DNA from: a phage
Length of the DNA stretch: 64,000 nucleotides
Direction: 5' to 3' (one strand)
Sequence record: PZ445521.1
Under the pieces are notes generated by a model, which worked only from the letters and a program-made list of their open reading frames with translations, did not search any database and had not been told where the DNA came from. The position numbers were made by a program, and so were the translations under genes. Positions 1 to 64,000 of this stretch are shown one piece after another (position 1 is the first letter of the stretch; the number at the start of each line of letters is the position of its first letter).

Positions 1-32
1 AATATATTAAAGCATATTAAAGAGGATTAAAA

Positions 33-2012
33 ATGACTTTATTATCTCCGGGCATTGAGCTCAAAGAAACTACGGTTCAAAGCACCGTGGTTAATAACTC
101 TACTGGTACAGCAGCTTTGGCCGGTAAATTCCAGTGGGGTCCTGCTTTTCAGATTAAACAGGTTACAAATGAAGTAGATTTAGTTAATACTTTTGGTCAA
201 CCAACCGCTGAAACTGCTGACTATTTTATGTCTGCGATGAATTTCTTGCAGTACGGAAATGACTTACGAGTAGTTCGTGCTGTTGATAGAGATACCGCTA
301 AAAACTCATCTCCGATTGCTGGTAATATTGAATACACAATTTCTACCCCAGGTAGTAACTATGCAGTTGGAGATAAAATCACGGTCAAATATGTTTCAGA
401 TGATATTGAAACTGAAGGTAAAATTACTGAAGTAGACGCAGATGGAAAAATTAAGAAAATTAATATTCCTACTGCAAAAATTATCGCTAAAGCGAAAGAA
501 GTCGGTGAATATCCGGAATTAGGTTCTAACTGGACTGCGGAAATTTCTTCGTCTTCCTCTGGTTTAGCTGCAGTAATAACTCTTGGAAAAATTATTACTG
601 ATTCTGGTATTTTATTAGCTGAAATTGAAAATGCTGAAGCTGCTATGACAGCGGTTGACTTTCAAACAAATCTTAAAAAATACGGAATTCCAGGAGTAGT
701 AGCTCTTTATCCAGGCGAATTAGGCGATAAAATTGAAATTGAAATCGTATCTAAAGCTGACTACGCAAAAGGAGCTTCTGCATTACTCCCAATTTATCCA
801 GGTGGTGGTACTCGTGCATCTACTGCTAAAGCAGTGTTTGGATATGGACCACAAACTGATTCACAGTATGCTATTATAGTTCGTCGTAATGATGCTATTG
901 TTCAAAGCGTTGTTCTTTCAACTAAGCGTGGTGAAAAAGATATTTACGATAGTAACATCTATATCGATGACTTTTTCGCAAAAGGTGGTTCAGAATATAT
1001 TTTCGCAACTGCACAAAACTGGCCAGAAGGCTTCTCTGGAATTTTAACTCTGTCTGGTGGATTATCATCAAATGCTGAAGTAACAGCAGGAGATTTGATG
1101 GAAGCTTGGGACTTCTTTGCTGACCGTGAATCTGTTGACGTTCAACTGTTTATTGCGGGTTCTTGTGCCGGTGAATCTTTAGAAACAGCATCTACTGTCC
1201 AAAAACACGTCGTTTCAATCGGGGATGCTCGCCAAGATTGCTTAGTATTGTGCTCTCCTCCGCGTGAAACTGTAGTTGGAATTCCTGTAACTCGTGCAGT
1301 AGATAATTTAGTTAACTGGAGAACTGCAGCAGGTTCATACACTGATAATAACTTTAATATCAGTTCAACCTATGCAGCAATCGACGGCAACTACAAATAT
1401 CAGTATGACAAATATAATGATGTGAATCGTTGGGTTCCATTAGCAGCTGATATTGCTGGTTTATGCGCAAGAACTGATAACGTATCTCAGACTTGGATGT
1501 CTCCAGCTGGTTATAATCGTGGCCAAATTTTGAACGTTATTAAACTGGCTATTGAAACTCGCCAGGCTCAGCGCGACCGTTTATACCAAGAAGCTATCAA
1601 CCCAGTAACTGGTACAGGTGGCGATGGTTACGTATTGTATGGTGATAAAACAGCTACTTCTGTTCCTTCTCCGTTTGATCGTATTAACGTTCGTCGTCTG
1701 TTTAATATGTTGAAAACGAATATCGGACGTAGTTCAAAATATCGTTTGTTCGAATTAAACAACGCGTTTACTCGTTCATCATTCCGCACAGAAACTGCCC
1801 AGTACTTACAGGGAATTAAAGCTCTCGGTGGAATTTATGAATATCGTGTAGTTTGCGATACAACAAATAACACTCCGTCAGTAATTGATAGAAATGAGTT
1901 TGTTGCAACATTCTACATCCAACCGGCTAGAAGCATTAACTACATTACCTTAAACTTCGTAGCAACTGCTACTGGTGCAGATTTCGATGAGTTAACTGGT
2001 CTTGCAGGTTAA
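33..2012 (+). CDS. 18: tail sheath protein gp18
   Basis: 659 aa, same length as T4 gp18; recognised sequence; GAGGA RBS before ATG. Confidence 0.95.
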   Translation: MTLLSPGIELKETTVQSTVVNNSTGTAALAGKFQWGPAFQIKQVTNEVDLVNTFGQPTAETADYFMSAMNFLQYGNDLRVVRAVDRDTAKNSSPIAGNIEYTISTPGSNYAVGDKITVKYVSDDIETEGKITEVDADGKIKKINIPTAKIIAKAKEVGEYPELGSNWTAEISSSSSGLAAVITLGKIITDSGILLAEIENAEAAMTAVDFQTNLKKYGIPGVVALYPGELGDKIEIEIVSKADYAKGASALLPIYPGGGTRASTAKAVFGYGPQTDSQYAIIVRRNDAIVQSVVLSTKRGEKDIYDSNIYIDDFFAKGGSEYIFATAQNWPEGFSGILTLSGGLSSNAEVTAGDLMEAWDFFADRESVDVQLFIAGSCAGESLETASTVQKHVVSIGDARQDCLVLCSPPRETVVGIPVTRAVDNLVNWRTAAGSYTDNNFNISSTYAAIDGNYKYQYDKYNDVNRWVPLAADIAGLCARTDNVSQTWMSPAGYNRGQILNVIKLAIETRQAQRDRLYQEAINPVTGTGGDGYVLYGDKTATSVPSPFDRINVRRLFNMLKTNIGRSSKYRLFELNNAFTRSSFRTETAQYLQGIKALGGIYEYRVVCDTTNNTPSVIDRNEFVATFYIQPARSINYITLNFVATATGADFDELTGLAG

Positions 2013-2028
2013 TACGGTGCATTCTAAA

Positions 2029-2046
2029 GGCCTGTTTCGGCAGGCC
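2029..2046 (+). terminator. GC-rich hairpin after gene 18 (ggcctg..caggcc)
   Basis: inverted repeat read directly; no strong T tract. Confidence 0.4.
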
Positions 2047-2106
2047 ATATAAATACACTATATCCTTAATTCTTTAATTCTATATGCCCTAGGTTAAACA
2101 TAGGGA

Positions 2107-2114
2107 TATAAATA
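2107..2114 (+). promoter_or_regulatory. T4-type late promoter TATAAATA upstream of gene 19 (second copy at 2048-2055)
   Basis: exact TATAAATA 15 nt before ATG. Confidence 0.7.
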
Positions 2115-2128
2115 CTACAGAGGCTAAT

Positions 2129-2620
2129 ATGTTTGTAGATGATGTAACACGCGCGTTTGAATCGGGTGATTTTGCGCGACCTAACTTATTCCAAGTAGAA
2201 ATTTCTTATCTTGGACAAAATTTTACGTTTCAATGTAAAGCCACTGCTTTACCAGCTGGTATTGTAGAAAAAATTCCAGTCGGATTTATGAACCGTAAAA
2301 TTAACGTAGCAGGTGATCGTACATTCGATGACTGGACTGTTACAGTAATGAACGATGAGGCACATGATGCTCGCCAGAAGTTCGTTGATTGGCAAAGCAT
2401 TGCTGCGGGGCAAGGAAACGAAATTACTGGTGGAAAACCTGCCGAGTATAAAAAGAGCGCTATCGTTCGTCAATATGCTCGTGACGCTAAAACAGTAACA
2501 AAAGAAATTGAAATTAAAGGTCTGTGGCCTACTAACGTGGGTGAACTTCAATTAGATTGGGATTCAAACAATGAAATCCAAACCTTTGAAGTAACTCTTG
2601 CTCTCGATTATTGGGAATAA
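2129..2620 (+). CDS. 19: tail tube protein gp19
   Basis: 163 aa, same as T4 gp19; follows gene 18. Confidence 0.95.
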   Translation: MFVDDVTRAFESGDFARPNLFQVEISYLGQNFTFQCKATALPAGIVEKIPVGFMNRKINVAGDRTFDDWTVTVMNDEAHDARQKFVDWQSIAAGQGNEITGGKPAEYKKSAIVRQYARDAKTVTKEIEIKGLWPTNVGELQLDWDSNNEIQTFEVTLALDYWE

Positions 2621-2652
2621 AATGAATGGGGAGAAATCCCCATCCTGCTTAA

Positions 2653-4277
<1,625 letters not shown>

Positions 4278-4278
<1 letters not shown>

Positions 4279-4517
4279 TGGAAGGTTTAATTGAAGCTAT
4301 TAAATCAAACGACCTCGTAGCCGCTCGTAAATTATTTGCTGAAGCCATGGCTGCAAGAACGATTGATTTAATTAAAGAAGAAAAAATCGCTATCGCTCGT
4401 AATTTCTTAATCGAAGGTGAAGAACCTGATGACGAGGATGATGACGAAGACGAAGATAGTGATGATAAAGACGACAAAAAAGACGAAGACTCTGACGAAG
4501 ACGAGGATGATGAATAA
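4278..4517 (+). CDS. 67: prohead core protein gp67 with acidic C-terminal tail
   Basis: 79 aa, D/E-rich tail; position between 20 and 68 as in T4. Confidence 0.85.
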
Positions 4518-4942
4518 TGCTTCTGATCCCTGAAACTCATGAATTAGTTCTCGAGAATGTCGAAGCACTTATTCCTGAAGCACAGGGTCGCTTTGACGAA
4601 TTGTCTTCTGCTTTAAATAAAGACGATATAAATACAATTGTCGAGAATATGCTTGATGATGAAACTGATTTAGCGGTTGCATTAGCTTCTATTAATGAAA
4701 ATATGCCGTTAAATGAATTCATCGTTAAACATGTTTCTGCCCGTGGTGAAATTACTCGCACTAAAGACCGCAAAACGCGTGAACGTAATGCATTTCAAAC
4801 CACTGGGCTGTCTAAAGCAAAACGTAGACAAATTGCTCGTAAAGCTACCAAAACGAAGATTGCCAATCCAGCAGGTCAATCTCGTGCTCAGCGTAAGCGT
4901 AAAAAAGCTCTTAAACGCCGTAAAGCATTAGGATTAAGCTAA
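4517..4942 (+). CDS. 68: prohead core protein gp68
   Basis: 141 aa; start overlaps gp67 stop; synteny. Confidence 0.85.
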
Positions 4943-5580
4943 TGAATGAACCCCAATTACTAATTGAAACTTGGGGTCAACCTGGCGAAATTATTGATGG
5001 CGTGCCAATGCTTGAATCTCACGATGGAAAAGACTTAGGTTTAAAACCGGGTTTATACATCGAAGGAATATTCATGCAAGCGGAAGTCGTCAATAGAAAT
5101 AAACGTCTTTATCCAAAACGTATATTAGAAAAAGCGGTAAAAGACTATATTAATGAGCAAGTTTTAACTAAACAAGCTCTCGGAGAATTAAATCATCCTC
5201 CACGCGCTAATGTTGACCCGATGCAAGCCGCTATCATTATAGAAGATATGTGGTGGAAAGGAAATGACGTATACGGACGAGCTCGTGTTATTGAAGGTGA
5301 CCATGGTCCTGGAGATAAATTAGCAGCTAATATTCGTGCCGGATGGATTCCAGGAGTTTCTTCTCGTGGATTAGGTTCATTGACTGACACAAATAAAGGT
5401 TATCGTATCGTAAACGAAGGATTCAAATTAACTGTAGGTGTTGATGCAGTATGGGGTCCAAGTGCTCCAGATGCATGGGTAACTCCTAAGGAAATTACCG
5501 AATCACAGACGGCGGAAGCCGATACAAGTGCCGATGACGCCTATATGGCTCTCGCAGAGGCCATGAAAAAAGCGTTATAA
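4942..5580 (+). CDS. 21: prohead core scaffold protein and protease gp21
   Basis: 212 aa as in T4 gp21; synteny. Confidence 0.92.
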   Translation: MNEPQLLIETWGQPGEIIDGVPMLESHDGKDLGLKPGLYIEGIFMQAEVVNRNKRLYPKRILEKAVKDYINEQVLTKQALGELNHPPRANVDPMQAAIIIEDMWWKGNDVYGRARVIEGDHGPGDKLAANIRAGWIPGVSSRGLGSLTDTNKGYRIVNEGFKLTVGVDAVWGPSAPDAWVTPKEITESQTAEADTSADDAYMALAEAMKKAL

Positions 5581-5583
5581 ATA
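5576..5583 (+). promoter_or_regulatory. late promoter TATAAATA upstream of gene 22
   Basis: exact TATAAATA about 27 nt before ATG. Confidence 0.6.
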
Positions 5584-5610
5584 TTATTATCTAAACAACA
5601 GGACTACAAA

Positions 5611-6420
5611 ATGCTTAAAGAACAACTGATTGCCGAAGCGCAGAAAATTGATGCTTCCGTTGCTCTTGATAGTATTTTCGAATCAGTTAATATTTCTCCG
5701 GAAGCAAAAGAAACTTTCGGCACTGTATTCGAAGCTACCGTCAAGCAGCACGCCGTTAAATTAGCTGAATCTCATATCGCTAAAATTGCTGAAAAAGCAG
5801 AAGAAGAAGTAGAAAAAAATAAAGAAGAAGCCGAAGAAAAAGCTGAGAAGAAAATCGCTGAGCAAGCTTCTAAATTCATTGACCATCTTGCAAAAGAATG
5901 GCTCGCTGAAAATAAATTAGCAGTTGATAAAGGCATCAAAGCCGAACTGTTTGAATCCATGCTTGGTGGATTAAAAGAGCTCTTTGTTGAACACAACGTT
6001 GTTGTTCCAGAAGAATCGGTTGATGTTGTAGCTGAAATGGAAGAAGAGCTGCAAGAACATAAAGAAGAATCAGCTCGTCTGTTCGAAGAACTCAATAAGC
6101 GTGACGCATATATCAATTATGTGCAGCGTGAAGTGGCATTGAGCGAAAGTACTAAAGATCTGACTGAGTCTCAAAAAGAAAAAGTCTCTGCTCTGGTCGA
6201 AGGTATGGATTATTCAGATGCATTCTCAAGTAAATTGAGTGCAATCGTAGAAATGGTGAAGAAATCTAATAAAGATGAAAGCACTATTACTGAGAGTATA
6301 AATACTCCTGATACTGAAGCAGCCGGACTGAATTTCGTCACTGAAGCTGTAGAAGATAAAGCTGCACAGGGTGCAGAAGATATTGTAAGTGTATATGCGA
6401 AAGTCGCATCTCGTTTCTAA
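5611..6420 (+). CDS. 22: prohead scaffold protein gp22
   Basis: 269 aa, acidic coiled-coil-like; synteny. Confidence 0.92.
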   Translation: MLKEQLIAEAQKIDASVALDSIFESVNISPEAKETFGTVFEATVKQHAVKLAESHIAKIAEKAEEEVEKNKEEAEEKAEKKIAEQASKFIDHLAKEWLAENKLAVDKGIKAELFESMLGGLKELFVEHNVVVPEESVDVVAEMEEELQEHKEESARLFEELNKRDAYINYVQREVALSESTKDLTESQKEKVSALVEGMDYSDAFSSKLSAIVEMVKKSNKDESTITESINTPDTEAAGLNFVTEAVEDKAAQGAEDIVSVYAKVASRF

Positions 6421-6438
6421 TTTTAAAGGTTAACACAA

Positions 6439-8004
6439 ATGACTATCAAAACTAAAGCTGAACTTTTGAACAAATGGAAGCCATTACTGGAAGGTGAAGG
6501 TTTACCGGAAATTGCTAATAGCAAACAAGCGATTATCGCTAAAATCTTTGAAAACCAGGAAAAAGATTTCCAGACAGCTCCAGAATATAAAGACGAAAAA
6601 ATTGCTCAGGCATTTGGTTCTTTCTTAACAGAAGCTGAAATCGGTGGTGACCACGGTTACAATGCTACCAACATCGCTGCAGGTCAGACTTCTGGCGCAG
6701 TAACTCAGATTGGCCCAGCTGTTATGGGTATGGTACGTCGTGCTATTCCTAACCTGATTGCTTTCGATATTTGTGGTGTTCAGCCGATGAACAGCCCAAC
6801 CGGTCAGGTATTCGCACTCCGCGCGGTATATGGTAAAGATCCGATCGCTGCCGGTGCTAAAGAAGCATTCCACCCAATGTATGGTCCAGATGCAATGTTC
6901 TCTGGTCAGGGTGCTGCTAAGAAATTCCCAGCTCTGGCTGCTAGCACGCAAACTACAGTAGGTGATATCTATACTCACTTCTTCCAGGACACTGGTACTG
7001 TGTATCTGCAAGCTTCTGCTCAAGTAACAATTAGTTCTACTGCAGATGATGCAGCTAAATTAGATGCTGAAATTAAGAAACAAATGGAAGCTGGTGTACT
7101 GGTAGAAATCGCAGAAGGTATGGCTACTTCTATCGCTGAACTTCAGGAAGGTTTCAACGGTTCTACCGATAACCCATGGAATGAAATGGGCTTCCGTATC
7201 GATAAACAAGTTATCGAAGCTAAATCTCGCCAGCTGAAAGCTGCTTACTCTATCGAATTAGCACAAGACCTCCGCGCTGTTCACGGTATGGATGCTGATG
7301 CTGAACTGTCTGGTATTCTGGCTACCGAAATCATGCTGGAAATCAACCGTGAAGTTGTTGATTGGATTAACTACTCAGCTCAGGTTGGTAAATCTGGTAT
7401 GACCCTGACTCCGGGTTCTAAAGCTGGTGTATTTGACTTCCAGGATCCGATTGATATTCGTGGTGCTCGCTGGGCGGGTGAATCCTTTAAAGCTCTGTTG
7501 TTCCAGATTGACAAAGAAGCAGTTGAAATTGCTCGTCAGACCGGTCGTGGTGAAGGTAACTTCATTATCGCTTCCCGTAACGTAGTTAACGTACTGGCTT
7601 CTGTTGATACTGGCATTTCTTATGCTGCTCAAGGTTTGGCAACCGGTTTTAATACTGATACTACTAAGTCAGTATTTGCAGGTGTTCTGGGTGGTAAATA
7701 CCGTGTATATATCGACCAGTATGCTAAACAGGATTATTTCACTGTAGGTTATAAAGGTCCGAACGAAATGGATGCTGGTATTTACTATGCTCCATATGTA
7801 GCTCTGACTCCGCTGCGTGGTTCCGATCCGAAGAACTTCCAACCAGTAATGGGATTCAAAACTCGTTACGGTATCGGTATCAACCCATTTGCAGAATCCG
7901 CTGCTCAGGCTCCGGCTTCTCGCATTCAGAGTGGTATGCCTTCTATCCTGAACAGCCTTGGTAAGAACGCTTACTTCCGCCGTGTATATGTTAAAGGTAT
8001 CTAA
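6439..8004 (+). CDS. 23: major capsid protein gp23
   Basis: 521 aa; recognised T4 gp23. Confidence 0.96.
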   Translation: MTIKTKAELLNKWKPLLEGEGLPEIANSKQAIIAKIFENQEKDFQTAPEYKDEKIAQAFGSFLTEAEIGGDHGYNATNIAAGQTSGAVTQIGPAVMGMVRRAIPNLIAFDICGVQPMNSPTGQVFALRAVYGKDPIAAGAKEAFHPMYGPDAMFSGQGAAKKFPALAASTQTTVGDIYTHFFQDTGTVYLQASAQVTISSTADDAAKLDAEIKKQMEAGVLVEIAEGMATSIAELQEGFNGSTDNPWNEMGFRIDKQVIEAKSRQLKAAYSIELAQDLRAVHGMDADAELSGILATEIMLEINREVVDWINYSAQVGKSGMTLTPGSKAGVFDFQDPIDIRGARWAGESFKALLFQIDKEAVEIARQTGRGEGNFIIASRNVVNVLASVDTGISYAAQGLATGFNTDTTKSVFAGVLGGKYRVYIDQYAKQDYFTVGYKGPNEMDAGIYYAPYVALTPLRGSDPKNFQPVMGFKTRYGIGINPFAESAAQAPASRIQSGMPSILNSLGKNAYFRRVYVKGI

Positions 8005-8017
8005 TCTTTGACGATTT

Positions 8018-8046
8018 AAGGGACCTTCGGGTCCCTTTAGTTGTTT
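8018..8046 (+). terminator. rho-independent terminator after gene 23
   Basis: hairpin aagggaccttcgggtccctt followed by T-rich tract. Confidence 0.75.
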
Positions 8047-8052
8047 TTATGG

Positions 8053-8060
8053 TATAAATA
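8053..8060 (+). promoter_or_regulatory. late promoter TATAAATA upstream of gene 24
   Basis: exact TATAAATA about 27 nt before ATG. Confidence 0.65.
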
Positions 8061-8087
8061 AATCATATAAACTGAAAGGAAAGCGCA

Positions 8088-9371
8088 ATGGCTAAAATCA
8101 ACGAACTTCTGCGCGAATCAACCACAACGAATAGCAACTCAATCGGTCGCCCAAATCTCGTTGCTTTGACTCGCGCTACCACTAAATTAATATATTCTGA
8201 CATTGTAGCAACGCAAAGAACTAATCAACCTGTTGCTGCTTTTTATGGTATCAAATACCTTAACCCAGACAATGAATTTACATTTAAAACTGGTGCTACT
8301 TACGCTGGCGAAGCTGGATATGTAGACCGAGAACAAATCACAGAATTGACAGAAGAGTCTAAATTAACTCTCAATAAAGGCGATTTATTCAAATATAATA
8401 ATATCGTTTATAAAGTATTAGAAGATACTCCATTTGCTGATATTGAAGAAAGCGATTTAGAATTAGCTCTTCAGATTGCAATTGTTCTTTTAAAGGTTCG
8501 TCTATTTTCTGACGCAGCATCAACAAGCAAATTTGAAAGCTCTGATAGTGAAATTGCGGATGCTAGATTCCAGATTAATAAATGGCAAACCGCAGTTAAA
8601 TCTCGTAAACTTAAAACTGGCATCACAGTTGAATTAGCACAAGATTTAGAAGCAAATGGATTCGATGCTCCTAATTTCTTGGAAGATTTGCTTGCAACTG
8701 AAATGGCAGATGAAATCAATAAAGATATTCTGCAGTCTTTAATTACAGTGTCAAAACGCTATAAAGTTACAGGAATTACTGATAGTGGATTCATCGATTT
8801 GAGTTATGCATCTGCACCTGAAGCGGGTCGTTCATTATATCGAATGGTATGTGAAATGGTTTCACATATCCAAAAAGAATCAACTTATACAGCAACATTT
8901 TGTGTAGCTTCAGCTCGTGCTGCTGCGATTCTTGCTGCATCAGGTTGGTTAAAACATAAACCGGAAGATGATAAATATCTTTCACAAAATGCCTACGGGT
9001 TCTTAGCTAATGGTTTACCGCTTTATTGCGATACTAACAGCCCATTAGATTATGTAATCGTTGGTGTAGTAGAAAATATCGGTGAAAAAGAAATTGTTGG
9101 ATCAATTTTCTATGCTCCGTATACAGAAGGTCTCGACTTAGATGACCCTGAACATGTAGGTGCATTTAAAGTTGTTGTTGATCCAGAAAGCTTACAGCCG
9201 TCTATCGGTTTATTAGTTAGATATGCTTTATCAGCAAATCCTTATACCGTAGCAAAAGATGAAAAAGAAGCAAGAATAATTGACGGTGGAGACATGGATA
9301 AAATGGCTGGTCGTTCAGATTTGTCTGTTTTATTAGGTGTTAAATTACCAAAAATTATTATTGATGAATAA
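8088..9371 (+). CDS. 24: capsid vertex protein gp24
   Basis: 427 aa; gp23 paralog; synteny. Confidence 0.93.
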   Translation: MAKINELLRESTTTNSNSIGRPNLVALTRATTKLIYSDIVATQRTNQPVAAFYGIKYLNPDNEFTFKTGATYAGEAGYVDREQITELTEESKLTLNKGDLFKYNNIVYKVLEDTPFADIEESDLELALQIAIVLLKVRLFSDAASTSKFESSDSEIADARFQINKWQTAVKSRKLKTGITVELAQDLEANGFDAPNFLEDLLATEMADEINKDILQSLITVSKRYKVTGITDSGFIDLSYASAPEAGRSLYRMVCEMVSHIQKESTYTATFCVASARAAAILAASGWLKHKPEDDKYLSQNAYGFLANGLPLYCDTNSPLDYVIVGVVENIGEKEIVGSIFYAPYTEGLDLDDPEHVGAFKVVVDPESLQPSIGLLVRYALSANPYTVAKDEKEARIIDGGDMDKMAGRSDLSVLLGVKLPKIIIDE

Positions 9372-9374
9372 AGC

Positions 9375-9398
9375 AAAGGGACCTTTCGGTCCCTTTTT
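9375..9398. terminator. bidirectional terminator between gene 24 (+) and rnlB (-)
   Basis: hairpin aaagggacctttcggtccctttt with A/T runs on both sides. Confidence 0.7.
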
Positions 9399-9400
9399 AT

Positions 9401-10405
9401 TTAGCTCACCAACTCAATCCAAGCTGGACGAAGTACATCTTGTACCATTTTAACTAATTCCTTCTTAATCAAAGAAGGATTATCTGCTTGAGTTAGAGTA
9501 ATACCTTCACGAGAAGTTTCTTCCAAAATATCTTGAACAGTTAGCCCCATCACCTTTCCAAAATCCTTTGGACCAATTTCGCCAATTTTAGAAATAACGT
9601 TATTTACCCGGTTCAGTGTAACGTAACAAGCTAAAATTCCCACCAATTTGTTATCAGCTTCTGATAGTTCAACTTTAGCTTTAATAGGCTTATCAGACTT
9701 TTTCTTTTCACTAAATTTGGAATTCTTGCATTTAATCGCTACACGATTGCGATTAGGCAGCCAAGAAGGATAACAAGGTTTCAATACATATCCTTCAGCG
9801 GTAAATACTTCGCCTTTTGCTTCGGCATTCCAAACGCATTTATTTGCATCAACTAATCCAGCATGGTCTACTGTAAAATTATAATCTTGGACGACAGAAT
9901 CTAAATCATTTGGCAATTTAATAAGCTCTTCAAATTTACCGCGACCTAAAAGTGGAGCCATTTTAAATTTAAATGTATTGCAGAATGATTCCATCATATA
10001 ATCGTCGACATAAGTCACATCGCCACTTTCTGTAGTGACAATAATGTCAAATACATAAAAATCTTTATCACCATAATCGACATTCTTCTGAATGCCAGGT
10101 CCAGCGAATTCGCCAAAGACTTGATAAGATACAACCGCTGAGGTTTCCATAATATCTTGTACTGCTTTAATGGAATCAGCGTAATTCTTTAAAATAATTT
10201 CATACCCAAAGAAATCTTCAGCAGGAAGAATAGGACCAGTACGTTTAGCGCAAGTTACTTTATCACGCTCAATAATCAATGAGAAATTTGTGCCGTGAAT
10301 CTTTTCACGAGCTACCCACTCCCCACCAGTCAATCCTAAGCTATAAAGTTTTTCAATAAATTTAGAGTTGTAATGATTTTCAAGACTGCTATACTTTTTA
10401 AACAT
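9401..10405 (-). CDS. rnlB: RNA ligase 2
   Basis: 334 aa as T4 Rnl2; nucleotidyltransferase Lys motif KIHGTN. Confidence 0.92.
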
Positions 10406-10414
10406 AATTAATCC

Positions 10415-10693
10415 TCAAAATGTAATTTCTAACCAATCACCATCACGCTGATCACTATTAACTTTAAAGATGAATCCTTCTTTTCTCAGCCAATCACCAA
10501 TTTCTTCAGTAATCAATTTATCACGAGCAGTACAATAATAACTAAAATATGTTTTACCTTGTTCAGCTGCTTTATTAGCAAGTTCCGAAAAATCTTTAAT
10601 AAAACACTCTAGTTTAAACTGTTTGCTTTTAAGTGCTTTTTCGCGTAATCGATTAGCAAAAGATTCATTTTCATAAAGATCATACTGTTCCAT
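10415..10693 (-). CDS. hypothetical protein (position of T4 24.2)
   Basis: 92 aa ORF; synteny only. Confidence 0.6.
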   Translation of the reverse strand: MEQYDLYENESFANRLREKALKSKQFKLECFIKDFSELANKAAEQGKTYFSYYCTARDKLITEEIGDWLRKEGFIFKVNSDQRDGDWLEITF

Positions 10694-10895
10694 TTTTCAC
10701 CTTTTTATTGATATGTCTTTTTCTATAGACAACTTTTTCTCGAGTTTCAAATTTATTCTTAGCAGTCATAGCTCGAGCCCATAATACAGCCACTTCTTTT
10801 GCCTGTAAGTTCAATTCACGAGCAATTTCAATGAATGACTTTCCAGACTCATGAAGAGTAAACACCACAACCTCAGTTCTCATAATCAATCTCAT
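10680..10895 (-). CDS. hypothetical small protein with HTH-like segment (position of T4 24.3)
   Basis: 71 aa; segment SFIEIARELNLQAKEVAVLWARA resembles a helix-turn-helix. Confidence 0.5.
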   Translation of the reverse strand: MRLIMRTEVVVFTLHESGKSFIEIARELNLQAKEVAVLWARAMTAKNKFETREKVVYRKRHINKKVKNGTV

Positions 10896-10962
10896 GTTAT
10901 CGAGTTGGTGCCATTATATACACCATTTTCTGATTGTGTTTTGTGTGCTTTCAAAATGAAAA

Positions 10963-10980
10963 AAGGGGCCGAAGCCCCTT
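10963..10980 (-). terminator. rho-independent terminator after hoc
   Basis: hairpin aaggggccgaagcccctt, T tract on minus strand. Confidence 0.7.
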
Positions 10981-10984
10981 ACGA

Positions 10985-12115
10985 TTATGGATAGGTATAG
11001 ATGATACCAGTTTCTAAAGCAGTTTTATGAATGATGTATCCATTACGCGATTCTTGGACATCAACTTCTGGATAGTCTTTCATCATCTTCTGAAGAGTGT
11101 AACGATGCAGGTAGTATTTACTATCTGGATCTTCAGTTTTCCAATCTTTACCTTCTTCAGTCATTTTTTGAATTTCATCCATAACCCACCAACCGCACCA
11201 GATGTAAGCTGAAGTACGATGTGGAAGAGGATGAACATAAGGCAATTCACCTTCTGGTTCTGGAGCAACTTTATCAGTCACTTGAACTTGACCTTCCGCC
11301 GTAATAGTTTTGCTATCATAATCAGCAGCAGTAACAGTTGCAGTAACTTCAATAGTTTGACTTCCAATAGATGAGGTATCAACGGTATATACATTAGTTG
11401 ACCCTTCTACAGGAGAAGAATCTTTCTTCCATGAATACGCAATTTGCGCTTCTTCTGGAGCATCAGTGACATTAGCAGTAAATGTAGCCGAAGCATCTTG
11501 CTGAACGTTAATAGAAGGAGGAGTCAATGTAACCTGTGGATTCATTGTCTTCTTATTAACCGTTAATGATACTTCGTTAGAAGTAACGCTTAGTGCGTCA
11601 TAATCTGTTGCGGTTACTTGAGCCACACACTTAATTGTTTTAACTCCGCTTGTGGTAGGAGTGTAATTGAATGTAGCAGAAGTTGCTTCGCCCACAGGAG
11701 AACCGTCAACGTACCATTGATACGTAGCAGATGCACCTGGTGGCTGCGAAGCTAAGGCAGCGGTAAATTCAATAGCTGTTCCGATTACTCCAGCGTCAGG
11801 GCTATTAGGAGTTACAGCTAAGGTGGTCGTTTGTGTCTTATTTTGAACTGTGATAGTTGTAGTAGCTTCTGCTGTTTCAGCATCAGTATCTGGGACTGGG
11901 TTTGTTGCAACTACTTTAATAGTCTTTTGACCGGCAGGTCCTTTTAATACATAATTAAAAGTTGCTTCAGCTCCATCTTGTGGAACATCATCTACAGTCC
12001 AAGCATATGTAATAGGTCCATCTCCAGTTTGACCACTGGGTGTAGCAGTAAACTGCTTAGTTTCATCAATAACCCCTGTCGGTGTTTTAGGAGTTATATC
12101 AACTGTAAAAGCCAT
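10985..12115 (-). CDS. hoc: highly immunogenic outer capsid protein Hoc (Ig-like repeats)
   Basis: 376 aa as T4 Hoc; repeated T/V-rich beta-strand domains. Confidence 0.9.
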   Translation of the reverse strand: MAFTVDITPKTPTGVIDETKQFTATPSGQTGDGPITYAWTVDDVPQDGAEATFNYVLKGPAGQKTIKVVATNPVPDTDAETAEATTTITVQNKTQTTTLAVTPNSPDAGVIGTAIEFTAALASQPPGASATYQWYVDGSPVGEATSATFNYTPTTSGVKTIKCVAQVTATDYDALSVTSNEVSLTVNKKTMNPQVTLTPPSINVQQDASATFTANVTDAPEEAQIAYSWKKDSSPVEGSTNVYTVDTSSIGSQTIEVTATVTAADYDSKTITAEGQVQVTDKVAPEPEGELPYVHPLPHRTSAYIWCGWWVMDEIQKMTEEGKDWKTEDPDSKYYLHRYTLQKMMKDYPEVDVQESRNGYIIHKTALETGIIYTYP

Positions 12116-12124
12116 AAGTTATCC

Positions 12125-12805
12125 TTATTTTAATGTTACGAAAGAAGAATTGCGTGTTTCACGAATTAAAACTGATCCGTCGCGGTTAATGTAATAAATT
12201 AAGCTAAATAAAGTTTGGTGTGCTGACGCATGTTCAAAACTAGTTGGGTGAGATTTCCAATCCGGAGTTTCAGCAATCCATTGATAAATCCACCAAGGAA
12301 CAGTGCAGAATCCTGGATTTTTTCCAATCAACTGAAGATTCGGACTAAAGTTTTCCGGAAGAGTAAATACAGACGGCTTTTCAGATTCAATAATCTCAAC
12401 TACAGCCTGTTCAAATTTTTCTTCAACAAAAGGAGTATCTTCAATCAAAACATCGGTATTTTCAGGAATTTTATCCTTTTCTACTACTTCAATTTTAATG
12501 TCAGATTTAACCGGAGAATCAATCAGAAGTGCTGCTTCTGGATTGACTTCTTCATCGTCATATTTTAATCCCTCTGCGGCATCAGCAGCATCAATTAAGT
12601 CTTTAATAGATAACCCATCAGTCTCTGGCATAGGTTCACTAGCAAGCTTCTGGAGGGCTTCTTCAATATCAACAACGATATTATCAAAAGATTTATTCTT
12701 TTTGACCTTTATACCAAACTGTTCAGCATATTCAGCTAATTTAGCTTTAGCTTCTTTATTATCATCAAGAGCCTTCAGCTCTGCAATATAATCTTTATCT
12801 ATCAT
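12125..12805 (-). CDS. inh: inhibitor of prohead protease Inh
   Basis: 226 aa; synteny after hoc. Confidence 0.8.
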   Translation of the reverse strand: MIDKDYIAELKALDDNKEAKAKLAEYAEQFGIKVKKNKSFDNIVVDIEEALQKLASEPMPETDGLSIKDLIDAADAAEGLKYDDEEVNPEAALLIDSPVKSDIKIEVVEKDKIPENTDVLIEDTPFVEEKFEQAVVEIIESEKPSVFTLPENFSPNLQLIGKNPGFCTVPWWIYQWIAETPDWKSHPTSFEHASAHQTLFSLIYYINRDGSVLIRETRNSSFVTLK

Positions 12806-12818
12806 AATATTTCCTCAG

Positions 12819-12826
12819 TATAAATA
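12819..12826 (+). promoter_or_regulatory. late promoter TATAAATA upstream of uvsW
   Basis: exact TATAAATA about 29 nt before ATG. Confidence 0.6.
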
Positions 12827-12855
12827 TAGATATATTTATTACATGGTATTTAGAC

Positions 12856-14367
12856 ATGACTGACATTAAAGTACATTTTTATGATTTTAGTCACGTGAGA
12901 ATTGATTGTGAAGAAAGTACATTTCATGAACTCCGTGATTTCTTTAGCTTTGAAGCTGATGGGTATCGTTTTAATCCGAAATACAAATATGGCCACTGGG
13001 ATGGACGAATCCGTCTTTTAGATTATAATCGTCTTCTTCCATTCGGCTTAGTCGGGCAAATTAAAAAGTTCTGTGATAACTTTGGCTATAAAGCCTGGAT
13101 TGACCCGCAAATTAACGAAAAAGAAGAATTATCAAGAAAAGATTTTGATGAATGGCTTTCTAAATTAGAAATCTATTCAGGAAATAAAAGAATTGAACCA
13201 CACTGGTATCAAAAAGATGCAGTGTTCGAAGGATTAGTTAATCGTCGTAGAATTCTTAATCTTCCAACATCTGCAGGTAAATCTTTAATTCAAGCTTTGC
13301 TTGCGCGATATTATTTGGAAAATTATGAAGGTAAAATTCTTATCATTGTTCCAACAACTGCTCTGACAACTCAAATGGCTGATGACTTCGTTGACTATCG
13401 TTTATTCAGTCATGCAATGATAAAGAAAATTGGCGGCGGAGCATCAAAAGATGATAAATATAAAAATGATGCACCAGTCGTTGTTGGTACATGGCAAACT
13501 GTAGTAAAACAACCAAAAGAATGGTTCTCACAGTTTGGAATGATGATGAATGATGAATGTCATCTTGCTACAGGAAAAAGTATTTCATCTATCATATCAG
13601 GATTAAATAACTGCATGTTCAAATTTGGTCTATCTGGTTCGTTACGTGATGGCAAAGCCAATATCATGCAGTATGTTGGAATGTTTGGTGAAATATTTAA
13701 ACCAGTAACGACTTCTAAATTAATGGAAGATGGACAAGTAACTGAGCTAAAAATTAATAGTATTTTTCTTCGCTATCCCGATGAGTTCACTACTAAATTA
13801 AAGGGAAAAACTTATCAAGAAGAAATAAAAATTATTACGGGGCTTAGTAAAAGAAATAAATGGATCGCTAAATTAGCTATTAAGCTTGCGCAAAAAGATG
13901 AAAACGCTTTTGTCATGTTTAAACACGTATCGCATGGTAAAGCTATTTTCGATTTAATTAAAAATGAATACGATAAAGTTTATTACGTATCAGGGGAAGT
14001 TGATACCGAAACCCGCAATATAATGAAAACCTTAGCTGAAAATGGTAAAGGAATAATTATAGTAGCTAGTTATGGTGTATTTTCTACTGGTATTTCAGTT
14101 AAAAATCTGCATCACGTTGTTTTAGCGCATGGTGTTAAATCAAAAATCATTGTATTACAAACAATCGGTCGTGTATTACGTAAGCATGGTTCTAAGACAA
14201 TAGCAACCGTCTGGGACCTCATCGATGATTGTGGTGTTAAGCCAAAATCTGCTAATACGAAAAAGAAATACGTTCATTTGAACTATCTTTTAAAACACGG
14301 CATTGATCGTATTCAGCGCTACGCAGATGAAAAATTTAATTACGTAATGAAAACAGTTAATTTATAA
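12856..14367 (+). CDS. uvsW: UvsW SF2 DNA/RNA helicase
   Basis: 503 aa; Walker A PTSAGKS and DExH-like DECH motif. Confidence 0.92.
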   Translation: MTDIKVHFYDFSHVRIDCEESTFHELRDFFSFEADGYRFNPKYKYGHWDGRIRLLDYNRLLPFGLVGQIKKFCDNFGYKAWIDPQINEKEELSRKDFDEWLSKLEIYSGNKRIEPHWYQKDAVFEGLVNRRRILNLPTSAGKSLIQALLARYYLENYEGKILIIVPTTALTTQMADDFVDYRLFSHAMIKKIGGGASKDDKYKNDAPVVVGTWQTVVKQPKEWFSQFGMMMNDECHLATGKSISSIISGLNNCMFKFGLSGSLRDGKANIMQYVGMFGEIFKPVTTSKLMEDGQVTELKINSIFLRYPDEFTTKLKGKTYQEEIKIITGLSKRNKWIAKLAIKLAQKDENAFVMFKHVSHGKAIFDLIKNEYDKVYYVSGEVDTETRNIMKTLAENGKGIIIVASYGVFSTGISVKNLHHVVLAHGVKSKIIVLQTIGRVLRKHGSKTIATVWDLIDDCGVKPKSANTKKKYVHLNYLLKHGIDRIQRYADEKFNYVMKTVNL

Positions 14368-14382
14368 GGGCTTCGGCCCTTT
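14366..14382 (+). terminator. hairpin after uvsW
   Basis: aagggcttcggcccttt read directly. Confidence 0.5.
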
Positions 14383-14392
14383 GGAGAAAAAG

Positions 14393-14623
14393 ATGTTACT
14401 AGAATTTAAACAATTTCTTTATGAAGCTTCTATTGATGAATTTATGGGTAAAATTGCCTCTTGTCAAACATTAGAAGGTTTAGAAGAACTTGAAGCTTAT
14501 TATAAGAAAAGAGTCAAAGAAACTGAATTAAAAGATACTGATGACATCTCTGTGAGAGATGCTTTGGCAGGAAAAAGAGCTGAATTAGAAGATTCAGACG
14601 ATGAAGTAGAAGAAAGCTTTTAA
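14393..14623 (+). CDS. uvsW.1: UvsW.1 small acidic protein
   Basis: 76 aa from ATG at 14393; the track start at 14381 is a TTG. Confidence 0.8.
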   Translation: MLLEFKQFLYEASIDEFMGKIASCQTLEGLEELEAYYKKRVKETELKDTDDISVRDALAGKRAELEDSDDEVEESF

Positions 14624-14678
14624 ATTAAAAAAGGCCCAACCAAAAAGGAAGGGCCAAAACTATAGACTAAAGGTCACA

Positions 14679-14846
14679 CTATAGCAAAAGTTGTGTTTCA
14701 TTTAATTGTTCTTCCGAACTTTCTGAAACTGGTAGTTCTTTAATGTAATTATAGCAAGGCCCAGGATGTACAGGACCTTTGTCTGTTTCAACAACCAATG
14801 CAGAATCGATTGGAGTTTTACAGACAACACAAATCTTATCTGACAT
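14679..14846 (-). CDS. small Cys-containing protein (position of T4 uvsY.-2)
   Basis: 55 aa ORF I translated by hand (MSDKICVVCKTPIDS...); below the ORF-track size cut-off. Confidence 0.55.
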   Translation of the reverse strand: MSDKICVVCKTPIDSALVVETDKGPVHPGPCYNYIKELPVSESSEEQLNETQLLL

Positions 14847-14874
14847 GATTGTCTCCTCTGAATTATATATCTAT

Positions 14875-15099
14875 TTATACAGCTCTCATATGCATATCAA
14901 TGCCCATATCTTTAGAATAAAAATATTCATCAAGATATCCAGCAAATTTTCCTTTAATATAAAGGACATCTTCACCACACGGGTGGTCGGCCAGGATACG
15001 AATATCCTGACGCTTAAGATTATGCTTTTTCATTAAGAATTGAATCTCAGTTTCAAATTCTTCTTCATAATTAAAAGCATCATCAATGCTATATCTCAT
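14875..15099 (-). CDS. hypothetical protein (position of T4 uvsY.-1)
   Basis: 74 aa; start-stop overlap with uvsY. Confidence 0.7.
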   Translation of the reverse strand: MRYSIDDAFNYEEEFETEIQFLMKKHNLKRQDIRILADHPCGEDVLYIKGKFAGYLDEYFYSKDMGIDMHMRAV

Positions 15100-15512
15100 T
15101 ATTTTCCAGCCTCAAATGCTCGCATGTCTTGAATATGCTTAATAGCAAATCCACGTGATTTAATAGCATCAAGAGCTCCGCTACAGAAATCTAATAAAAT
15201 CCCCCAATACTGCAACGAGGTATCAACCTTTAAAACATCCTTATCAGCTGATAGAACCGTCTTCATTTCTGATTTCTCGTAACGATCCATACTAAATTCA
15301 TCACCATCTCCTCGTCCCGAGTAGTAGTCTAATTTAGCTTTAAGAGCAACTTTTTTCTGTGCATCAATTCTAAGCATTTCCTTTTTAATACTTGAATGCT
15401 TATTAAGCCATTTACTATATAACATCACATTATTAGCTGCTTCATACTGTAATTTAGTCGAATCTATAAACACATCTTTCTTCAATTCTTCTTGAAGATC
15501 TTCTAATCTCAT
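15099..15512 (-). CDS. uvsY: recombination mediator UvsY
   Basis: 137 aa as T4 UvsY. Confidence 0.9.
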   Translation of the reverse strand: MRLEDLQEELKKDVFIDSTKLQYEAANNVMLYSKWLNKHSSIKKEMLRIDAQKKVALKAKLDYYSGRGDGDEFSMDRYEKSEMKTVLSADKDVLKVDTSLQYWGILLDFCSGALDAIKSRGFAIKHIQDMRAFEAGK

Positions 15513-15578
15513 ATTGTTCTCTATTCAATTGTTATTGGATGGACTTAGATTCATTATACCACGTTTATACGTGAAGCA

Positions 15579-15977
15579 TTATACTCTATTACTGGAAGCC
15601 AGTTGCAGTTTTATCTGCTCAATATCATCAGGATTATCGATGACCGAAAAGCGTATTTCTACTATCAGAGTATAATCATCATAAACCGGTATTACATTAA
15701 CTGCTAATTTATCAATACGTGGCTCATAGTTTCTTACTGCGCTTTCGATATTACGCTCAACCGTGTCAGCAGTAAGAGGAGTCATATTTTCAAAAAGCTG
15801 GTCTGATAAATCACATCCAAATTCAGGGTCAAACGGTCTTGAACCTTTTCTTGTTGTAATAATTCCCAAAAGACTGTTTTTAATTGACCTTAATCCAAGT
15901 GATCTGGAAACGTCTTTGTTCCAATCCATTTTCATTTCCGGGTCAATGTCAGAATAAAGCTTATTAATATTTGACAT
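15579..15977 (-). CDS. 25: baseplate wedge protein gp25
   Basis: 132 aa; recognised gp25. Confidence 0.92.
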   Translation of the reverse strand: MSNINKLYSDIDPEMKMDWNKDVSRSLGLRSIKNSLLGIITTRKGSRPFDPEFGCDLSDQLFENMTPLTADTVERNIESAVRNYEPRIDKLAVNVIPVYDDYTLIVEIRFSVIDNPDDIEQIKLQLASSNRV

Positions 15978-16603
15978 TATAGTAACTCAAAGAACTCTTT
16001 GAGGCCTCTTATTACGTGAGCATGGGTTTTTCCACACTCTGGACACTTAATTGGAACAGCCAAATAAACAGTAGGCTTTAAAAGCATATCTTTTATAGCT
16101 ACAATATCTGACTCTGTGATGATAGAATATAAATCTTCCAGTTCTTTTTCATTTAAGTCTTCAACTGGAATGCTTTCCCCGTTAGCATGAATCGTTTTTA
16201 TACATGATACTATCATGTGGGCTATATTTTTATCATCAAAAATTTTAGGGTATCGGAATTTAATTTTAATGTCACCCAGTGTATACCAGAGGTCTTCTGG
16301 TGCATCTATTTGTGTATGTAATAGATTTATATGGGTTGGTATTTCAGTTCCACAGGTGCACTTCCAGGAGTTTTCGTGATTAACTTCACCGAGAGAATGT
16401 GCCCATAAATGAATCAACAATAGTTCTGATTCTTGACGGTTTAAATCTTTTGCATTTGTGCAGTCTTTGATTAGCTTTTTAACAATTACTTCTACGGAAC
16501 CATTATTTTTGGCAGTAATAAGTTCTAGATATTCTTTAAGCGTGAATGCGCGACAATTGATTATTTTAGAACCAACTCTCACATCAAATTTGTATTCATA
16601 CAT
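15977..16603 (-). CDS. 26: baseplate hub protein gp26
   Basis: 208 aa; synteny. Confidence 0.88.
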
Positions 16604-16624
16604 ATTTAGCTCCTTTATTTATCA

Positions 16625-16636
16625 TATTTATAAATA
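16625..16636. promoter_or_regulatory. divergent late promoters for gene 26 (-) and gene 51 (+)
   Basis: tatttataaata gives TATAAATA on both strands (plus 16629-16636, minus 16625-16632). Confidence 0.7.
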
Positions 16637-16653
16637 GAATAAAAGGAGCATCT

Positions 16654-17403
16654 ATGGCAAACATTATTCGTTGTAAATTACCAGATGGTGTTCATCGTTT
16701 TAAACCATTTACGGTAGAAGATTATCGAGATTTTTTGTTAGTTCGAAACGATATAGAACATCGGTCACCACAAGAACAAAAAGAAATAATTGCTGATTTA
16801 ATTGCCGATTATTTTGGAGACTATCCGAAGACTTGGCAACCATTTATATTTTTGCAGGTATTTGTAGGGTCAATAGGTAAAACTAAAGTACCGGTCACAT
16901 TTGTATGTCCAAAATGTAAAAAAGAAAAGACAGTTCCATTTGAAATATATCAAAAAGAATTAAAGGAACCTGTTTTTGATGTAGCTAATGTTAAAATTAA
17001 ATTAAAGTTTCCTTCTGAGTTTTATGAAAATAAAGCAAAGATGATTACTGAAAATATTCATTCTGTTCAAGTAGATGAAATATGGTATGATTGGAAGGAA
17101 ATTAGCGAGTCCAGTCAAATAGAACTAGTTGACGCCATCGAGATAGAAACATTAGAAAAAATTCTCGATGCAATGAATCCTATTAATTTAACTCTACATA
17201 TGTCATGCTGTAATAAGTACATTAAAAAATACACTGATATAGTAGACGTGTTTAAGCTATTAGTTAACCCAGATGAGATATTTACTTTTTATCAAATTAA
17301 TCACACACTCGTAAAAAGTAATTATAGCTTAAATTCAATAATGAAAATGATTCCTGCTGAGCGCGGATTCGTATTAAAACTGATTGAGAAGGATAAACAA
17401 TAA
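16654..17403 (+). CDS. 51: baseplate hub assembly catalyst gp51
   Basis: 249 aa; synteny. Confidence 0.88.
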
Positions 17404-18578
17404 TGAGTATGTTGCAACGCCCCGGATATCCAAATCTCAGCGTTAAATTATTTGATAGCTACGACGCTTGGAGTAATAATAGATTTGTTGAATTAGCTGC
17501 TACTATTACTACATTAACTATGCGGGATTCTCTTTATGGCCGAAATGAAGGAATGCTGCAGTTTTATGATTCTAAAAACATCCATACAAAAATGGATGGA
17601 AATGAAATAATTCAGATTTCTGTAGCTAATGCAAACGATATTAATAATGTTAAAACACGAATTTATGGATGTAAGCATTTTTCCGTGTCAGTAGATTCAA
17701 AAGGCGATAACATCATTGCTATTGAATTAGGAACTATTCATTCTATAGAAAATCTTAAATTTGGTAGACCATTTTTCCCTGATGCAGGTGAATCTATAAA
17801 AGAAATGCTTGGTGTCATTTATCAGGATCGCACATTATTAACTCCAGCAATAAATGCTATAAATGCTTATGTTCCTGATATTCCATGGACTAGCACATTT
17901 GAAAACTATTTGTCATATGTCAGAGAAGTTGCTCTAGCTGTAGGAAGCGACAAATTTGTATTTGTATGGCAAGACATCATGGGAGTTAACATGATGGACT
18001 ATGATATGATGATAAATCAAGAACCATATCCAATGATTGTCGGTGAGCCATCTTTAATAGGTCAATTTGTCCAAGAATTAAAATATCCATTAGCATATGA
18101 TTTTGTTTGGTTGACTAAATCGAATCCTCACAAACGTGACCCAATGAAAAACGCTACTATCTATGCGCATTCGTTTTTGGATTCTTCATTGCCAATGATT
18201 ACTACAGGAAAGGGCGAAAACTCTATTGTAGTGTCAAGGTCAGGTGCTTATTCTGAAATGACTTATAGGAATGGATATGAAGAAGCTATTCGTCTTCAAA
18301 CTATGGCGCAATACGATGGCTATGCTAAATGTTCTACTGTCGGTAATTTTAACTTGACTCCTGGCGTTAAAATTATTTTTAATGATAGTAAAAATCAATT
18401 TAAAACCGAATTTTACGTTGATGAAGTTATCCATGAATTATCAAATAATAATTCCGTAACTCATCTATATATGTTCACTAATGCAACGAAACTGGAAACA
18501 ATAGACCCAGTTAAGGTTAAAAATGAATTTAAATCTGATACTACCACTGAAGAAAGTAGTTCTTCCAATAAGCAATAA
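17403..18578 (+). CDS. 27: baseplate hub protein gp27
   Basis: 391 aa; synteny. Confidence 0.92.
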
Positions 18579-19056
18579 AGAAGTTTCTATTCCTAAAATG
18601 GGTCTTAAACACTATAACATTTTAAAAGATGTTAAAGGTCCTGATGAAAATTTAAAACTTCTTATTGATTCTATTTGTCCGAATTTATCACCGGCAGAAG
18701 TTGATTTCGTTTCTATTCATCTATTGGAATTTAATGGAAAGATTAAATCTCGTAAAGAAATAGATGGTTATACTTATGACATTAATGATGTTTATGTATG
18801 CCAAAGATTGGAATTTCAATACCAAGGAAATACATTTTATTTTAGACCTCCTGGAAAATTTGAACAATTTTTAACGGTGAGCGATATGTTATCTAAATGC
18901 TTGCTTAAGGTCAATGATGAAGTTAAAGAAATTAATTTTCTTGAGATGCCAGCATTCGTTTTAAAATGGGCAAATGATATTTTTACAACTTTAGCAATTC
19001 CTGGCCCTAATGGTCCAATAACCGGAATTGGCAATATTATTGGATTATTTGAATGA
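18523..19056 (+). CDS. 28: baseplate hub distal protein gp28
   Basis: 177 aa; overlaps end of gene 27 by 56 nt. Confidence 0.85.
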
Positions 19057-20825
19057 AAAAGCCACAAGAAATGCAAACGATGCGTAGAAAAGTTATTTCA
19101 GATAATAAACCAACACAGGAAGCGGCTAAATCCGCTTCTAACACTTTATCTGGACTTAACGATATATCTACGAAATTGGATGATGCTCAAGCTGCCTCTG
19201 AATTAATAGCTCAAACTGTCGAAGAAAAATCGAATGAAATAGTTGGAGCAATTGACAACGTAGAAAGCGCAGTGAGTGATACTACCGCAGGTTCTGAGTT
19301 AATTGCCGAGACTGTTGAAATTGGCAATAATATCAATAAAGAAATAGGCGAATCACTCGGAAGCAAATTAGATAAATTAACGAGTTTATTAGAACAAAAA
19401 ATCCAGACAGCTGGAATTCAACAGACTGGAACTAGTTTAGCCACAGTTGAAAGCGCTATTCCTGTTAAAGTCGTTGAGGATGATACTGCTGAATCTGTGG
19501 GTCCTTTATTACCGGCCCCTGAAGCAGTTAATAATGATCCTGACGCTGATTTTTTCCCTACCCCTCAGCCAGTTGAGCCAAAGCAAGAATCACCAGAAGA
19601 AAAACAGAAAAAAGAAGCATTTAACTTAAAATTATCTCAAGCTTTAGATAAATTAACAAAGACAGTTGATTTTGGATTTAAGAAATCCATTTCAATTAGT
19701 GATAAAATATCAAGCATGTTATTTAAGTACACCATCAGTGCTGCTATTGAAGCTGCTAAAATGACTGCAATGATATTGGCTGTTGTTATTGGAATAGACT
19801 TGCTGATGGTTCATTTTAAATATTGGTCAGATAAATTTTCAAAAGCCTGGGATTTATTTAATACTGACTTTACTAAATTCTCTAGCGAAACCGGAACATG
19901 GGGTCCTTTATTACAGAGCATCTTTGATTCTATTGATAAAATTAAACAACTTTGGGAAGCGGGAGATTGGGGTGGATTGACAGCAGCTATTGTTGAAGGA
20001 CTCGGAAGTGTTCTTTTTAATTTAGGAGAGCTTATTCAATTAGGTATGGCTAAATTATCTGCTGCAATTCTTCGAGTCATTCCTGGTATGAAGGATACCG
20101 CTGATGAAGTAGAAGGAAGAGCATTGGAAAATTTCCAAAATTCTACTGGAGCATCTCTCAATAAAGAAGACCAAGAAAAAGTTGCAAATTATCAAGATAA
20201 ACGAATGAATGGAGACCTTGGTCCGATAGCAAAAGGATTAGATAAAATTGCTAATTGGAAAACTCGTGCATCTAACTGGATTCGTGGTGTAGATAATAAA
20301 GAAGCGCTGACTACCGACGAAGAGCGTGCGGCAGAAGAAGAAAAATTAAAGCAACTTTCACCGGAAGAAAGAAAAAATGCTTTAATGAAGGCTAATGAAG
20401 CTCGTGCCGCGATGATTCGCTTTGAAAAATATGCTGATTCAGCTGATATGAGTAAAGACTCAACGGTTAAATCAGTTGAATCTGCCTATGAAGACCTTAA
20501 AAAACGGATGGATGACCCGGATTTAAATAATTCACCGGCAGTTAAAAAAGAACTTGCTGCTAGATTTTCTAAAATTGATGCTACTTATCAAGAGCTCAAG
20601 AAAAATCAGCCTAATGCCAAACCTGAAACTTCTGCTAAATCGCCAGAAGCGAAACAGGTCCAGGTTATTGAAAAGAACAAAGCACAGCAAGCTCCTGTTC
20701 AACAAGCATCTCCTTCAATCAATAATACTAATAATGTTATTAAGAAAAATACTGTCGTTCATAATATGACACCCGTAACGAGCACGACTGCTCCTGGTGT
20801 ATTTGATGCGACTGGAGTTAATTAA
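19053..20825 (+). CDS. 29: baseplate hub protein / tail length determinator gp29
   Basis: 590 aa; synteny. Confidence 0.9.
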   Translation: MKKPQEMQTMRRKVISDNKPTQEAAKSASNTLSGLNDISTKLDDAQAASELIAQTVEEKSNEIVGAIDNVESAVSDTTAGSELIAETVEIGNNINKEIGESLGSKLDKLTSLLEQKIQTAGIQQTGTSLATVESAIPVKVVEDDTAESVGPLLPAPEAVNNDPDADFFPTPQPVEPKQESPEEKQKKEAFNLKLSQALDKLTKTVDFGFKKSISISDKISSMLFKYTISAAIEAAKMTAMILAVVIGIDLLMVHFKYWSDKFSKAWDLFNTDFTKFSSETGTWGPLLQSIFDSIDKIKQLWEAGDWGGLTAAIVEGLGSVLFNLGELIQLGMAKLSAAILRVIPGMKDTADEVEGRALENFQNSTGASLNKEDQEKVANYQDKRMNGDLGPIAKGLDKIANWKTRASNWIRGVDNKEALTTDEERAAEEEKLKQLSPEERKNALMKANEARAAMIRFEKYADSADMSKDSTVKSVESAYEDLKKRMDDPDLNNSPAVKKELAARFSKIDATYQELKKNQPNAKPETSAKSPEAKQVQVIEKNKAQQAPVQQASPSINNTNNVIKKNTVVHNMTPVTSTTAPGVFDATGVN

Positions 20826-20833
20826 GGAATAAT

Positions 20834-21928
20834 ATGGCAATTGTTAAAGAAATAACTGCTGATTTAATTAAAAAGTCCGGTGAGAAAACTTCAGCCGGAC
20901 AGAGTACTAAATCAGAAGTAGGAACTAAAACATACACTGCCCAGTTTCCAACTGGGCGTGCTAGTGGTAATGACACTACAGGGGACTTCCAGGTAACAGA
21001 TCTATATAAGAATGGATTATTATTTACTGCATACAATATGTCATCTAGGGATTCTGGAAGTCTTAGATCGATGAGATCTAACTACTCTTCTTCATCTTCG
21101 AGTATTTTACGTACAGCAAGAAACACTATTAGTAGTACAGTATCAAAACTATCAAATGGATTAATATCAAATAATAATTCAGGAACAATAAGTAAAGCTC
21201 CTATCGCAAACATTCTTTTACCGAGATCTAAATCTGATGTTGATACATCATCACATAGATTTAATGATGTTCAAGAAAGCCTTATCAGTAGAGGCGGAGG
21301 TACTGCTACTGGTGTGCTAAGTAATATTGCTTCAACCGCAGTATTTGGGGCACTGGAAAGTATAACACAAGGTATAATGGCTGATAATAATGAACAGATT
21401 TATACGACAGCCAGAAGTATGTATGGTGGTGCTGAAAATAGAACTAAAGTGTTTACATGGGATTTGACTCCACGTTCAACAGAAGATTTAATGGCTATTA
21501 TTAATATCTATCAATATTTTAACTATTTTTCTTATGGTGAAACGGGTAAATCTCAATATGCTGCTGAAATAAAGGGGTATTTAGATGATTGGTATCGTTC
21601 TACGTTAATTGAACCTTTATCTCCGGAAGACGCAGCTAAAAATAAAACACTATTTGAGAAAATGACATCGAGTTTAACTAACGTTCTAGTGGTTTCAAAC
21701 CCGACAATTTGGATGGTGAAAAACTTTGGTGCAACATCTAAGTTTGATGGAAAAACGGAAATATTTGGTCCATGTCAAATACAGAGCATTAGATTTGATA
21801 AAACACCTAATGGTAACTTTAACGGATTAGCTATTGCTCCAAACCTCCCTAGTACATTTACTCTCGAGATTACTATGAGAGAAATTATCACGTTAAACCG
21901 TGCTTCTTTATATGCGGGGACTTTTTAA
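20834..21928 (+). CDS. 48: baseplate tail tube cap gp48
   Basis: 364 aa; synteny. Confidence 0.9.
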   Translation: MAIVKEITADLIKKSGEKTSAGQSTKSEVGTKTYTAQFPTGRASGNDTTGDFQVTDLYKNGLLFTAYNMSSRDSGSLRSMRSNYSSSSSSILRTARNTISSTVSKLSNGLISNNNSGTISKAPIANILLPRSKSDVDTSSHRFNDVQESLISRGGGTATGVLSNIASTAVFGALESITQGIMADNNEQIYTTARSMYGGAENRTKVFTWDLTPRSTEDLMAIINIYQYFNYFSYGETGKSQYAAEIKGYLDDWYRSTLIEPLSPEDAAKNKTLFEKMTSSLTNVLVVSNPTIWMVKNFGATSKFDGKTEIFGPCQIQSIRFDKTPNGNFNGLAIAPNLPSTFTLEITMREIITLNRASLYAGTF

Positions 21929-22893
21929 TGTATTCTTTAGAGGAATTTAATAATCAAGCAATAAACGCAGATTTCCAACGTAATAATATGTTTAGCTGCG
22001 TTTTTGCAACAACTCCATCAACTAAAAGCTCTTCGTTGATAAGTTCAATTAGCAACTTTTCTTATAATAACTTGGGCCTAAATTCAGATTGGTTAGGATT
22101 AACTCAAGGCGATATTAATCAGGGAATTACCACGCTAATTACAGCTGGCACACAAAAACTGATAAGAAAATCAGGGGTTAGTAAATATCTTATTGGTGCC
22201 ATGAGTCAACGTACAGTTCAAAGTTTATTAGGCTCATTTACAGTTGGTACATATTTAATTGACTTCTTTAACATGGCATATAACTCATCTGGATTGATGA
22301 TATATTCTGTAAAAATGCCAGAGAATAGATTATCCTATGAAACTGACTGGAACTATAATTCTCCTAATATTCGTATAACTGGAAGAGAATTAGACCCTTT
22401 GGTTATTTCATTTAGAATGGATTCAGAAGCTTGTAACTATCGTGCAATGCAAGACTGGGTTAACTCCGTTCAAGACCCAGTAACTGGACTGCGTGCTTTG
22501 CCACAAGATGTCGAGGCAGATATTCAGGTTAATCTTCATTCTCGTAATGGATTGCCTCATACTGCGGTGATGTTCACCGGATGCATTCCAATATCAGTGA
22601 GCGCTCCTGAGTTATCATATGATGGAGATAACCAAATAACTACATTTGATGTTACTTTTGCGTACAGAGTGATGCAGGCTGGAGCGGTTGATAGGCAAGC
22701 TGCGCTTGAATGGCTTGAATCTGCTGCTATAAATGGTATTCAAAGCGTTCTCGGAAATAGTGGAGGTGTTACTGGACTATCTAATTCGCTTTCACGACTT
22801 AGTAGATTAGGAGGGACTGCTGGAAGCATTTCAAACATTAATACTATGACAGGAATTGTTAATTCGCAGAGTAAAATATTAGGAGCAATATAA
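21928..22893 (+). CDS. 54: baseplate tail tube initiator gp54
   Basis: 321 aa; gp19-like C-terminal region; synteny. Confidence 0.9.
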   Translation: MYSLEEFNNQAINADFQRNNMFSCVFATTPSTKSSSLISSISNFSYNNLGLNSDWLGLTQGDINQGITTLITAGTQKLIRKSGVSKYLIGAMSQRTVQSLLGSFTVGTYLIDFFNMAYNSSGLMIYSVKMPENRLSYETDWNYNSPNIRITGRELDPLVISFRMDSEACNYRAMQDWVNSVQDPVTGLRALPQDVEADIQVNLHSRNGLPHTAVMFTGCIPISVSAPELSYDGDNQITTFDVTFAYRVMQAGAVDRQAALEWLESAAINGIQSVLGNSGGVTGLSNSLSRLSRLGGTAGSISNINTMTGIVNSQSKILGAI

Positions 22894-22897
22894 CAAT

Positions 22898-22915
22898 GGG
22901 GACCTTTCGGTCCCC
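22898..22915. terminator. bidirectional terminator between gene 54 (+) and the minus-strand early block
   Basis: hairpin ggggacctttcggtcccc with T tracts. Confidence 0.7.
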
Positions 22916-22921
22916 ATATTT

Positions 22922-23212
22922 TTATTTACGGAATGAAATGAAAGCAGAAACTGAAGCAACTAAACTGTCTTCAATATAAACTTCAATTTTTACCGGAGCT
23001 TCTGACTCGAATTTACCTGTTACTACACCTTGGAAAATACTTTCAGTTTGTTCTGGCTTTGAAAAATTTTCAGAAGGAAAAATTCCGAACTTTTTATCTG
23101 TTCCAAAAATTTTGATAAATTCATCATAAACTGCTTCATTAAAAGCATTATCAGCAGGAATAACGCCTTCAACTACAAGTTCTTGACCCAAAAAGCGCAA
23201 AGAAGATTTCAT
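22922..23212 (-). CDS. hypothetical protein downstream of the alt genes
   Basis: 96 aa ORF; preceded by the early promoter element at 23221-23274. Confidence 0.65.
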   Translation of the reverse strand: MKSSLRFLGQELVVEGVIPADNAFNEAVYDEFIKIFGTDKKFGIFPSENFSKPEQTESIFQGVVTGKFESEAPVKIEVYIEDSLVASVSAFISFRK

Positions 23213-23220
23213 TTTGTGTT

Positions 23221-23274
23221 CCTCATGTTATGTCAGTAAGACTACTATAACACAACACGAGGGACTTGTAAACT
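23221..23274 (-). promoter_or_regulatory. T4-type early promoter plus leader, copy 1 of a 54-nt repeat
   Basis: minus strand GTTTAC, 18-nt spacer, TATAGT, then GAGG RBS; 53/54 identical to 38623-38676. Confidence 0.7.
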
Positions 23275-25330
23275 ACATCTTGAACTTTTTAGACATTCCG
23301 TTGATGTTAACCAAAGAAGCCAAGATTTGAGAAACTTCGTTTTCCTCTTCTTTTGATTCTTCTACAAGGAATTGATTAAATCCAGCCATTGGACGAACTT
23401 CACCAGTTTCCATTAAATGGTCGCCATCATATACTGATTCTTCTAATTGTTCAGAAGGAGGAACGATTGTACCTTCGATTAGATACTTGTTATAAGCAGT
23501 TTCTTTCATAAAGTACGTACTTACTTTATTAATCTTCAGTAAAATTCCACGCGGTAGAATAACTTCAGCTTCTGATGGAAATCCTGATAAATGACCTGGA
23601 ACGATAACTTTGATTCGCTCAGCTCCTTTAATTACCATACCCACGCTAGTTTCAGCATCTTCATTGGCATATGTAGAATGACTACCCATATGCATTAAAT
23701 CTTCTGCATCAACGGAACCTTCTCCTTCGCCAGAAAATACTGCGCCGGAATCATCTAGAGCCATATAGTTTTTACCATGCTCACCGAAGATATTTGGTTT
23801 AAGTGATGTCGATACGAAGTTCTTGAAATAGAACATTTTGTTTTCAATGTTATGACGCAAAGTTTTAAAGGTAACTTCTTGTCCACGGTAAAGTGTAGTT
23901 CCTGGAGGAAGAACTGATCCTTTGGCAAAGGCAGAATCTAACGTCTCGATGTGCTTAATAGCTCTTTCCATGTATTCTTCACGGGTAGAATCTGGTTTAC
24001 CCAAAAGGAACGAGTTCATTTCAACATATGAATCTGCACAATAATCTTCAATTACATCAGATTCAGCCTGAGTCAGTCCTTTTGGAGTTACTTCGGTGCT
24101 TGCGTATTCATATGCCTGAGCAGCAGATTCATTAATCAATTTATAAATGCCATTCATTACAAATTGAATAATAGCTGTCTTTTCATCTGATGCAGCTTTA
24201 GAACCTTTAACTAAATCATTGATAATTTTCTTAATAACATCAAAGCTATTAGAAATATTAATGTCAGCAAGATCGCTTAAAATTTTATCAGTTTTATAAT
24301 CAAAGAATTCTTTATTCTTTAAATATTCTTGAGAACCTTGATATGTTATATCGCTCTGCAGCTTGATAGATGGATCGCGTAAACGTGCATGGGCTAATGC
24401 AATATGATTTCGGAAACTTTCTAGTTCATAATCATTAGATTTAAAACGAGAAGCACTTCTCATACCACCGATAGCTCCTTTGCTGAAGTTTGAACCAATC
24501 TGGATAACGCCAGAGTTCATTGGTCCTTCTGCTTTGTATACCGGAACTTTAGATTCAAACTCTTGATATTTCTTGGCAGCGAAGCTATCGCCTTGAAGTG
24601 AAGCATCGACAGTAGAATATTGAGCTTGTGCTGCTAATCGACGACTAATTTTAGTTTTTTGAATAACCGCTTGATCAGTACGTTTATCATTTTCCAAAGC
24701 AATAGAAGCAGCAACTGCGACAGCTTTAGGAACAGCATTACCTGTTTTAACGTCTACATAAACATCACCGACCTTTGATTCAACTTTTGTGAATAGCTCT
24801 GTTGAAATAGGAGGTACACCTGGAATGTCTTCTAAATTGGCATTTTTACGGTAAACCATAATATATGCATACTTTTTATCATAGTCCCAGATTTCCTTTA
24901 AAAGAACATATCGACCTGCTCCTTTAGTACGCACTAAACGGTCAGCAATAACTTGCATTTGACGAGCAGCGCCATTTGTTTTACTCTTTAGTACGCGGAA
25001 TAGGCATGCGTCAATTTTATACTGCTTCATTGTTTGAAGAGCAGTATCAAAAACAGCGTTAATGACGCCAATTGGATTTCCACCCAAGTTTTTAAGCTTA
25101 ACCAGCGATAATTTCTCGTTGACACCTATCATTACGATATGCATCATTTTATCGCCTGGCTTAACGTTTTTATTTGTATCACCACCTGAGGTGTATGTAC
25201 AAAATCTAAATCCAGGAAGCACGCTTTCTTCACCGGCTTGAATAGCAAAAATTTGTGGTATTTTATGCTTAGGATTTAAGTTAACAACCGGCGCCGAAGC
25301 GCCGTCAAATAATTCTGTAATAAGTTCCAT
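23273..25330 (-). CDS. Alt-family ADP-ribosyltransferase paralog (copy A)
   Basis: 685 aa; N-terminal about 220 aa highly similar to copy B; ART-like YRGQ, FVSTSL and SEAEVILP motifs. Confidence 0.85.
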   Translation of the reverse strand: MELITELFDGASAPVVNLNPKHKIPQIFAIQAGEESVLPGFRFCTYTSGGDTNKNVKPGDKMMHIVMIGVNEKLSLVKLKNLGGNPIGVINAVFDTALQTMKQYKIDACLFRVLKSKTNGAARQMQVIADRLVRTKGAGRYVLLKEIWDYDKKYAYIMVYRKNANLEDIPGVPPISTELFTKVESKVGDVYVDVKTGNAVPKAVAVAASIALENDKRTDQAVIQKTKISRRLAAQAQYSTVDASLQGDSFAAKKYQEFESKVPVYKAEGPMNSGVIQIGSNFSKGAIGGMRSASRFKSNDYELESFRNHIALAHARLRDPSIKLQSDITYQGSQEYLKNKEFFDYKTDKILSDLADINISNSFDVIKKIINDLVKGSKAASDEKTAIIQFVMNGIYKLINESAAQAYEYASTEVTPKGLTQAESDVIEDYCADSYVEMNSFLLGKPDSTREEYMERAIKHIETLDSAFAKGSVLPPGTTLYRGQEVTFKTLRHNIENKMFYFKNFVSTSLKPNIFGEHGKNYMALDDSGAVFSGEGEGSVDAEDLMHMGSHSTYANEDAETSVGMVIKGAERIKVIVPGHLSGFPSEAEVILPRGILLKINKVSTYFMKETAYNKYLIEGTIVPPSEQLEESVYDGDHLMETGEVRPMAGFNQFLVEESKEEENEVSQILASLVNINGMSKKFKM

Positions 25331-25333
25331 GAT

Positions 25334-27430
25334 TTATCCTTGAACGAACTTGTAAGGCATGTTTGTAATATCTATGCAAGACGCAATAATTCCAAGAGAT
25401 GATTCTACTTTCTGTTTAACGTTTGATGAAACAAATGATGCAAAGTCAACTCTGTCTTCTATTTCAATATCACCTGTCATTGCAACCAATTCACCAGTTT
25501 CCATTAAATGGTCTCCATCATAGATTACCGATTCGGTGAGCTCTTCCGTGGTCATAACTTCAGCTTGAATGAGTTTTGTATTATTAGATGTTGTTCCGTC
25601 ATTATTAGAAGCATCAGTTATTTTATTAACTTTGACCATCAATCCACGCGGTAGAATAACTTCAGCTTCTGTTGCTATTCCGAGACTTCCTGGATATACA
25701 ACATTAACTTTATGAGCTCCATCAATTGCCCATCCTATTTGAACTTTAACGTATTCAGGATTTTCTTTATACGCTCTTATTTCGTTTGGATTAATAGTTA
25801 TTCCTTCTTCATTTTTATCAACTGTTAATTCATTGCGAGCTTCTGGTTCTAAAAGACCAATACCAGCATGTGTAATTCCAAAACGTCCAAAAATGATAGG
25901 AGTTAAAGAAGTAGATACAAAATTTCTGAAGTAGAACACTTTATTTTTAACTAACGCTTCATATATAGGAGCAGTCATACTTTGAGCACGATAAACTGTA
26001 ATGCCTTCTGGTATACGGTCACCATTTTCAAAAGCTGAATCTAAGTTATTTATAGCAGATTCAATTTCTTTTTCACTCATTACATCATATCGTTCTGGAT
26101 TGTAACGACCTAAAAGAAGATTATTGATGTCAGTATATCCTGAACCGCAATATTCTCTAATGCCACGCTTTTGTGATGGAGTATATTTAGAACCATCGCG
26201 GGCAATAGTAATATCAATCATTGGACCAGCACCAATTCCAGAAAAACTGTAAATCATTCGTTTGAGGAATTTAGTTTTTGCTGCGTTCCAGGAATTTTTA
26301 GTTATTTCTTCCCAGACTTCATCTGGTTGTCCTTTACGATTTTTATTATGATTAGCAAGCCATTTATCTTTATAATCTTCAAAGAATTGATTTACAGCTG
26401 CTGCGTATTTCTCTAAACATTTTATTGAAGTAGTTGGTTCATTTTTAATTGCATTAAAAATTACTTCTTTAATTTTTTCTGAAACTTCACCGACCCGACT
26501 CAGCGGAAAGAATTTATAATCATAGTGAAGTTCATCTGCCGTTCCTTCAGCAATAATTTTTGCTGCCTTTGTTTTAGAAGCTAATGAATTAATTCCAATT
26601 TTCATTTCTTCTGCTTCGGGAATTAAAGGTGCAGTAGCTGGTTTATTAAAATTAGCTGCTGTAGATTCATACTTCTGGAATAATTCACTTTCAAATCTAG
26701 AAGATTCCAATGACTGACTTTGTGCAATTGCTCTACGGGAAATTTTAACTTTAACGATTACGGCTTGGTCAGAACGTTTATCATTTTCTTGTGCAATTGA
26801 TGCTGCAATTGCTTCATTTTTAGTTACCTGATTTCCGGTATCTTTGTTGATATAAACATCACCAACCTTCGATTCAACCTTAGTAAAGAGTTCAGTACTA
26901 ATTTCTGGAACTCCTGGAATGTCTTCTAGTGATACGTTTTTACGATGTATAAGAATATATGCATACTTTTTATCGTAATCCCAGAGTTCCTTAAGAAGGA
27001 CGTATCTGCCACCTGAACGACTACGGATAAGTCTATCAGCAATAAGTTGAATTTGTCGAGCTTGACCGGCGGTTTTAGACTTAAGAATGCGTAGCATACA
27101 TGCATCAATTTTATACTGACGCATAGTTTGCATTGCAACGGTAAATACTGAATTGATGTAATTAATAGGACTCGGTCCAAGACCCTTTAATTTAGCAATT
27201 GACCCCTTTGCAGTTAATGTAAAAGGAACGATATGCATCATTTTATCGCCCATTTTTAAATCGCGATTAGTATCACCTCCAGATGTATAGGTACATAAAC
27301 GAAAGCCTGGTTGTTCAATTGCATCATCAACATGAACTGAAAAAATTTGTGGTATTTTCTTCTTTGGATTTAAGTTTGTAATCGGAAGAGTAGTATCTTC
27401 GTCAAATAATTCTGTAATGAGTTCCATCAT
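25334..27430 (-). CDS. alt: Alt ADP-ribosyltransferase (copy B, the one matching my memory of T4 Alt)
   Basis: 697-698 aa (two adjacent Met codons); YRAQ, FVSTSL and TEAEVILP motifs. Confidence 0.88.
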   Translation of the reverse strand: MMELITELFDEDTTLPITNLNPKKKIPQIFSVHVDDAIEQPGFRLCTYTSGGDTNRDLKMGDKMMHIVPFTLTAKGSIAKLKGLGPSPINYINSVFTVAMQTMRQYKIDACMLRILKSKTAGQARQIQLIADRLIRSRSGGRYVLLKELWDYDKKYAYILIHRKNVSLEDIPGVPEISTELFTKVESKVGDVYINKDTGNQVTKNEAIAASIAQENDKRSDQAVIVKVKISRRAIAQSQSLESSRFESELFQKYESTAANFNKPATAPLIPEAEEMKIGINSLASKTKAAKIIAEGTADELHYDYKFFPLSRVGEVSEKIKEVIFNAIKNEPTTSIKCLEKYAAAVNQFFEDYKDKWLANHNKNRKGQPDEVWEEITKNSWNAAKTKFLKRMIYSFSGIGAGPMIDITIARDGSKYTPSQKRGIREYCGSGYTDINNLLLGRYNPERYDVMSEKEIESAINNLDSAFENGDRIPEGITVYRAQSMTAPIYEALVKNKVFYFRNFVSTSLTPIIFGRFGITHAGIGLLEPEARNELTVDKNEEGITINPNEIRAYKENPEYVKVQIGWAIDGAHKVNVVYPGSLGIATEAEVILPRGLMVKVNKITDASNNDGTTSNNTKLIQAEVMTTEELTESVIYDGDHLMETGELVAMTGDIEIEDRVDFASFVSSNVKQKVESSLGIIASCIDITNMPYKFVQG

Positions 27431-27450
27431 ATCCTCTCTAGTGTTTATTC

Positions 27451-27458
27451 TATTTATA
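27451..27458 (-). promoter_or_regulatory. late promoter TATAAATA (minus strand) upstream of alt
   Basis: plus tatttata is minus TATAAATA about 21 nt before the alt ATG. Confidence 0.6.
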
Positions 27459-27464
27459 AAATTA

Positions 27465-27482
27465 AAGGCCCGAAGGCCTTTA
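27465..27482 (-). terminator. hairpin overlapping stop of the 62-aa ORF
   Basis: aaaggcccgaaggccttt read directly. Confidence 0.5.
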
Positions 27483-27668
27483 ATAATCTATTGGTAAGAG
27501 AGTACGATATATTTCAAACTTTGGACCTTTTTCATAGGCATCAAATGTTTCTGTGAATTTATTATAAGCATATGCATCTATAAATTCAATCATGATTTGT
27601 GATACAGAAGTAGAAACATCTCCACCTTCTTTTTGAGCCACGACAATTGTTTCTAAGTAAGCTTTCAT
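27480..27668 (-). CDS. hypothetical protein
   Basis: 62 aa ORF between ligase and alt; start overlaps ligase stop. Confidence 0.55.
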   Translation of the reverse strand: MKAYLETIVVAQKEGGDVSTSVSQIMIEFIDAYAYNKFTETFDAYEKGPKFEIYRTLLPIDY

Positions 27669-29128
27669 AAACCAGTTACCTCATGAAAATCACCAAATAC
27701 ATCCTCGAATGTATTAGCTTTAGTTTTATCTTCACGTAAACGAATCGCAATCGGAAGAAATAATTTAACGTAATCAGTGCGGCCATCGGATTTTAACCAA
27801 CCGTTGCATTCGCACTCTAGAATTTTTCCAATATAATAATTTTGATTTTCCATAATGCGAGTACGGTCAAGTTCATGTGATTTTACGCCGGCTTTATCTT
27901 TTAAGCCTGAACCGGCATTTACCTTAATTTTTCCACACTCTGATTCAAGAATGAAACCACCTGCTTTAGTAGGGTCTTTACGGTGAGGATAAATTCCTAC
28001 AATTTTTAAATCAACATCAATTACTTCTTTAAATTTATAAAGATTTTTTGAACGAGCATTTTCCCATAATCCATCGATATTTTTGAGAATAATACCTTCA
28101 AGACCTTGGTCAATATACTTTTTGTAAATTACCTTAGCTTCATCTAGGTTATTTACTACTTGGTTTTCAATTAAAATTACTTTATCATAGCCTGATGTCA
28201 TTTGTTCTAGTTTAGAAAAACGTACATCATATTTTAAACGAAATGCTGGAAGACCATATATTTCTACTAATGGAACATAATCCCAGACCTGAAACTTCAT
28301 GCATTGTGCTTCTTTTTCAGAAATGGTTCCCTTTAAAGATTTATTGGCGATGCCATTAGATGCAGTACGTGATTCAGCTACTTCGGCGAATTCTTTAGCT
28401 TTACTAATTTCAGGATAAGCATCAAAAAGAAAATCTAGGCCTTCTGGTTCCTTTTCAACTTGCTCATGGTATACCAATTCGCCATCAATTAACACACCTT
28501 CTGGATGAATCTGGCGGGCTTCAGCAGTCATTTTGATTAACTCTTCCTTAAGAAGATCTAATCCTAGATATTCATTGCCAGCTCGTGATAAAAGACGAAC
28601 ATCATCTAATTCATCACCTCTGACTTCGGCAAAGCACCGAGCTCCATCAGCTTTTAACTGGGCAAAGGCTGGAAATTTGATATTCTTATTAATGCCTTTT
28701 TCATCATAAGAACTTGCAAGCATTTGAGGTTGTTCAGGAATTAAACCTGGCCAAACTTTGTTCGCAATAGATACTGAAGCGCCACATTCAAGGTCTCGCA
28801 TCATCACTCGACGCAAAACTTCAACATCATCTTTTTTACCATCGGTGATATATCCAGATAATTCCTCAATTGCCGCATTTCCGGTCAATTTCCGAGTAGC
28901 TAACGTGAATTCAATGAAGTCAAGCATATCGGTAAGAGTCAACATTCCAAAACTCTGGGTAGCAATACCAGATTTAGGCCATTTCTTGATATAATACTGC
29001 AACCCACGAGAATAAGTCAGACGATATACTCGTTTAAGCAATTCATTATCTTTATTCTTTTCAAGAATTGCTTGCTTCTGCTTAGTTGAACCAATAGATG
29101 CTATTTCGTTCAGAATTTTAAGAATCAT
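27665..29128 (-). CDS. 30: ATP-dependent DNA ligase gp30
   Basis: 487 aa as T4 ligase; recognised N-terminus. Confidence 0.94.
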   Translation of the reverse strand: MILKILNEIASIGSTKQKQAILEKNKDNELLKRVYRLTYSRGLQYYIKKWPKSGIATQSFGMLTLTDMLDFIEFTLATRKLTGNAAIEELSGYITDGKKDDVEVLRRVMMRDLECGASVSIANKVWPGLIPEQPQMLASSYDEKGINKNIKFPAFAQLKADGARCFAEVRGDELDDVRLLSRAGNEYLGLDLLKEELIKMTAEARQIHPEGVLIDGELVYHEQVEKEPEGLDFLFDAYPEISKAKEFAEVAESRTASNGIANKSLKGTISEKEAQCMKFQVWDYVPLVEIYGLPAFRLKYDVRFSKLEQMTSGYDKVILIENQVVNNLDEAKVIYKKYIDQGLEGIILKNIDGLWENARSKNLYKFKEVIDVDLKIVGIYPHRKDPTKAGGFILESECGKIKVNAGSGLKDKAGVKSHELDRTRIMENQNYYIGKILECECNGWLKSDGRTDYVKLFLPIAIRLREDKTKANTFEDVFGDFHEVTGL

Positions 29129-29394
29129 TGTTCATCCTTTAGAGTTTGGTTTACAGCTCTATTATAAATCAATTCATCATTAAGCTCAGTCAAAGACCTG
29201 TGGTACGTGGTTCTAATTTTATTTCCTTGCATCCAGTGCTTGACGTAAATGAAACCTTGCTCTATACATTTTTTAAAAATTCGTTCGTCTTTTTGAGCTC
29301 GGAATTCTGGATTGCATCTAAAAAATTGATTTACGTGACCGTAATCACGTGTAGTATTACCTTCATTTTCATAAATAGTGTGAACAACAAACAT
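29125..29394 (-). CDS. hypothetical protein (T4 30.x region)
   Basis: 89 aa; translationally coupled to neighbours. Confidence 0.6.
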   Translation of the reverse strand: MFVVHTIYENEGNTTRDYGHVNQFFRCNPEFRAQKDERIFKKCIEQGFIYVKHWMQGNKIRTTYHRSLTELNDELIYNRAVNQTLKDEQ

Positions 29395-30248
29395 TAGAAT
29401 GCTCCTTGGAAAATATTATCACCACTACCACTAGTAAGTCTATTAAAATACCCTGCATCGCCAGGCTTAATATAACTCCATGTATGGAATGGATGCATCT
29501 GATGTGAGTGTGTATAATATGGATGATATGGATTATAAGGATTAAATCCAGGAGTTCTCCAGGTAGTATTCCAACGAAAAGAATCGTTTTTAATCATCTT
29601 TTCGATTGCATCTTTTATAGCTTTTTCACTATCAAAACTTTCTTTATTTTCCTTCGGTGAAAAAAGCTTATTTTCTACATCATTCCATGTATAAACTCGC
29701 TGAGCAGTTTTTGGAATACTGTCACGCTCTCCTCGAGCCATCCAATAAACAGGAACACGTAATATTTCACTTGCATGATCGCAGTGGTGAGCAAGATCAT
29801 CAATATAACAAATTACATTATATTTCTCTTTTGCCTTTTTGAACAACTCTTCTTTTGAAGAATCATGACCACACATCATTACTTCTGAGAAGGCACCAGG
29901 AAAAAGAGCATTCAAATTAAATTGACGATTCAACAGAGCGTCAATAGAATCACCCAATGCTGTAACAGCTACAAAATTATAATCTTCTTTTAATTTGTTA
30001 ATTACACACAGGGCATCTTTATATGGAGACAAGTAACGAATAAAATCTGAACGATTGTATTTTTCAATTAACTTGACGCCAAGTTCTTCATCACAATTAA
30101 AAAGTTTACCTGGAGAAATAAATTTCTCATCTTGGATCATTTTTAAAATATGTTCCAACGGAAGATTATATTTCTGGGCAAAATAAGGAAGTCCTGATTG
30201 CCAGCTTAAACATACTCCATCAATATCAGTTAAAATAGTAGGCTTCAT
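29394..30248 (-). CDS. HAD-superfamily phosphatase-like protein with aromatic/His/Pro-rich C-terminal tail
   Basis: 284 aa; N-terminal DIDGV and internal IDD motifs. Confidence 0.65.
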   Translation of the reverse strand: MKPTILTDIDGVCLSWQSGLPYFAQKYNLPLEHILKMIQDEKFISPGKLFNCDEELGVKLIEKYNRSDFIRYLSPYKDALCVINKLKEDYNFVAVTALGDSIDALLNRQFNLNALFPGAFSEVMMCGHDSSKEELFKKAKEKYNVICYIDDLAHHCDHASEILRVPVYWMARGERDSIPKTAQRVYTWNDVENKLFSPKENKESFDSEKAIKDAIEKMIKNDSFRWNTTWRTPGFNPYNPYHPYYTHSHQMHPFHTWSYIKPGDAGYFNRLTSGSGDNIFQGAF

Positions 30249-30709
30249 AGAGAGTCTCTTAATAGGTTTAACACATCAATAAATTCAGCTTCGGTTAGTA
30301 TTGTATCATCTTTTGTTAGACCACTAGCCATGCTGTGCTTCAAAACTTTTCCTTTCGAGGCTAGTAATGCATCACGAAAGCCCTTGTTTTGAATCGCTGC
30401 TTCAAAATATGCATTTGTATACAACTCTTTCCACGCTGGAGAGTATCTTGAAAATGGAACTCCCAGCCAGAAGAGGGTCCCACGGTCCTGAGCTCTTGCA
30501 TAAGACCTTCCAGCTTGTTGGGCGGCAACCCCGGATAACCCAAATATACGTCTTTGCTGCTCAACATTTTTCACCTTGCATCCTTGGAGGAATCCTTCGA
30601 GACCTCCAAATTGAATACCATCCATGACGAAAGGCCATTGGGCGAAATTACTTAATGCGCATGATGGCCATCTAAAATTGCTTCTAATCTCTAACTCAGA
30701 CATTTTCAA
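30245..30709 (-). CDS. NADAR/YbiA-like (DUF1768) protein
   Basis: 154 aa; LSNFAQWPFVMDG resembles the FSNF..WP..DG core of E. coli YbiA. Confidence 0.6.
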   Translation of the reverse strand: MKMSELEIRSNFRWPSCALSNFAQWPFVMDGIQFGGLEGFLQGCKVKNVEQQRRIFGLSGVAAQQAGRSYARAQDRGTLFWLGVPFSRYSPAWKELYTNAYFEAAIQNKGFRDALLASKGKVLKHSMASGLTKDDTILTEAEFIDVLNLLRDSL

Positions 30710-30902
30710 TACTTATAATTTCAACATCAGCCCAATGACCATAGCAAGGAAGACGAAATTCAACTGGCCAGTTAGGGTCCTTTTCTAATATAATAGACTT
30801 AACTTGTGGTTCTTCATGTTCATCAGTATATGGATTTTTATCTGTTACTTTATATGTGACCTTAATGTACTGAATTCCAAAAATCTTATTAATTATATTC
30901 AT
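30696..30902 (-). CDS. hypothetical protein (30.x region)
   Basis: 68 aa ORF in same-strand operon. Confidence 0.5.
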   Translation of the reverse strand: MNIINKIFGIQYIKVTYKVTDKNPYTDEHEEPQVKSIILEKDPNWPVEFRLPCYGHWADVEIISIENV

Positions 30903-31096
30903 ACTAATTCCTTTAATCCGTAAATAGGAGATAATTCATCACCCATACGAAGGTCTTCATTTCCATCTACCCAGGAAACAATATAAGCCTCTTTTATTTG
31001 AACACCACTCCATTTAAATGGAGGTAGAACCTTAGAAATTAATCCAGGTATACCAACTCCCTTTAATTCAACAGTTTGACCTAAAAAGAATTTCAT
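30899..31096 (-). CDS. hypothetical protein (30.x region)
   Basis: 65 aa ORF, start-stop overlap. Confidence 0.5.
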   Translation of the reverse strand: MKFFLGQTVELKGVGIPGLISKVLPPFKWSGVQIKEAYIVSWVDGNEDLRMGDELSPIYGLKELV

Positions 31097-31419
31097 TAGA
31101 ACCTCATCTGAAAGCCGTGTGATTTAACATTACCACCGCCAATATCAGAAATGTTAATTTCACTCGCAATTGAAGGGTCAATGTCAATTTCACGATTGAG
31201 TTTAGTGATAGCTAAAGTATCACGCCCATTTACTGTACGGAATTCTAAAGGACAAACCACATCAACGTAATTTTTAATCGATTCACTGGTAGGTTGCAAA
31301 TGAGCAGGAAGGTCTTTGGGCGCCTTTGAGAAAACCACTTCACAGAAATTTTTGCGGGTGTCAAAATAAGTAGTCATAAACATAATATTTTCCTCAGTAA
31401 GGGGGCCAAAGCCCCTCAT
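31096..31419 (-). CDS. hypothetical protein (30.x region)
   Basis: 107 aa ORF. Confidence 0.55.
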   Translation of the reverse strand: MRGFGPLTEENIMFMTTYFDTRKNFCEVVFSKAPKDLPAHLQPTSESIKNYVDVVCPLEFRTVNGRDTLAITKLNREIDIDPSIASEINISDIGGGNVKSHGFQMRF

Positions 31420-31424
31420 TTATT

Positions 31425-31790
31425 TTAAATATCAAATTCGTTAAGAACTACATCAAAGATTGCTTCAAGATGCTCAGGTTTAGCTCTGTTACTCAGAATA
31501 TGACGAATCCAAGTTTTAACCAAAAGCTTGCGATTAGCACCATTCCAACAAGGATGAGTCCCTAAATCGCGTTGACGAAAATCATCATCCAGAGCGATTT
31601 TAAAGTTGGAACCTTCCATTGTGATTGAAACCGTGATGCCATTTTCAAATCGCATATAAACGTAATTAGGAGTCATATACTGTTCAATTTCGCATACTGA
31701 TCCATTTTGATGTTTCCAAAGGCAAATAGTATCAATAGAACCTGCAATACCATTAGAAACATATTTACGTTCAAAGTTGATGTAGTTCAT
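31425..31790 (-). CDS. hypothetical protein (30.x region)
   Basis: 121 aa ORF; early promoter just upstream. Confidence 0.6.
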   Translation of the reverse strand: MNYINFERKYVSNGIAGSIDTICLWKHQNGSVCEIEQYMTPNYVYMRFENGITVSITMEGSNFKIALDDDFRQRDLGTHPCWNGANRKLLVKTWIRHILSNRAKPEHLEAIFDVVLNEFDI

Positions 31791-31816
31791 TTTTGTTCTC
31801 CGAGATGTTTAATTGC

Positions 31817-31856
31817 GGTACAGGTATATAATATCATATCCTGTACCAAAGTAAAC
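31817..31856 (-). promoter_or_regulatory. early promoter with hairpin in the spacer
   Basis: minus GTTTAC, 17 nt, TATTAT; 8-bp inverted repeat ggtacagg/cctgtacc. Confidence 0.6.
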
Positions 31857-31860
31857 TATT

Positions 31861-32229
31861 TTATGCAACTTTAATCCAATTATCTAAATTTAATTCACCT
31901 TTGGCTTTCATTTTTTCAATCAAGAGGTCAGCGGTAATACGACCATTTTGATACCACGTAACATCTTCAGAGTAACCAGTTTCTTTATCTTCATAAGTCT
32001 CACAGCGAATTTTACCAAGAATCAAAGTTTTTAATTCATATGTATCTCCAGTAAAAAAGTTAGTTAACATTATTTTCCAAGAGAAATCATCAGAAGGACC
32101 TTCAGGAGTCATACAATCTACAAATTCAAATTGTTCTTTATATAAATGCCACTGAAGTTCTTTAGTTTCGATAGCTTTATAGCCGTCGTGATCTTTACCT
32201 TTGATGTATGAGTTAAGATTGATTTTCAT
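31861..32229 (-). CDS. hypothetical protein (30.x region)
   Basis: 122 aa ORF. Confidence 0.6.
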   Translation of the reverse strand: MKINLNSYIKGKDHDGYKAIETKELQWHLYKEQFEFVDCMTPEGPSDDFSWKIMLTNFFTGDTYELKTLILGKIRCETYEDKETGYSEDVTWYQNGRITADLLIEKMKAKGELNLDNWIKVA

Positions 32230-32315
32230 TTTATTCTCCTTTGTTTGTGTAAAATAATACTATCACAAAGGAACCATACTGTAAACAACTTTGTGCAATC
32301 TTTGGAAAATAAAAA

Positions 32316-32335
32316 AGGACTCCCGAAGGAGTCCT
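32316..32335 (-). terminator. rho-independent terminator
   Basis: hairpin aggactcccgaaggagtcct, T tract on minus strand. Confidence 0.7.
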
Positions 32336-32339
32336 CAAC

Positions 32340-32558
32340 TTATGCTTTCTGCTTACCAAAACGAGAAGCATCATCTCGAAGAACCGCACGTGCTCGGCGC
32401 ATGATCTTCTCAACAGTTTGATTGATACGAGAGTTCGACCCACGCTTGTAACCAGCGCGTTTAGAATCACCAACTTTCTTTTCAACTGCTTTCTTTGCTT
32501 TAACTTGTTTTGCCATTATAAATTCTCTTTTAAATGAAAATGCAGGACTTATTGGCAT
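32340..32558 (-). CDS. small highly basic protein; sits at the rIII position by synteny but not confirmed
   Basis: 58-72 aa (likely start MAKQVKAKK), Lys/Arg-rich. Confidence 0.5.
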   Translation of the reverse strand: MPISPAFSFKREFIMAKQVKAKKAVEKKVGDSKRAGYKRGSNSRINQTVEKIMRRARAVLRDDASRFGKQKA

Positions 32559-32737
32559 TGCCTGCGCAAGCCCTCAAAGGGGTACTTAGGTTTTGAATAT
32601 TTACCGACAGGATAACCATAAACCTCGTCATCATACCACCAAGACTTACACAGATAACACTTTTCTGACGCATGATAGTAACATTCAAGAGGTACACCGT
32701 AAAACTGCCGGGGTCTTAAAACTATAATGATTCGCAA
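32549..32737 (-). CDS. hypothetical Cys/Tyr-rich small protein
   Basis: 62 aa ORF; weak. Confidence 0.35.
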   Translation of the reverse strand: MRIIIVLRPRQFYGVPLECYYHASEKCYLCKSWWYDDEVYGYPVGKYSKPKYPFEGLRRQCQ

Positions 32738-32805
32738 ATCATTAATCAGACAGTTCGACGGCTCCTCGTTTTAACTTCACACTAAGGCAGTGACTCTCCA
32801 ATAAA

Positions 32806-33054
32806 TTACTTCAGTGTTACCACAAAGTGACGAACTGCTTTTCGTGCAGCAGAAGCCAAAGGCTTAGCATATTTAAGTTCATCTTTTTCCTGAAGCTCAG
32901 CAGCTAATGCAGTTTGAGCAGGATTCAGATGTTTGAAATAACGCAGGATTTCAAGAGCTTCGGCTTCAACATCAATAGAAGCGCCATAGTTTTCGTGACC
33001 ATTATTCCATGCGTTTCGTTGCAGTTCAAGAGCGTGTTGTAATTGTTTAATCAT
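32806..33054 (-). CDS. hypothetical protein; 82 aa, the length I recall for T4 RIII (alternative rIII candidate)
   Basis: 82 aa ORF downstream of gene 31. Confidence 0.55.
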   Translation of the reverse strand: MIKQLQHALELQRNAWNNGHENYGASIDVEAEALEILRYFKHLNPAQTALAAELQEKDELKYAKPLASAARKAVRHFVVTLK

Positions 33055-33201
33055 TTAAAAATTCTCGTTAGAGATTAAAACTCGGTAGTCACGTTCTTCT
33101 GAATTTCATCTTCTTTCGACAGATCTCTCAGTTGTAGACTACCACATAGAATTGTTCGGTTAACTTATTATTCCGACACCCAATTCATATTATTATTTAT
33201 A

Positions 33202-33537
33202 TCACTTATAAAGACACGGAATAGCTTTATAGTGACAGGTAACGAATTTTTGTTTAATTTCTTTTGGCTGCTTAAGACCCAGAGCTACAAAAGGATGCGG
33301 AACATTTCGAATTTGACCAACTGGAAGAGAAGTCAAATCACCAACTTCGCAGAAACCTTCAGGAACATCAGGACCGACAGAGTGAACTACACACAGTTCA
33401 GGAACTTCACCTTGAACACGTTTACCGATGATAAGTCCTGATTCTGTAACTTCTTCATCACCGGCTTGTGCAGGTTCAGAAACTAAAATAACATATTCAC
33501 CGACAGCACGAATTGGTAGCTGTTGTACTTCAGACAT
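33202..33537 (-). CDS. 31: head assembly co-chaperonin gp31 (GroES-like)
   Basis: 111 aa as T4 gp31. Confidence 0.9.
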
Positions 33538-33593
33538 CGTTTTTCCTTTTTGTTAACAGATGAATTAATAATAACAAATAATTCTTAAAGCAT

Positions 33594-33902
33594 TTATTTA
33601 CCAATAAATTGAAGCAAATGCTCAGCTTTCATACCATTAACAGAAATCAATTTGTCAATAGAAAAACCTCGCCACTCGCCAAGCTCAACATCAAATACTG
33701 GAATCATATCAGTAGATTCTTTCCGAGCAGATTCAGTCAATTTACCAGTTTGCATGGTTGGCATAAAGTCCGCATCACGAGTGCCTTTCATAGTACGAAT
33801 AGTACCATCAGACTTTTCAAAAACTACGTTTGAAATACCCATGGACAATTTAGTTTTCAAAATTTCACGAATTGCTACTTTTTGTTCAGTCGTCAGTTTC
33901 AT
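33594..33902 (-). CDS. hypothetical protein (position of 31.1)
   Basis: 102 aa ORF. Confidence 0.6.
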   Translation of the reverse strand: MKLTTEQKVAIREILKTKLSMGISNVVFEKSDGTIRTMKGTRDADFMPTMQTGKLTESARKESTDMIPVFDVELGEWRGFSIDKLISVNGMKAEHLLQFIGK

Positions 33903-34139
33903 TTATTTACCTATTACAGTTTTAATATGAGTTGTTCCACGTTCTTTAAGAGTGGAAAGCAATTTTTGGCATTTTTCTAAATCAGATTTCCAACTATACG
34001 GCCTATCAATACAAACCCATTCTGACTTATAATACTGTTTCCATTTAGAGAAAAAATACTTCTTATACTCTACAGCAAATGAAATGTTCTCGTTAGAATA
34101 AGAACTAATTGCTGTGAGCTGTACCAAACGAAATTTCAT
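33903..34139 (-). CDS. hypothetical protein (position of 31.2)
   Basis: 78 aa ORF. Confidence 0.55.
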   Translation of the reverse strand: MKFRLVQLTAISSYSNENISFAVEYKKYFFSKWKQYYKSEWVCIDRPYSWKSDLEKCQKLLSTLKERGTTHIKTVIGK

Positions 34140-34720
34140 TATTCACCACAGAATTCGTTGATATTTTCCCAGTTTAACTTATTCAAGTTTTTCTTAGGAA
34201 CATTAAACACTTCAATACCTGCATTTCGCAGAATATCATCCCAGCCAGGTTTATTTTTATCGTATGTTTCACAATAAACCAGCTTTTTAATTCCAGATTG
34301 AGCTATCGCTTTTGCACAATCTGGGCAAGGAGAAAGTGTTACATACATAGTAGCACCTTCAATAGAAGAACCATTTCGTGCAGCAAACAAAATCGCATTT
34401 AGTTCAGCGTGAATTTCATTTTTAGACGACCATTCAGAGTGAGCGCTACGGTGTTCTTTCGCCAAGACAAAACGATCAGTTGAACCAAACGATACGCATT
34501 CAGGCTTATGACCTTGAATGATAGTATGTTTAGGCTTGTTCAACAACCAGCCTTGTTCAGCAGCATAATCACAGCAATTCACACCACCAGCAGGTGAACC
34601 ATTATATCCGGTAGAAATAATACGTCCATTCTTTTCAATTACTGCTCCTACCTTCCAGGAGCAGCATTTTGATTCTTGCGATACTAAATATGCAATTTGA
34701 AGTACTGTACTCGCTTTCAT
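34139..34720 (-). CDS. cd: dCMP deaminase
   Basis: 193 aa; zinc-ligand HAE and PCxxC motifs. Confidence 0.92.
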   Translation of the reverse strand: MKASTVLQIAYLVSQESKCCSWKVGAVIEKNGRIISTGYNGSPAGGVNCCDYAAEQGWLLNKPKHTIIQGHKPECVSFGSTDRFVLAKEHRSAHSEWSSKNEIHAELNAILFAARNGSSIEGATMYVTLSPCPDCAKAIAQSGIKKLVYCETYDKNKPGWDDILRNAGIEVFNVPKKNLNKLNWENINEFCGE

Positions 34721-35055
34721 TTCATAATCACCAGATAAGCAGATTTAGCAGTTTCTACACGATAAATTTCGTGACGAAGTTTAGTTATACTTTTAATAAC
34801 AGAACTAATTATATTCTGCCCATCTTTAAAGCGGTTTTTCTTATCAATAAAAATTGCGCCAACCAGCTTTTTGTGAAGCTCAACTGGATACTTCGTCACA
34901 ATAATAGCATCATACACAGAAGGATGAATACTATTCACTAGAGTGTCATTCATTAAAGTTATTCTAATGAACTGTGCTGTTTCAGAGTCAAGCGCTCTAT
35001 GATCGCCAGTATCATTTTCAAGACAATTATCAATTATATCAGTTAAATTCATCAT
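34717..35055 (-). CDS. hypothetical protein (cd.1 position)
   Basis: 112 aa. Confidence 0.6.
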   Translation of the reverse strand: MMNLTDIIDNCLENDTGDHRALDSETAQFIRITLMNDTLVNSIHPSVYDAIIVTKYPVELHKKLVGAIFIDKKNRFKDGQNIISSVIKSITKLRHEIYRVETAKSAYLVIMK

Positions 35056-35288
35056 AGTACGCCATACACCCTTTGTGCTTCAACTAATCCATCAAAATCC
35101 AATTTGAGATGTGTTATTTGGTCACCATCACCTGGATTCACAATTACTAATACTGAACGAGGAGTTTCGGTAATAACGCGAACCGATGTTTCTGGAAATC
35201 GTTCAGAAACCTTATTTACCAATTCCTGAGCAAATAGTTTAACTTTTTCTTGGAATTCTTTAACAGTAATTGGTTTTTCACTTAGCAT
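35052..35288 (-). CDS. hypothetical protein (cd.2 position)
   Basis: 78 aa. Confidence 0.55.
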   Translation of the reverse strand: MLSEKPITVKEFQEKVKLFAQELVNKVSERFPETSVRVITETPRSVLVIVNPGDGDQITHLKLDFDGLVEAQRVYGVL

Positions 35289-35318
35289 TTTGTTTTCCTC
35301 ATTTGTTTCGGTAGAGCT

Positions 35319-35348
35319 ATAATATCACAACTCTACCACAAAGTAAAC
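35319..35348 (-). promoter_or_regulatory. early promoter with hairpin in the spacer
   Basis: minus GTTTAC, about 18 nt, TATTAT; inverted repeat ggtagag/ctctacc. Confidence 0.6.
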
Positions 35349-35352
35349 TATA

Positions 35353-35628
35353 TTAAATTGCTTTGAATTCTGATGTCTGCGATTCAAAACGAATATCACC
35401 TTTGATGACTAACTCAGCGTCAAGACCGAATACGACAATGATATGCGCGGAACCTGGATACAGCGTAATGGCAATAGAATCCACCTGGTCTGGAAGCAAA
35501 GTGTTCAATACATGAGTCACTTGAGCATGAATTCGAAGCTCGGCTGCGTTATCAAGCTTTTCAAACATATTATTAGCAATAATTTGGCTAAACACTACTT
35601 CTACGATTTTAGAATAAGTCGGAAACAT
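35353..35628 (-). CDS. hypothetical protein (cd.3 position)
   Basis: 91 aa. Confidence 0.55.
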   Translation of the reverse strand: MFPTYSKIVEVVFSQIIANNMFEKLDNAAELRIHAQVTHVLNTLLPDQVDSIAITLYPGSAHIIVVFGLDAELVIKGDIRFESQTSEFKAI

Positions 35629-35630
35629 AT

Positions 35631-35823
35631 TTACCTCACATAATTTTCTTCAAGCCAATCAATAACATCTAACGCATTATCAAAAGTTGAACCATCTACT
35701 TTGTCTTCTGTTTCATAATCAAGAACATCTAAGCCTACTCTTCCATTAACAATAGGCCATAAACAAAATAAATATTTCTTTTCTTTTTCAATTTTATCAC
35801 AAAGTTGATAAATCTTTTCTATG

Positions 35824-35831
<8 letters not shown>
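35631..35831 (-). CDS. hypothetical protein (cd.4 position)
   Basis: 66 aa. Confidence 0.5.
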
Positions 35832-37246
<1,415 letters not shown>

Positions 37247-37249
37247 TTA

Positions 37250-37474
37250 TTATTTCTCAACCAATGATTGAATATAATCATGCAGGTCTTTAGATGCTTT
37301 ACCCCACTTATTTTGGTATTCATTTTTAAGATTAGCACGTGATTGAGCTAATAAAACATCATTAGTTGGAGGTAAAGATTCTAACCGCTGAATCTGGCGT
37401 CCATAAATCATTGCAGCCATCTCGGATTCATAAATCAATCCTTTGAGATGTTCAAATTGATGCCATGAAATCAT
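37250..37474 (-). CDS. hypothetical protein (pseT.2 position)
   Basis: 74 aa. Confidence 0.55.
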   Translation of the reverse strand: MISWHQFEHLKGLIYESEMAAMIYGRQIQRLESLPPTNDVLLAQSRANLKNEYQNKWGKASKDLHDYIQSLVEK

Positions 37475-37770
37475 TTACATTTATCCTCTTTTAACTCTTG
37501 ACGATAATAACATATCATAGTTTTCTGGTCATGTACATATCGTTTTACATCATTAAGCCAAATACGAAATTCCTGGGAATCTTCAAATGGCATACCGACC
37601 CAAGCTTTACCATCGATAACTTTAACTTGCCAAGATAGTTTAGCTTCATCATATGACTTTATTTGTACAGGCCAATTAGGATGAACTGTTTCTTTCTTTA
37701 CTTCTAGAGGCTTTGTCGAACAACCAACTAGAAGACCAATAGATAATATTACTGCTGATAGTTTAATCAT
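37471..37770 (-). CDS. predicted lipoprotein (pseT.3 position)
   Basis: 99 aa; signal peptide with lipobox LLVGC. Confidence 0.65.
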   Translation of the reverse strand: MIKLSAVILSIGLLVGCSTKPLEVKKETVHPNWPVQIKSYDEAKLSWQVKVIDGKAWVGMPFEDSQEFRIWLNDVKRYVHDQKTMICYYRQELKEDKCK

Positions 37771-38120
37771 TTAGAAAGGTCCTGGATGTCTTCTGCGAAC
37801 TTGTTGAAGGAGTTGTTGATTTGTTTTTCAACCAATCCTGGCTTACGAGCCACCACATCCGCCTTCTTTGCATCTTTGCGCAGTTTTTCATTTTCACGCT
37901 CAATAGCAGCAATTGCCTCACGATTTTTATTATTCATCGCATCAATATAATTATACTGAATTCGCAAATTATTTAATGCTAAGGCGTTTTCATTGGCCGT
38001 TTTTGTAATTTCAGTAACTGATGTTTCTAATCTTTCTACCTTATTTTTTAAAATAATAGATGTTCCACCAAATACTATTACAAGTAATAGCAAACCTGCT
38101 GTCGTATTACTTAATTGCAT
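37767..38120 (-). CDS. predicted membrane-anchored coiled-coil protein
   Basis: 117 aa; hydrophobic N-terminal helix. Confidence 0.6.
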   Translation of the reverse strand: MQLSNTTAGLLLLVIVFGGTSIILKNKVERLETSVTEITKTANENALALNNLRIQYNYIDAMNNKNREAIAAIERENEKLRKDAKKADVVARKPGLVEKQINNSFNKFAEDIQDLSK

Positions 38121-38617
38121 AAAGTTTTAATAACCTCTATAATATCGTCTTGAGAAAGACCGTTAATTAAAATATGATGTTCCGCCGGAGATTTAGAAAT
38201 TTTAAAGCATGCCGCAACATCTTCTGCCATATCCGATGCGCTACGATTTGGATTACTAATTCCAAGACGATGTTTTCCCGTTAAAGGATTAACGATAATA
38301 TAGCATTTACAGCTATTGATATGAACATTAGGTTGAGTCTGATTAATGAACACTTCACAATCATACTTAGCGAGTTGATTTTCTAAAAAGACTTTCATCT
38401 CCTCAACTGCATCAGGAAGCATATCACGGGCTTGCTCAAGACGACGATTTCGATATTCTTTAATGGTCGTTTTCCGCTTGACTTGCTTAGCTAAATCTTT
38501 CTTAAGATCGGTGATATATCCAACTCGCCGATTTCCTTTAAATACAGAAATCCCATCTGTAGTATCACCGTATGCTTCAACGACCATTTCAGTAGTAATA
38601 AGCTGCAAATCCATCAT
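38111..38617 (-). CDS. alc: Alc, inhibitor of host transcription
   Basis: 167-168 aa; recognised T4 Alc. Confidence 0.88.
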   Translation of the reverse strand: MMDLQLITTEMVVEAYGDTTDGISVFKGNRRVGYITDLKKDLAKQVKRKTTIKEYRNRRLEQARDMLPDAVEEMKVFLENQLAKYDCEVFINQTQPNVHINSCKCYIIVNPLTGKHRLGISNPNRSASDMAEDVAACFKISKSPAEHHILINGLSQDDIIEVIKTLCN

Positions 38618-38622
38618 AAAGT

Positions 38623-38676
38623 CCTCATGTTATGTTAGTAAGACTACTATAACACAACACGAGGGACTTGTAAACA
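38623..38676 (-). promoter_or_regulatory. early promoter plus leader, copy 2 of the 54-nt repeat (upstream of alc)
   Basis: 53/54 identical to 23221-23274; GTTTAC, 18 nt, TATAGT, GAGG RBS. Confidence 0.7.
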
Positions 38677-38678
38677 AC

Positions 38679-40266
<1,588 letters not shown>

Positions 40267-40293
40267 AATAAAATGGGCCTTGCGGCCCACTCC

Positions 40294-41472
40294 TTAAAAG
40301 TATTTTTTAAAACTCATCATAACTTTATCATCAACATCATTATCAATCTGTGCAACAAGGTAAGATGACAGTTCTACTTCTTGTGGCGCGGATTGAACAT
40401 TATCAGAATTAAGATATTCACGAATCCAAGGATATGGATGTTTAACCGGAGCATCGGTAATCGGGCATGGAAGACCACAATGTTTCATACGAGATACAGT
40501 TAAGTAATCAATAAAGCTCCACATGCTATTTGTATTTAATCCAGGAACATCGCCATCTTTAAATAAATGAACTGCCCAATCTTTTTCTTGGCGGTTAACT
40601 TCCATGAAAATATCAACTGCTTCTTGTTCACACTCTTGAGCAATTTTAACCCATTCATCGCCATCAGTGCCAAGTTGAAGTTGACGAATAATATATTGAG
40701 TGCCTTTAAGGTGAAGCTGCTCATCACGTGCAATGAACTTCATAATCTTGGCATTACCTTCCATGATTTCCATGTTCTTATGGAAGTTAAAGGTACATGC
40801 GAAAGATACATAAAAACGAATAGCTTCCAATGCGTTGATTACATGCAAACAGAGGTAAAGAGATTTCATTAGCTCATGCTTCCAATACGTCTCATGCTCA
40901 ATAGCATCTTCAATAACGTCTTCGTCTGCATTAATTTCTTTTTGGTATTCGATATCAGCTTTAGCGTTTTCCCAATAACGAGTTTTAATCAGAACATCAT
41001 CATAATAACGTCCAATGGATTCAGCACGTTTCATAATAGCTTCATCTAATACAATTTCATCAAATACCTTCGATGGATCAGTATAAAGATTTCGCATGAT
41101 ATGTGTATATGAACGGCTGTGAATAGTTTCACTAAAAGTCCACGTAGCAACCCATGTATCAAGGCTTGGGTCTGAAATTAATGACATAAGTACAGCAGAC
41201 GGCGCACGACCCTGAATGCTATCCAAAAGTGATTGATACTTCAGGTTATTAGTAAAAATATTCTGCTGATACTGAGGAAGTTTATTAAATTGTGCAGCAT
41301 CCATCATCAAGTTTACTTCTTCAGGACGCCAGAAAAATGATAATTGCTTTTCAGTCAAATCTTCAAAAACTTTATGGCGTTGAATATCATAACGCGCAAT
41401 ACCAAGACCTGAACCGAAGAACATAGGTTCTTTTAAAACATCAACTGGATTTGTATTAAAAACTGTGCTCAT
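40294..41472 (-). CDS. nrdB: ribonucleotide reductase small subunit, uninterrupted
   Basis: 392 aa continuous ORF with ferritin-like ligands and C-terminal F. Confidence 0.92.
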   Translation of the reverse strand: MSTVFNTNPVDVLKEPMFFGSGLGIARYDIQRHKVFEDLTEKQLSFFWRPEEVNLMMDAAQFNKLPQYQQNIFTNNLKYQSLLDSIQGRAPSAVLMSLISDPSLDTWVATWTFSETIHSRSYTHIMRNLYTDPSKVFDEIVLDEAIMKRAESIGRYYDDVLIKTRYWENAKADIEYQKEINADEDVIEDAIEHETYWKHELMKSLYLCLHVINALEAIRFYVSFACTFNFHKNMEIMEGNAKIMKFIARDEQLHLKGTQYIIRQLQLGTDGDEWVKIAQECEQEAVDIFMEVNRQEKDWAVHLFKDGDVPGLNTNSMWSFIDYLTVSRMKHCGLPCPITDAPVKHPYPWIREYLNSDNVQSAPQEVELSSYLVAQIDNDVDDKVMMSFKKYF

Positions 41473-41523
41473 AAATTTTCCGCTTAGTTAATAGTTGGTG
41501 ACTCGTCCGTGAGTCAAATTATA

Positions 41524-43788
41524 TCATAATTTACAGGATGAACAATCTTCAGCTTTTGGAGTTTCTATTTCATAATCATCAGTACCAGAACCATCGCGGG
41601 TATTATGATAATAGAAATTTTTTCCGCCAAAATACCAAAAATACAAAAGGTCATCAATCATTATTGACATTGGAACCTTGCCTTTAGGGAAGATTTGGGG
41701 GTCATAGTATGTATTCGCCGAAGCTGATTGACAAACCCATTTCAGCATAATAGCTACCTGCGTAAGATAAGGTTTATTACCTTTCTTAGCTAATTTCCAT
41801 GTATAGTCGTAAAGGTCTATGTTATGCTCAATATTGGGCACGACTTGATTAAAGGAGCCCTCTTTTGATTCTTTAACAGAGACTGGTCCACGTGGAGGCT
41901 CGATACCGTTTGTACTGTTAGAAACTTGGGAAGATGACTCACATGGCATAAGTGCTGATAATGTGCTATTACGGATGCCAAAGAGCTTAAGGTCTTCCCG
42001 CAGCGACGACCAGTCACAAACGTATTTTGGAGCTGCGATTTGGTCAATCTTTTTATTGTACCAGTCGATAGGTAATTCGCCTCGAGACCAACGAGTGTCT
42101 GAATAATATTCGCAAGGTCCTTTTTCTTTGGCGAGCTTAATGGATGCTTTAATGAGTCCATACTGTAATCTCTCAAATAGTTCATGTGTTAAATCGTTAG
42201 CATCTTCATAAGAAGCAAAGTTACTTGCCAGCCAAGCTGCATAGTTAGTAACACCTACACCAAGGTTTCGACGCTTTTTAGCTTTTTCTGCTTCAGGAAC
42301 TGGATATCCTTGGTAATCCAAAAGATTATCAAGAGCACGAACTTGAACTTCTGCCAATTCATTAATTTTATCTTGGTCTTGCCAATCAAAGTTATCCAGC
42401 ACAAATGCAGATAATGTACACAATCCAATTTCAGCATCAGGACTATTCACATCATTTGTTGGAATAGCAATTTCACAGCACAAGTTGCTCTGACGAATAG
42501 GTGCCTTTTCACGAATAAATGGCGTATAGTTATTCGTATTATCAATGAACTGCACATAAATCCTTGCTGTTCCTGAGCGTTCAGTCATGAGCAATTCAAA
42601 TAGTTCACGGGCTTTAATGCGCTTTTTACGAATATTAGGGTCTTTTTCTGCTGCTTCGTATAATTCACGGAAACGGTCTTGGTCTTTAAAATAAGAATAA
42701 TAAAGCTCGCCACCCATTTCATGCGGACTGAACAAAGTAATGTAATCATTCTTTCCAAAACGTTCCATCATTAGATCATTCAGTTGAACACCATAATCCA
42801 TATGACGGATACGGTTTTCTTCTACACCTTTGTTATTTTTCAAAACGAGAAGATTTTCAACTTCCAAATGCCAAATAGGATAATAAGCAGTAGCAGCGCC
42901 GCCACGAATTCCACCCTGTGAGCATGATTTAACAGCAGTCTGAAAATGTTTCCAAAAAGGAATAACACCAGTATGGCGTACTTCACCCATGCCAATCTTA
43001 GAACCTTCGGCACGAATCATACCAACGTTAATACCAATTCCAGCGCGTTTGGAGATATATTCAACAATTGAAGCAGAAGCCTTATTGATAGACTTTAATG
43101 AATCACCTGCCTCAATAACAACGCATGAACTAAACTGCCGAGTTGGAGTACGGCAACCAGCCATAATAGGAGTTGGTAATGAAATCTGTCGAGTAGATAC
43201 TGCTTCATAAAAACGAATAACGTGTTTTAATCTATCAACAGGTTCATCTTGATGCAATGCCATTCCAATAGTCATAAATGCAAACTGTGGAGTTTCATAA
43301 ATTTGACCAGTGGTTTTATCTTTAACTAGATATTTTTCTTTTAATTGCATCGCCCCGGAATAAGTAAATTCCATATCCCGCTCATGCTTAATTTTTGATT
43401 CTAAAAATGTAATTTCTTCGGCAGAATATTTTGACAACAGTTCAGGGTCATATTTACCTTCATTTACACAGTAAGAAATATGGTCAATAAATGAACGTGG
43501 TTCATACTGCCCGTAAACATGCTTACGAAGAGCGAACATTAAACAGCGTGCAGCTACATATTGGTAATCAGGCTCTTCAACTGAAATAGAATTCGCAGCA
43601 GCCTTAATTACAATGGTTTGAATGTCATCAGTGGTCATTCCATCACGGAGATATGATTTAATATTTTCATATAATTCATAAGGATCTACAGATGTTCCTT
43701 CAGCTGCCCAAGATAAAACTTTAATAATTTTTTGCGGGTCAAAGCTCTGAGAAACACCACTACTTTTGATAACATTAATTAATTGCAT
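41524..43788 (-). CDS. nrdA: ribonucleotide reductase large subunit
   Basis: 754 aa; ATP-cone N-terminus, active-site Cys motifs, C-terminal CSSCKL. Confidence 0.95.
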   Translation of the reverse strand: MQLINVIKSSGVSQSFDPQKIIKVLSWAAEGTSVDPYELYENIKSYLRDGMTTDDIQTIVIKAAANSISVEEPDYQYVAARCLMFALRKHVYGQYEPRSFIDHISYCVNEGKYDPELLSKYSAEEITFLESKIKHERDMEFTYSGAMQLKEKYLVKDKTTGQIYETPQFAFMTIGMALHQDEPVDRLKHVIRFYEAVSTRQISLPTPIMAGCRTPTRQFSSCVVIEAGDSLKSINKASASIVEYISKRAGIGINVGMIRAEGSKIGMGEVRHTGVIPFWKHFQTAVKSCSQGGIRGGAATAYYPIWHLEVENLLVLKNNKGVEENRIRHMDYGVQLNDLMMERFGKNDYITLFSPHEMGGELYYSYFKDQDRFRELYEAAEKDPNIRKKRIKARELFELLMTERSGTARIYVQFIDNTNNYTPFIREKAPIRQSNLCCEIAIPTNDVNSPDAEIGLCTLSAFVLDNFDWQDQDKINELAEVQVRALDNLLDYQGYPVPEAEKAKKRRNLGVGVTNYAAWLASNFASYEDANDLTHELFERLQYGLIKASIKLAKEKGPCEYYSDTRWSRGELPIDWYNKKIDQIAAPKYVCDWSSLREDLKLFGIRNSTLSALMPCESSSQVSNSTNGIEPPRGPVSVKESKEGSFNQVVPNIEHNIDLYDYTWKLAKKGNKPYLTQVAIMLKWVCQSASANTYYDPQIFPKGKVPMSIMIDDLLYFWYFGGKNFYYHNTRDGSGTDDYEIETPKAEDCSSCKL

Positions 43789-44105
43789 AAGTCCTCAACT
43801 TGAAAATCGTCTTTAAACACTCGGTTAACTATATGAGCTATTATATCACCATGACACGGCTTTGGTTTACATGTGCATCCTAGCCTCATTCCACGTAAAG
43901 GCTCTAAATGTGCTTTAGTTATTTCTCCGGATTTAATTCGACGTATAAAATCTTTTTTGAATAATTCAATGGCAGCCTCCCGGCTGCCAGCATCTTTACC
44001 GACGTAATTTCCCCAAAATGTACCACGGTGAATATTAACATCAAAGTCGGATTTATATTTATTCACTACTCGGCATAGACGGCCCACGCTGGAATAATTC
44101 GTCAT
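43779..44105 (-). CDS. hypothetical protein with CxC...CHGD motif (nrdA.1 position)
   Basis: 108 aa; [13 protein letters not shown]. Confidence 0.6.
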
Positions 44106-44322
44106 ATTGTTTTTCCGTTAAAACAGTAATATCGTAGTAACAGTCAGAAGAAGTTTTAACTGTGGAAATTTTATTATCAAAATACTCACGAGTCATTTTA
44201 TGAGTATAATATTTTTTACCATAAATGATAATAGGCTGTTCTGGTCCTGGAACTTCTAACTCGCTTGGGTTAGGAAGTGTAAAAAGAACAACGCCAGAAG
44301 TATCTTTAAATCGTAAAATCAT
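44059..44322 (-). CDS. hypothetical protein (nrdA.2 position)
   Basis: 87 aa. Confidence 0.55.
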
Positions 44323-45179
44323 ATTGCCATTTTCCCTTTAATTGCTGGATGCGATTCATAATTTTCAAGGATAAAATCTTTCGGTTTCATGTATTCAGTT
44401 AACCAGTAAAGCTGTGTTTCGGTGTCACAATTTCCAAACTCTATAGGCCAATCAATTTTAAGTTCACATAGTTCTTTAGGCTCACGACGTAAAATTTCTT
44501 TACATTGCTCAGTATGATTCATATAGATGTGAGTATTACCACCAGAAAATATCAAATCTCCTGGGATAAGATTACACATCTTAGCCACAATATGCGTCAA
44601 GGCAGCGTACGAGGCAATGTTGAATGGCAATCCCAAGAAAACATCTACACTTCTTTGGTACCATTGTAAATCAAGATAACCATTACGCACATTAAACTGA
44701 TAGAACATATGACAGGGCGGTAATGCCATTTGATTGATTTCAGCTGGATTCCATGCTGAAACGATTTGACGTCGATCAGTTGGTAATTTTTTAATACGAT
44801 CAATAGTTTCAACTAATTGATCCACACCACCGAAATCACGCCATTGTTTACCGTATATAGGACCAAGTTCACCACTATGATATCCTAGGTCTTTAGCCTG
44901 GTTTTCATAGTTATCGTCCCAAATAGTTTTGCCTTGAATAAGACTACCATGAGTGCGAAGACGTAAATCATTAACATTGGTAGAACCGGAAATAAACCAT
45001 AAAAGCTCAGCAATGCATGCATTCCAGGCGAGCTTCTTAGTTGTTACTGCAGGAAAACCTTTACTTAAATCCCAGCGTAATTTAGTACCGAACAAAGCAA
45101 TTGTTCCTGTGCCCGTTCGGTCATCGGTTTCATAGCCATTTTCAAAAATGTCTTTAATTAAATCTTGGTATTGTTTCAT
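44319..45179 (-). CDS. td: thymidylate synthase, uninterrupted
   Basis: 286 aa continuous ORF; active-site PPCH present. Confidence 0.93.
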
Positions 45180-45224
45180 TTAGTACCTTATATAAATTAT
45201 AATACATTTTATGAAGCTAAATAA

Positions 45225-45572
45225 TCAATACGGTTTAGCATCAAATTTTCTCTCAATTTCAGGCGTGAAATATAATTCTTTACCGCGTTTGGAAAAGCGA
45301 CCAATAATATGATAATTATTCTCATCAAACGTGATATTACCAATATCCATAGCTTTCAACCAAATATCGATATTTCTATCCAACTTTATGTCAAAATTCC
45401 AATACGGAGAACTATTACCGAAAATACTGCAAGCGGATTCAGTAAAACAACTACTATAAATCTTATCTTTAGGAACTACTAATTGATAGACACCTTTAAT
45501 AAACTGAGGACCCTGCCATTTTGGTTGTTTCGTGTCTTTTTCTAATAGAATAGGGTAATAATTAAAATTCAT
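45225..45572 (-). CDS. hypothetical protein between frd and td
   Basis: 115 aa ORF filling a 412-bp gap between frd stop and td start; no motif recognised. Confidence 0.6.
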   Translation of the reverse strand: MNFNYYPILLEKDTKQPKWQGPQFIKGVYQLVVPKDKIYSSCFTESACSIFGNSSPYWNFDIKLDRNIDIWLKAMDIGNITFDENNYHIIGRFSKRGKELYFTPEIERKFDAKPY

Positions 45573-45591
45573 ATTTCCGCCACGCGTTATT

Positions 45592-46418
<827 letters not shown>

Positions 46419-46429
46419 ATTATCTCCTA

Positions 46430-46762
46430 TTAAAAAGGATCAGGAACATATCCGCTAGCTTTAATCATTTTAATTAACGTTAACATTCCTTTGTTAACTG
46501 CTCGTGAGATTTCATCAAAAACTTCATCACTAAAAAGTTCTAACACGCCCTTCTGAACTTTTAATTTACAGCCAACAATTTCTTCATCGCCTATAGTAAA
46601 TTCATTACCACCAATTCCACCGAAAAACTTAATTACACCAGTTAACTGTCTTCCACGAGAATATGGGTCGTGTGATAAAGTAATATGAGTCACCCCGGGT
46701 ACAGTTTTAAATTGGCAGCGAATATTTACTTGTGAAATTCCAGTTACATGAATGTCAGACAT
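46430..46762 (-). CDS. hypothetical protein (frd.2 position)
   Basis: 110 aa. Confidence 0.6.
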   Translation of the reverse strand: MSDIHVTGISQVNIRCQFKTVPGVTHITLSHDPYSRGRQLTGVIKFFGGIGGNEFTIGDEEIVGCKLKVQKGVLELFSDEVFDEISRAVNKGMLTLIKMIKASGYVPDPF

Positions 46763-46772
46763 AATATTTTCC

Positions 46773-47015
46773 TCAAATAGACTTTTTCACAATTTTCCAA
46801 TCAGCTTTAAACTGATCGACGTCAGAGTGATAAATCCAAAATCCTGCGCTTTCACCGTCTTCATAAAGCGGACACCCATCACATTCATCTTCCCATCCCA
46901 TGCCACGTAAAAGGTGTTCAGCTTTTTCAACAAGTTCAGAATCTTTACCGATGATATTAAAATACCATTTACCTCTAACTTCCGAATCTTTGATGCTCTG
47001 ACGTTGTAATCTCAT
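46773..47015 (-). CDS. hypothetical protein (frd.3 position)
   Basis: 80 aa. Confidence 0.55.
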   Translation of the reverse strand: MRLQRQSIKDSEVRGKWYFNIIGKDSELVEKAEHLLRGMGWEDECDGCPLYEDGESAGFWIYHSDVDQFKADWKIVKKSI

Positions 47016-47037
47016 TTTATTCTCCTCAAGTTGATAA

Positions 47038-47071
47038 GGCTATAGTATCATTACCATAGCCCGTTGTAAAC
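47038..47071 (-). promoter_or_regulatory. early promoter with hairpin in the spacer
   Basis: minus GTTTAC, 18 nt, TACTAT; inverted repeat ggctat/atagcc. Confidence 0.55.
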
Positions 47072-47073
47072 AA

Positions 47074-47376
47074 TTATTTTTGAATTTTATCGAGCCACTT
47101 ACCAGGCTTAATCATTTCTTTAGTAGCCTTTTCCATACTTCTGAACTTGACCAATAGAGGATAGGTATCGACACCCATAACTAAACTGGTTACAAGACTG
47201 TGTTCACCTACAAGCCATAACGAATACGTTTGAATACCGAGCCCGTAATTTCTGTCTTTATGGACCCGTACACCCATCACTTCAAATTTCTCACTAGCTT
47301 TTTCTACCGCATCCAGGAAATCATCTTTAGTCATATTAGGCCTTAAAAGTTTTTCGCAAAAGTTCAATGATTTCAT
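47074..47376 (-). CDS. hypothetical protein
   Basis: 100 aa. Confidence 0.55.
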   Translation of the reverse strand: MKSLNFCEKLLRPNMTKDDFLDAVEKASEKFEVMGVRVHKDRNYGLGIQTYSLWLVGEHSLVTSLVMGVDTYPLLVKFRSMEKATKEMIKPGKWLDKIQK

Positions 47377-47716
47377 CTACATTGTTTTCATCTACAATGC
47401 AGTGAATTTTTGTTACGCCAGAAACCTTGTCTTTGACTTCATCTTCTTCAGAAGTCGGTTCTTTATACTCACGAAAACAATGAAATTCATCTTCGCAAAT
47501 TTCTAAAAGTCTATCTTTGAGGTAAAAATGCTTTCCATTTGCGCATTCAATGTGTTTTACTGCTTTATATCCATTAGCGACGGAAACTTCTTTAACTTCA
47601 AACCATCCGCCATTATCTCGAATAGCTTTAACGATTGATGAATTAGAACGTGGGCTATAATTAATAAATGTATCAATAAGTCTTGGAACAAGTTCATACT
47701 TTTTGCCAATATACAT
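47336..47716 (-). CDS. hypothetical protein
   Basis: 126 aa; overlaps downstream ORF by 41 nt. Confidence 0.55.
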   Translation of the reverse strand: MYIGKKYELVPRLIDTFINYSPRSNSSIVKAIRDNGGWFEVKEVSVANGYKAVKHIECANGKHFYLKDRLLEICEDEFHCFREYKEPTSEEDEVKDKVSGVTKIHCIVDENNVDEIIELLRKTFKA

Positions 47717-47760
47717 TATGTTTTCCTCATTTTAACGGGGCTGTAATAGCCCCTTAATAA

Positions 47761-48012
47761 TTATTGTTCAATCAGTCCCATGTAAAATTCTGCGTCTTCA
47801 GAATCCATGCCGTCACAATACTCATTAGCCATAAAGCGGGTGAGGTCTTCAAGAGGACCTTCAATGACAATAGAAAAATTGCAATAATTGGGATCATCGT
47901 GAATACTTGTGATACTAAGCTCAGGATAACGATTACGAATAATTTCTTCAATATATTCAAAATCAACGATGTCAATATCAACTTTAGCCATATTATTTTC
48001 CTCTTTAATCAT
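47761..48012 (-). CDS. hypothetical acidic protein
   Basis: 83 aa; preferred over the overlapping alternate-frame ORF at 47772-47981. Confidence 0.5.
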
Positions 48013-48034
48013 CAGCAGTATTGCCGATAGTTGT

Positions 48035-48064
48035 ATAGTACCACAGTCCTTGTGGTATGTAAAC
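48035..48064 (-). promoter_or_regulatory. early promoter with hairpin in the spacer
   Basis: minus GTTTAC, 18 nt, TACTAT; inverted repeat taccaca/tgtggta. Confidence 0.55.
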
Positions 48065-48095
48065 TGTTTTGTGAAAAAATTTTTGAAATAAAAAA

Positions 48096-48114
48096 GGGGA
48101 CCCTAGAGGTCCCC
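48096..48114 (-). terminator. rho-independent terminator after gene 32
   Basis: hairpin ggggaccctagaggtcccc, T tract on minus strand. Confidence 0.75.
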
Positions 48115-48136
48115 AATTAATTAGTAATATAATCTA

Positions 48137-49045
48137 TTAAAGGTCATTCAAAAGGTCATCCAGGTCCGTGTCATCAGCACTAGATGAACTACCAGAGCTT
48201 GAGCTCATAAAATCATCTTCAGTTTTTGTATTAAAGTCATCAACATTGAATGCATCCAAATCATCAGCAACTTTATCAGCTTTCTTAGCAGCAGTTGCAG
48301 CAGCACTGCCCATCACAGCAGTTCCCATAACTTGACCGAATTTAGTGCTCAGTTCTTCAAATGATTTGAATTTATCTTTAGAAGTCATTTCAGAAAGATC
48401 AACCATTTGTTCGAACAGTTCTTTCTGGAAAGATTCATCGTCAATGTTTGGAATCGCAGATTGATTCAGGAATTTAGATTCATCGTAGTTACTAAATCCA
48501 GAAACTTGTTTAACTTTCAGTACAAAGTTAGCACCTTCCCACGGACAAGTTACATCAACCGGAGTTTCACCCATTTCAACATCAACTGCAATCATTGCAT
48601 TGATTTTATCCCAGATTTTCTTACCGAAACGGTATTTAAATACTTTACCTTCGTTTTCTGGAGCAGCTGGGTCTTTTACTACAAGAATGTTAGCCCAGTA
48701 AGAAGTTTTACGTTTAACAAGACTGTACTCTTTATTGTCAGTGTTGTACAGATCATTTTTACTGATGTATTGACATACTGGGCAAGAATCGTAATCACCG
48801 TGGGTAGATGAGCATGTTTCGATATACCATTTACCATTTTTCTTGAAACCGTGATTTACAAGAAGTGCGAATGGTGCTTGTTCATCATTTTTAGACGGAA
48901 GAAAACGAATTACTGCTTGACCGTTACCCGCATTGTCGAGTTTCAGTTTCCACTCGCCTTTATCTTCAGAAGAAAAACCACCTTTATTTCCAGCCAGTTT
49001 AGCCATTTGTGCAGCGAGTTCAGCAGTAGATTTACGTTTAAACAT
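48137..49045 (-). CDS. 32: single-stranded DNA-binding protein gp32
   Basis: 302 aa; recognised gp32 with Ser/Asp-rich acidic C-terminus. Confidence 0.95.
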
Positions 49046-49095
49046 TTTTATTTCCTTTTTAATTTAATTAACAGTTGGTGCTATGACACTTTACC

Positions 49096-49728
49096 TCATA
49101 GCTGGCATAATTCGCAATACTCTGGGTCTTCGAGAGGTATCCAACCCGAGTTGAAATACTTTACCATCGATTTAGCAGTTGTATCAGTTATATTTATATT
49201 ACCTTTAACTCTTCGCCATCCAGGAGTTTTACCGTACAGATTAGAGGATAATAATAACACATAATTCTCGTAAGCAATATGAGATAATTTCCAAGACTCT
49301 ATATTAGCTCGTGATGTTTTCCAAGGTCTGAAATCGTCACGGTTCATATAATTAGCCAATCTCATATGCTCTCTAACTTCCGGGTCTTTAGCTGGGTGAG
49401 TTTCACCACTCACACCAAATCCGCCGCCAGCATATACCAGATTAAAATAGTCTGGATTATCTCTGGCATTTACTTCAAGTTGGTATTTTCGCTCTGCTTC
49501 AATAACATCCAAATCATCATCAATTTGAATTATTTTAACGCTCGGTTTTTGAAGCATTACCGCATTTAAAAATCTTTTTTGTTTACACGAACTCCAGTAT
49601 TCCTTTCCGGAAGAGTCATATATTATTCCGTTCTCAAATGAGCAATTTAATTTACTACCGATATAGTAGTATGGCGGAGTCTTATTTTTGACACGGTCTT
49701 CAAATGTAAACCAATATACTATATTCAT
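49096..49728 (-). CDS. GIY-YIG homing endonuclease, SegG-like
   Basis: 210 aa; N-terminal VYW...YYIGS; sits between 59 and 32. Confidence 0.65.
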   Translation of the reverse strand: MNIVYWFTFEDRVKNKTPPYYYIGSKLNCSFENGIIYDSSGKEYWSSCKQKRFLNAVMLQKPSVKIIQIDDDLDVIEAERKYQLEVNARDNPDYFNLVYAGGGFGVSGETHPAKDPEVREHMRLANYMNRDDFRPWKTSRANIESWKLSHIAYENYVLLLSSNLYGKTPGWRRVKGNINITDTTAKSMVKYFNSGWIPLEDPEYCELCQL

Positions 49729-49729
49729 A

Positions 49730-50383
49730 TCAATACTTGCAAGATTTCACAGTTTCAATGAAAACACTTTTAGCTTTCTGCGAATCAATATTTAAAATTT
49801 TTCTATAAGCCTTTAACTTTATAGAATAATTATTCCAGACTAAATTATCAGTCTGTTCATCATGTTTATCGATTATATTTAAAAACGAATCAAGCAAGAT
49901 AAACGTCTCAAACGAAATTATATTCGATTGAAGTAGTTTAAAAATATAACTTGATTGAACTTTTGGATTATATTCAAAAATTTCTTTAAAAGCAGAAACT
50001 TCAACTTTTTTACTAAAATAATAAATGTTGCGAATATCTTCTTCAAACTTAAATTTAATTTGCTTTAAGCGTCCGATATATTCACGATAAAACACAAGTG
50101 CATCAGCGTCAGAGATGTCGCCAATCCAAGCATCTTGGTTAGCAACCAAATTACTTATAAAGATTAAAGCAAGTTCCTTTAATTTATATTTTTCTGATAA
50201 CTTCTGAAAAAAATACTTATCCCTTCGCTTTTGATAAGCGGCATCAGACACCCGCATGCACCAATTATACTTAATAACATCATACTTTCCATTCATATGT
50301 TGTTTTATCATTAAGTATAATTTATAAACTGATTTACCATCAATGTATCTTTCACCACCAGCAGGCATGCGGAGTTTAATCAT
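49730..50383 (-). CDS. 59: helicase loader gp59
   Basis: 217 aa as T4 gp59. Confidence 0.88.
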   Translation of the reverse strand: MIKLRMPAGGERYIDGKSVYKLYLMIKQHMNGKYDVIKYNWCMRVSDAAYQKRRDKYFFQKLSEKYKLKELALIFISNLVANQDAWIGDISDADALVFYREYIGRLKQIKFKFEEDIRNIYYFSKKVEVSAFKEIFEYNPKVQSSYIFKLLQSNIISFETFILLDSFLNIIDKHDEQTDNLVWNNYSIKLKAYRKILNIDSQKAKSVFIETVKSCKY

Positions 50384-50718
50384 AGCAGAAAATCTAATGT
50401 ATTAGTTTTTTCACAACGAACAACAGAAGGACGTAAAAGATTTTCGTCAATAGCTTCCGACTGAATTTTTTCAATTATACCCGAAGGAATAAATTTAGCA
50501 AATTGAGTTTCAGGAATAGAGTTTTCTTCCAAGAATGCTGTCGTAGCTTCAAGATAACTCATTCCAAACTCTTCTACCATTTTTTCAATAATAAATCCAT
50601 TTTCTTGACGATCAAGAAGCTTTGCTATTTCATCCTTTTCTTTCTTGATTGAAAGTTCTTTTTCTGAAAGACCGGTCTCATCGACCGGGCGAATATCATT
50701 TAGAGAAAACTGTGTCAT
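50380..50718 (-). CDS. 33: late transcription co-activator gp33
   Basis: 112 aa from MTQFSLND. Confidence 0.88.
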   Translation of the reverse strand: MTQFSLNDIRPVDETGLSEKELSIKKEKDEIAKLLDRQENGFIIEKMVEEFGMSYLEATTAFLEENSIPETQFAKFIPSGIIEKIQSEAIDENLLRPSVVRCEKTNTLDFLL

Positions 50719-50965
50719 AAAGTTCAACTACCTCTTCAGTTTCAGCTTCAAACACATCACGGTTATCTTTATGATACAAAGCTAATAGACGATTAAACAT
50801 CTTACCATCAACGCCAAGTTCATCTTTGGCACGAATTCGAATATCTTTAATCAGTTCATTATAACCGGAAATTTTCAGTTTATGATCAGATGCTTCTTTA
50901 ATAAATTTAGCCAAGTCTTCGCCATGGATAGCTTCATCAAATTCAACCATTTCTTTTTTAGCCAT
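50696..50965 (-). CDS. dsbA: dsDNA-binding protein DsbA
   Basis: 89 aa; synteny. Confidence 0.85.
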   Translation of the reverse strand: MAKKEMVEFDEAIHGEDLAKFIKEASDHKLKISGYNELIKDIRIRAKDELGVDGKMFNRLLALYHKDNRDVFEAETEEVVELYDTVFSK

Positions 50966-50973
50966 TATTCACC

Positions 50974-51891
50974 TCAAAATTCATTAATGCTATTAGTTAA
51001 TTTAGAAAGACCCGCTTTTACAAAATATGAATAAATTTTGCCACGCGGTGGTAATTTATATGAATTATAGTAATTCACAATGTTTGAAGCAATATTATCA
51101 GGAATATAATCAAAATCAATTAGAACTAAATTTTCTTTATATCGATTATATTCAGATTCAGTGAGAAGCACCTTAGCTTGCTCGCGGTCATTAGCAATAG
51201 CTTCAACAATAGAGGTTTTCATTGAAGGAGTTCGTTCACCTTCAACTCTGGTAAACCAAAAGTCAGATCGTACTTTAACTGAAGCAACGTTATCCTTTTT
51301 GTCACCTTTAAGGATTTTAGTCATACAGTCAATTTCAGCAGAACCGCTTTTAATTTTAACCCATTTCTTGTGCATCGGTGACCATTGCTTAACATTTGGG
51401 TATTTATGGAGTTGAGTAAAGTCACCATCCGATGAAATGATTAAAATCTTATGTCCTTCTAAAGAGAACTTTTTAACAAGAACAGCAATATGGTCATCTG
51501 CTTCATACTTATCAATATCCATAACAATGTATGGCATATAAGCTTTCAATTCATCTATAACTTTATGACTGGATTCAAAATAACCTTCCCAGTCCCAAGT
51601 AGATTCTTCTCGTGCTTTTCCACGGTTTTTCTTATAATAATAAGCAAAATCACGACGCCAATATCCAGATTTCGCGTTATCAATACACAGTACAATTTTA
51701 GTGTATCCAAGAGCTTTTGCTTTTTTGACATTAAACTTAATTGAGTTCAATATCAAATGACGAACCATTGATAAATTAATTTTTTCTTTATCTGGAAAGT
51801 TTACCAAAGCAGTTGAAAGCGCAATTTGACTAAAGTCAATTAAGCAGATTCCTTCTTTGTAATCTTTATCCAGCATCATTTCTAAATCCAT
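50974..51891 (-). CDS. rnh: RNase H (5'-3' exonuclease / flap endonuclease)
   Basis: about 305 aa from MDLEMML; acidic active-site clusters. Confidence 0.9.
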   Translation of the reverse strand: MDLEMMLDKDYKEGICLIDFSQIALSTALVNFPDKEKINLSMVRHLILNSIKFNVKKAKALGYTKIVLCIDNAKSGYWRRDFAYYYKKNRGKAREESTWDWEGYFESSHKVIDELKAYMPYIVMDIDKYEADDHIAVLVKKFSLEGHKILIISSDGDFTQLHKYPNVKQWSPMHKKWVKIKSGSAEIDCMTKILKGDKKDNVASVKVRSDFWFTRVEGERTPSMKTSIVEAIANDREQAKVLLTESEYNRYKENLVLIDFDYIPDNIASNIVNYYNSYKLPPRGKIYSYFVKAGLSKLTNSINEF

Positions 51892-51919
51892 ATGAACCTC
51901 GTTCAATTAGTGAGATTTC

Positions 51920-51950
51920 TATTATATACCATCCGAATCTTAAAGTAAAC
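51920..51950 (-). promoter_or_regulatory. early promoter upstream of rnh
   Basis: minus GTTTAC, 18 nt, TATAAT. Confidence 0.55.
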
Positions 51951-51953
51951 AAG

Positions 51954-51961
51954 TATAAATA
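51954..51961 (+). promoter_or_regulatory. late promoter TATAAATA upstream of gene 34
   Basis: exact TATAAATA about 34 nt before ATG. Confidence 0.6.
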
Positions 51962-51995
51962 CTTATTATTGAAAACACAATAGGAGCCCGGGAGA

Positions 51996-54900
51996 ATGGC
52001 CGAGATTAAAAGAAAGTTCAGAGCAGAAGATGGTCTGGACGCAGGTGGCGATAAAATAATCAACGTAGCTTTAGCTGATCGTACCGTAGGAACTGACGGT
52101 GTTAACGTTGATTACTTAATTCAAGAAAACACAGTTCAACAATATGATCCAACTCGTGGATATTTAAAAGATTTTGTAATCATTTATGATAACCGCTTTT
52201 GGGCTGCTATAAATGATATTCCAAAACCAGCAGGAGCTTTTAATAGCGGACGCTGGAGAGCATTACGTACAGATGCTAACTGGATTACGGTTTCATCTGG
52301 TTCATATCAATTAAAATCTGGTGAAGCAATTTCGGTTAACACTGCAGCTGGAAATGACATTACGTTTACTTTACCATCTTCTCCAATTGATGGCGATACT
52401 ATCGTTCTCCAAGATATTGGAGGAAAACCTGGAGTTAACCAAGTTTTAATTGTAGCTCCAGTGCAAAGTATTGTAAACTTTAGAGGTGAACAGGTACGTT
52501 CAGTACTAATGACTCATCCAAAGTCACAGCTAGTTTTAATTTTTAGTAATCGTCTGTGGCAAATGTATGTTGCTGATTATAGTAGAGAAGCTGTAATTGT
52601 AACACCAGCGAATACTTATCAAGCGCAATCAAATGATTTTATCGTACGTAGATTTACTTCTGCTGCACCAATTAATGTTAAACTTCCAAGATTTGCTAAT
52701 CATGGCGATATTATTAATTTCGTTGATTTAGATAAACTGAATCCACTTTATCATACAATTGTTACTACATACGATGAAACGACTTCAGTACAAGAAGTTG
52801 GAACTCATTCCATTGAAGGCCGTACATCGATTGACGGTTTCTTGATGTTTGATGATAATGAGAAATTGTGGAGATTGTTTGACGGGGATAGTAAAGCACG
52901 TTTACGCATTATAACGACTAATTCTAATATTCGTCCAAACGAAGAAGTTATGGTATTTGGTGCGAATAACGGAACAACTCAAACAATTGAGCTTCAGCTT
53001 CCAACTAATATTTCTGTTGGTGATACTGTTAAAATTTCCATGAATTACATGAGAAAAGGACAAACAGTTAAAATCAAAGCTGCCGGTGAAGATAAAATTG
53101 CTTCTTCAGTTCAATTGCTGCAATTCCCAAAACGTTCAGAATATCCGCCTGAAACTAAATGGGTAACTGTTCAAGAATTAGTTTTTAACGGTGAAACTAA
53201 TTATGTTCCAGTTTTACAGCTTGCTTATATAGAAGATTCTGATGGAAAATACTGGGTTGTACAGCAAAACGTTCCAACTGTAGAAAGAGTAGACTCTTTA
53301 AATGATTCTACTAGAGCAAGATTAGGCGTAATTGCTTTAGCTACACAGGCTCAAGCTAACGTCGATTTAGAAAATTCTCCACAAAAAGAATTAGCAATTA
53401 CTCCAGAAACATTAGCTAACCGTACTGCTACAGAAACTCGTAGAGGTATCGCAAGAATAGCAACTACTGCTCAAGTGAATCAGAACACCACATTCTCTTT
53501 TGCAGATGACCTTATCATCACTCCTAAAAAGCTGAATGAAAGAACAGCTACTGAAACTCGCAGAGGTGTTGCTGAAATTGCTACGCAGCAAGAAACTAAT
53601 ACAGGAACCGATGATACTACAATCATCACTCCTAAAAAGCTTCAAGCTCGTCAAGGTTCTGAATCATTATCTGGTATTGTAACTTTTGTATCTACTGCAG
53701 GTGCTACTCCAGCTTCTAGCCGTGAATTAAATGGTACGAATGTTTATAATAAAAACACTAATAATTTAGTTGTTTCACCTAAAGCTTTGGATCAGTATAA
53801 AGCTACTCCAACACAGCAAGGTGCAGTAATTTTAGCAGTTGAAAGTGAAGTAATTGCTGGACAAAGTCAGGAAGGATGGGCAAATGCGGTTGTAACGCCA
53901 GAAACGTTACATAAAAAGACATCAACTGATGCAAGAATTGGTTTAATTGAAATTGCTACGCAAAGTGAAGTTAATACAGGAACTGATTATACTCGTGCAG
54001 TCACTCCTAAAACTTTAAATGACCGTAGAGCAACTGAAAGTTTAAGTGGTATAGCTGAAATTGCTACACAGGTTGAATTCGACGCAGGCGTCGACGATAC
54101 TCGTATCTCTACACCATTAAAAATTAAAACCAGATTTAATAGTACTGATCGTACTTCTGTTGTTGCTCTATCTGGATTAGTTGAATCAGGAACTCTCTGG
54201 GACCATTATACCCTTAATATTCTTGAAGCAAATGAGACACAGCGTGGTACACTTCGTGTAGCTACACAGGTCGAAGCTGCTGCAGGAACATTAGATAATG
54301 TTTTAATAACTCCTAAAAAGCTTTTAGGTACTAAATCTACCGAATCGCAAGAAGGTGTTATTAAAGTTGCAACTCAGTCTGAAACTGTAGCTGGAACGTC
54401 AGCAAATACTGCTGTATCTCCAAAAAATTTAAAATGGATTGCGCAGAGTGAACCAACTTGGGCAGCTACTACTGCGATAAGGGGCTTTGTTAAAACTTCA
54501 TCTGGTTCAATTACATTCGTTGGTAATGATACAGTCGGTTCTACCCAAGATTTAGAACTGTATGAGAAAAATAGCTATGCGGTATCACCATATGAATTAA
54601 ACCGTGTATTAGCAAATTATTTACCGTTAAAAGCAAAAGCTGCTGATACAAATTTATTGGATGGTCTAGATTCATCTCAGTTCATTCGTAGGGATATTGC
54701 ACAGACGGTTAATGGTTCACTAACCTTAACCCAACAAACGAATCTGAGTGCCCCTCTTGTATCATCTAGTACTGCTACGTTTGGTGGTTCAGTTTCGGCA
54801 AATAGTACATTAACTATTTCTAATACTGGAACTGCAACTCGTCTGATTTTTGAGAAAGGACCTCAAACTGGAACTAACCCAGCACAGACGATGACTATTA

Positions 54901-55865
54901 GAGTTTGGGGAAATCAGTTTGGCGGCGGTTCAGATACAACACGTTCTACTGTATTTGAAGTTGGTGATGAAACATCTAATCACTTTTATTCTCAACGTAA
55001 TAAAGCTGGTAATATTACGTTTAGCATTAATGGTACTGTGATGCCAATAAATGTTAATGCTTCGGGTTCTTTAAATGCGAATGGCGTTGCAACATTTGGT
55101 AGTTCAGTTACAGCCAATGGTGAATTCATCAGCAAGTCTGCAAATGCTTTTAGAGCAATAAACGGTGATTATGGGTTCTTTATTCGCAATGATGCTGCTA
55201 ACACCTATTTTATGCTTACTGCATCGGGTGATCAGACTGGCGGATTTAATGGATTACGTCCTTTGTCTATTAACAATGCATCTGGTCAAGTAACGATCGG
55301 TGAAAGCTTAATCATTGCTAAAGGTGCTACTATAAATTCAGGTGGTTTGACTGTTAACTCGAGAATTCGTTCTCAGGGTACTAAAACATCTGATTTATAT
55401 ACCCGTGCACCAACATCTGATACGGTAGGATTCTGGTCAATTGATATTAACGATTCAGCTACTTATAACCAGTTCCCGGGTTATTTTAAAATGGTTGAAA
55501 AAACTAATGAAGTGACTGGACTTCCGTACTTAGAACGTGGCGAAGAAGTTAAATCTCCTGGTACACTGACACAGTTTGGTAACACACTTGATTCGCTTTA
55601 CCAAGATTGGATTACTTATCCAACGACACCAGAAGCGCGTACCACTCGCTGGACACGTACATGGCAGAAAACCAAAAACTCTTGGTCAAGTTTTGTTCAG
55701 GTATTTGACGGAGGTAACCCTCCTCAACCATCTGATATCGGTGCTTTACCATCTGATAATGCTACAATGGGGAATCTTACTATTCGTGATTTCTTACGAA
55801 TTGGTAATGTTCGCATTATTCCTGACCCAGTGAATAAAACGGTTAAATTTGAATGGGTTGAATAA
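51996..55865 (+). CDS. 34: long tail fibre proximal subunit gp34
   Basis: 1289 aa as T4 gp34. Confidence 0.95.
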   Translation: MAEIKRKFRAEDGLDAGGDKIINVALADRTVGTDGVNVDYLIQENTVQQYDPTRGYLKDFVIIYDNRFWAAINDIPKPAGAFNSGRWRALRTDANWITVSSGSYQLKSGEAISVNTAAGNDITFTLPSSPIDGDTIVLQDIGGKPGVNQVLIVAPVQSIVNFRGEQVRSVLMTHPKSQLVLIFSNRLWQMYVADYSREAVIVTPANTYQAQSNDFIVRRFTSAAPINVKLPRFANHGDIINFVDLDKLNPLYHTIVTTYDETTSVQEVGTHSIEGRTSIDGFLMFDDNEKLWRLFDGDSKARLRIITTNSNIRPNEEVMVFGANNGTTQTIELQLPTNISVGDTVKISMNYMRKGQTVKIKAAGEDKIASSVQLLQFPKRSEYPPETKWVTVQELVFNGETNYVPVLQLAYIEDSDGKYWVVQQNVPTVERVDSLNDSTRARLGVIALATQAQANVDLENSPQKELAITPETLANRTATETRRGIARIATTAQVNQNTTFSFADDLIITPKKLNERTATETRRGVAEIATQQETNTGTDDTTIITPKKLQARQGSESLSGIVTFVSTAGATPASSRELNGTNVYNKNTNNLVVSPKALDQYKATPTQQGAVILAVESEVIAGQSQEGWANAVVTPETLHKKTSTDARIGLIEIATQSEVNTGTDYTRAVTPKTLNDRRATESLSGIAEIATQVEFDAGVDDTRISTPLKIKTRFNSTDRTSVVALSGLVESGTLWDHYTLNILEANETQRGTLRVATQVEAAAGTLDNVLITPKKLLGTKSTESQEGVIKVATQSETVAGTSANTAVSPKNLKWIAQSEPTWAATTAIRGFVKTSSGSITFVGNDTVGSTQDLELYEKNSYAVSPYELNRVLANYLPLKAKAADTNLLDGLDSSQFIRRDIAQTVNGSLTLTQQTNLSAPLVSSSTATFGGSVSANSTLTISNTGTATRLIFEKGPQTGTNPAQTMTIRVWGNQFGGGSDTTRSTVFEVGDETSNHFYSQRNKAGNITFSINGTVMPINVNASGSLNANGVATFGSSVTANGEFISKSANAFRAINGDYGFFIRNDAANTYFMLTASGDQTGGFNGLRPLSINNASGQVTIGESLIIAKGATINSGGLTVNSRIRSQGTKTSDLYTRAPTSDTVGFWSIDINDSATYNQFPGYFKMVEKTNEVTGLPYLERGEEVKSPGTLTQFGNTLDSLYQDWITYPTTPEARTTRWTRTWQKTKNSWSSFVQVFDGGNPPQPSDIGALPSDNATMGNLTIRDFLRIGNVRIIPDPVNKTVKFEWVE

Positions 55866-55873
55866 GAGGTATT

Positions 55874-56989
55874 ATGGAAAAATTTATGGCAGAGTTTGGA
55901 CAAGGATATGTCCAAACGCCATTTTTATCGGAAAGCAATTCAGTAAGATATAAAATAAGCATAGCGGGTTCTTGCCCGCTTTCTACAGCAGGACCATACG
56001 TTAAATTTCAGGATAATCCTGTAGGAAGTCAAACATTTAGCGCAGGCCTTCATTTAAGAGTTTTTGACCCTTCCACCGGAGCATTAGTTGATAGTAAATC
56101 ATATGCTTTTTCGACTTCAAATGATACTACATCAGCTGCCTTTGTTAGTTTCATGAATTCTTTGACGAATAATCGAATTGTTGCTATATTAACTAACGGA
56201 AAGGTTAATTTTCCTCCTGAAGTAGTATCTTGGTTAAGAATCGCCGGAACGTCTGCTTTTCCATCTGACTCTATATTGTCAAGATTCGACGTATCATATG
56301 CTGCTTTTTATACTTCTTCTAAAAGAGCTATTGCATTAGAGCATGTTAAACTGAGTAATAGAAAAAGCACAGATGATTATCAAACTATTTTAGATGTTGT
56401 ATTTGACAGTTTAGAAGACGTCGGAGCTACCGGGTTTCCAAGAAGAACGTATGAAAGCGTTGAGCAATTCATGTCAGCGGTTGGTGGAACTAATAACGAA
56501 ATTGCGCGTCTACCAACTTCAGCTGCTATAAGTAAACTCTCTGATTATAATTTAATTCCTGGTGACGTTCTTTATCTTAAAGCCCAGTTATATGCTGATG
56601 CCGATTTACTTGCTCTTGGAACAACAAATATATCTATCCGTTTTTATAATGCATCTAACGGATATATTTCCTCGACACAAGCTGAGTTTACTGGACAAGC
56701 TGGGTCTTGGGAATTAAAGGAAGATTATGTAGTTGTTCCAGAAAATGCAGTTGGATTTACGATATATGCACAAAGAACTGCTCAAGCGGGACAAGGCGGT
56801 ATGCGAAATTTAAGCTTTTCTGAAGTATCAAGAAATGGCGGAATTTCAAAACCCGCTGAATTTGGCGTCAACGGCATTCGTGTTAATTATATCTGTGAAT
56901 CTGCTTCACCTCCGGATATAATGGTACTTCCTACACAAGCATCGTCTAAAACTGGTAAAGTGTTTGGGCAAGAATTTAGAGAAGTATAA
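55874..56989 (+). CDS. 35: long tail fibre hinge connector gp35
   Basis: 371 aa; synteny. Confidence 0.9.
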   Translation: MEKFMAEFGQGYVQTPFLSESNSVRYKISIAGSCPLSTAGPYVKFQDNPVGSQTFSAGLHLRVFDPSTGALVDSKSYAFSTSNDTTSAAFVSFMNSLTNNRIVAILTNGKVNFPPEVVSWLRIAGTSAFPSDSILSRFDVSYAAFYTSSKRAIALEHVKLSNRKSTDDYQTILDVVFDSLEDVGATGFPRRTYESVEQFMSAVGGTNNEIARLPTSAAISKLSDYNLIPGDVLYLKAQLYADADLLALGTTNISIRFYNASNGYISSTQAEFTGQAGSWELKEDYVVVPENAVGFTIYAQRTAQAGQGGMRNLSFSEVSRNGGISKPAEFGVNGIRVNYICESASPPDIMVLPTQASSKTGKVFGQEFREV

Positions 56990-56994
56990 ATTGA

Positions 56995-57012
56995 GGGAGC
57001 CTTCGGGTTCCC
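56995..57012 (+). terminator. terminator hairpin after gene 35
   Basis: gggagccttcgggttccc then T tract. Confidence 0.65.
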
Positions 57013-57020
57013 TTTTTCTT

Positions 57021-57028
57021 TATAAATA
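57021..57028 (+). promoter_or_regulatory. late promoter TATAAATA upstream of gene 36
   Basis: exact TATAAATA about 23 nt before ATG. Confidence 0.65.
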
Positions 57029-57051
57029 CTATTAAAATAAAGGGGCATACA

Positions 57052-57717
57052 ATGGCTGATTTAAAAGTAGGTTCAACAACTGGAGGCTCTGTCATTTGGC
57101 ATCAAGGAAATTTTCCATTGAATCCGGCCGGTGACGATGTACTCTATAAATCATTTAAAATATATTCAGAATATAACAAACCACAAGCTGCAGATAACGA
57201 TTTCGTTTCTAAAGCTAACGGTGGTACTTATGCATCAAAGGTAACATTTAATGCTGGTGTTCAAGTACCATATGCTATAAACAATACAAACCAAAGTGGT
57301 ATTTATCCTGGTAATGGAGATGCAGCTACTTTTGTTACAGCAAATATTGATATTGTTTCATGGTATGGCGTAGGATTTAAATCATCACAAGGATCTGCCG
57401 GTAGAACTGTAGTAATTAATACACGCAATGGTGATATTAGCACAAAAGGTGTTGTGTCGGCAGCTGGTCAAGTAAGAAGTGATGCGGCTGCTCCTATAGC
57501 AGCGAATGACCTTACTAGAAAGGACTATGTTGATGGAGCAATAAATACTGTTACAACAAATGCAAACTCTAGAGTGTTACGATCTGGTGACACTATGACG
57601 GGAAACTTAACCGCACCAAACTTTTTCTCGCAGAATCCTGCATCTCAACCTTCACATGTTCCACGATTTGACCAAATCGTAATTAAGGATTCTGTTCAAG
57701 ATTTCGGCTATTATTAA
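57052..57717 (+). CDS. 36: long tail fibre distal connector gp36
   Basis: 221 aa as T4 gp36. Confidence 0.92.
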   Translation: MADLKVGSTTGGSVIWHQGNFPLNPAGDDVLYKSFKIYSEYNKPQAADNDFVSKANGGTYASKVTFNAGVQVPYAINNTNQSGIYPGNGDAATFVTANIDIVSWYGVGFKSSQGSAGRTVVINTRNGDISTKGVVSAAGQVRSDAAAPIAANDLTRKDYVDGAINTVTTNANSRVLRSGDTMTGNLTAPNFFSQNPASQPSHVPRFDQIVIKDSVQDFGYY

Positions 57718-57725
57718 GAGGACTT

Positions 57726-60700
57726 ATGGCTACTTTAAAACAAATACAATTTAAAAGAAGCAAAACCGCAGGTGCACGTCCTGCTGCTTCAGTATTAGCC
57801 GAAGGTGAATTGGCTATAAATTTAAAAGATAGAACAATTTTTACTAAAGACGATTCAGGAAATATCATTGACTTAAGCATTTCCGCTGGCGGTAATATCA
57901 GTGGTAATATCACTCAAACTGGTGATTATACACAGACTGGAAAATTTAATTTAATTGGCCCGCAGATTATAGCAAGTGGTGGATATATTGAGTTTAATTA
58001 TCGTACTACTGGAAGTGGGGCTTGGTCCGGTCAACACACTGCAAAGGCTCCAATTTTTGTAGATTTAAGCTCAGCTACTTCCACATCTGAATATAATCCT
58101 ATAATTAAACAGCGCTTTAAAGATGGAACTTTTTCATTAGGTACTTTAGTTTCTGAAGGTTCGTTGAAGATTCATTATATTGATGAAACTGGTCAATCTA
58201 AATATTGGACATTTGCGCGCTCAGGTAATTTTCAAGTTGATTCTGGTAATTTATTAGTATCTGGTGGGTATTTAGTCGCTCAGAGTAATATTGAAACAAG
58301 AACAGGTTCTTTGATTGGTCCATCTGTTGTAACTAAAAATATTTCATTTGATACGAAAGCGTTTGGACAATACGATTCGCAGTCATTAGTTCAATATGTT
58401 TATCCTGGAACTGGTGAAACAAACGGAATTAATTACCTTCGTAAATTCCGTGCAAAATCTGGTGGTACGATTTATCATGAATTAGCTTCTGCACAAACCG
58501 GAAAAAGTGATGAACTGTCTTGGTGGACCGGTAATACAGCCGTTAATAAACAAATGGGCCTTCGCAATGATGGGTCTTTAGTGTTGCGACGCTCACTCGC
58601 AATTGGTACAATTACAACAGATGAAAACATTAATAATTACGGCTCAACTGGAGCAATGGGTGAATGCTATATAGTCATTGGAGATGCCGCAACTGGTGTA
58701 TCATATAAAAGATCTGGTGTATATGATTTAGTTGCTAATGGTCTTTCTATCGCGTCTATTACTCCTGACAGTTTCCGTAGTACTCGTAAAGCATTATTTG
58801 GACGTTCAGAAGACCAAGGCGGAACATGGAATATGCCTGGAACGAACGCCGCGTTTTTATCGGTTCAAACACAGGCTGATGAAAACACTGCTGGAGACGG
58901 TCAAACCCATATTGGATATAACTCTGGCGGTAAAATGAACCACTATTTCCGTGGTAAAGGAAAAACTAATATTAATACTCAAGAAGGCATGGAAGTTAAC
59001 CCGGGTATTTTGAAATTGGTAACTGGCTCTAATAATGTAATGTTTTATGCTGATGGCGGTATTACATCTGTTAAGCAGCTTTCAATATATAACGGCATAT
59101 ATTTAGCAGCTAATAATTCTACTGCTGGGCTAACATTCGCTCCAACTACTACAATTGATGGCACTAAGCAAATTTTGTGGGAAGGCGGTACTCGTGCTGG
59201 TCAGAATAAAAGCTATGTAACTGTTAAAGCATGGGGTAATTCATTTAACGCATCTGGCGATCGTAATCGTGAAACGGTTTTTGAAGTAGCTGATGGACAA
59301 GGATATTATTTTTATTCACAGCGTGTGGCTCCAAGTGGCTCTGAAACTACTGGGCCTGTTGTAACCCAGTTCAATGGACAAGTTAATGCTAGAGGAAGTA
59401 TTATTACTGACGGAAGTTTTAAAGTTAATGGATTAAGCACTTTAGTCGGTAATGTTACCATGTCTAATGGTTTGTTTGTTCAAGGTGGTTCTTCTATTAC
59501 AGGCCAAGTAAAAATTGGTGGAACAGCAGATGCATTAAGAATTTGGAATGCTGAATACGGGGCTATTTTCCGTCGTTCTGAAGATAAGCTTTATATTATT
59601 CCAACTCCGCAGAATGCTGGTGAATCAGGTGGTATTTCTAATTTACGTCCGTTCTATATTACATTAAGTACTGGTAAAGTTTCCATGGATCATGATGTAG
59701 ATATCGGCGGCGGTAGATTTAAAGTAGAAGTGGCTGGAACTACGGCTGGTCAACGTATTATAGTTAATGCAGCGAGCGATGCTATTAGAATAAATGCTCC
59801 AACACAAGAGTCTTCTAACTTCATTCAAGGACGTAAGGCTGATGTGAATAAATGGTATTTGGGTATTGGCGATGGCGGCAACGTCGTTCGTATGCACAGC
59901 TACACATATTCACATGGTATTGCATTAAATTCTGATTCTGTCGATATTACTAAGCCTCTTAAAGTCGGAAACGCCCAACTAGGAACTGACGGTAATATTA
60001 CCAATGGTTCAGGAAACTTTGCCAACTTAAATACCACGTTAAATCGTAAAGTTAATTCTGGATTTATTACTTATGGAGCAACCTCTGGATGGTATAAGTT
60101 TGCAACTGTAACAATGCCACAATCCACTTCAACAGTCTTCTTTAAAATAGTTGGAGGTTCTGGATTTAATAGCGGATTATTCACACAATGTAATATTGCT
60201 GAAATTGTTTTACGTACTAGTAATGAAAGACCTGCTGACTTAAATGCTGCATTATACACAAGAACAATTGGAGCTGCATTTAAAGATATTGCAGTTAATA
60301 ACGTCTCTGGAGATACATATGACATTTATGTTTCTGCTGGAACATATTGTAATCAATTAGCTTGTGAGTGGTCATGTACCGAAAATGCTACTGTTAGTGT
60401 TATTGGTATTAACTCATCTACACAATCACCTGTAGATGCTCTTCCAGATACAGCAGTTAACGGTCAAGTTGCTAATGTTCTTAATAACTTGGTTGATCGC
60501 GGTAAAGTTAAGCGTTATGAAGCCGATTCTGAAATAGCTATTAATAGCCCAACCGGTATTCGTATCAGAAGCAATGGCGATAAAACTGGTTCTGTGGCTA
60601 CAATGTTACGAAATGATGGCGGTAGTTTTTATATTCTGTTTACAGATAAAAATGCCACCGATGGCGCAGCAACTGTTAATGGTGATTGGAATAGTAAACG

Positions 60701-61487
60701 TCCTTTCGCAATTAACTTAACAACCGGCGAAGTGATGATGAATAATGGCATAGCTGTTCGCAGCGCTGCTTTATTCTATAATAGCATAAACGTCAAAGAT
60801 AATGGTTCTATTAACTTTGATAAATCAGGTGCTAACCCGAGAAATATGAGAATATTTCATGCTGGCGATGCTTCTCGCGGTAACCGTATTGAAATTGCCG
60901 ATGAAACTAACTATATTGCTTACTTTGAAAAAACTCCAGGTGGAGCTAACCGCTTTGTAGTAAATAATGCTACTGTGGCTGGTGTTAATCAAATGAATTC
61001 ATTTGGTATTAACATCAATAACGCACTTGGTGGAAACAGTATAGCATTTGGTGATAATGACACTGGCATTAAACAATCCGGTGACGGACTTCTTGATATC
61101 ATTACTAACGCCGCACGACGAATGAGATTCCAGACGGGTGACACTTATTCTGACATGAATATAAATGCTCCAAACGTTTATATTCGTTCTGATATTCGTT
61201 TGAAATCTAATTTCAGACCTATTGAAAATGCTCTTGAAAAGGTTGAGCAGCTTGATGGTTTAATCTATGATAAAGCTGACTATATAGGTGGTGAAATTGT
61301 TCAGACTGAAGCAGGTGTTATTGCTCAGAAATTGAACGAAGTATTACCTGAAGCAGTTCGTGAAGTTGAAGATATTAAGGGTAATAAAATACTCACTATT
61401 TCTTCTCAATCCCAGATTGCTCTTCTAGTTGAAGCTGTGAAAACACTTTCTGCTCGTGTAAAAGAACTTGAATCTAAACTTATGTAA
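57726..61487 (+). CDS. 37: long tail fibre distal subunit gp37, T2/T6-type with C-terminal chaperone-like domain
   Basis: 1253 aa; N-terminus as gp37; C-terminal about 100 aa from SDIRLKSN resembles an auto-cleaving intramolecular chaperone. Confidence 0.9.
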   Translation: MATLKQIQFKRSKTAGARPAASVLAEGELAINLKDRTIFTKDDSGNIIDLSISAGGNISGNITQTGDYTQTGKFNLIGPQIIASGGYIEFNYRTTGSGAWSGQHTAKAPIFVDLSSATSTSEYNPIIKQRFKDGTFSLGTLVSEGSLKIHYIDETGQSKYWTFARSGNFQVDSGNLLVSGGYLVAQSNIETRTGSLIGPSVVTKNISFDTKAFGQYDSQSLVQYVYPGTGETNGINYLRKFRAKSGGTIYHELASAQTGKSDELSWWTGNTAVNKQMGLRNDGSLVLRRSLAIGTITTDENINNYGSTGAMGECYIVIGDAATGVSYKRSGVYDLVANGLSIASITPDSFRSTRKALFGRSEDQGGTWNMPGTNAAFLSVQTQADENTAGDGQTHIGYNSGGKMNHYFRGKGKTNINTQEGMEVNPGILKLVTGSNNVMFYADGGITSVKQLSIYNGIYLAANNSTAGLTFAPTTTIDGTKQILWEGGTRAGQNKSYVTVKAWGNSFNASGDRNRETVFEVADGQGYYFYSQRVAPSGSETTGPVVTQFNGQVNARGSIITDGSFKVNGLSTLVGNVTMSNGLFVQGGSSITGQVKIGGTADALRIWNAEYGAIFRRSEDKLYIIPTPQNAGESGGISNLRPFYITLSTGKVSMDHDVDIGGGRFKVEVAGTTAGQRIIVNAASDAIRINAPTQESSNFIQGRKADVNKWYLGIGDGGNVVRMHSYTYSHGIALNSDSVDITKPLKVGNAQLGTDGNITNGSGNFANLNTTLNRKVNSGFITYGATSGWYKFATVTMPQSTSTVFFKIVGGSGFNSGLFTQCNIAEIVLRTSNERPADLNAALYTRTIGAAFKDIAVNNVSGDTYDIYVSAGTYCNQLACEWSCTENATVSVIGINSSTQSPVDALPDTAVNGQVANVLNNLVDRGKVKRYEADSEIAINSPTGIRIRSNGDKTGSVATMLRNDGGSFYILFTDKNATDGAATVNGDWNSKRPFAINLTTGEVMMNNGIAVRSAALFYNSINVKDNGSINFDKSGANPRNMRIFHAGDASRGNRIEIADETNYIAYFEKTPGGANRFVVNNATVAGVNQMNSFGININNALGGNSIAFGDNDTGIKQSGDGLLDIITNAARRMRFQTGDTYSDMNINAPNVYIRSDIRLKSNFRPIENALEKVEQLDGLIYDKADYIGGEIVQTEAGVIAQKLNEVLPEAVREVEDIKGNKILTISSQSQIALLVEAVKTLSARVKELESKLM

Positions 61488-61488
61488 A

Positions 61489-61506
61489 AGAGGGCTTCGG
61501 CCCTCT
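61489..61506 (+). terminator. hairpin between genes 37 and 38
   Basis: agagggcttcggccctct then T-rich tract. Confidence 0.5.
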
Positions 61507-61518
61507 AAGGATTTTTTA

Positions 61519-62304
61519 ATGGCAATTGTAGGTGTTCCTGGCTGGATTGGTGAATCTGCCGTGAATGAAACTGGACAACGTTGGATGGATGCTGCAATGA
61601 GAGCAGTCCGTGTTTCAGTTCCCGGTTGGATGAGCTCAATGGCCGGACAATCTAAAGAAGTATATTATAGCATTGGTGCTAGTAATTCTTATAATAAAGA
61701 TACATTAATAAACTGGATAAAAGCACAAGGGTCCACGCCTGTTGTTATTACTATTACAGGAAATATTGTTTCTCAATCTACTGGTGTTCCATGCTTAGAT
61801 TTTCCTAGCTCATTAACTAATGCATACGTGACACTTAATATCAATTCAGGCGTGCATGTTTGGGGCCGTGGCGGGAATGGCGGAAATAACTCTGCAGGTG
61901 GAGCAGGAGGAACTGCAATAAATAATGGAATTGGAACTAGATTGCGTATTAACAACAATGGTGTTATCGCAGGAGGCGGTGGCGGCGGTGGCGGCGGATA
62001 TTATTCTCCTTTTTCACAAATGAAATTGACTTTTGGCGGTGGCGGCGGTCGTCCATTTGGTGCTGCTGGCGGGTCTGCTAATATGGAACAGGGCGCTACT
62101 GCTGGTACTATTTCTGCACCTGGTAAAGGGTCTGTCAATGGTATCTATAATGGCGGGAATGGCGGTGATGCTGGTGCCGCAGGTGGTAAATGTAATATTC
62201 GTGGGCAAGGATCAGAATATAACGGCGGTGCGGCTGGTAAAGCTGTTACTGGTAATGCTCCAACTTGGACTAAGGTTGGTACAATATATGGTTCAAGAGT
62301 ATAA
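61519..62304 (+). CDS. 38: receptor-recognising adhesin gp38, T2/T6-type with glycine-rich motifs
   Basis: 261 aa from ATG at 61519 (AAGG RBS); several poly-Gly tracts; the track start at 61468 lies inside gene 37. Confidence 0.85.
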   Translation: MAIVGVPGWIGESAVNETGQRWMDAAMRAVRVSVPGWMSSMAGQSKEVYYSIGASNSYNKDTLINWIKAQGSTPVVITITGNIVSQSTGVPCLDFPSSLTNAYVTLNINSGVHVWGRGGNGGNNSAGGAGGTAINNGIGTRLRINNNGVIAGGGGGGGGGYYSPFSQMKLTFGGGGGRPFGAAGGSANMEQGATAGTISAPGKGSVNGIYNGGNGGDAGAAGGKCNIRGQGSEYNGGAAGKAVTGNAPTWTKVGTIYGSRV

Positions 62305-62336
62305 TTTTTGAATAAATATCCTTAAAAGGAGGGTCT

Positions 62337-62993
62337 ATGGCAGCACCTAGAATATCATTTTCGCCCTCTGATATTCTATTTGGTGTTCTAGATCGCTTGT
62401 TCAAAGATAACGCTACCGGGAAAGTTCTTGCTTCCCGGGTAGCTGTCGTAATTCTTTTATTTATGATGGCGATTGTTTGGTATAGGGGAGATAGTTTCTT
62501 TGAGTACTATAAGCAATCAAAGTATGAAACATACAGTGAAATTATTGAAAAGGAAAGAAATGCACGCTTTGAATCTGTCGCCCTGGAACAACTCCAGATA
62601 GTTCATATATCATCTGAGGCAGACTTTAGTGCGGTGTATTCTTTCCGCCCTAAAAACTTAAACTATTTTGTTGATATTATAGCATATGAAGGAAAATTAC
62701 CTTCAACAATAAGTGAAAAATCACTTGGAGGATATCCTGTTGACAAAACTATGGATGAATATGCAGTCCATTTAAATGGACGTCATTATTATTCTGACTC
62801 AAAATTTGCTTTTTTACCAACTAAAAAGCCTACTCCCGAAATAAACTACATGTACAGTTGTCCATATTTTAATTTGGATAATATCTATGCTGGAACGATA
62901 ACCATGTACTGGTATAGAAATGATCATATAAGTAATGACCGCCTTGAATCAATATGTGCTCAGGCGGCCAGAATATTAGGAAGGGCTAAATAA
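62337..62993 (+). CDS. t: holin T
   Basis: 218 aa; single N-terminal TM helix. Confidence 0.93.
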   Translation: MAAPRISFSPSDILFGVLDRLFKDNATGKVLASRVAVVILLFMMAIVWYRGDSFFEYYKQSKYETYSEIIEKERNARFESVALEQLQIVHISSEADFSAVYSFRPKNLNYFVDIIAYEGKLPSTISEKSLGGYPVDKTMDEYAVHLNGRHYYSDSKFAFLPTKKPTPEINYMYSCPYFNLDNIYAGTITMYWYRNDHISNDRLESICAQAARILGRAK

Positions 62994-63266
62994 TTATTTG
63001 TTCGTATACATCTCTAGATATCGATATACACCCTCAAAACCCTCGTTGAATTCGTCGATGAGGGTTTTCTTATCTTCTTGAGTTAATTCAGAAACAATTT
63101 TACGGAATGAATTCTGATTTAACTTTCTACCTTCATGCGTTACTCCAATCTCATTCAGAAATGCAATAAAATTAGCACGATTCTCAACAATATCTTCTCT
63201 GGAAAATTTAATTAAAATAGACGCAACAGTAATAATTTCACGAACTGTATCAATGTTTTTATTCAT
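62994..63266 (-). CDS. asiA: anti-sigma-70 factor AsiA
   Basis: 90 aa; recognised AsiA. Confidence 0.92.
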   Translation of the reverse strand: MNKNIDTVREIITVASILIKFSREDIVENRANFIAFLNEIGVTHEGRKLNQNSFRKIVSELTQEDKKTLIDEFNEGFEGVYRYLEMYTNK

Positions 63267-63293
63267 TAACTATACCACTCAATTAGTTGACTT

Positions 63294-63431
63294 TGTTATA
63301 ATATCATCAGACGCTTGATTTGTAAACTGGTCTGTGTTATTTTCTTCAAAAATTTTTTCTACGAATTCTTTGAACGACTCACGTTCCTGAGCTACATTAT
63401 GCTCGATTACCTTTTCAAGATTATGACTCAT
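63294..63431 (-). CDS. small hypothetical ORF between asiA and arn
   Basis: about 45 aa, translated by hand; ATGA overlap with arn stop. Confidence 0.35.
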
Positions 63432-63706
63432 TCGAAATAATCTTCAATTTCATAATCATGGACATAAATCATTATAGTTTTTAATACATCATCAATACTT
63501 TTTCCTGGAGCTGGAATTACGTAAAAATACCCTGCTTTTGAGAGGTCTTTATAAGTTCCAATCAAGAAATCATTATTCTCAAGATGTAGTTCTTCAACTA
63601 ATTCATTAACAATTGAGTGGTATAAATTTGGTAGAAACTTATATAGCTTTTCTAGAATATCAATTTTGATTGTATATTGAACCACAGACTGAGAATCAAT
63701 AATCAT
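63428..63706 (-). CDS. arn: Arn anti-restriction protein (McrBC inhibitor, DNA mimic)
   Basis: 92 aa; recognised Arn. Confidence 0.85.
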   Translation of the reverse strand: MIIDSQSVVQYTIKIDILEKLYKFLPNLYHSIVNELVEELHLENNDFLIGTYKDLSKAGYFYVIPAPGKSIDDVLKTIMIYVHDYEIEDYFE

Positions 63707-63815
63707 AGACCTTCCCCTTATGTTTCTGTTTGCGATTAGATTCTTTAAACGCTTTCTTCTTATCCTTATGAACAGAAGCTTTATTGAAATTATGTTTTGC
63801 GACTAAATTGTTCAT
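63697..63815 (-). CDS. small basic hypothetical ORF
   Basis: about 39 aa, translated by hand. Confidence 0.3.
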
Positions 63816-64000
63816 AGTGCTGAATTACCTCTCTCAAACATTTGCATGTGAATGAAAACTTTTTAGCTACACCACATTCAAATATATGTTCTCTTAAATC
63901 GTGTGTATCCGTATATCCCATCTCAACAATAAAATGCCGTATTAGATTTTTATCTTTATCATTGAGATAATTAAAATAATCAGATTTTGAATTAATTTCC
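63792..64000 (-). CDS. partial hypothetical ORF running off the window end
   Basis: C-terminal 69 aa only; does not match my recollection of MotA. Confidence 0.4.

Follow-up and report, generated by a model that had tools for sequence, protein, structure and literature searches.

Does a phage that carries two adjacent genes for Alt-type ADP-ribosyltransferases inject two different enzymes into its host, or is the second gene a spare copy on its way out? Alt is the textbook case of an enzyme that a phage sends into the cell together with its DNA to reprogram the host, and nearly all that is known of it derives from T4. The question is raised by a phage sequence of 64,000 nucleotides (PZ445521.1), the whole of which we refer to as the window; it is 100% identical to Shigella phage JK38.

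The gene order is 29-48-54 / alt.-3, alt.-2, alt, alt.1, 30, as in T4, RB14, T2, and T6, which places the pair where Alt-type genes are found, with the baseplate genes (54) on one side and gene 30 on the other. The open reading frame calls bear out the first-pass annotation in reporting two adjacent minus-strand ORFs of 685 and 698 aa, 3 nt apart (25331-25333). The longer count starts from the first ATG of alt (25334..27430, minus strand); the GAGG ribosome-binding site is better spaced to the second ATG (27427). The span originally given to the pair, 22922-27482, is too wide, since it takes in alt.-3 (its product one residue different from T4 Alt.-3) and the stop codon of alt.1. The features that should be distinguished are collected below.

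Table 1. Features at the alt locus, in window coordinates
Feature	Position	Strand	Description
Bidirectional terminator-like hairpin	22896..22917	.	Between gene 54 (+) and alt.-3 (-)
alt.-3	22922..23212	-	96 aa, Pfam DUF5498; separate small gene, not an ART
alt.-2	23273..25330	-	685 aa; full-length alt paralog, of which T4 alt.-1/alt.-2 are the remnant
alt.-2 predicted C-terminal propeptide	23276..23437	-	54 aa, acidic, pI 4.6, starts SVYDGDHLMETGE; aligned with the T4 Alt LTE-619 cleavage (PMC5694885); low model confidence
alt.-2 catalytic ART region	23438..24100	-	aa 411-631; R482, S507/S509, E587/E589; ends at the predicted gp21 site, after LEE631 and before S
alt.-2 N-terminal alpha/beta domain	24626..25330	-	aa 1-235, includes the ITE-6 motif; most conserved part of the family
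alt	25334..27427	-	697 aa from the GenBank-annotated ATG (second ATG, 27427); Ortholog of T4 Alt (head-packaged ADP-ribosyltransferase)
alt predicted C-terminal propeptide	25337..25531	-	65 aa, after LTE632 and before S
alt.-2 ribosome-binding site AAGGA	25337..25341	-	Within the last alt codons, 6 nt before the alt.-2 ATG; sequence GTTCAAGGATAAATCATGG
T4-type late promoter box TATAAATA	27451..27458	-	23 nt upstream of the alt start codon
GC-rich hairpin AAAGGCCTTCGGGCCTTT and T-rich run	27464..27481	-	Directly after alt.1
alt.1 stop codon	27480-27482		End of alt.1, not part of the alt pair

A pairwise alignment of the two proteins, as suggested by the first-pass annotation, leaves their paralogy in no doubt: they are 41% identical over 718 columns (BLASTP, E = 5e-164), far beyond chance. 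Over the N-terminal ~235 aa, identity is 68% (160/236), so the earlier description of some 220 residues as "almost identical" was overstated; MQTMRQYKIDAC occurs exactly in the 697-aa alt product only, and its counterpart in alt.-2 is LQTMKQYKIDAC. The central regions do differ, as had been claimed, with 18% identity across the helical region (residues 236-410). Identity is 40% in the catalytic region (411-520), 13% in the insertion between the STS and ExE motifs (521-575), and 46% at residues 576-645, and the YDGDHLMETGE block near the C-terminus is common to both proteins, at 634 in alt.-2 and 636 in alt. Recent gene conversion between the two genes in this genome was also considered and rejected, the N-terminal regions being 67.7% identical at the DNA level, with a longest shared exact word of 29 nt.

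The reading of both products as full-length Alt-family ADP-ribosyltransferases is supported by profile and motif evidence. Both match PF03496 (ADPrib_exo_Tox), for which the curated cut-off is 23.4 bits, alt.-2 at 71.4 bits (E = 8e-20) and alt at 129.9 bits (E = 9.7e-38), and both align end to end with phrog_802, "Alt-like RNA polymerase ADP-ribosyltransferase" (alt.-2 residues 1-685, E = 1.3e-256; alt residues 1-696, E = 1.9e-273). Pfam PF26846 (Tevenvirinae_ADPRT) is precomputed on a 99%-identical cluster representative and on hybrid homologs; our Pfam profile search of the two proteins gave no match to it, and an NCBIfam search matched neither of them. The ART-like motifs picked out by eye are present in alt.-2 and alt, respectively, as YRGQ481 and YRAQ479, VSTS506 and VSTS504, and, in both, EAEVILPRG587. 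The catalytic residues are R482, S507-T508-S509, and E587-A-E589 in alt.-2, and R480, S505-T-S507, and E587-A-E589 in alt, and the Arg, Ser-x-Ser, and Glu-x-Glu columns are invariant across 31 diverse family members.

Structure prediction, which had been proposed alongside the profile search, points the same way. The catalytic-domain models of both proteins have an ART fold; confidence in the models is moderate, dropping to low across the 517-555 insertion and the C-terminal propeptides. The earlier claim hinged on the first of the two copies, alt.-2, having that fold and the R-S-ExE residues, and it has both. Its best structural matches are protein-arginine ARTs. A family-profile search of PDB sequences reached the C3-like, iota-like, Certhrax, and Vis ARTs, weakly, with ExE aligned to their Q/ExE; on its own, alt gave weak matches only, to C3-like and iota-like ARTs, and alt.-2 gave nothing at E <= 0.01. 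The PDB copy searched contained no solved Alt structure, and matches in BFVD were confined to Alt homologs and other phage ARTs. Mutation of the ExE glutamate of T4 Alt (published as E577A) abolishes activity (PMC11404850); please note that this residue is E576 by count on the RefSeq T4 protein, a difference of one. From the ExE rule of other ARTs alone, we infer that alt.-2 would modify arginine.

Whether the second copy is intact or split in reference T4 had been left as a question, and the answer is that T4 carries a deleted, frameshifted remnant. T4 alt.-1 (NP_049810.1) is 95% identical to residues 1-56 of the alt.-2 protein described here, and the T4 ORF that itself bears the name alt.-2 (NP_049809.1) is 98% identical to residues 62-116. 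At the DNA level, T4 aligns with window positions 22877-23292 and 24983-25379 and lacks the 1.69 kb between them (23293-24982); the gene is also frameshifted. Judged by these alignments, the two T4 ORFs represent, in frameshifted form, the first ~116 codons of the full-length paralog, followed by an internal 1.69-kb deletion. In the T4 genome record they appear as a duplication of "the first part of gene alt."

At >= 90% identity, 402 phage records contain the segment missing from T4, those of T2, T6, and RB14 among them, and the deletion junction is contiguous in 91 (T4 included), with a few hybrids making up the rest of these genotype counts, which are estimates from BLAST coverage. The 90%-identity cluster of alt.-2 has 772 member sequences. 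By these counts, T4 is the minority state at the locus, and about four-fifths of related genomes in the phage collection keep a second Alt-type gene. The 91 records with the T4 deletion include natural isolates, and alt.-2 must therefore be dispensable in some settings at least. We rejected the notion that the deletion is a laboratory artefact, since the same junction occurs in all 91 records, among them field isolates from Yersinia and Shigella hosts.

The alt.-2 gene is intact at 685 aa in all four phages compared (JK38, RB14, T2, and T6). Its overall dN/dS among them is 0.035-0.046, as low as for alt, and within the ART region the ratio is 0.014-0.035. Purifying selection on alt.-2 is strong (dN/dS about 0.04), and the gene is selectively maintained; a decaying pseudogene is rejected by the same ratio and the intact ORFs in four phages.

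Much of what may be said about delivery derives from T4 Alt, which is cut after ITE-6 and LTE-619, both gp21 sites, as mapped by mass spectrometry (PMC5694885). Both motifs are kept in the two proteins, with ITE at residues 4-6 of each and a second site at LEE629-631 (alt.-2) or LTE630-632 (alt), in either case followed by S. Conservation throughout the family extends to both motifs and to the YDGD..E.GE block that follows the second one. A cleavage model based on these sites gives mature T4 Alt a mass of 68.2 kDa, as published, and predicts 69.1 kDa for alt.-2 and 70.2 kDa for alt. Because alt.-2 retains both prohead-protease motifs of T4 Alt, its packaging in the head and injection are likely, by analogy. 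The idea of head packaging, first put forward from the shared N-terminus, is strengthened by finding both gp21 motifs in both copies and one late promoter, and for alt.-2 it continues to be an extrapolation from T4 Alt. The searchable literature yielded no virion proteomics, activity assay, or mutant phenotype for alt.-2.

The TATAAATA box is the only one of its kind positioned to drive alt and alt.-2, the latter starting 3 nt after alt and having no promoter of its own. Going by the known T4 late-promoter consensus, the pair would be expressed late. The AAGGA site inside alt points to co-transcription of the two genes and possibly to coupled translation of alt.-2. Upstream, the AAAGGCCTTCGGGCCTTT hairpin looks like a terminator that parts the early genes from the late alt unit; Nolan et al. 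(2006) reported that a terminator upstream of alt is conserved in T4-like phages (PMC1524935). The hairpin beside gene 54 is likely where the transcription unit of alt, alt.-2, and alt.-3 ends.

Natural hybrid genes also exist. Cultured phage ECML-134, with a complete genome, carries just one Alt-type gene, which runs as alt from the N-terminus to about residue 150 and continues as the alt.-2 body; metagenomic alt/alt.-2 hybrids have other crossover points. The ECML-134 gene suggests that the N-terminal module is interchangeable, and it agrees with a modular reading of delivery. Assembly chimerism is an unlikely source of the hybrid proteins (P0003-P0006), given a k=99 ENA contig and the complete genome of cultured ECML-134.

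Taken together, we consider it probable that both genes of the pair are functional late genes, are transcribed together, and encode paralogous mono-ADP-ribosyltransferases of the kind known from T4 Alt, which are made, processed, and injected as T4 Alt is. Each protein would consist of a 6-residue propeptide and the conserved N-terminal alpha/beta domain, followed by a divergent all-helical region, a C-terminal R-S-ExE catalytic domain, and an acidic C-terminal propeptide. On the model of T4 Alt, both would be made late and enter the prohead core via their common N-terminal and C-terminal elements, whereupon the gp21 prohead protease would trim them after ITE-6 and after the L-x-E ahead of S-V-(I)-Y-D-G-D. 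The trimmed Alt and Alt.-2 would stay in the mature head, be ejected with the DNA, and, in the newly infected cell, move ADP-ribose from NAD+ onto arginines of host proteins. The helical region, the post-STS insertion, and the pre-ExE loop are the most divergent parts, and therefore the two enzymes probably modify different sets of host proteins, as the first-pass annotation had also supposed. We lean, with less assurance, towards a more specific proposal: that Alt.-2 joins Alt as an arginine ADP-ribosyltransferase packaged in the head, processed by gp21, and injected, that it has a host target set other than that of Alt and was overlooked because T4 deleted the gene, and that the locus is a modular delivery system in which an interchangeable N-terminal packaging domain and C-terminal propeptide carry swappable effector bodies.

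Three other accounts deserve consideration. ModA and ModB are small early proteins that have none of the Alt-type cleavage sites, N-terminal domain, or C-terminal propeptide residues, and this counts against the suggestion that alt.-2 is an active ART that goes unpackaged and acts late, like them, in the cytoplasm of the producing cell. We regard that as unlikely, although the literature offers no proteomic sign of alt.-2 in virions and the gene, lacking its own promoter, may be translated far below the level of alt. Against it, alt.-2 is co-transcribed with alt from the late promoter and keeps the marks of packaged T4 Alt (ITE-6, the N-terminal domain, LxE before S, and the invariant C-terminal propeptide residues), and the sole Alt-type protein of ECML-134 joins an alt N-terminus to the alt.-2 body. 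A mainly structural role in the prohead core, or an altered enzyme acting on nucleic acid or attaching RNA chains like ModB instead of ADP-ribosylating protein arginine, is very unlikely: none of the R/STS/ExE residues varies among the 31 family members, the structures that alt.-2 matches best are those of protein-arginine ARTs, and the ART region itself is under strong purifying selection (dN/dS 0.014-0.035). It draws what appeal it has from the 40-residue, low-confidence insertion beside the NAD pocket of alt.-2, its different residue pattern in the pre-ExE loop, the ability of ModB, a T4 ART, to use NAD-capped RNA, and the description of Alt as an important core protein (PMC11404850).

We give still less credence to the view that alt.-2 plays no separate part, being a duplicate that is redundant or in decay and on the course towards a pseudogene that T4 has taken. 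T4 and the 90 other records with the 1.69-kb deletion and frameshift are viable phages, and T4 Alt itself is non-essential (PMC9026906). Decay is nevertheless hard to reconcile with the low dN/dS, four intact ORFs out of four, invariant catalytic residues, and an intact segment in 402 records; a protein with only 41% identity to that of alt is a poor candidate for simple dosage redundancy, and ECML-134 retained the alt.-2 body and lost that of alt. Two functional, probably injected paralogs remain the preferred explanation.

If so, most T-even infections may involve four ADP-ribosylating enzymes (Alt, Alt.-2, ModA, and ModB) and not three, given that about four-fifths of related genomes keep the second gene, and alt.-2 could affect the outcome when T4 is compared with T2 or T6 on wild hosts. 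The value of this finding is as a pointer to an accessible experiment and not as a surprise. The gene pair is already known, being annotated twice over as "Alt-like RNA polymerase ADP-ribosyltransferase" in RefSeq and present in hundreds of records, and there is nothing new at the sequence level: the T4 remnant is in the T4 genome record and has been in print since at least 2006 (PMC1524935). Our literature search for a functional study of alt.-2 found none, only the 2006 report on the duplication and unrelated matches.

How, then, does the pair compare with known systems? The targets on record, RNA polymerase alpha Arg265 and other host proteins, are known for T4 Alt only. The alt gene described here shares with T4 Alt (NP_049811.1, an NAD+--arginine ADP-ribosyltransferase of the head) its flanking genes, length class, and a near-identical N-terminal 235 aa and C-terminal propeptide, yet is just 70.6% identical overall because its central and catalytic regions represent a different allele. 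With alt.-2, T4 Alt shares the four-part architecture, catalytic residues, both gp21 motifs, and late operon; identity is 41%, the catalytic region differs more than that of the alt allele does, and the position three residues ahead of the first catalytic Glu is occupied by an aromatic residue, F584, in alt.-2 but by Ile, Pro, or Gln in the alt clade. RB14, T2, and T6 carry the same 2058-nt and 2094-nt pair at the same spacing and 94-97% nucleotide identity, with no differences of substance; it is the same known gene pair. Paralogous duplications adjoining alt were reported in 2006 for 44RR (ORF187c/188c) and RB49 (ORF183c) (PMC1524935); these belong to other genera and are other sequences, and we liken them to the present pair on the strength of that report. 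Further afield, the C3-like and binary-toxin ARTs (Vis, C3bot, iota/CPILE-a, VIP2, and Certhrax; PF03496) have the same catalytic fold and R-S-ExE residues but are toxins secreted by bacteria, with eukaryotic or bacterial targets. To this common core, the Alt-type proteins add an N-terminal domain specific to phages, an extended helical region, and propeptides that a protease removes, for delivery via the phage head.

The two adjacent minus-strand ORFs of 685 and 698 aa, 3 nt apart, described in the first-pass annotation were borne out by ORF calling. The span it gave them (22922-27482) holds both genes, but also takes in the separate gene alt.-3 and the last codon (stop) of another, alt.1. 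Over a 5-kb query, the alt region matches Shigella phage JK38 (MK962755.1, genus Tequatrovirus) at 100% identity and hundreds more T4-like phages at 96-98%. JK38 annotates the long ORFs as “RNA polymerase ADP-ribosylase” and “adenosylribosyl-transferase packaged, injected with DNA,” RefSeq labels both “Alt-like RNA polymerase ADP-ribosyltransferase,” and in RB14 the downstream gene (685 aa) is named alt.-2 and the upstream one (697 aa) alt. Here, we call these copy A and copy B. Annotations of the pair already exist for hundreds of genomes in public databases. The observation holds up but is not novel; specialists should not be surprised, and its interest is modest. As far as our literature searches reach, no functional study of Alt.-2 has been published.

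Features of the alt region and of loci carrying a single hybrid gene
Feature	Description	Coordinates	Strand
alt.-3	96 aa, Pfam DUF5498	22922-23212	minus
Copy A (alt.-2)	685 aa	23273-25330	minus
Copy B (alt)	698 aa; 697 aa from second ATG at 27427	25334-27430	minus
alt.1	62 aa	27480-27668	minus
DNA ligase gene	487 aa	listed within 22900-27700	minus
Genes 29, 48, 54	baseplate and tail	upstream	plus
Locus L008, ECML-134 (NC_025449.1)	single hybrid gene in place of tandem pair	3201-5261	
Locus L006	single hybrid gene in place of tandem pair	4001-6055	
Locus L007	single hybrid gene in place of tandem pair	4001-6061	

Among the neighboring genes, alt.1 has a hit to Pfam PF24647 “Phage blade protein” (E = 7.5e-29) and overlaps the stop of the DNA ligase gene by 4 nt; its T6 ortholog is labeled “siderophore-interacting protein” in the T6 record, apparently a label transferred by mistake. 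Alt.-3 is 1 residue apart from T4 Alt.-3, and immediately 5' of its gene, at 23272-23244, there is a match to a sigma-70-like promoter (TTTACA, 17 nt, TATAGT, with TG). In T4 mutants that escape the CmdTAC defence system, the C-terminus of Alt.-3 is extended and degradation of the CmdA antitoxin is blocked (PMC11618068).

Copies A and B align end to end at 41% identity (E = 5e-164) and, to judge from sequence, are an old duplication. All motifs quoted in the first-pass annotation were found in the proteins, and its divergent central regions are real, residues 236-410 being only 18% identical. Calling the N-termini “almost identical” was too strong: over ~235 residues, identity is 68% for protein and 67.7% for DNA, with a longest common exact word of 29 nt. 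In the catalytic region, the first half is 40% identical, the insertion between the STS and ExE motifs 13%, and the surroundings of ExE 46%.

On the evidence of sequence and modelling, both copies are ADP-ribosyltransferases (ARTs). Pfam PF03496 matches both well above cut-off (71 bits for copy A, 130 bits for copy B), and PHROG 802 is matched across the full length of each. Across 31 aligned family members, whose identity to copy A spans 41-96%, the YR[GAS]Q arginine, both STS serines, and both ExE glutamates are invariant; a profile built from this alignment and compared with PDB sequences matches C3-like, iota-like, Certhrax, and Vis ARTs, the family ExE aligning with the toxins' Q/ExE. The AlphaFold models (pLDDT 74.7 and 74.1) share one layout: the N-terminal domain, of alpha/beta type, extends to residue ~200, helices alone make up the next part as far as ~470, the catalytic domain, rich in beta structure, reaches ~625, and the tail is modelled with low confidence. 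The ART fold and R-S-ExE residues, whose absence from copy A was to count against the first-pass annotation, are therefore both present (alignment, AlphaFold). Mutation of the ExE glutamate of T4 Alt, published as E577A (E576 counted on the RefSeq protein), abolishes ADP-ribosylation (PMC11404850). The pair belongs to the T-even Alt family and, among R-S-E ARTs, to the Alt/VIP2 clade; every feature defining these groups that sequence or models can reveal was found.

Copy A could have been a decaying duplicate. In JK38, RB14, T2, and T6, this is ruled out by an intact 685-aa ORF, by pairwise dN/dS of 0.035-0.046 for the whole gene and 0.014-0.035 for the catalytic region (as constrained as alt, at 0.04-0.08), and by a 90%-identity cluster of 772 member sequences. 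Reference T4, by contrast, is the exception at this locus, which answers the question raised earlier about its second copy. Its order is alt (682 aa), alt.-1 (61 aa), alt.-2 (67 aa), and alt.-3. The two small ORFs are 95% and 98% identical to copy A residues 1-56 and 62-116, but just 56-62% identical to T4's own Alt, and T4 DNA aligns to the window at 22877-23292 and 24983-25379 with no match in the interval. T4 therefore retains what is left of copy A after a frameshift and an internal deletion of 1.69 kb, and not a duplicate of only “the first part of alt,” as the T4 record notes. The deleted segment is found in 402 phage records (identity ≥90%, coverage ≥80%), including T2, T6, RB3, and RB14; T2 and T6 have gene pairs of identical size (2058 nt + 2094 nt). 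Nor was the deletion a laboratory accident: its junction is contiguous in 91 records, including the field isolates Yersinia phage fPS-90 and Shigella phage ESh36, and the T4 type is a natural allele.

Copy B, the ortholog of T4 Alt, is 70.6% identical to it overall; the N-terminal 240 residues and C-terminal propeptide are near-identical, and divergence is confined to the middle and catalytic region. Among Tequatroviruses, the central/catalytic part of alt (25450-26720) falls into at least two diverged alleles: that of JK38/RB32/RB51 reaches ≥80% query coverage in 351 records, and T4-type genomes match just ~20% of the segment. Hybrid proteins also occur that are alt-type as far as residue ~60, 120, 180, or 240 and continue with the body of copy A. 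The complete genome of cultured ECML-134 and two contigs from metagenomes have a hybrid as the sole Alt-type gene between alt.1 and alt.-3, 100% alt-type from residue 1 to ~150 and 100% alt.-2-type from ~160 to the end. Such genes are consistent with the expected product of unequal recombination in the paralogs' N-terminal homology. They indicate an interchangeable N-terminal domain, and they show that a phage may lose the body of alt and still retain that of alt.-2. With T4 as exception and these natural hybrids, a clean experiment is easy to design.

T4 Alt is a prohead-core protein (~40 copies) ejected along with the DNA (PMC9026906). Mass spectrometry placed its cleavage by gp21, the prohead protease, after ITE-6 and LTE-619, the second cut removing 63 C-terminal residues and leaving a 68.2-kDa protein (PMC5694885). 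Both motifs are conserved family-wide: position 6 is an invariant Glu, and (L/I/M)-x-E then S/A immediately precedes the invariant Y-D-G-D...E-x-G-E block pointed out in the first-pass annotation, which therefore marks the start of the C-terminal propeptide. Predicted sites are ITE-6 and LEE-631 (then S) in copy A, and ITE-6 and LTE-632 (then S) in copy B; the same cuts in silico reproduce the published mass of T4 Alt and predict mature masses of 69.1 kDa for copy A and 70.2 kDa for copy B. The predicted propeptides (23276-23437 and 25337-25531) carry family-invariant residues right up to the C-terminus (Y-D-G-D, E..G-E, two Phe, and a K-F pair 3 or 4 residues before the end), which points to constraint on a role in targeting or tethering, or in holding the enzyme inactive until maturation.

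A T4 late-promoter box, TATAAATA, lies 23 nt 5' of alt, directly after a terminator-like hairpin; copy A starts 3 nt past alt, with its ribosome-binding site within alt, and a bidirectional hairpin ends the unit after alt.-3. Taken together, cleavage sites, promoter, gene spacing, and hairpins make it likely that copy A is co-expressed, packaged, and processed; no virion proteomics covering copy A was found in the literature searched. A second exact TATAAATA box at 26047-26054 (minus), within alt ~1.4 kb downstream of its start, could be coincidental or could provide an internal late start for alt.-2.

Family-invariant positions are concentrated in the N-terminal domain, catalytic core, and C-terminal propeptide, and none falls between residues 238 and 426 (31-member alignment). 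The copies diverge most in this helical stretch and in an insertion of 40 residues that follows STS, and the loop directly before ExE also differs. Because of these three differences, it is reasonable to infer that copies A and B have distinct target sets. By analogy with other ARTs, ExE rather than QxE predicts arginine as the acceptor for both. In C3-like and iota-like toxins, the loop before ExE (ARTT motif) contributes to substrate recognition. Three positions before the first Glu, the copy A clade has an aromatic residue (F584; F or Y in relatives), as these toxins do at the same place, whereas in the alt clade this position is Ile, Pro, or Gln.

Follow-up and report, generated by a model that had tools for sequence, protein, structure and literature searches.

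Near-identical early-promoter cassettes upstream of alt.-3 and alc in Tequatrovirus contain a hairpin predicted to mask the ribosome-binding site in read-through RNA

Two intergenic gaps on the minus strand of a phage genome, roughly 15 kb apart, are filled by almost the same 54 nucleotides, which raises the question of what was duplicated here and what the duplicated element does. In the window, by which we mean the whole 64,000-nt stretch of record PZ445521.1 analysed here, the two blocks lie at 23220–23273 and 38622–38675 and match at 53 of 54 bases. The shared sequence is GTTTACAAGTCCCTCGTGTTGTGTTATAGTAGTCTTACT[G/A]ACATAACATGAGGA, the single difference falling at block position 40, where copy 2 has A (window 38636). 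A first-pass annotation had reported a 54-nt near-identity with one differing base, and re-alignment bears this out at the full length claimed; its coordinates, 23221–23274 and 38623–38676, are shifted by one base and, taken literally, add a second mismatch (23274, T, versus 38676, A). A pattern search of the window allowing up to three mismatches returned exactly two matches, with 0 and 1 mismatch to the query, where 0 matches are expected in shuffled sequence. The identity breaks off about 3 nt before GTTTAC on the upstream side and directly after GAGGA on the downstream side. Since BLASTP found no similarity between Alt.-3 (96 aa) and Alc (168 aa), the two downstream proteins, the repeat is restricted to the non-coding block; on the same empty comparison we dropped a candidate extension of homology into the coding regions (ELVVEG / EMVVEA).

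Each copy occupies the entire gap from an upstream stop codon to a downstream start region. Copy 1, in the alt/alt.-3 intergenic space, spans the -35 hexamer through the Shine-Dalgarno (SD) sequence. Directly upstream is an alt paralogue of 685 aa (23273–25330, minus strand), and downstream is a 96-aa ORF (22922–23212, minus) homologous to alt.-3, with 96% nucleotide identity to the T4 gene. The alt TAG stop codon ends on the G of the GTTTAC in copy 1 (23273), an overlap that had been described correctly. The alt.-3 unit ends at a GC-rich hairpin (22896–22917), a bidirectional terminator that also ends gene 54 on the plus strand, giving the order alt paralogue, copy 1, alt.-3 and terminator, facing gene 54. 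Copy 2, in the rnlA/alc intergenic space, has its -35 hexamer beginning 3 nt past the stop codon of rnlA (gene 63; 38679–39803, minus), the gene directly upstream. It is followed by alc, a 168-aa ORF for the inhibitor of host transcription (38111–38617, minus), whose annotated start in T4 corresponds to the second ATG here, at 38614; the order then continues from alc to pseT.3 and onward, with no terminator nearby. Gene mapping thus places one copy before the alt.-3 homologue and the other before alc, as first proposed. A terminator scan between the upstream gene and the cassette called none at either site (alt/alt.-3 or rnlA/alc). Gene 30, for DNA ligase (27665–29128, minus), and gene 31, for a GroES-like co-chaperonin (33202–33537, minus), lie between the two copies.

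Several other features of the window were recorded alongside this neighbourhood. Two full-length alt paralogues stand in tandem on the minus strand, at 23273–25330 (685 aa) and 25334–27430 (698 aa). T4 alt.-1 and alt.-2 together match the opening ~116 codons of the 685-aa paralogue (24983–25330) plus its last ~20 nt, a pattern which implies that T4 has an internal deletion of ~1.7 kb, equivalent to window 23293–24982; the deletion ends just upstream of cassette copy 1. The GC hairpin GGGACCTT(T)CGGTCCC occurs three times (8020–8045, 9378–9403 and 22899–22924), its third copy being the bidirectional terminator between gene 54 and alt.-3. Elsewhere, the 20-nt sequence ATCATCACTCCTAAAAAGCT is found exactly on the plus strand at 53514–53533 and 53622–53641, 108 nt apart, with a third copy of 85% identity at 54303–54322 (plus); a peptide repeat encoded by a tail-fibre gene is its probable source.

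What kind of element fills the two gaps? The motifs that the first-pass annotation had listed, namely GTTTAC, an 18-nt spacer, TATAGT and GAGG, are all present in both copies. By the T4 convention each reads GTTTAC-N18-TATAGT with a 25-nt leader and a GAGG SD; in the sigma-70 register each reads TTTACA-17-TATAGT with a TG extended -10, matching 10 of 12 positions. The -35 hexamers lie at 23268–23273 (copy 1) and 38670–38675 (copy 2), and the TGT plus TATAGT of the extended -10 and -10 at 23244–23252 and 38646–38654, all on the minus strand. We took the 37th nucleotide from the G of GTTTAC as the predicted transcription start, an offset that reproduces the T4 record note 'early promoter Pe133295' (the cd.2 promoter) and that places putative starts at 23237 and 38639 (both minus), with 25-nt leaders. 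Several GenBank records annotate a promoter at the cassette by similarity.

The expression data for T4 agree with this assignment. According to T4 omics data (PMC9697503 supplement), both the RNA and the protein of alt.-3 and of alc are early, alt, alt.-1 and alt.-2 are middle RNAs, and the Alt and RnlA proteins are late. Taken over from the T4 orthologues to the present phage, these classes imply that the expression class switches exactly at each cassette, from middle or late in the upstream neighbours to early in alt.-3 and alc. They are likewise consistent with the co-regulation of the two genes that had been suggested from the repeat, and the early promoter, short leader and GAGG ribosome-binding site (RBS) read from the motifs hold up. 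We therefore consider both copies very probably T4-type early promoters. T4 early promoters have been described as -35/TGn/-10 'uber' promoters with an UP element (Hinton 2010, PMC2988021). The cassette resembles them in having GTTTAC(A), TGn and TAnnnT at T4 spacing, directly before early genes. It may depart from them in its UP region (-40 to -60), which shows no clear A/T enrichment, the upstream 21 nt being ~67–71% A+T, near the genome average, and consisting of the coding ends of alt and rnlA; its spacer also bears an anti-SD sequence, and the two sites are 98% identical where 61–82% is usual among other early-promoter blocks. That background arises from a strong extended early-promoter consensus, and against it the alt.-3/alc pair is a true outlier.

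Two further promoter-like sites were seen in the window. Within the 3′ end of rnlA, ~30 nt upstream from copy 2, the sequence TATAAAAA (38700–38715, minus) differs at a single base from the T4 late-promoter box TATAAATA. Record MZ726795 annotates it as promoter-like, and a transcript starting there would include the whole copy 2 hairpin described below. At 31807 (plus) and 31856 (minus) there is a palindromic early-promoter-like site that reads on both strands, GTTTAC...GGTACAGG...CCTGTACC...GTAAAC.

The pair is not peculiar to the present phage. The window belongs to Tequatrovirus, and both regions are 100% identical to Shigella phage JK38. In T4, too, the 54-nt pair stands before alt.-3 and alc, with its one mismatch at the same position, except that G and A are swapped between the sites relative to the window. 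A blastn search of the 54-mer against 50,697 phage records found 999 places in 500 records, all Tequatrovirus-like and at identities of at least 90%; the cassette thus occurs in two copies per genome across Tequatrovirus and nowhere outside the genus in that search, and a scan of IMG/VR for further copies gave only 7 loci. This phage thus shares the pair with T4 and with about 500 related genomes, a point that the first-pass annotation lacked. In a sample of 10 genomes, the two copies within a genome differed at 0–5 positions (up to 5/54 in T6 and others), and 12 positions varied in the alt.-3 copy versus 5 in the alc copy. Purifying selection is the best explanation for the retention of both copies since the duplication.

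The block also holds a layer that the first-pass description, 'promoter plus leader', did not include. Its spacer sequence, AAGTCCCTCGTGTT, is not the one usual in early promoters and includes an exact anti-SD. Folded as RNA, the 54-mer forms an 18-bp hairpin of -22 kcal/mol (z -5.39), and 0 of 200 shuffles were as stable. Its 5′ arm, CCUCGUGUUGUGUU (23249–23262 in copy 1, minus), is part of the promoter spacer, ahead of the predicted start, and includes the anti-SD CCUC; the -10 box is held in the loop or at the top; and the 3′ arm, GACAUAACAUGAGG (23221–23234, minus), is the leader, with the SD GAGG at 23221–23224. The predicted fold pairs the spacer CCUC with this GAGG. At the alc site, pairing of AAGUCC with GGACUU lengthens the helix past the shared 54 nt (block positions 7–57, window 38619–38669, minus, with the SD at 38623–38626), and the minimum free energy (MFE) becomes -24.4 kcal/mol (z -6.13). 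Rfam gave no match across the whole window.

The geometry of the promoter gives this fold a possible meaning. The predicted +1, at block position 37, falls within the 3′ arm of the hairpin, from which it follows that RNA begun at the cassette's own promoter would lack the 5′ arm and could not form the hairpin; the leader of such RNA is predicted to be essentially unstructured. Opening the region from the SD through the AUG is computed to cost 13.3 kcal/mol in read-through RNA and 3.2 (alc) or 4.3 (alt.-3) kcal/mol in promoter-initiated RNA, and the predicted probability that the SD is paired in the long transcript is 0.98–1.00. We propose that the cassette is a compact T4-type early-gene control element of PeSL type (promoter early stem-loop, discussed below) that fills the intergenic gap and also provides a hairpin of 18–22 bp. 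Transcripts begun at its promoter would start within the 3′ arm, lack the 5′ arm and leave the RBS open; transcripts reading through from alt or rnlA would include the whole hairpin and have the RBS masked. Translation of alt.-3 and alc would then be tied to the early promoter and would cease when early promoters are shut off. On the modelled structures and energies, we moderately favour this reading, in which the hairpin masks the RBS in read-through RNA and alt.-3 and alc are translated from RNA of the cassette's own early promoter.

A plainer reading, in line with the first-pass annotation, is that only a promoter and leader were duplicated, with self-complementarity that is incidental, or a by-product of promoter constraint, and without action at the RNA level. 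It draws on the well-supported motifs and the early expression of both genes in T4, and on the extended consensus, which makes T4 early blocks 61–82% alike in any case. Variation within the genus does not test the helix: in a within-Tequatrovirus comparison, 144 of 500 shuffles did as well, the variation being too small to be informative. A few natural variants (14C, 19C/A, 29A, and 50A alone) break a hairpin pair. Against this plainer reading stand the spacer AAGTCCCTCGTGTT itself, unlike the usual early-promoter spacer and containing an exact anti-SD, a hairpin far more stable than shuffles in five genera (z -5.4 to -7.1), and arms that differ among those genera yet remain complementary. We regard it as quite unlikely.

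The comparison between genera rests on Alt.-3 and Alc homologues found well outside Tequatrovirus, from which we took the rnlA–alc gaps of nine other genera and the alt/alt.-3 gaps of seven. An early-type promoter is present at both sites in all compared genera, which implies an ancient origin for these promoter positions. The Tequatrovirus design of the alc site, with the SD paired to an anti-SD right after the -35 and the -10 box in the loop, is found again in Karamvirus, Moonvirus, Jiaodavirus and Dhakavirus. The arms in these four differ (UCUCCAUUUGGUU / AACCAAAUGGAGA, UCCUCGUCAG / CUGAUGAGGA, UCUCCUCAU / AUGAGGAGA), the folds have z from -4.4 to -7.1, and the RBS-opening difference is 8–17 kcal/mol. 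In a register-aware alignment of the outer helix, 90.5% of cells were paired versus 63.6 ± 3.4% in shuffles (0/500), 10 of 11 pairs had changed on both sides, and the covariation score was 0.685 versus 0.06–0.14 with the partner slid, in an alignment that was fitted by hand from MFE folds, spans about five independent lineages and leans towards structure. With 13 alc cassettes aligned by plain MAFFT, RNAalifold found no consensus structure, a result that we attribute to register shifts between genera. On these modelled folds, four or five further genera have the design of the alc site with arms of other sequence, which is covariation. The Marfavirus version is weaker (UCCUUG / CAAGGA); in Tegunavirus and Kanagawavirus the hairpins are just as strong and end right before the SD; and Mosigvirus shows little structure, with masking weak or absent. 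Considering these exceptions, the role of the hairpin may be more general and not require the SD.

The Tegunavirus and Kanagawavirus hairpins, which exclude the SD, bring in another reading: that the hairpin acts mainly on upstream transcripts, as an attenuator or terminator, or as a 3′-end stabiliser or RNase III-type processing site for the alt and rnlA mRNAs, with SD pairing as a side effect. Given the shortness of the intergenic gaps, any long hairpin necessarily comes near the SD. PeSL elements, defined as an upstream stop codon followed by a promoter, a stem-loop overlapping the -10 box, an SD and an ATG (Arbiol 2010, PMC2839356), offer a precedent for this reading, since the RB49 PeSL stem-loop reduced downstream lacZ about as much as the rrnB T1 terminator (PMC2839356). 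The presence of -10-spanning hairpins at most early promoters of the window also speaks for it. The evidence to the contrary is that neither hairpin is followed by a U-tract and the terminator scan calls nothing there, and that the outermost conserved covarying pairs are the SD/anti-SD pairs in five genera, despite a change in SD type (GAGG, GGAG, AAGG). A main role on upstream transcripts thus seems to us rather unlikely, if somewhat less so than a promoter and leader alone.

The cassette does have the structure by which PeSL elements are defined and the sequence by which T4 early promoters are defined. It differs from PeSLs as published (PMC2839356; Comeau 2014, PMC4122927), whose stem-loops were assigned a terminator or attenuator role and are often G/C-rich: the cassette lacks a U-tract, and its stem pairs specifically with the SD. 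It also occurs as only two near-identical copies 15 kb apart, with essential genes between them rather than dispensable ORFans.

A significant hairpin spanning the -10 is present at most other early promoters of the window (-35 at 31856, 32286, 35348, 47071 and 48064, all minus), the z values lying between -2.2 and -5.7. In the one at 32286, which precedes the 30.8 homologue, a spacer anti-SD UUCCUUUG pairs with the SD CAAAGGAG, and the predicted SD pairing probability is 1.00 in read-through RNA versus 0.27 in own-promoter RNA; at 35348, the homologue of T4 Pe133295, the corresponding values are 0.73 and 0.31.

RBS masking of the kind that we favour for the cassette has a close precedent in T4. 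The genes e, soc, 49 and I-TevI have an RBS-masking hairpin with an internal promoter (McPheeters 1986; PMC3014915). As predicted for the cassette, the SD of these genes is sequestered in the long RNA, and their own transcripts, which lack the 5′ arm, are translated. The internal promoter in those genes is late (TATAAATA) and masking blocks early translation, whereas the cassette has an early, sigma-70-type promoter and its predicted masking would block middle and late translation. On the predicted folds, then, the cassette works like the e/soc/49/I-TevI class without being a member of the class as described. In the open literature that we searched, which excluded the T4 genome review of Miller et al. 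2003, there was no description of RBS masking at early promoters.

How did the same cassette come to stand at two sites? The alt.-3 sites of the outgroup genera share a different cassette, in which the spacer forms a small hairpin, CACCACAAGGAnGUGG, and there is no more than a short anti-SD close to +1; in most of them the opening-energy difference is 1.5–5 kcal/mol. The Gaprivervirus alc block has AAGCCCCUC in common with the Tequatrovirus block, whose 5′ arm resembles GUGUACAAGCCCCUC of that Gaprivervirus block, and the helix reaches beyond the shared 54 nt in the alc context only. The alc-type architecture, the likeness to Gaprivervirus alc and this extension of the helix together point to alc as the source site, and a copying of the alc cassette onto alt.-3 in an ancestor of Tequatrovirus is probable. 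In such an event, with the alc cassette ancestral, a patch of ~54–57 nt would have replaced an older early-promoter cassette in the alt/alt.-3 gap. The ends of the patch fall in motifs that are common to all such cassettes, GTTTACA and (C)ATGAGGA. Sequence identity alone was tried as a guide to the donor site and abandoned, as the Tequatrovirus block matches every outgroup block to about the same degree (33–40/54, the level also seen with unrelated blocks). Concerted evolution of the two sites across genera was also considered and set aside: in Mosigvirus the alt.-3 and alc blocks score 0.79, versus 0.76 between unrelated early-promoter blocks (background range 0.65–0.82).

Near-identity over 54 nt could also mean that the copies are kept alike as active recombination substrates, through gene conversion, PeSL-type mini-circles or a 15-kb deletion, and that this is their main significance. 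The swap of G and A between the sites in T4 relative to the window fits such exchange, as does the occurrence of variants 16A, 27C and 40A at both sites in different genomes. These positions lie in a bulge of the hairpin or tolerate wobble pairing, and recurrent mutation accounts for the shared variants. Differences of up to 5/54, in T6 and others, argue against strict homogenisation, and differences between paralogous copies (0–5) are not larger than those between orthologous ones (0–9). Ongoing gene conversion is possible but not needed: as a required explanation we rejected it, given the bulge or wobble positions of the variants at 16, 27 and 40 and the up to 5 nt by which copies differ. 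We infer that the copies have drifted slowly, and mostly independently, since the duplication.

Repeats of this kind had also been proposed to support a deletion of the ~15 kb between them. Genes 30 and 31, both essential in T4, lie in this interval and would be lost. Among the 500 genomes, neither a deletion junction nor a duplication junction, each marked by a chimeric cassette, was found (0/500), in which the cassette again differs from the recombination role ascribed to PeSLs, and for viable phage the proposal is not upheld. About 50 bp of homology is enough for recombination in T4 (Singer 1982, as cited in PMC2839356), and PeSL pairs in RB49 and phi1 form mini-circles, at ~1e-5, that are detectable by inverse PCR; together, these make rare exchange between the two copies plausible. 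At most, recombination between the copies could yield a rare defective molecule or a circle. The repeats are not a source of viable rearrangements, and recombination as the main significance of the pair is very improbable.

As found, the promoter pair is ordinary, being already present in T4 and in sequenced Tequatrovirus genomes. The predicted masking hairpin, its covariation at the alc site and the probable transfer to alt.-3 add a modest new layer. If masking does occur, a classic T4 mechanism would extend from the late genes e, soc, 49 and I-TevI to early genes. Masking would also give a cis-acting reason for the early-only expression of Alc and Alt.-3, which no terminator separates from later-expressed genes, and it would account for the conservation of all 54 nt, with the spacer, and for their having been copied as one unit. 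More tentatively, and with somewhat less confidence than doubt, early-promoter hairpins may form a general, portable module of promoter plus translational insulator, of which the alc cassette is one, copied whole to alt.-3 in Tequatrovirus. Were this so, a gene with such a module would be translatable only from its own early promoter, by way of the pairing between the spacer anti-SD and the SD; early genes could then follow immediately on middle or late genes with no terminator between them, and the module would contribute to the rapid and poorly explained shut-off of early protein synthesis.

What the first reader, a model, noticed from the sequence alone, without database searches (positions are those of the whole stretch)
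29394..30248. HAD-type phosphatase-like protein with an unusual aromatic/His/Pro-rich tail
The 284-aa product begins with the HAD motif I (LTDIDGVCLSW) and carries an IDD motif, like the phosphatase domain of PNK. It ends in a low-complexity tail (NPYNPYHPYYTHSHQMHPFHTWSY) that is not part of a normal HAD fold. It is translationally coupled to the NADAR-like gene upstream. It could be a nucleotide or ADP-ribose-phosphate phosphatase working in the same pathway.
Basis: partly seen in the sequence, partly recalled or inferred. Interest (0 to 1): 0.35.

Follow-up and report, generated by a model that had tools for sequence, protein, structure and literature searches.

The report
T4 gp30.2: nucleotidase-like HAD phosphatase
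This gene is the phage T4 "30.2" gene, a widely conserved but never characterised phage enzyme that looks like a small-molecule (most likely deoxynucleotide) phosphatase with a floppy, fast-evolving tail, and published transposon data show no requirement for it alongside the neighbouring anti-defence gene against DarTG1.

Summary
The window is Shigella phage JK38, a T4-type phage. The ORF at 29394-30248 (- strand, 284 aa) is the ortholog of T4 gene 30.2, annotated "hypothetical".

- All four HAD motifs are present and invariant in the family (D8-x-D10-G, T96, K132, D150-D151).
- The AlphaFold model is confident for residues 1-195.
- The tail is the most aromatic/His/Pro-rich stretch in the window and is predicted to be disordered.
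- The gene overlaps the upstream NADAR gene by ATGA.

- **Not PNK-like.** The enzyme has a 77-residue helical cap. Its best sequence and structure matches are 5'(3')-deoxyribonucleotidases (3bwv at E=1.5e-5 with a family profile; 2jao at Foldseek 1e-8). It probably acts on free nucleotides.
- **Not shown to work with the NADAR gene.** That gene is AdfN, a known anti-DarTG1 enzyme. It sits near 30.2 in only 39 of 77 related loci. In published T4 transposon data, 30.2 insertions cost nothing under DarTG1 (log2FC -0.12, against -7.25 for adfN).
- **DNA ligase is the steadier neighbour**, found in 73 of 77 loci.
- **The tail varies by lineage** and carries a short conserved C-terminal motif.

Verdict: an uncharacterised nucleotidase-like HAD subfamily. 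Substrate and role are inferred, not shown. Interest is modest.

The parts
29394..30248 (-). Gene 30.2 CDS (284 aa plus stop), ortholog of T4 gene 30.2
   Evidence: ORF list. JK38 annotation 'gp30.2 protein'. PHROG 420 at E=1.9e-90.
29658..30248 (-). HAD catalytic core plus cap, residues 1-197
   Evidence: AlphaFold2 pLDDT above 90 for residues 1-195. Foldseek HAD matches. dN/dS of 0.02-0.06.
30216..30227 (-). HAD motif I, DIDG. D8 is the nucleophile and D10 the acid/base.
   Evidence: Invariant in alignment A1. Aligned to motif I of 2jao. Translation check.
29985..30215 (-). C1 cap, residues 12-88. A helical insertion carrying W16, F43 and Y64.
   Evidence: Helices at 16-26, 32-40, 46-49, 54-65, 68-72 and 77-86 in the model. 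W16, F43 and Y64 align to F, F and Y of cytosolic deoxyribonucleotidase.
29961..29963 (-). HAD motif II, T96
   Evidence: Nearly invariant. Lies at the end of strand 91-96.
29916..29927 (-). R108-Q-F-N111, family-specific conserved residues after motif II. A role in binding the substrate phosphate is inferred.
   Evidence: R108 is 100% and N111 97% conserved in 131 distant members. R108 aligns to a Lys in 3bwv.
29853..29855 (-). HAD motif III, K132
   Evidence: Invariant.
29796..29801 (-). HAD motif IV, D150-D151 (Mg2+ ligands)
   Evidence: Invariant in A1. D151 is 98% conserved in distant members.
29397..29657 (-). C-terminal tail, residues 198-284. Variable between lineages and absent in many homologs.
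   Evidence: Tail length distribution. dN/dS of 0.04-0.3 in close pairs. pLDDT mostly below 60.
29589..29639 (-). Charged amphipathic helix of the tail, residues 204-220
   Evidence: Helix in both models. The first 30 tail residues are 36% K/R/E/D across the family.
29472..29576 (-). Aromatic/His/Pro-rich low-complexity segment, residues 225-259
   Evidence: Highest W/Y/F/H/P density in the window. 'THSHQ' is a 5-residue insertion relative to T4-type sequences.
29433..29471 (-). Degenerate copy of the conserved C-terminal tail motif. The family consensus is G-(T)-G-I-E-Y-L-x-x-Q-P-T; here it reads IKPGDAGYFNRLT.
   Evidence: The motif is found in 27 of 82 long tails, always 13-19 residues from the C-terminus. 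Alignment A4.
30245..30703 (-). Upstream gene 30.3 = adfN (NADAR DNA ADP-ribosylglycohydrolase). Its stop overlaps the 30.2 start (ATGA).
   Evidence: Pfam PF08010 at E=4.8e-70. JK38 annotation. PMC11825919. Junction sequence.
29125..29394 (-). Downstream gene 30.1 (DUF3045). Overlaps the 30.2 stop (TAATG).
   Evidence: Pfam PF11243 at E=1.4e-63. Its presence correlates with the 30.2 tail.
27665..29128 (-). Gene 30, ATP-dependent DNA ligase. The most consistent neighbour of 30.2 homologs.
   Evidence: A ligase lies within 4 kb in 73 of 77 loci. ATGA overlap with 30.1.

Best explanation
The ORF is the JK38 ortholog of T4 gene 30.2.

**What it is.** Its first ~197 residues form a Mg2+-dependent phosphomonoesterase of the HAD superfamily.
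- D8 would be phosphorylated as the nucleophile, and D10 would act as general acid/base.
- T96 and K132 would hold the phosphate, and D150/D151 the metal.
- A helical C1 cap (residues 12-88) would close over the active site. By established knowledge of HAD enzymes, this restricts it to small substrates.

**Likely substrate (inferred).** The cap and core most resemble 5'(3')-deoxyribonucleotidases. Three conserved cap aromatics (W16, F43, Y64) align with aromatic residues of the cap of those enzymes; their role in nucleoside binding is recalled, not checked. The most likely reaction is therefore (deoxy)nucleoside monophosphate to nucleoside plus phosphate.

**Expression and role.**
- The overlapping start and stop codons suggest it is made from a chain of translationally coupled genes, 30.3 > 30.2 > 30.1 > 30.
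- It is an accessory gene, not an essential one.
- Its role is most plausibly trimming a particular nucleotide pool during infection. This could be pool sanitation, or removal of a nucleotide that host defences sense or convert.

**Tail (inferred).** The C-terminal ~87 residues are a disordered, fast-evolving appendage made of a charged helix, a Pro/Trp/aromatic-rich stretch and a short conserved end motif. It probably docks the enzyme to a partner protein.

**Shown versus inferred.** Shown: fold, motifs, conservation, synteny and dispensability. Inferred: substrate class, biological role and tail function.
For: **HAD chemistry**
- The motif residues are invariant.
- The model has pLDDT above 90 for residues 1-195.

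**Nucleotidase affinity**
- Foldseek against the PDB puts mouse cytosolic deoxyribonucleotidase 2jao first (1.2e-8) and 3bwv second. Human cytosolic and mitochondrial deoxyribonucleotidases give the best target-normalised TM-scores (0.63-0.71) and rmsd (4.3-5.3 A). Other C1-cap HADs give 0.50-0.59 and 6-9 A.
- The close-family profile (A1) hits 2jao at E=0.019.
- The distant-family profile (A2) hits 3bwv at E=1.5e-5 over its full length. Next come the Sdt1/SSM1 pyrimidine nucleotidase, XMP phosphatase and mitochondrial deoxyribonucleotidase.
- Pfam NT5C matches 6 of 36 members below threshold, best 1.2e-4.
- In the viral structure library, matches beyond the family itself are named 5' nucleotidase, nucleotidase or deoxyribonucleotidase.

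**Precedents**
- PBS1 Dtm is a phage protein resembling mitochondrial deoxyribonucleotidase only by fold (16% sequence identity). It was shown to be a Mg2+-dependent dTMP phosphatase (PMC12697855).
- T5 Dmp is another HAD-motif dNMP phosphatase. It acts as an anti-Kongming factor by removing dAMP (10.1101/2024.12.20.629578).

**Selection and context**
- Core dN/dS is 0.02-0.06.
- In marine T4-like contigs the homolog follows a MazG nucleotide pyrophosphohydrolase gene.
- It is non-essential in T4: 72 of 72 TA sites tolerate insertions.
Against: - No enzymatic data exist for any family member.
- The window protein itself reaches no Pfam or NCBIfam threshold.
- Haloacid dehalogenases and sugar or other small-molecule phosphatases have nearly equal Foldseek E-values. 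The nucleotidase call therefore rests on TM-score, rmsd and profile ranking.
- F43 and Y64 are not conserved in the distant half of the family: F at 25% and F at 50%.
- T4 recycles host dNMPs, so a general dNMP phosphatase looks counter-productive.
- No phenotype appeared in LB, M9 or DarTG1. No 30.2 phenotype is mentioned in that paper's main text.
- The strong linkage to DNA ligase is not explained by this model.
Confidence: 0.55

Rival explanations
1. It is a DNA (or RNA) end-healing 3'-phosphatase. It would remove 3'-phosphates at nicks so that the co-expressed DNA ligase (gene 30) can seal them, working like the phosphatase domain of PNK/PNKP.
For: - A DNA ligase lies within 4 kb of the 30.2 homolog in 73 of 77 viral loci. 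It is usually directly downstream, with overlapping or near-overlapping stop and start codons.
- A distant member sits between a 362-aa ATP-dependent ligase and an HpaII restriction enzyme in a contig that is not T4-like.
- Another distant T4-like contig has ligase > 88-aa ORF > HAD.
- There is a weak PHROG match to polynucleotide kinase at E=0.0034.
- PNK entries appear in the viral Foldseek list at 6e-7 to 3e-5.
Against: - A 77-residue C1 cap covers the active site. By established knowledge of the family, HAD enzymes that act on macromolecules are cap-less.
- Nucleotidases outrank PNK-type domains in all searches.
- The family persists at the same syntenic position in marine T4-like contigs, where no ligase was detected near the gene: Cpn10-like > MazG > HAD. 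Ligase linkage can therefore be inherited gene order. The ligase model used there was weak, however; it missed a Pfam-confirmed ligase in L095.
- To my knowledge T4 already has the PseT 3'-phosphatase.
- Ligase is essential in T4, while 30.2 insertions have no cost.
Confidence: 0.12
2. It is a small-molecule phosphatase for a non-nucleotide substrate, such as a sugar phosphate, phosphoglycolate, FMN or another metabolite, as many C1-cap HAD enzymes are.
For: - Foldseek E-values for haloacid dehalogenase-type and HDHD4/NANP-type HADs are close to those for nucleotidases.
- Source annotations of homologs include 'FMN phosphatase YigB'.
- A viral structure match at 6e-13 is named 'Phosphoglycolate phosphatase'.
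- HAD phosphatases are notoriously promiscuous (established knowledge).
Against: - The only PDB sequence hits at E<0.02 are nucleotide phosphatases, apart from magnesium-dependent phosphatase 1 at E=0.017.
- The lowest rmsd and best target-normalised TM-scores go to deoxyribonucleotidases.
- The conserved cap Trp/Phe/Tyr align with cap aromatics of those enzymes.
- A T4-type phage has no obvious need for sugar-phosphate hydrolysis.
Confidence: 0.2
3. It is an ADP-ribose-phosphate (or other NAD-derived) phosphatase that acts with the upstream NADAR enzyme AdfN in one counter-defence pathway.
For: - ATGA translational coupling to adfN occurs in Tequatrovirus-type genomes.
- The Alt ADP-ribosyltransferase gene lies nearby.
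- The authors who characterised AdfN note that it works fully only in T-even infections. They suggest that an additional T-even protein may be needed (PMC11825919).
Against: - T4 transposon sequencing under DarTG1 gives 30.2 a log2FC of -0.12 (p=0.61). adfN gives -7.25.
- adfN is near 30.2 in only 39 of 77 loci.
- AdfN removes ADP-ribose from DNA in vitro on its own.
- To my knowledge, removing ADP-ribose from DNA would release ADP-ribose, which has no phosphomonoester to hydrolyse.
- Presence of the tail does not track 30.3.
Confidence: 0.04

Closest known systems
5'(3')-deoxyribonucleotidases (human and mouse cytosolic cdN and mitochondrial mdN; S. epidermidis 3bwv; Pfam NT5C PF06941)
   Same: - HAD core with a helical C1 cap.
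- The spacing from motif I to II (88 residues) and from II to III (36) is close to that of mdN as I recall it.
- These are the best structure matches and the best profile matches.
- Cap aromatics W16, F43 and Y64 align with F, F and Y of cdN.
- R108 aligns with a Lys of 3bwv.
   Different: - Only 14-19% sequence identity.
- The window protein does not reach the Pfam NT5C threshold.
- The gap between motifs III and IV is longer.
- It has a family-specific R108/N111 pair and, in many members, a long disordered tail.
- No activity has been measured.
Bacillus phage PBS1 dTMP phosphatase Dtm (PMC12697855)
   Same: A phage-encoded protein that resembles mitochondrial deoxyribonucleotidase only by fold (16% sequence identity). 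It proved to be a Mg2+-dependent dNMP phosphatase, so it is a direct precedent for the inference made here.
   Different: Dtm serves dU-DNA synthesis by destroying dTMP. JK38 and T4 have no such DNA chemistry.
Phage T5 Dmp, deoxynucleoside-5'-monophosphatase and anti-Kongming factor
   Same: - It is a phage protein whose N-terminal WDLDGT matches HAD motif I; the catalytic Asp is D22.
- It dephosphorylates dNMPs released from host DNA.
- It is an accessory counter-defence role of the kind proposed here as the novel reading.
   Different: - No detectable relationship beyond motif I: hhalign probability 1.2%.
- T5 Dmp is a pre-early gene in the first-step-transfer DNA.
- T5 excretes the nucleosides, whereas T4-type phages recycle dNMPs.
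Phosphatase domain of T4 polynucleotide kinase (PseT) and PNKP
   Same: Same superfamily and same DxDG catalytic chemistry. Linked to a ligase in its biology. Weak PHROG hit at E=0.0034.
   Different: PNK-type domains are cap-less and fused to a kinase, and they act on polynucleotide ends. gp30.2 has a 77-residue cap and no kinase domain, and it ranks closer to nucleotidases.

Membership tests
HAD superfamily (phosphatase branch) | Motif I, DxDx(T/V), at the end of the first strand. The second Asp marks phosphatases and mutases. | tested here: met
   D8-I-D10-G-V. Invariant in A1 and 99% conserved in distant members. Aligned to motif I of 2jao.
HAD superfamily (phosphatase branch) | Motif II (S/T), motif III (K) and motif IV (DD or DxxxD) | tested here: met
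   T96, K132 and D150-D151 are conserved. They sit on strands 91-96 and 145-150 and before helix 133-142 in the model.
HAD superfamily (phosphatase branch) | Rossmann-like alpha/beta core fold | tested here: met
   AlphaFold2 pLDDT above 90 for residues 1-195. 110 PDB Foldseek matches at E<=1e-3; all 50 listed are HAD-fold proteins.
HAD superfamily (phosphatase branch) | Pfam PF00702 or PF13419 gathering threshold | tested here: not met
   No hit for the window protein. Sub-threshold hits in 9 and 4 of 36 members, best 3.5e-4.
5'(3')-deoxyribonucleotidase family (NT5C, PF06941) | Curated Pfam model score above threshold | tested here: not met
   No hit for the window protein. 6 of 36 members match at best 1.2e-4. 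A 'faint' NT5C hit is on record for P0230.
5'(3')-deoxyribonucleotidase family (NT5C, PF06941) | C1 helical-bundle cap inserted directly after motif I | tested here: met
   Helices span residues 16-86, between motif I and strand 91-96. The best rmsd and TM-scores are to cdN, mdN and 3bwv.
5'(3')-deoxyribonucleotidase family (NT5C, PF06941) | Aromatic cap residues that stack on the base and select deoxyribose | tested here: inconclusive
   - W16, F43 and Y64 align to F, F and Y of 2jao.
- They are invariant or nearly so in the close family.
- W16 is 95% conserved in distant members, but F43 and Y64 are not.
- The roles of the cdN residues are recalled from Wallden et al. 2007 and were not checked here.
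5'(3')-deoxyribonucleotidase family (NT5C, PF06941) | Mg2+-dependent hydrolysis of dNMPs | not testable with these tools
   Needs an enzyme assay.
PNK/PNKP-type polynucleotide 3'-phosphatase domain | Cap-less (C0) active site open to polynucleotide ends, usually fused to a P-loop kinase | tested here: not met
   A 77-residue cap is present. There is no kinase domain. The only link is a PHROG 415 hit at E=0.0034.
T5 Dmp family | Detectable sequence homology to T5 Dmp | tested here: not met
   hhalign of A1 against T5 Dmp aligns only 36 columns around motif I, with probability 1.2%.
AdfN/NADAR anti-DarTG1 module | Obligate co-occurrence with adfN | tested here: not met
   adfN lies within 4 kb in 39 of 77 loci.
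AdfN/NADAR anti-DarTG1 module | Genetic requirement for growth on a DarTG1 host | tested here: not met
   Published T4 HIDEN-SEQ table: 30.2 at log2FC -0.12 (p=0.61) and 30.3 at -7.25.

The most novel reading that the evidence does not exclude
gp30.2 is the T4-superfamily counterpart of T5 Dmp. It would be a selective dNMP phosphatase that removes a particular nucleotide released when the phage degrades host DNA, for example dAMP, m6-dAMP, dIMP or another non-canonical dNMP. This would starve nucleotide-sensing or nucleotide-converting defences such as Kongming or PUA-Cal-HAD of their trigger, without draining the pools the phage recycles. The disordered tail, through its conserved C-terminal motif, would tether the enzyme to a phage partner. 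gp30.1/DUF3045 is a candidate partner because its presence tracks the tail.
Probability: 0.12. Interest if true: 0.7.

Novelty: new member of a known kind. Interest (0 to 1): 0.33.

Why it matters
- **Breadth.** Gene 30.2 is one of the most widely kept 'hypothetical' genes of T4-type phages. The search found 1,450 clusters (at 50% identity) at E<=1e-3, from enterobacterial to marine phages. It has no assigned function and no curated family.
- **A testable assignment.** Placing it as a capped, deoxyribonucleotidase-like HAD phosphatase gives a concrete hypothesis for a model-phage gene.
- **Separation from AdfN.** The evidence argues against the tempting link to the neighbouring, now-famous AdfN anti-DarTG1 gene.
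- **Possible payoff.** If the enzyme edits a specific dNMP pool, it would add a second, independent case to T5 Dmp of phages disarming nucleotide-based immune signalling by removing the precursor.
- **Otherwise.** It is an ordinary accessory nucleotide-metabolism enzyme.

Tried and rejected
1. **Direct family searches.** Pfam, NCBIfam and PADLOC searches with the window protein found nothing significant. phmmer against the PDB gave only E=1.5. Family profiles were needed.
2. **gp30.2 as the missing T-even partner of AdfN.** I considered this because of the remark in PMC11825919. I rejected it after reading the HIDEN-SEQ DarTG1 table and seeing adfN absent from half the loci.
3. **Homology to T5 Dmp.** Tested with hhalign; only motif I aligned.
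4. **Functional link to ligase.**
   - It looked strong in the first 77 loci and in two distant contigs.
   - The 80 metagenomic loci of the distant subfamily showed almost no ligase, and showed the same syntenic slot after a gp31-like gene.
   - I therefore treat it mainly as inherited gene order.
   - Caveat: my ligase HMM was built from T4-type ligases. It missed the 362-aa ligase of L095, so it undercounts.
5. **Fusion proteins.** P0102, P0139, P0152 and P0214 had extra regions with no Pfam match, so they were uninformative.
6. **Cellular homologs.** The scan of bacterial and archaeal genomes found one phage-sized contig only.
8. **Tail docking.** A second AlphaFold2 run on a homolog with the canonical tail motif and a tail-rich alignment did not dock the tail onto the core. 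pLDDT stayed below 50.
9. **Promoter and terminator scan.** No more sites than in shuffled sequence.
10. **Literature searches.** Searches for '30.2' by number returned only noise. Residue roles in cdN and mdN could not be confirmed from the held library.
Full report
**1. What and where**

The 2-kb region around the finding is 100% identical to Shigella phage JK38 (MK962755.1), a Tequatrovirus. It is 97-98% identical to many T4-type phages.

The ORF at 29394-30248 on the - strand encodes 284 aa. It is annotated there as 'hypothetical protein, gp30.2 protein'.

It lies in a run of - strand genes: alt, alt.1, 30 (DNA ligase), 30.1 (DUF3045), 30.2, 30.3 (Pfam Phage_30_3), 30.4 to 30.9, rIII and 31. 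Consecutive genes overlap:

| Junction | Overlap |
|---|---|
| 30.3 / 30.2 | ATGA |
| 30.2 / 30.1 | TAATG |
| 30.1 / 30 | ATGA |

These were read directly from the sequence.

**2.

The quoted peptides are present.

In a 36-member alignment of homologs, D8, D10, G11, W16, S18, K132, D150, D151 and R172 are invariant, and T96 is nearly so. In 131 much more distant representatives, D8, D10, W16, T96, R108, N111, K132 and D151 remain 88-100% conserved. These are the four HAD motifs. The second Asp of motif I marks phosphatases (established knowledge of the superfamily).

AlphaFold2 gives pLDDT above 90 for residues 1-195. A moderately confident helix spans 204-220, and pLDDT is below 50 for 229-233 and 241-284.

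The tail is compositionally extreme. Its richest 35-residue window is 57% W/Y/F/H/P. The mean over 73 ORFs of the window is 14.6% (sd 6.8%), and the next-highest ORF reaches 43%.

**3. Which kind of HAD**

The window protein alone reaches no curated family:
- nothing in Pfam, NCBIfam or PADLOC;
- PHROG 420 'unknown function' at 1.9e-90, and a weak PNK PHROG hit at 0.0034.

Family profiles and structure comparison are consistent with each other:
- The close-family profile hits mouse cytosolic 5'(3')-deoxyribonucleotidase 2jao at E=0.019, with D8 and D10 on its catalytic positions.
- A profile of 65 distant members hits the S. epidermidis putative deoxyribonucleotidase 3bwv at E=1.5e-5 over the full length. 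Next come the yeast Sdt1/SSM1 pyrimidine nucleotidase, XMP phosphatase and mitochondrial deoxyribonucleotidase.
- Foldseek against the PDB ranks 2jao and 3bwv first. Deoxyribonucleotidases have the best target-normalised TM-scores (0.63-0.71) and the lowest rmsd (4.3-5.3 A). Haloacid dehalogenases and other C1-cap HADs have similar E-values but worse superposition.
- In the viral structure library, matches beyond the family itself are mostly named nucleotidases.
- Pfam NT5C and Hydrolase match some members below threshold.

Between motif I and motif II lie 77 residues forming five or six helices. This is a C1 cap. Cap-less HADs, including the PNK phosphatase domain, handle macromolecules. Capped ones handle small molecules (established knowledge).

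The cap residues W16, F43 and Y64 align with F, F and Y of cytosolic deoxyribonucleotidase. I recall these as the nucleoside-binding aromatics from Wallden et al. 2007, but I could not confirm that from the held library. F43 and Y64 are not conserved in distant members.

**4. How wide the family is**

- The first search returned 100 homologs, whose named members are almost all from T4-type phages.
- The exhaustive search gave 1,450 clusters (at 50% identity) at E<=1e-3 and 682 at E<=1e-10. Most of the 150 listed are core-only proteins of 190-215 aa.
- A scan of one genome per bacterial and archaeal species found a single hit, on a phage-sized 178-kb contig.
- This is therefore a phage family, ancient within the T4 superfamily.

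**5. Neighbours**

*Viral loci.* In 77 viral loci with a 30.2 homolog:
- A DNA ligase lies within 4 kb in 73. It is usually directly downstream, or separated only by 30.1.
- The NADAR gene 30.3 lies within 4 kb in 39.

*Distant members.* Two also sit beside ATP-dependent ligases. One is in a contig that is not T4-like, next to an HpaII restriction enzyme.

*Metagenomic loci.* In 80 mostly marine loci of the distant subfamily:
- My ligase model found almost no ligase. That model is weak: it missed the ligase in L095.
- The recurring context is a Cpn10-like (gp31-like) gene, then MazG, then the HAD gene, then PhoH on the other strand.

*Reading.* The HAD gene keeps the same slot downstream of gene 31 whether or not a ligase is there. 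The ligase linkage is therefore at least partly inherited gene order. MazG is a nucleotide pyrophosphohydrolase, which fits a nucleotide-metabolism context.

**6. The NADAR neighbour and the 'same pathway' idea**

Gene 30.3 is AdfN. It is a NADAR DNA ADP-ribosylglycohydrolase that protects T-even phages from DarTG1 (PMC11825919; PMC11125620).

Its authors note that AdfN is fully active only in T-even infections, and they suggest an additional T-even protein may be needed. That made 30.2 a candidate partner.

The HIDEN-SEQ transposon data for T4 (10.1101/2025.11.20.689424, Extended Data Table 6) argue against this:

| Condition | Gene | Result |
|---|---|---|
| E. coli K-12 | 30.2 | non-essential, 72 of 72 TA sites hit |
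| Control vs DarTG1 | 30.3 (adfN) | log2FC -7.25, p=0 |
| Control vs DarTG1 | 30.2 | log2FC -0.12, p=0.61 |
| LB vs M9 | 30.2 | log2FC -0.10 |

To my knowledge, removing ADP-ribose from DNA would also release ADP-ribose, which has no phosphomonoester to hydrolyse.

**7. The tail**

*Distribution.* Among 160 distinct family proteins:
- about 64 have a tail of at most 15 residues;
- about 77 have one of 50 residues or more.

*Shared plan of long tails.*
- First comes a charged helix. The first 30 residues are 36% K/R/E/D.
- Next comes a Pro/Trp/aromatic-rich stretch, 13% Pro and 4.2% Trp against 1.3% Trp in the core.
- In 27 of 82 long tails there is also a motif G-(T)-G-I-E-Y-L-x-x-Q-P-T, placed 13-19 residues from the end.
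- JK38 has a degenerate copy (IKPGDAGYFNRLT) and a 5-residue 'THSHQ' insertion relative to T4-type sequences.

*Evolution.* Between close relatives the core has dN/dS of 0.02-0.06 and the tail 0.04-0.3. The tail evolves several times faster but is still constrained.

*Structure.* A second AlphaFold2 run on a homolog with the canonical motif left the tail below pLDDT 50, with no docking onto the core. This fits a disordered region carrying a short linear motif that binds something in trans (inference).

*Co-occurrence.* Presence of the tail goes with a 30.1/DUF3045 gene downstream: 20 of 29 tailed against 4 of 38 tail-less (Fisher p=1.3e-6). This was not corrected for phylogeny. The tail does not track 30.3.

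**8. Mechanism proposed and its status**

- **Shown:** HAD phosphatase chemistry is intact and strongly conserved. The architecture is capped. The nearest known relatives are deoxyribonucleotidases. The gene is dispensable in T4 in the laboratory conditions whose tables I read (K-12, LB vs M9, DarTG1).
- **Inferred:** the substrate is a nucleoside monophosphate, most likely a deoxynucleotide.
- **Precedents:**
  - PBS1 Dtm is a phage protein resembling mitochondrial deoxyribonucleotidase by fold only. It was shown to be a dTMP phosphatase.
  - T5 Dmp carries a HAD motif I. It removes dAMP and thereby blocks Kongming signalling.
- **Open:** the biological role. A general dNMP phosphatase would work against T4's recycling of host dNMPs, so selectivity for one nucleotide seems more likely. 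This is speculation.

**9. Novelty and verdict**

The gene is known as an ORF (T4 30.2, PHROG 420). A few automated annotations already call homologs 'HAD-superfamily hydrolase' or '5'(3')-deoxyribonucleotidase'. No paper found here characterises it.

It is best filed as an uncharacterised subfamily within a known kind of enzyme. Interest is modest. The value lies in a concrete, testable assignment for a very widespread T4-type gene, and in separating it from AdfN.

Noticed in passing
window 30245-30709 (- strand): The upstream 'NADAR-like' gene is T4 30.3 = AdfN, an experimentally characterised anti-DarTG1 DNA ADP-ribosylglycohydrolase. The mechanical ORF list starts it at a TTG (154 aa). The JK38 record starts it at the ATG six bases downstream (152 aa).
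   Followed up: yes
window 29125-29394 (gene 30.1, DUF3045) and loci L002-L079: Presence of the long 30.2 tail goes with presence of a 30.1/DUF3045 gene just downstream: 20 of 29 against 4 of 38, Fisher p about 1e-6, not corrected for phylogeny. One metagenomic protein, P0014 (302 aa), is a 30.2 core fused in frame to a DUF3045 domain. This is either a real fusion or a lost stop codon.
   Followed up: partly
window 29472-29576: The His-rich part of the tail (YTHSHQM) is a 5-residue insertion specific to the JK38-type lineage. T4-type sequences read 'HPYQTHPF' there.
   Followed up: yes
L095:61-2843 and the 35.7-kb contig: A distant family member (P0230, 196 aa) sits between a minimal 362-aa ATP-dependent DNA ligase and an HpaII-type restriction endonuclease, in a contig that does not look T4-like. 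A 733-aa adenosine-deaminase-domain protein lies nearby. This may be a defence-island or mobile-element context.
   Followed up: no
L097-L176 (marine metagenome loci): Distant homologs in marine T4-like contigs sit in a recurring order: Cpn10-like (gp31-like), MazG, HAD, then PhoH on the opposite strand. This is the same slot downstream of gene 31 as in T4, but no ligase was detected there.
   Followed up: partly
HIDEN-SEQ DarTG1 table (T4 genes 30.4 and 30.5; window 30696-31096): Under DarTG1, T4 gene 30.4, just upstream of adfN, is also depleted (log2FC -1.79, adjusted p 0.014). Gene 30.5 shows -3.0, which is not significant. This is most simply a polar effect on adfN, but it was not examined.
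   Followed up: no
window ~33594-34139 (genes 31.1/31.2 region; L001:8595-9140): The JK38 GenBank record calls two small ORFs next to gene 31 (102 and 78 aa) 'tail fiber protein'. In the T4 tables read here, genes 31.1 and 31.2 beside gene 31 are listed as hypothetical proteins. This looks like an annotation error.
   Followed up: no
window 25334-27430 and upstream (L001:1-2428): Two adjacent Alt-like ADP-ribosyltransferase genes are annotated in JK38: 'RNA polymerase ADP-ribosylase' and 'adenosylribosyl-transferase packaged, injected with DNA'.
   Followed up: no
L080:124-858 (phage T5 dmp): T5 Dmp matches no Pfam family at E<=0.1, yet it carries an N-terminal WDLDGT matching HAD motif I that includes the D22 shown to be essential. 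It appears to be another HAD phosphatase that curated models miss.
   Followed up: partly

What the first reader, a model, noticed from the sequence alone, without database searches (positions are those of the whole stretch)
30245..30709. NADAR/YbiA-like gene next to the ligase and Alt transferases
The 154-aa product has an LSNFAQWPFVMDG segment and overall spacing that resemble the NADAR (DUF1768, E. coli YbiA) family. Members of that family process ADP-ribose-derived substrates and some reverse ADP-ribosylation. It lies about 3 kb from the two ADP-ribosyltransferase genes. It might tune or reverse ADP-ribosylation, or counter a host ADP-ribosylating defence. This is a hypothesis.
Basis: inference. 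Interest (0 to 1): 0.55.

Follow-up and report, generated by a model that had tools for sequence, protein, structure and literature searches.

The report
Known phage DNA ADP-ribose remover, AdfN

Summary
The window is Shigella phage JK38, a T4-like Tequatrovirus (100% match). The ORF at 30245..30709 (minus strand) is gene 30.3. The annotated and experimentally used start is the ATG at 30703, which gives 152 aa. The protein is 98% identical (149/152) to T4 gp30.3. T4 gp30.3 was renamed AdfN (anti-DarT factor NADAR) in 2025. Published work shows that it removes ADP-ribose from guanine in DNA and that T4 and T2 need it to grow on DarTG1 hosts.

My tests agree:
- It matches Pfam Phage_30_3 at E 5e-70.
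- A profile-profile comparison with the YbiA/NADAR family gives 97.5% probability (E 5e-12).
- The catalytic E36 and K43 and the phage-clade H123 are present and invariant across the family.
- The C-terminal helix that is lost in the weakened RB69 allele is intact.

The NADAR call and the "counters a host ADP-ribosylating defence" reading are therefore supported. The proposed link to the Alt transferases is not. That neighbourhood is kept in T4 and in one Acinetobacter T4-like phage but is absent in the more distant homologue loci examined. No activity of NADAR enzymes on protein-linked ADP-ribose turned up in the papers read. Verdict: real, ordinary, already known.

The parts
30245..30703 (-). 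Gene 30.3 / adfN coding sequence (152 aa plus stop). The maximal ORF extends to a TTG at 30709.
   Evidence: ORF list. GenBank annotation of the identical record. 149/152 identical to T4 gp30.3. PF08010 E 4.8e-70.
30617..30655 (-). LSNFAQWPFVMDG segment (residues 17-29), the N-terminal NADAR signature. S18, N19, F20 and F25 are invariant in the family.
   Evidence: Coordinates checked. Family alignment. Aligned to YbiA FSNFAAWPIKVDG.
30596..30598 (-). Codon of E36, the catalytic glutamate. It corresponds to E43 of Phytophthora NADAR and E88 of E. coli C7 DarG1; that correspondence is inferred.
   Evidence: Invariant in 76 homologues. Paired with YbiA E48 in hhalign. E36A weakens T4 AdfN (PMC11825919).
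30575..30577 (-). Codon of K43, the phosphate-coordinating lysine. It corresponds to K50 and K95 in the same two solved or tested NADARs; that correspondence is inferred.
   Evidence: At least 90% conserved. Paired with YbiA K55. K43A weakens T4 AdfN. The role of the equivalent lysine is described in PMC11543638.
30335..30337 (-). Codon of H123. This histidine marks the phage gp30.3 clade. YbiA-type NADARs have Glu at this site and DarG1-type NADARs have Asp.
   Evidence: Invariant in the family. It lies just after predicted strand 120-122.
30248..30292 (-). Last 15 codons, forming the C-terminal helix (residues 138-152). This part is missing from the frameshifted, weakened RB69 allele and is intact here.
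   Evidence: Helix 138-151 in the model. Sequence checked. RB69 truncation described in PMC11825919.
30245..30248 (-). ATGA overlap between the stop codon of 30.3 and the start codon of 30.2, suggesting translational coupling. The 30.3 start also overlaps the end of 30.4 by 8 nt (30696..30703).
   Evidence: Sequence read. Annotation.

Best explanation
The gene is the JK38 orthologue of T4 gene 30.3 (adfN). It encodes a minimal, single-domain NADAR-fold ADP-ribosylglycohydrolase. When the host DarTG1 toxin-antitoxin system senses infection, its DarT1 toxin attaches ADP-ribose to guanine bases in phage DNA and blocks replication. AdfN cleaves the N-glycosidic bond between the ribose and the guanine and releases ADP-ribose, so the DNA can replicate again. 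By analogy with solved NADAR structures, E36 holds the distal ribose and K43 the diphosphate, and H123 takes the place of the third catalytic acidic residue found in other NADAR clades. What is shown here: orthology, superfamily membership, fold, intact catalytic residues and full length. What is taken from the literature on the 98%-identical T4 protein: enzymatic activity on G-ADPr DNA, and necessity and sufficiency against DarTG1. What is inferred: that the JK38 allele behaves the same way.
For: - Identity of the locus: the window is 100% identical to Shigella phage JK38, and the gene is annotated there as gp30.3.
- Orthology: 149/152 identity to T4 gp30.3 with the same 30.4-30.3-30.2-30.1-ligase order. 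The three substitutions (V59 for L, L114 for Q, M125 for I) fall at positions that are not conserved in the family.
- Family: PF08010 at 234 bits.
- Link to NADAR by sequence: 14 of 76 family members also hit Pfam NADAR PF08719, best E 1.5e-7. The family profile finds YbiA (2b3w) as its only PDB hit, E 0.009. hhalign against one YbiA sequence gives 94%. hhalign against a YbiA-family alignment gives 97.5%, E 5.4e-12, over 125 columns.
- Catalytic residues: E36 and H123 are invariant and K43 is at least 90% conserved.
- Published function of T4 AdfN: deleting adfN sensitises T4 and T2 to DarTG1. Expressing it from a plasmid rescues RB69. E36A and K43A variants are impaired. Purified protein removes ADP-ribose from DarT1-modified DNA (PMC11825919).
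- Independent biochemistry: the T4 protein is active on G-ADPr but not on T-ADPr (PMC11125620).
- Independent genetics: an independent transposon screen lost all adfN insertions on a DarTG1 host (bioRxiv 10.1101/2025.11.20.689424).
Against: - Nothing was measured on the JK38 protein itself.
- The Pfam NADAR model and the NCBIfam YbiA model do not reach significance on this sequence directly, so superfamily membership rests on profile-profile and fold evidence.
- T4 AdfN does not rescue E. coli from DarT1 outside infection and only partly protects phages that are not T-even. The in-cell mechanism therefore has an unidentified component.
- My sequence-only hhalign places H123 opposite YbiA H126, one residue after the catalytic E125. 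The literature treats H123 as the structural equivalent of that Glu. I could not superpose coordinates to settle this.
Confidence: 0.93

Rival explanations
1. The enzyme reverses or tunes the phage's own protein ADP-ribosylation. Under this reading it removes ADP-ribose from arginines modified by Alt (or ModA/ModB) and sits near the alt genes for that reason.
For: Two Alt-type transferase genes lie 2.8-7 kb away on the same strand. [quoted passage not shown]
Against: - The neighbourhood is not conserved. Ligase, Alt and 30.2 lie within 4 kb of the homologue only in T4 and Acinetobacter phage KARL-1, and in KARL-1 alt is on the opposite strand.
- They are absent near the homologue in Vibrio K567, Ralstonia RSP15, Klebsiella Jiaodavirus, Aeromonas avDM6 and three metagenomic phage contigs.
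- Every substrate reported for NADARs in the papers read is a base N-glycoside: guanine, and for some clades cytosine, in DNA or RNA.
- In a genome-wide T4 screen adfN was dispensable on plain E. coli K-12 and became essential only with DarTG1.
- I found no published test of arginine-ADPr hydrolysis by gp30.3, so this is not formally excluded.
Confidence: 0.03
2. It is a YbiA-type housekeeping N-glycosidase that destroys reactive riboflavin-pathway intermediates, or a similar small-molecule ribosyl N-glycosidase.
For: It has the same fold and the same Glu/Lys pair as E. coli YbiA. There is a weak hit to the YbiA equivalog model TIGR02464, E 0.14, at residues 16-53.
Against: - TIGR02464 scores 12.5 bits against a cut-off of 73.7.
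- The Glu that defines the YbiA family is replaced by an invariant His.
- The YbiA-family stretch after that position, built on D130-x-Y132-W133 and a run of conserved glycines, has no counterpart here.
- No riboflavin genes are nearby.
- The phenotype of the T4 orthologue is specific to DarTG1.
Confidence: 0.02
3. Besides, or instead of, repairing DNA, it degrades soluble ADP-ribose-derived molecules or RNA-linked ADP-ribose produced by other host defences. On this reading anti-DarTG1 activity is only one of its roles.
For: Iyer et al. proposed soluble ADPr derivatives as the preferred substrates of phage NADARs (PMC9503650). All NADAR families tested are reported to also remove G-ADPr from RNA in vitro (PMC12945103). 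The family is very widespread, with 1511 phage records, in varied neighbourhoods. One example is next to a PRPP-synthetase-like gene in Aeromonas avDM6, and another lies about 2.6 kb from a NUDIX gene on a 308-kb metagenomic contig.
Against: No such substrate has been shown for gp30.3. The T4 NADAR is not among the NADARs listed as reversing cytidine-ADPr. It does not counter DarTG2.
Confidence: 0.1

Closest known systems
T4 gp30.3 = AdfN (anti-DarT factor NADAR); Pfam PF08010 Phage_30_3
   Same: 98% identical over all 152 residues. Same gene order (30.4-30.3-30.2-30.1-ligase). Same E36, K43 and H123. Full-length C-terminus.
   Different: Three conservative substitutions at variable positions (V59, L114, M125). 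No functional data exist for the JK38 allele.
DarG1 antitoxins (DarT1-associated NADARs, BC4488 subfamily; e.g. Geobacter lovleyi NADAR 8bat, E. coli C7 NADAR)
   Different: It is an orphan with no DarT1 partner gene nearby. It lacks the N-terminal extension (152 aa against 219 aa). It has His where DarG1 has the catalytic Asp. The T4 protein cannot replace DarG1 in uninfected cells.
E. coli YbiA (2b3w) and the YbiA/COG3236 family (Pfam PF08719 NADAR, TIGR02464)
   Different: Only about 17-21% identical. Below the thresholds of both curated models. His replaces the family-defining Glu. YbiA's physiological role is in riboflavin-intermediate clean-up.
Phytophthora nicotianae NADAR (8bau, ADP-ribose complex)
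   Different: Eukaryotic, 189 aa, with Glu at the third catalytic site. Its biological role is unknown.
AdfN of phages Bas32 and Bas60 (other phage NADAR clades)
   Same: Orphan phage NADARs that neutralise DarTG1 and are specific for guanine.
   Different: They belong to different NADAR clades, were acquired independently, and work without any T-even-specific factor.

Membership tests
Phage gp30.3 / AdfN family (Pfam PF08010) | Match to the PF08010 model above its gathering score | tested here: met
   234.2 bits against a cut-off of 36, E 4.8e-70, covering model positions 1-138 of 138.
Phage gp30.3 / AdfN family (Pfam PF08010) | Orthology to T4 gene 30.3 (high identity and the same genomic position) | tested here: met
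   149/152 identical. The flanking genes 30.4, 30.2, 30.1 and ligase are 92-99% identical and in the same order.
Phage gp30.3 / AdfN family (Pfam PF08010) | Invariant His in the last strand (the clade marker), together with the catalytic Glu and Lys | tested here: met
   E36 and H123 are invariant and K43 is at least 90% conserved in 76 sequences. All three are present here.
Phage gp30.3 / AdfN family (Pfam PF08010) | Intact C-terminal helix, whose loss weakens the RB69 allele | tested here: met
   The ORF runs to residue 152. The model has a helix at 138-151 with pLDDT 94-98.
Phage gp30.3 / AdfN family (Pfam PF08010) | Removal of ADP-ribose from guanine in DNA, and protection of the phage from DarTG1 | not testable with these tools
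   Shown only for the T4 protein (PMC11825919, PMC11125620, bioRxiv 2025.11.20.689424).
NADAR superfamily (YbiA fold; Pfam PF08719) | Direct significant match to the PF08719 / DUF1768 model | tested here: not met
   No PF08719 hit even at E <= 10 for this protein. Only 14 of 76 homologues hit it. This reflects how Pfam splits the superfamily into two entries, not a lack of homology.
NADAR superfamily (YbiA fold; Pfam PF08719) | Homology detectable at the profile level | tested here: met
   hhalign of the family alignment against the YbiA-family alignment gives 97.5% probability, E 5.4e-12, over 125 columns. YbiA is the only PDB hit of the family profile.
NADAR superfamily (YbiA fold; Pfam PF08719) | The alpha+beta YbiA fold: a helical core flanked by two small beta-hairpins | tested here: met
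YbiA-type N-glycosidase (NCBIfam TIGR02464 equivalog) | Score above the equivalog cut-off, and the conserved Glu in the last strand | tested here: not met
   12.5 bits against a cut-off of 73.7. His sits where the Glu is expected.
DarG1 antitoxin (DarT1-linked NADAR) | Encoded next to a DarT1 toxin gene; N-terminal extension; catalytic Asp | tested here: not met
   No DarT-like gene lies among the neighbours. The protein is the 152-aa core domain only. His stands in place of Asp.

The most novel reading that the evidence does not exclude
T4 AdfN needs an unidentified T-even-specific factor for full activity (PMC11825919). The gene immediately downstream, 30.2, overlaps the adfN stop codon (ATGA). 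I show here that gp30.2 is a HAD-superfamily enzyme resembling 5'(3')-deoxyribonucleotidases. A nucleotidase of the same kind also directly follows the NADAR gene in the distant Vibrio phage K567. The most novel reading not excluded is that gp30.2 is that partner, for example by disposing of released ADP-ribose or nucleotide products, or by stabilising AdfN. Three observations argue against it. The pairing is absent in many other phages. Both genes are simply near-core Straboviridae genes with matching distributions. The paper on the genome-wide T4 screen on DarTG1 reports adfN and does not mention 30.2.
Probability: 0.05. Interest if true: 0.45.

Novelty: already known. Interest (0 to 1): 0.1.

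Why it matters
The finding adds no new biology. It shows that JK38, like nearly all Tequatroviruses, carries an intact anti-DarTG1 counter-defence gene. That is useful for predicting host range, for example for phage-therapy candidates facing DarTG1-positive E. coli or Shigella. It is also a good calibration case. A reader working from raw sequence recognised a remote NADAR relationship that the standard Pfam and NCBIfam NADAR models miss on this protein, and proposed the function that experiments established in 2024-2025.

Tried and rejected
- **Direct family scans.** The Pfam NADAR and NCBIfam YbiA models gave no significant hit. Profile-profile and fold comparison were needed.
- **Single-sequence search of PDB sequences.** It gave only a spurious E 0.29 hit to an ATP pyrophosphatase. 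I disregarded it.
- **Plasmid search with a NADAR-like peptide written from memory.** This was meant to collect NADAR sequences. I abandoned it in favour of the real E. coli YbiA gene and used none of its results.
- **Promoter and terminator scan of 27000..33500.** It found 25 promoter-like sites against 21.4 expected, which is uninformative. I made no claim about a transcription unit.
- **Functional link to Alt.** I rejected this on the lack of conserved neighbourhood and on substrate chemistry.
- **gp30.2 as the AdfN cofactor.** I followed this up. The HAD/deoxyribonucleotidase-like assignment is solid, but the co-occurrence is uninformative: 1440 records against 1511, with the same taxa. 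Adjacency is not general, and the paper on the published transposon screen does not mention 30.2.
- **Foreign origin from GC content.** The gene's GC (42.7%) is at the 96th percentile of same-size windows, only about 1.9 sd above the mean, so this is suggestive at most.

Full report
**What is there.**
The region holds a minus-strand ORF at 30245..30709, 154 codons counted from a TTG. A 3-kb stretch around it is 100% identical to Shigella phage JK38 (MK962755.1, Tequatrovirus), and 491 other T4-like phage records cover at least 80% of that stretch. In JK38 the gene is annotated as "gp30.3 protein". It starts at the ATG at window 30703 and encodes 152 aa. T4 gene 30.3 has the same length and start. 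The ATG overlaps the end of gene 30.4 by 8 nt, and the stop codon overlaps the start of gene 30.2 as ATGA. The quoted LSNFAQWPFVMDG segment is residues 17-29.

**What family it belongs to.**
Pfam assigns the protein to PF08010 Phage_30_3 (E 4.8e-70, 234 bits against a cut-off of 36). It gives no direct hit to PF08719 NADAR. NCBIfam gives only a sub-threshold hit (E 0.14, 12.5 bits against 73.7) to TIGR02464, the YbiA equivalog, at residues 16-53. PHROGs places it in phrog_652, of unknown function.

A database search returned 115 homologues, all carrying PF08010. Several are named "YbiA (DUF1768 family)" by JGI, and one cluster carries both PF08010 and PF08719. In a 76-sequence alignment the invariant residues are P13, A16, L17, S18, N19, F20, F25, E36, G37, F38, Q40, A61, A112, H123, T134, L136 and T137. 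K43 is at least 90% conserved.

Four results link the family to NADAR by sequence:
- Scanning every member against Pfam, 14 of 76 also hit NADAR, best E 1.5e-7.
- The family profile finds E. coli YbiA (2b3w) as its only hit among PDB sequences, E 0.009.
- hhalign against the single YbiA sequence gives 94% probability.
- hhalign against a 37-sequence YbiA-family alignment gives 97.5%, E 5.4e-12, over 125 columns. It pairs E36 with YbiA E48 and K43 with YbiA K55.

**Fold.**
AlphaFold2 with the family alignment gives a confident model (mean pLDDT 93.4, pTM 0.88). It has two small beta-hairpins (25-32 and 76-85) around a helical core, followed by a C-terminal helix at 138-151.
- Foldseek against the PDB returns YbiA 2b3w (TM 0.70), Phytophthora NADAR with ADP-ribose 8bau, and Geobacter lovleyi NADAR 8bat as the top three hits, each with probability 1.00. 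Everything else has E > 2.

**What is already known.**
The literature search shows that this gene family has been characterised.
[quoted passage not shown] These have a His in place of the catalytic Glu of the YbiA family and the Asp of DarT1-linked NADARs (PMC11543638, PMC11125620).
- Purified T4 gp30.3 removes ADP-ribose from guanine but not from thymine in DNA (PMC11125620).
- A 2026 paper lists only the NADAR and YbiA-type families as reversing cytidine-ADPr, not the phage NADAR (PMC12945103).
- Johannesman et al. (Nat Commun 2025, PMC11825919) mapped DarTG1 resistance of T-even phages to gene 30.3 and renamed it adfN. They showed that it is necessary in T4 and T2 and sufficient for RB69. 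E36A and K43A variants are impaired. The RB69 allele, truncated by 15 residues, is weak. The purified enzyme clears ADP-ribose from DarT1-modified DNA.
- A transposon screen in T4 independently found adfN dispensable on K-12 but lost on a DarTG1 host (bioRxiv 10.1101/2025.11.20.689424).

**How this copy compares.**
The JK38 protein is 149/152 identical to T4 AdfN. The three differences (V59, L114, M125) are at positions that are not conserved across the family. E36, K43 and H123 are present (window 30596-30598, 30575-30577 and 30335-30337), and the last 15 residues are intact. The flanking genes 30.4, 30.2, 30.1 and ligase are 92-99% identical to T4 and in the same order. I conclude with high confidence that this is a functional adfN orthologue. 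No measurement exists for this particular allele.

**The Alt hypothesis.**
I looked at the neighbourhood of gp30.3 homologues in progressively more distant phages.
- Acinetobacter phage KARL-1 keeps the order 30.3, 30.2-like gene, ligase, alt, with alt on the opposite strand.
- Vibrio K567, Ralstonia RSP15, Klebsiella Jiaodavirus and Aeromonas avDM6 have no detectable Alt, ligase or, by tblastn, 30.2 homologue within 4 kb. Several of these copies sit inside tRNA clusters or next to unrelated genes.
- Three metagenomic phage contexts also lack an ADP-ribosyltransferase nearby.
- In the papers I read, all reported NADAR substrates are base-linked.
Proximity to alt in JK38 and T4 therefore looks like genome-backbone layout, not functional coupling. 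I found no published test of Arg-ADPr hydrolysis by gp30.3, so the idea is unsupported but not formally excluded.

**An open point, and a side result.**
T4 AdfN does not rescue uninfected E. coli from DarT1 and only partly protects phages that are not T-even. The authors infer an unknown T-even factor and rule out DNA hypermodification as the explanation. While checking neighbours I found that gp30.2 (window 29394..30248) is a HAD-superfamily enzyme, although it has no Pfam hit.
- Its family alignment has invariant D8 and D10, conserved T96 and A97, and invariant K132, D150 and D151, which are HAD motifs I-IV.
- Its only PDB sequence hit is a 5'(3')-deoxyribonucleotidase.
- Its model is confident over residues 1-195. 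It matches HAD hydrolases, among them several deoxyribonucleotidases with the best target-normalised TM scores of the list, 0.62-0.71.
- In Vibrio K567 the gene overlapping the end of the NADAR gene is a Pfam NT5C deoxyribonucleotidase (E 6.5e-11). It aligns to the 30.2 profile at 80% probability.
This makes gp30.2 a conceivable partner, but the evidence is thin. The adjacency is absent elsewhere. Both genes are near-core Straboviridae genes with the same taxonomic spread, 1440 against 1511 phage records. The paper on the DarTG1 transposon screen does not mention 30.2.

**Verdict.**
The gene and its mechanism are already published, so the finding is ordinary. Interest is low and the novelty class is "already known".

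Noticed in passing
window 29394..30248 (-), gene 30.2: gp30.2 has no Pfam family, but it is a HAD-superfamily enzyme resembling 5'(3')-deoxyribonucleotidases. The DxD, T/A, K and DD motifs are conserved, and its model matches 2jao, 2i7d and 3bwv. It ends in a roughly 90-residue low-confidence tail rich in Pro, Tyr and His. Its start codon overlaps the adfN stop codon (ATGA). A nucleotidase of the NT5C type also directly follows the NADAR gene in Vibrio phage K567.
   Followed up: yes
window 30361..30567 (-), inside gene 30.3 in the +1 frame: This is the internal ORF 30.3' (68 aa here, 75 aa in T4; Pfam DUF2883, E 1e-37). The frame also stays open in Dhakavirus relatives whose gp30.3 is about 85% identical. 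The JK38 copy ends 7 codons earlier than T4's. I did not assess whether it is really translated.
   Followed up: partly
window about 23273..25330 and 25334..27430 (-): JK38 carries two full-length Alt-type ADP-ribosyltransferase paralogues, 41% identical to each other. At the same position T4 has one alt gene plus the short remnants alt.-1 and alt.-2.
   Followed up: partly
window 30245..30703: Gene 30.3 has 42.7% GC against a window mean of 36.3% (96th percentile of same-size windows, about 1.9 sd). This is mildly consistent with the published idea that the gene was captured from a bacterial source.
   Followed up: partly
literature, PMC11125620 methods: The T4 gp30.3 construct is listed as 'residues 1-208', although the T4 gene encodes 152 aa. 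This may include vector tags or may be a typing error. It remains unexplained.
   Followed up: no
L008:4809-5600 (Aeromonas phage avDM6) and L011:8115-8879 (308-kb metagenomic phage contig): In some distant phages the gp30.3-type NADAR lies near NAD/ADP-ribose metabolism genes. One lies about 400 nt upstream of a ribose-phosphate pyrophosphokinase-like gene. Another lies about 2.6 kb from a NUDIX hydrolase and a Thg1-like gene.
   Followed up: no
window 27480..27668 (-), gene alt.1: The small ORF between alt and the ligase gene matches Pfam PF24647 'Phage blade protein' (E 7.5e-29).
   Followed up: no

Follow-up and report, generated by a model that had tools for sequence, protein, structure and literature searches.

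The closest described relatives of the sites analyzed here are the promoter-early stem-loops (PeSLs), which combine a strong sigma-70-like promoter with a stem-loop and were described in phages phi1 and RB49 (Arbiol 2010, PMC2839356). PeSLs fit tightly into the space from a stop codon to the following ribosome-binding site, and the stem in phi1/RB49 lies mostly between the -35 and -10 elements or overlaps the -10 element; one phi1 stem-loop cut lacZ like rrnB T1 (PMC2839356). In T4 and PST, the PeSL consensus is TTTACW-N17-TAYWAT (Comeau 2014, PMC4122927). A second comparable system is found in the T4 genes e, soc, 49, and I-TevI, in which hairpins hide the ribosome-binding site (RBS) and an internal late promoter frees the RBS only in locally started RNA (PMC3014915).

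The window, that is, the whole stretch of DNA that was analyzed, comprises 64,000 nucleotides (PZ445521.1). Over bases 31000-36000, it matches Shigella phage JK38 (MK962755.1, genus Tequatrovirus), a T4 relative, at 100% identity, and about 500 T4-like genomes align with the same stretch at 95-99%. A position in the window equals the record position minus 95626. The minus strand carries the early genes, from about 22.9 to 52 kb. Four intergenic regions on this strand are the subject of this study: 30.8/30.7 (site 1, 70 nt), cd.3/cd.2 (site 2, 64 nt), JK38_00231/frd.1 (site 3, 58 nt), and gene 32/frd.3 (site 4, 145 nt). The A+T content of the 20 nt 5' of the -35 element is 76-86% at the four sites. 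Both the site 1 and the site 2 promoter are also present in T4, whose record gives the orthologue of the latter the name 'early promoter Pe133295 between cd.2 and cd.3'. The literature yielded no usable T4 transcript-end maps or named promoters for these sites, and Rfam gave no family match in the whole window. The upstream neighbour of site 3, JK38_00231, is absent from T4; it is an extra ORF that JK38 has at 47074-47334, between frd.2 and frd.1. At the same locus, T4 has a different promoter/hairpin (AGGGTAGTAGT/ACTATTACCCT) and then an unannotated 22-codon ORF, and the JK38/T4 indel lies directly at the promoter/hairpin unit.

By their elements, the four sites are T4-type early (sigma-70) promoters (Table 1). 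A previous sequence-only reading had placed a GTTTAC and a -10 hexamer with a spacer of 17-18 nt on the minus strand, and this proved correct at all four sites. The -10 hexamer is TAYTAT and is directly preceded by TGn in every case. The window contains ten matches to GTTTAC-N17/18-TANNNT, all of them on the minus strand. Shuffled sequences contained 1.78 matches on average and none of 100 shuffles reached ten, corresponding to a 5.6-fold enrichment. As a separate observation, a GTTTAC-N18-TACAAT at 52449-52478 (minus) lies antisense within the long tail fibre gene 34 and is probably due to chance.

Table 1. Positions of the promoter elements, hairpins, and terminator discussed in the text.
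Feature	Position	Strand	Sequence or description
Site 1 -35 GTTTAC	31856-31851	minus	4 nt 3' of 30.8 TAA stop (31863-31861)
Site 1 -10 TATTAT	31833-31828	minus	TGA before it (extended -10); 17-nt spacer
Site 1 hairpin	31817..31847	minus	GGTACAGG(AUAUG) ... (UAUAU)A-CCTGTACC
Site 2 -35 GTTTAC	35348-35343	minus	4 nt 3' of cd.3 TAA stop
Site 2 -10 TATTAT	35324-35319	minus	TGA before it; 18-nt spacer
Site 2 hairpin	35310..35337	minus	12 bp, GGUAGAGUUGUG / UAUAGCUCUACC; loop AUAU spans -10 start
Site 3 -35 GTTTAC	47071-47066	minus	2 nt 3' of JK38_00231 TAA stop
Site 3 -10 TACTAT	47047-47042	minus	TGA before it; 18-nt spacer
Site 3 hairpin	47037..47062	minus	11 bp, GGGCUAUGGUA / UACUAUAGCCU, loop AUGA
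Site 4 -35 GTTTAC	48064-48059	minus	72 nt 3' of gene 32 stop
Site 4 -10 TACTAT	48040-48035	minus	TGTGG before it; 18-nt spacer
Site 4 hairpin	48039..48057	minus	TACCACA-aggac-TGTGGTA, 7 bp
Second hairpin	48010..48029	minus	frd.3 5' leader, downstream of site 4 promoter
Gene 32 canonical intrinsic terminator	48096..48114	minus	GGGGACC-TCT-AGGGTCCCC + T-run; upstream of site 4 promoter
rnlA/alc early promoter	38619..38675	minus	Spacer AAGTCCCTCGTGTT pairs with alc SD region AACATGAGGACTT
alt/96-aa ORF promoter-hairpin	23218..23273	minus	Near-identical copy of the 38675 cassette

At sites 1-3, the hairpin has its 5' arm in the spacer and its apex where TGA meets TA, and the -10 element together with the next 4-11 nt makes up the 3' arm. 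At site 1, the 3' arm is formed by the end of the -10 element plus 11 nt, and at site 3 it takes in the entire -10 hexamer. These stems are 11-13 bp long when G-U pairs are counted, and that of site 1 can be extended to 31856-31807, about 21 bp, through pairing of the -35 GUUUA with a downstream UAAAC. The site 4 hairpin is located within the spacer and overlaps the first TA of the -10 element. The sequence-only reading had proposed 6-8-bp repeats inside the spacers, immediately after the upstream stop codon. The stem length was underestimated at sites 1-3, and the location within the spacer applies to site 4, since on recount the 3' arms of sites 1-3 turned out to be the -10 element and the discriminator. 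Conversely, the position directly after the stop codon applies to sites 1-3 (2-4 nt) and not to site 4, which stands behind the gene 32 terminator.

Folding of the four regions, which the same reading had proposed, supported the hairpins at sites 1-3. On the earlier coordinates, the energies were -14.5, -14.8, and -14.4 kcal/mol for sites 1, 2, and 3 (z -4.09, -4.31, and -4.80, respectively), and at each of them none of 200 shuffles was as stable; another folding of site 1 reached -19.2 kcal/mol (z -5.24, 0/200 shuffles). Site 4 was unremarkable when taken alone: its hairpin is weak (-8.1 kcal/mol, z -1.47), and 17 of 200 shuffles were as stable. The 7-bp stem of this site was reached by none of 300 mononucleotide shuffles of the spacer. 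Overall, the hairpin z-scores ranged from -3.3 to -5.2. As a background, 300 random 61-nt sense-strand windows were folded, of which 5.7% reached -14.7 kcal/mol, 2.3% reached z<-3.3, and 9% reached z<-2. The comparison with other early promoters of the genome, which had also been suggested, showed that the four cases are not the only ones. The promoters at 23273 (-23.0 kcal/mol, z -4.92) and 38675 (-24.4 kcal/mol, z -5.67) have stronger hairpins and that at 32286 has a weak one, while folding gave no hairpin at 51950 and 63327. The Shine-Dalgarno (SD) sequence and the AUG are unpaired in the folds of sites 1, 3, and 4. The minimum-energy fold of site 2 includes a weak outer helix touching GAGG; this helix has G-U pairs at three places, and the centroid retains only part of it. 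Judged from folding together with the comparison across genera described below, the hairpins at sites 1-3 are real and evolutionarily maintained.

The four sites are members of the published PeSL class, and the element class is therefore already known. Each of the four reads GTTTAC(W), 16-17 further nt, and TAYTAT; each has a stop codon upstream, an SD and a start codon downstream, and an A+T-rich stretch before the -35 element; and a stem-loop is present, stable at sites 1-3 and weak at site 4. An association with indels and repeated cassettes may be a further likeness to PeSLs. There are also some differences. The stems of the PST PeSLs are drawn just upstream of the promoter (Comeau 2014, PMC4122927), whereas three of the four stems here span the -10 element. 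The stems of the four sites are of mixed sequence rather than polyG/polyC. In addition, terminator activity has been demonstrated for one phi1 stem but never for a T4-type stem.

The resemblance to T4 e, soc, 49, and I-TevI lies in the promoter being situated in the region of the 5' arm, such that local RNA lacks the arm and only read-through RNA folds. The predicted geometry of sites 1-3, with a start about 7 nt after the -10 element, likewise leaves locally initiated RNA without the 5' arm. However, the T4 genes use late promoters and their hairpins hide the SD/AUG, whereas the four sites are early promoters and their 3' arm is not the RBS. The layout of e, soc, 49, and I-TevI is instead that of the promoters at 23273 and 38675 (and their orthologues, five lineages), where the 3' arm falls on the SD. 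Stable intercistronic hairpins of T4 mRNAs, like the REP-type 3' stabilisers of bacteria, have no U-run and are thought to define stable RNA ends; C(UUCG)G hairpins were reportedly described by Tuerk et al. in 1988. Hairpins of this kind are short, G+C-rich, closed by a tetraloop, and stand-alone, whereas the hairpins described here are superimposed on a promoter. Stand-alone intercistronic hairpins are found in the window at 27482, 31427, 40296, and 47763. One of these regions, 31381-31427 between 30.7 and 30.6, contains the hairpin GGGGC-tttg-GCCCC, whose T-run (31401-31416, a call of the terminator scan) is confined to the plus strand, and it would therefore terminate antisense, not early-sense, transcription.

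In order to compare the sites across phages, 63 GTTTAC-type early promoters, each followed by an SD and an ORF, were collected from nine genomes of eight genera. JK38 was compared with T4 and with phages of Gaprivervirus, Dhakavirus, Mosigvirus (two phages), Gelderlandvirus, Marfavirus, and Karamvirus. Annotated phage genomes were preferred because the IMG/VR relatives of 30.7 and cd.2 comprised 14 and 5 loci, respectively, with little divergence. A hairpin was present in 37 of the 39 distinct promoters located <=15 nt from a co-directional upstream stop codon, versus 2 of the 20 others (Fisher, nominal P of 5e-11). Among the 37 stop-abutting hairpins, 27 span the -10 element and 10 are short hairpins within the spacer. 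Either a stand-alone terminator or a long gap precedes the 20 remaining promoters. Of these, site 4 and one other carry a hairpin; site 4 breaks the context rule, as the terminator upstream of it is a real one, and its hairpin is weak. The middle-promoter-like intergenic regions at 33596 and 45227 also abut stop codons and gave no hairpin on folding, which speaks for a specificity of the hairpins to early promoters, and the idea that a hairpin is required at every cistron end was rejected on this ground. The hairpin thus occurs where the early promoter takes up the space that a separate stem-loop would need, which suggests that its role is exerted on the incoming transcript.

The hairpins adopt three layouts. 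In the first, represented by sites 1-3, they span the -10 element. In the second, represented by the site 4 family, they are located within the spacer and show the motif ACCACA-aGGA-TGTGGTA, whose 3' arm is the TRTGn extended -10 and which recurs in several genera; members of this family made up 10 of 56 spacers at P<=0.05. In the third, represented by the promoters 23273 and 38675, the spacer pairs with the SD region of the next gene. At the 30.7 locus, the layout differs among genera. A possible middle-promoter version (PmSL-like) was noticed before denA at 39801-39858 (minus), which reads TGCTTCCACAtggagTGTGGTACTAT and has a MotA-box-like TGCTT followed by the site 4 motif CCACA-N5-TGTGG-TACTAT; its fold is weak (z +0.85). 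Another region of interest is 41470-41526 (minus), where the nrdA stop codon overlaps TGATATAAT (extended -10-like), directly followed by the hairpin TGACTC-acggac-GAGTCA (-8.4 kcal/mol, z -2.2), with no GTTTAC upstream.

The third layout was found at two loci in the window as parts of a 57-nt direct repeat with 96% identity (23220-23276 and 38622-38678, minus), which includes the promoter, the hairpin, and the SD. The genes that follow the two copies, alc and the 96-aa ORF after alt, are unrelated, and other genera have different promoters at the alc and post-alt loci. This distribution suggests a cassette conversion in the T4/JK38 lineage. Next to the first copy, two tandem paralogous ADP-ribosyltransferase (alt-like) genes are located at 23273-25330 and 25334-27430, and repeat families 2091-2097 nt apart with 73-94% identity were observed in these paralogues. 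Upstream of alc, pairing between the spacer and the SD was found in five lineages with differing sequences, 9-13 bp in each. The spacer/SD pairs are AAGTCCcTCGTGTT/AACATGAGGACTT, TCTCCTCAT/ATGAGGAGA, and ATCTCCGTTT/AAACGGAGAT, and those of the further lineages are CCTCGTTTGTT/AACAAACGAGG and TCTCCATTTGGTT/AACCAAATGGAGA. From these complementarities, the anti-SD pairing at alc looks like translation control by transcript origin, at an early promoter. As far as we found, neither the context rule nor the covarying anti-SD arms have been stated in the PeSL papers, and these are the points most worth following up.

The complementarity of the two halves was examined by a chimera test on the 63 promoters. 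The native halves averaged -13.2 kcal/mol, versus -8.8 kcal/mol for left/right chimeras, and for 19 promoters no chimera was as stable as the native sequence (Wilcoxon 1.8e-7, a P-value which, as in the comparative tests generally, is inflated by the partial orthology of the promoters). The chimeras keep the consensus yet fold worse, which shows that the complementarity does not simply follow from it. Covariation was analyzed with eight promoters whose hairpins span the -10 element and gave 85.7% paired cells versus 73.3% after shuffling (0/500), with the counts made in one register only and on sequences that were picked for folding and several of which are orthologues. In the same promoters, 8 of 14 pairs change on both sides, and slid controls gave 34-61%. 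One consensus structure for all promoters was rejected because the dyad axis varies between site families.

Individual sites illustrate how the arms change. The site 2 arms are GGTAGAGt/gCTCTACC in JK38 and T4, GGTAGGAC/GTCCTACC in Dhakavirus, and GTAGAGTT/AACTCTAC in Mosigvirus. Those of site 3 are GGGCTATGGTA/TACTATAGCCt in JK38 and GGGTTATGGT/ACTATAACCC in Gelderlandvirus, and in CF-SP2 a C-G pair of site 3 is replaced by U-A. The position of site 1 is stable across four genera; its outer stem does not vary among Tequatro-, Mosig-, and Gaprivervirus, and an inner A-U pair changes to U-G. The comparison across genera indicates that the arms fill the sequence-free parts of the promoter (the spacer, and the discriminator with the start-site region) and that they co-evolve. 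A strand-asymmetry test for an RNA-level role was set aside: the sense strand was more stable in 17 of 23 hairpins, but the count was 10 versus 11 after removal of the TRTGn and -10 consensus bases.

A peculiarity was observed in the loop of site 2. The 14 nt between the arms (T4 AF158101, 133300-133313) are exactly inverted in X03007.1 (2281-2356), a pseT clone of 1985, and the T4 record itself mentions an earlier report of this loop in inverted orientation. The clone was the only one of 695 matching records with the inverted loop (100%), and the others have the normal orientation. A natural flip switch of the -10 element was thus rejected. The inversion probably arose either from a gel-reading error or from an inverted-repeat flip that was selected when a strong promoter was cloned.

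The next question is what the hairpins do to the transcript that arrives from the upstream gene. Like intrinsic terminators, they are stable hairpins of the nascent RNA that form shortly after the stop codon, where the terminating ribosome no longer covers the transcript. They differ in that no U-run follows the hairpin at any of the four sites (0-3 T in the next 8 nt) and in that the terminator scan, which called the genuine terminators at 48114 and 32336, did not call any of the four. Because the U-tract is absent, the four hairpins are not canonical intrinsic terminators, and a classical intrinsic terminator was rejected on the basis of both observations. Workers on T4 take the early 3' ends that have been mapped to mark stable RNA, not sites of termination (PMC6024815), and the hairpin may therefore not stop the polymerase at all. 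It may stop the polymerase, attenuate it, or only provide a stable 3' end. Of the compact terminator-promoter unit proposed by the sequence-only reading, the coincidence of a hairpin of the incoming transcript with the next promoter is upheld by the covariation, the chimeras, and the context association, whereas the classical terminator is not.

We consider it rather probable that these early promoters with a selected stem-loop (PeSL) are boundary or insulator elements that act on the incoming transcript, rather than terminators of the hairpin-plus-U-tract type. The predicted start, about 7 nt 3' of the -10 element, would lie inside or after the 3' arm at sites 1-3. With such a geometry, RNA started at the promoter could not form the hairpin, and only read-through RNA could. 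The hairpin would then be a boundary to the read-through from the upstream gene, by attenuation and/or by providing a nuclease-resistant 3' end, and the downstream early gene would depend on its own promoter. At the sister promoters 23273 and 38675, the insulation would take place at the level of translation, by pairing of the spacer with the SD of the next gene. A more general proposal is that any stop-abutting early promoter in T4-like phages must carry an insulator hairpin in its sequence-free positions, the three layouts being interchangeable; we put this forward tentatively, as a possibility with less in its favor than against it.

Other explanations were weighed against the boundary on the incoming transcript. 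The symmetry might matter at the DNA level, in a recombination-prone cassette for gene shuffling (the 'modular shuffling' of PeSLs) or in cruciform or hairpin DNA, with the RNA fold being incidental. The outer stems are plain Watson-Crick palindromes with the same stability on both strands, the 57-nt cassette is duplicated before two unrelated genes, site 3 adjoins an ORF absent from T4, and in four IMG/VR contigs cd.2, whose product is 97-99% identical, has no site 2 promoter in front of it, and coding sequence reaches up to its start codon. The exact inversion of the 14-bp site 2 loop in the 1985 T4 clone could be read in the same way, but the inverted loop occurs in no sequenced genome among the matching records. 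Moreover, homologous recombination requires shared sequence and not dyad symmetry, and a DNA-level element leaves unexplained both the link of the hairpin to stop-abutting promoters and the use of the SD sequence as the 3' arm in several lineages. We regard this explanation as unlikely. The arms could alternatively have been selected for their effects on RNA polymerase, through spacer shape, TRTGn, or the G+C content of the discriminator, with the complementarity as a side effect. The 3' arm is indeed in the discriminator and G+C-rich at sites 1-3, that of site 4 is the TGTGG extended -10, and the UGUGA/UAUUAU part of the stem follows from the consensus bases alone. However, such tuning of the promoter accounts only for the inner consensus-derived pairs: chimeras with the same consensus lose 4.5 kcal/mol on average, two-sided changes keep the pairing, and promoters behind a terminator do without the arms. 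This explanation appears quite unlikely to us.

The sequence-only reading had named protein-binding sites as its alternative, and operators that bind a dimeric phage or host protein to shut off the early promoters would agree with a dyad symmetry centred on the -10 element, with the site 1 arms GGTACAGG/CCTGTACC that are invariant in four genera while their flanks diverge, and with the occurrence of the ACCACA-aGGA-TGTGGTA spacer motif in several genera. Yet the four sites have no common half-site (GGTACAGG, GGTAGAG, GGGCTAT, and TACCACA), the arms vary in length (7-14 bp) and in spacing (4-15 nt), the axis shifts by about 3 nt, and orthologues swap the arm sequence while the complementarity stays. 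Since complementarity is kept over sequence, protein binding is disfavoured, and we consider operators very improbable. Translational gating at the four sites themselves is highly improbable as well. The promoter lies between the arms as in the T4 late-promoter cases, spacer-SD pairing does occur at the neighbours 23273 and 38675 and in their orthologues, and the outer helix of site 2 touches GAGG; against this, the SD and AUG are unpaired at the other three sites, and the site 2 helix is the weak one with three G-U pairs that the centroid partly loses. Chance, or a by-product of the A+T-rich promoter consensus, could be invoked for the site 4 hairpin alone, which dinucleotide shuffles equalled in 17 of 200 cases, and in view of the frequency of z<-2 among the random sense-strand windows. 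The shuffles of sites 1-3, the chimera test, the covariation, and the context association are all contrary to it, and this explanation is largely refuted for sites 1-3 and barely credible overall.

The main result is that PeSL-type units are present and conserved in the T4 relative JK38. The comparison sharpens the description of these units, in that the hairpin is selected, is tied to promoters without room for a terminator, and is not a textbook terminator. If the boundary on the incoming transcript is the true function, it would explain how dozens of early genes are independently controlled in minimal intergenic space, and it would provide design rules for compact promoter/insulator parts. 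On the tentative general proposal above, the output of each early gene would be set by its own promoter alone, and the SD form would extend origin-dependent translation control from late promoters (e, soc, and I-TevI) to early genes such as alc.
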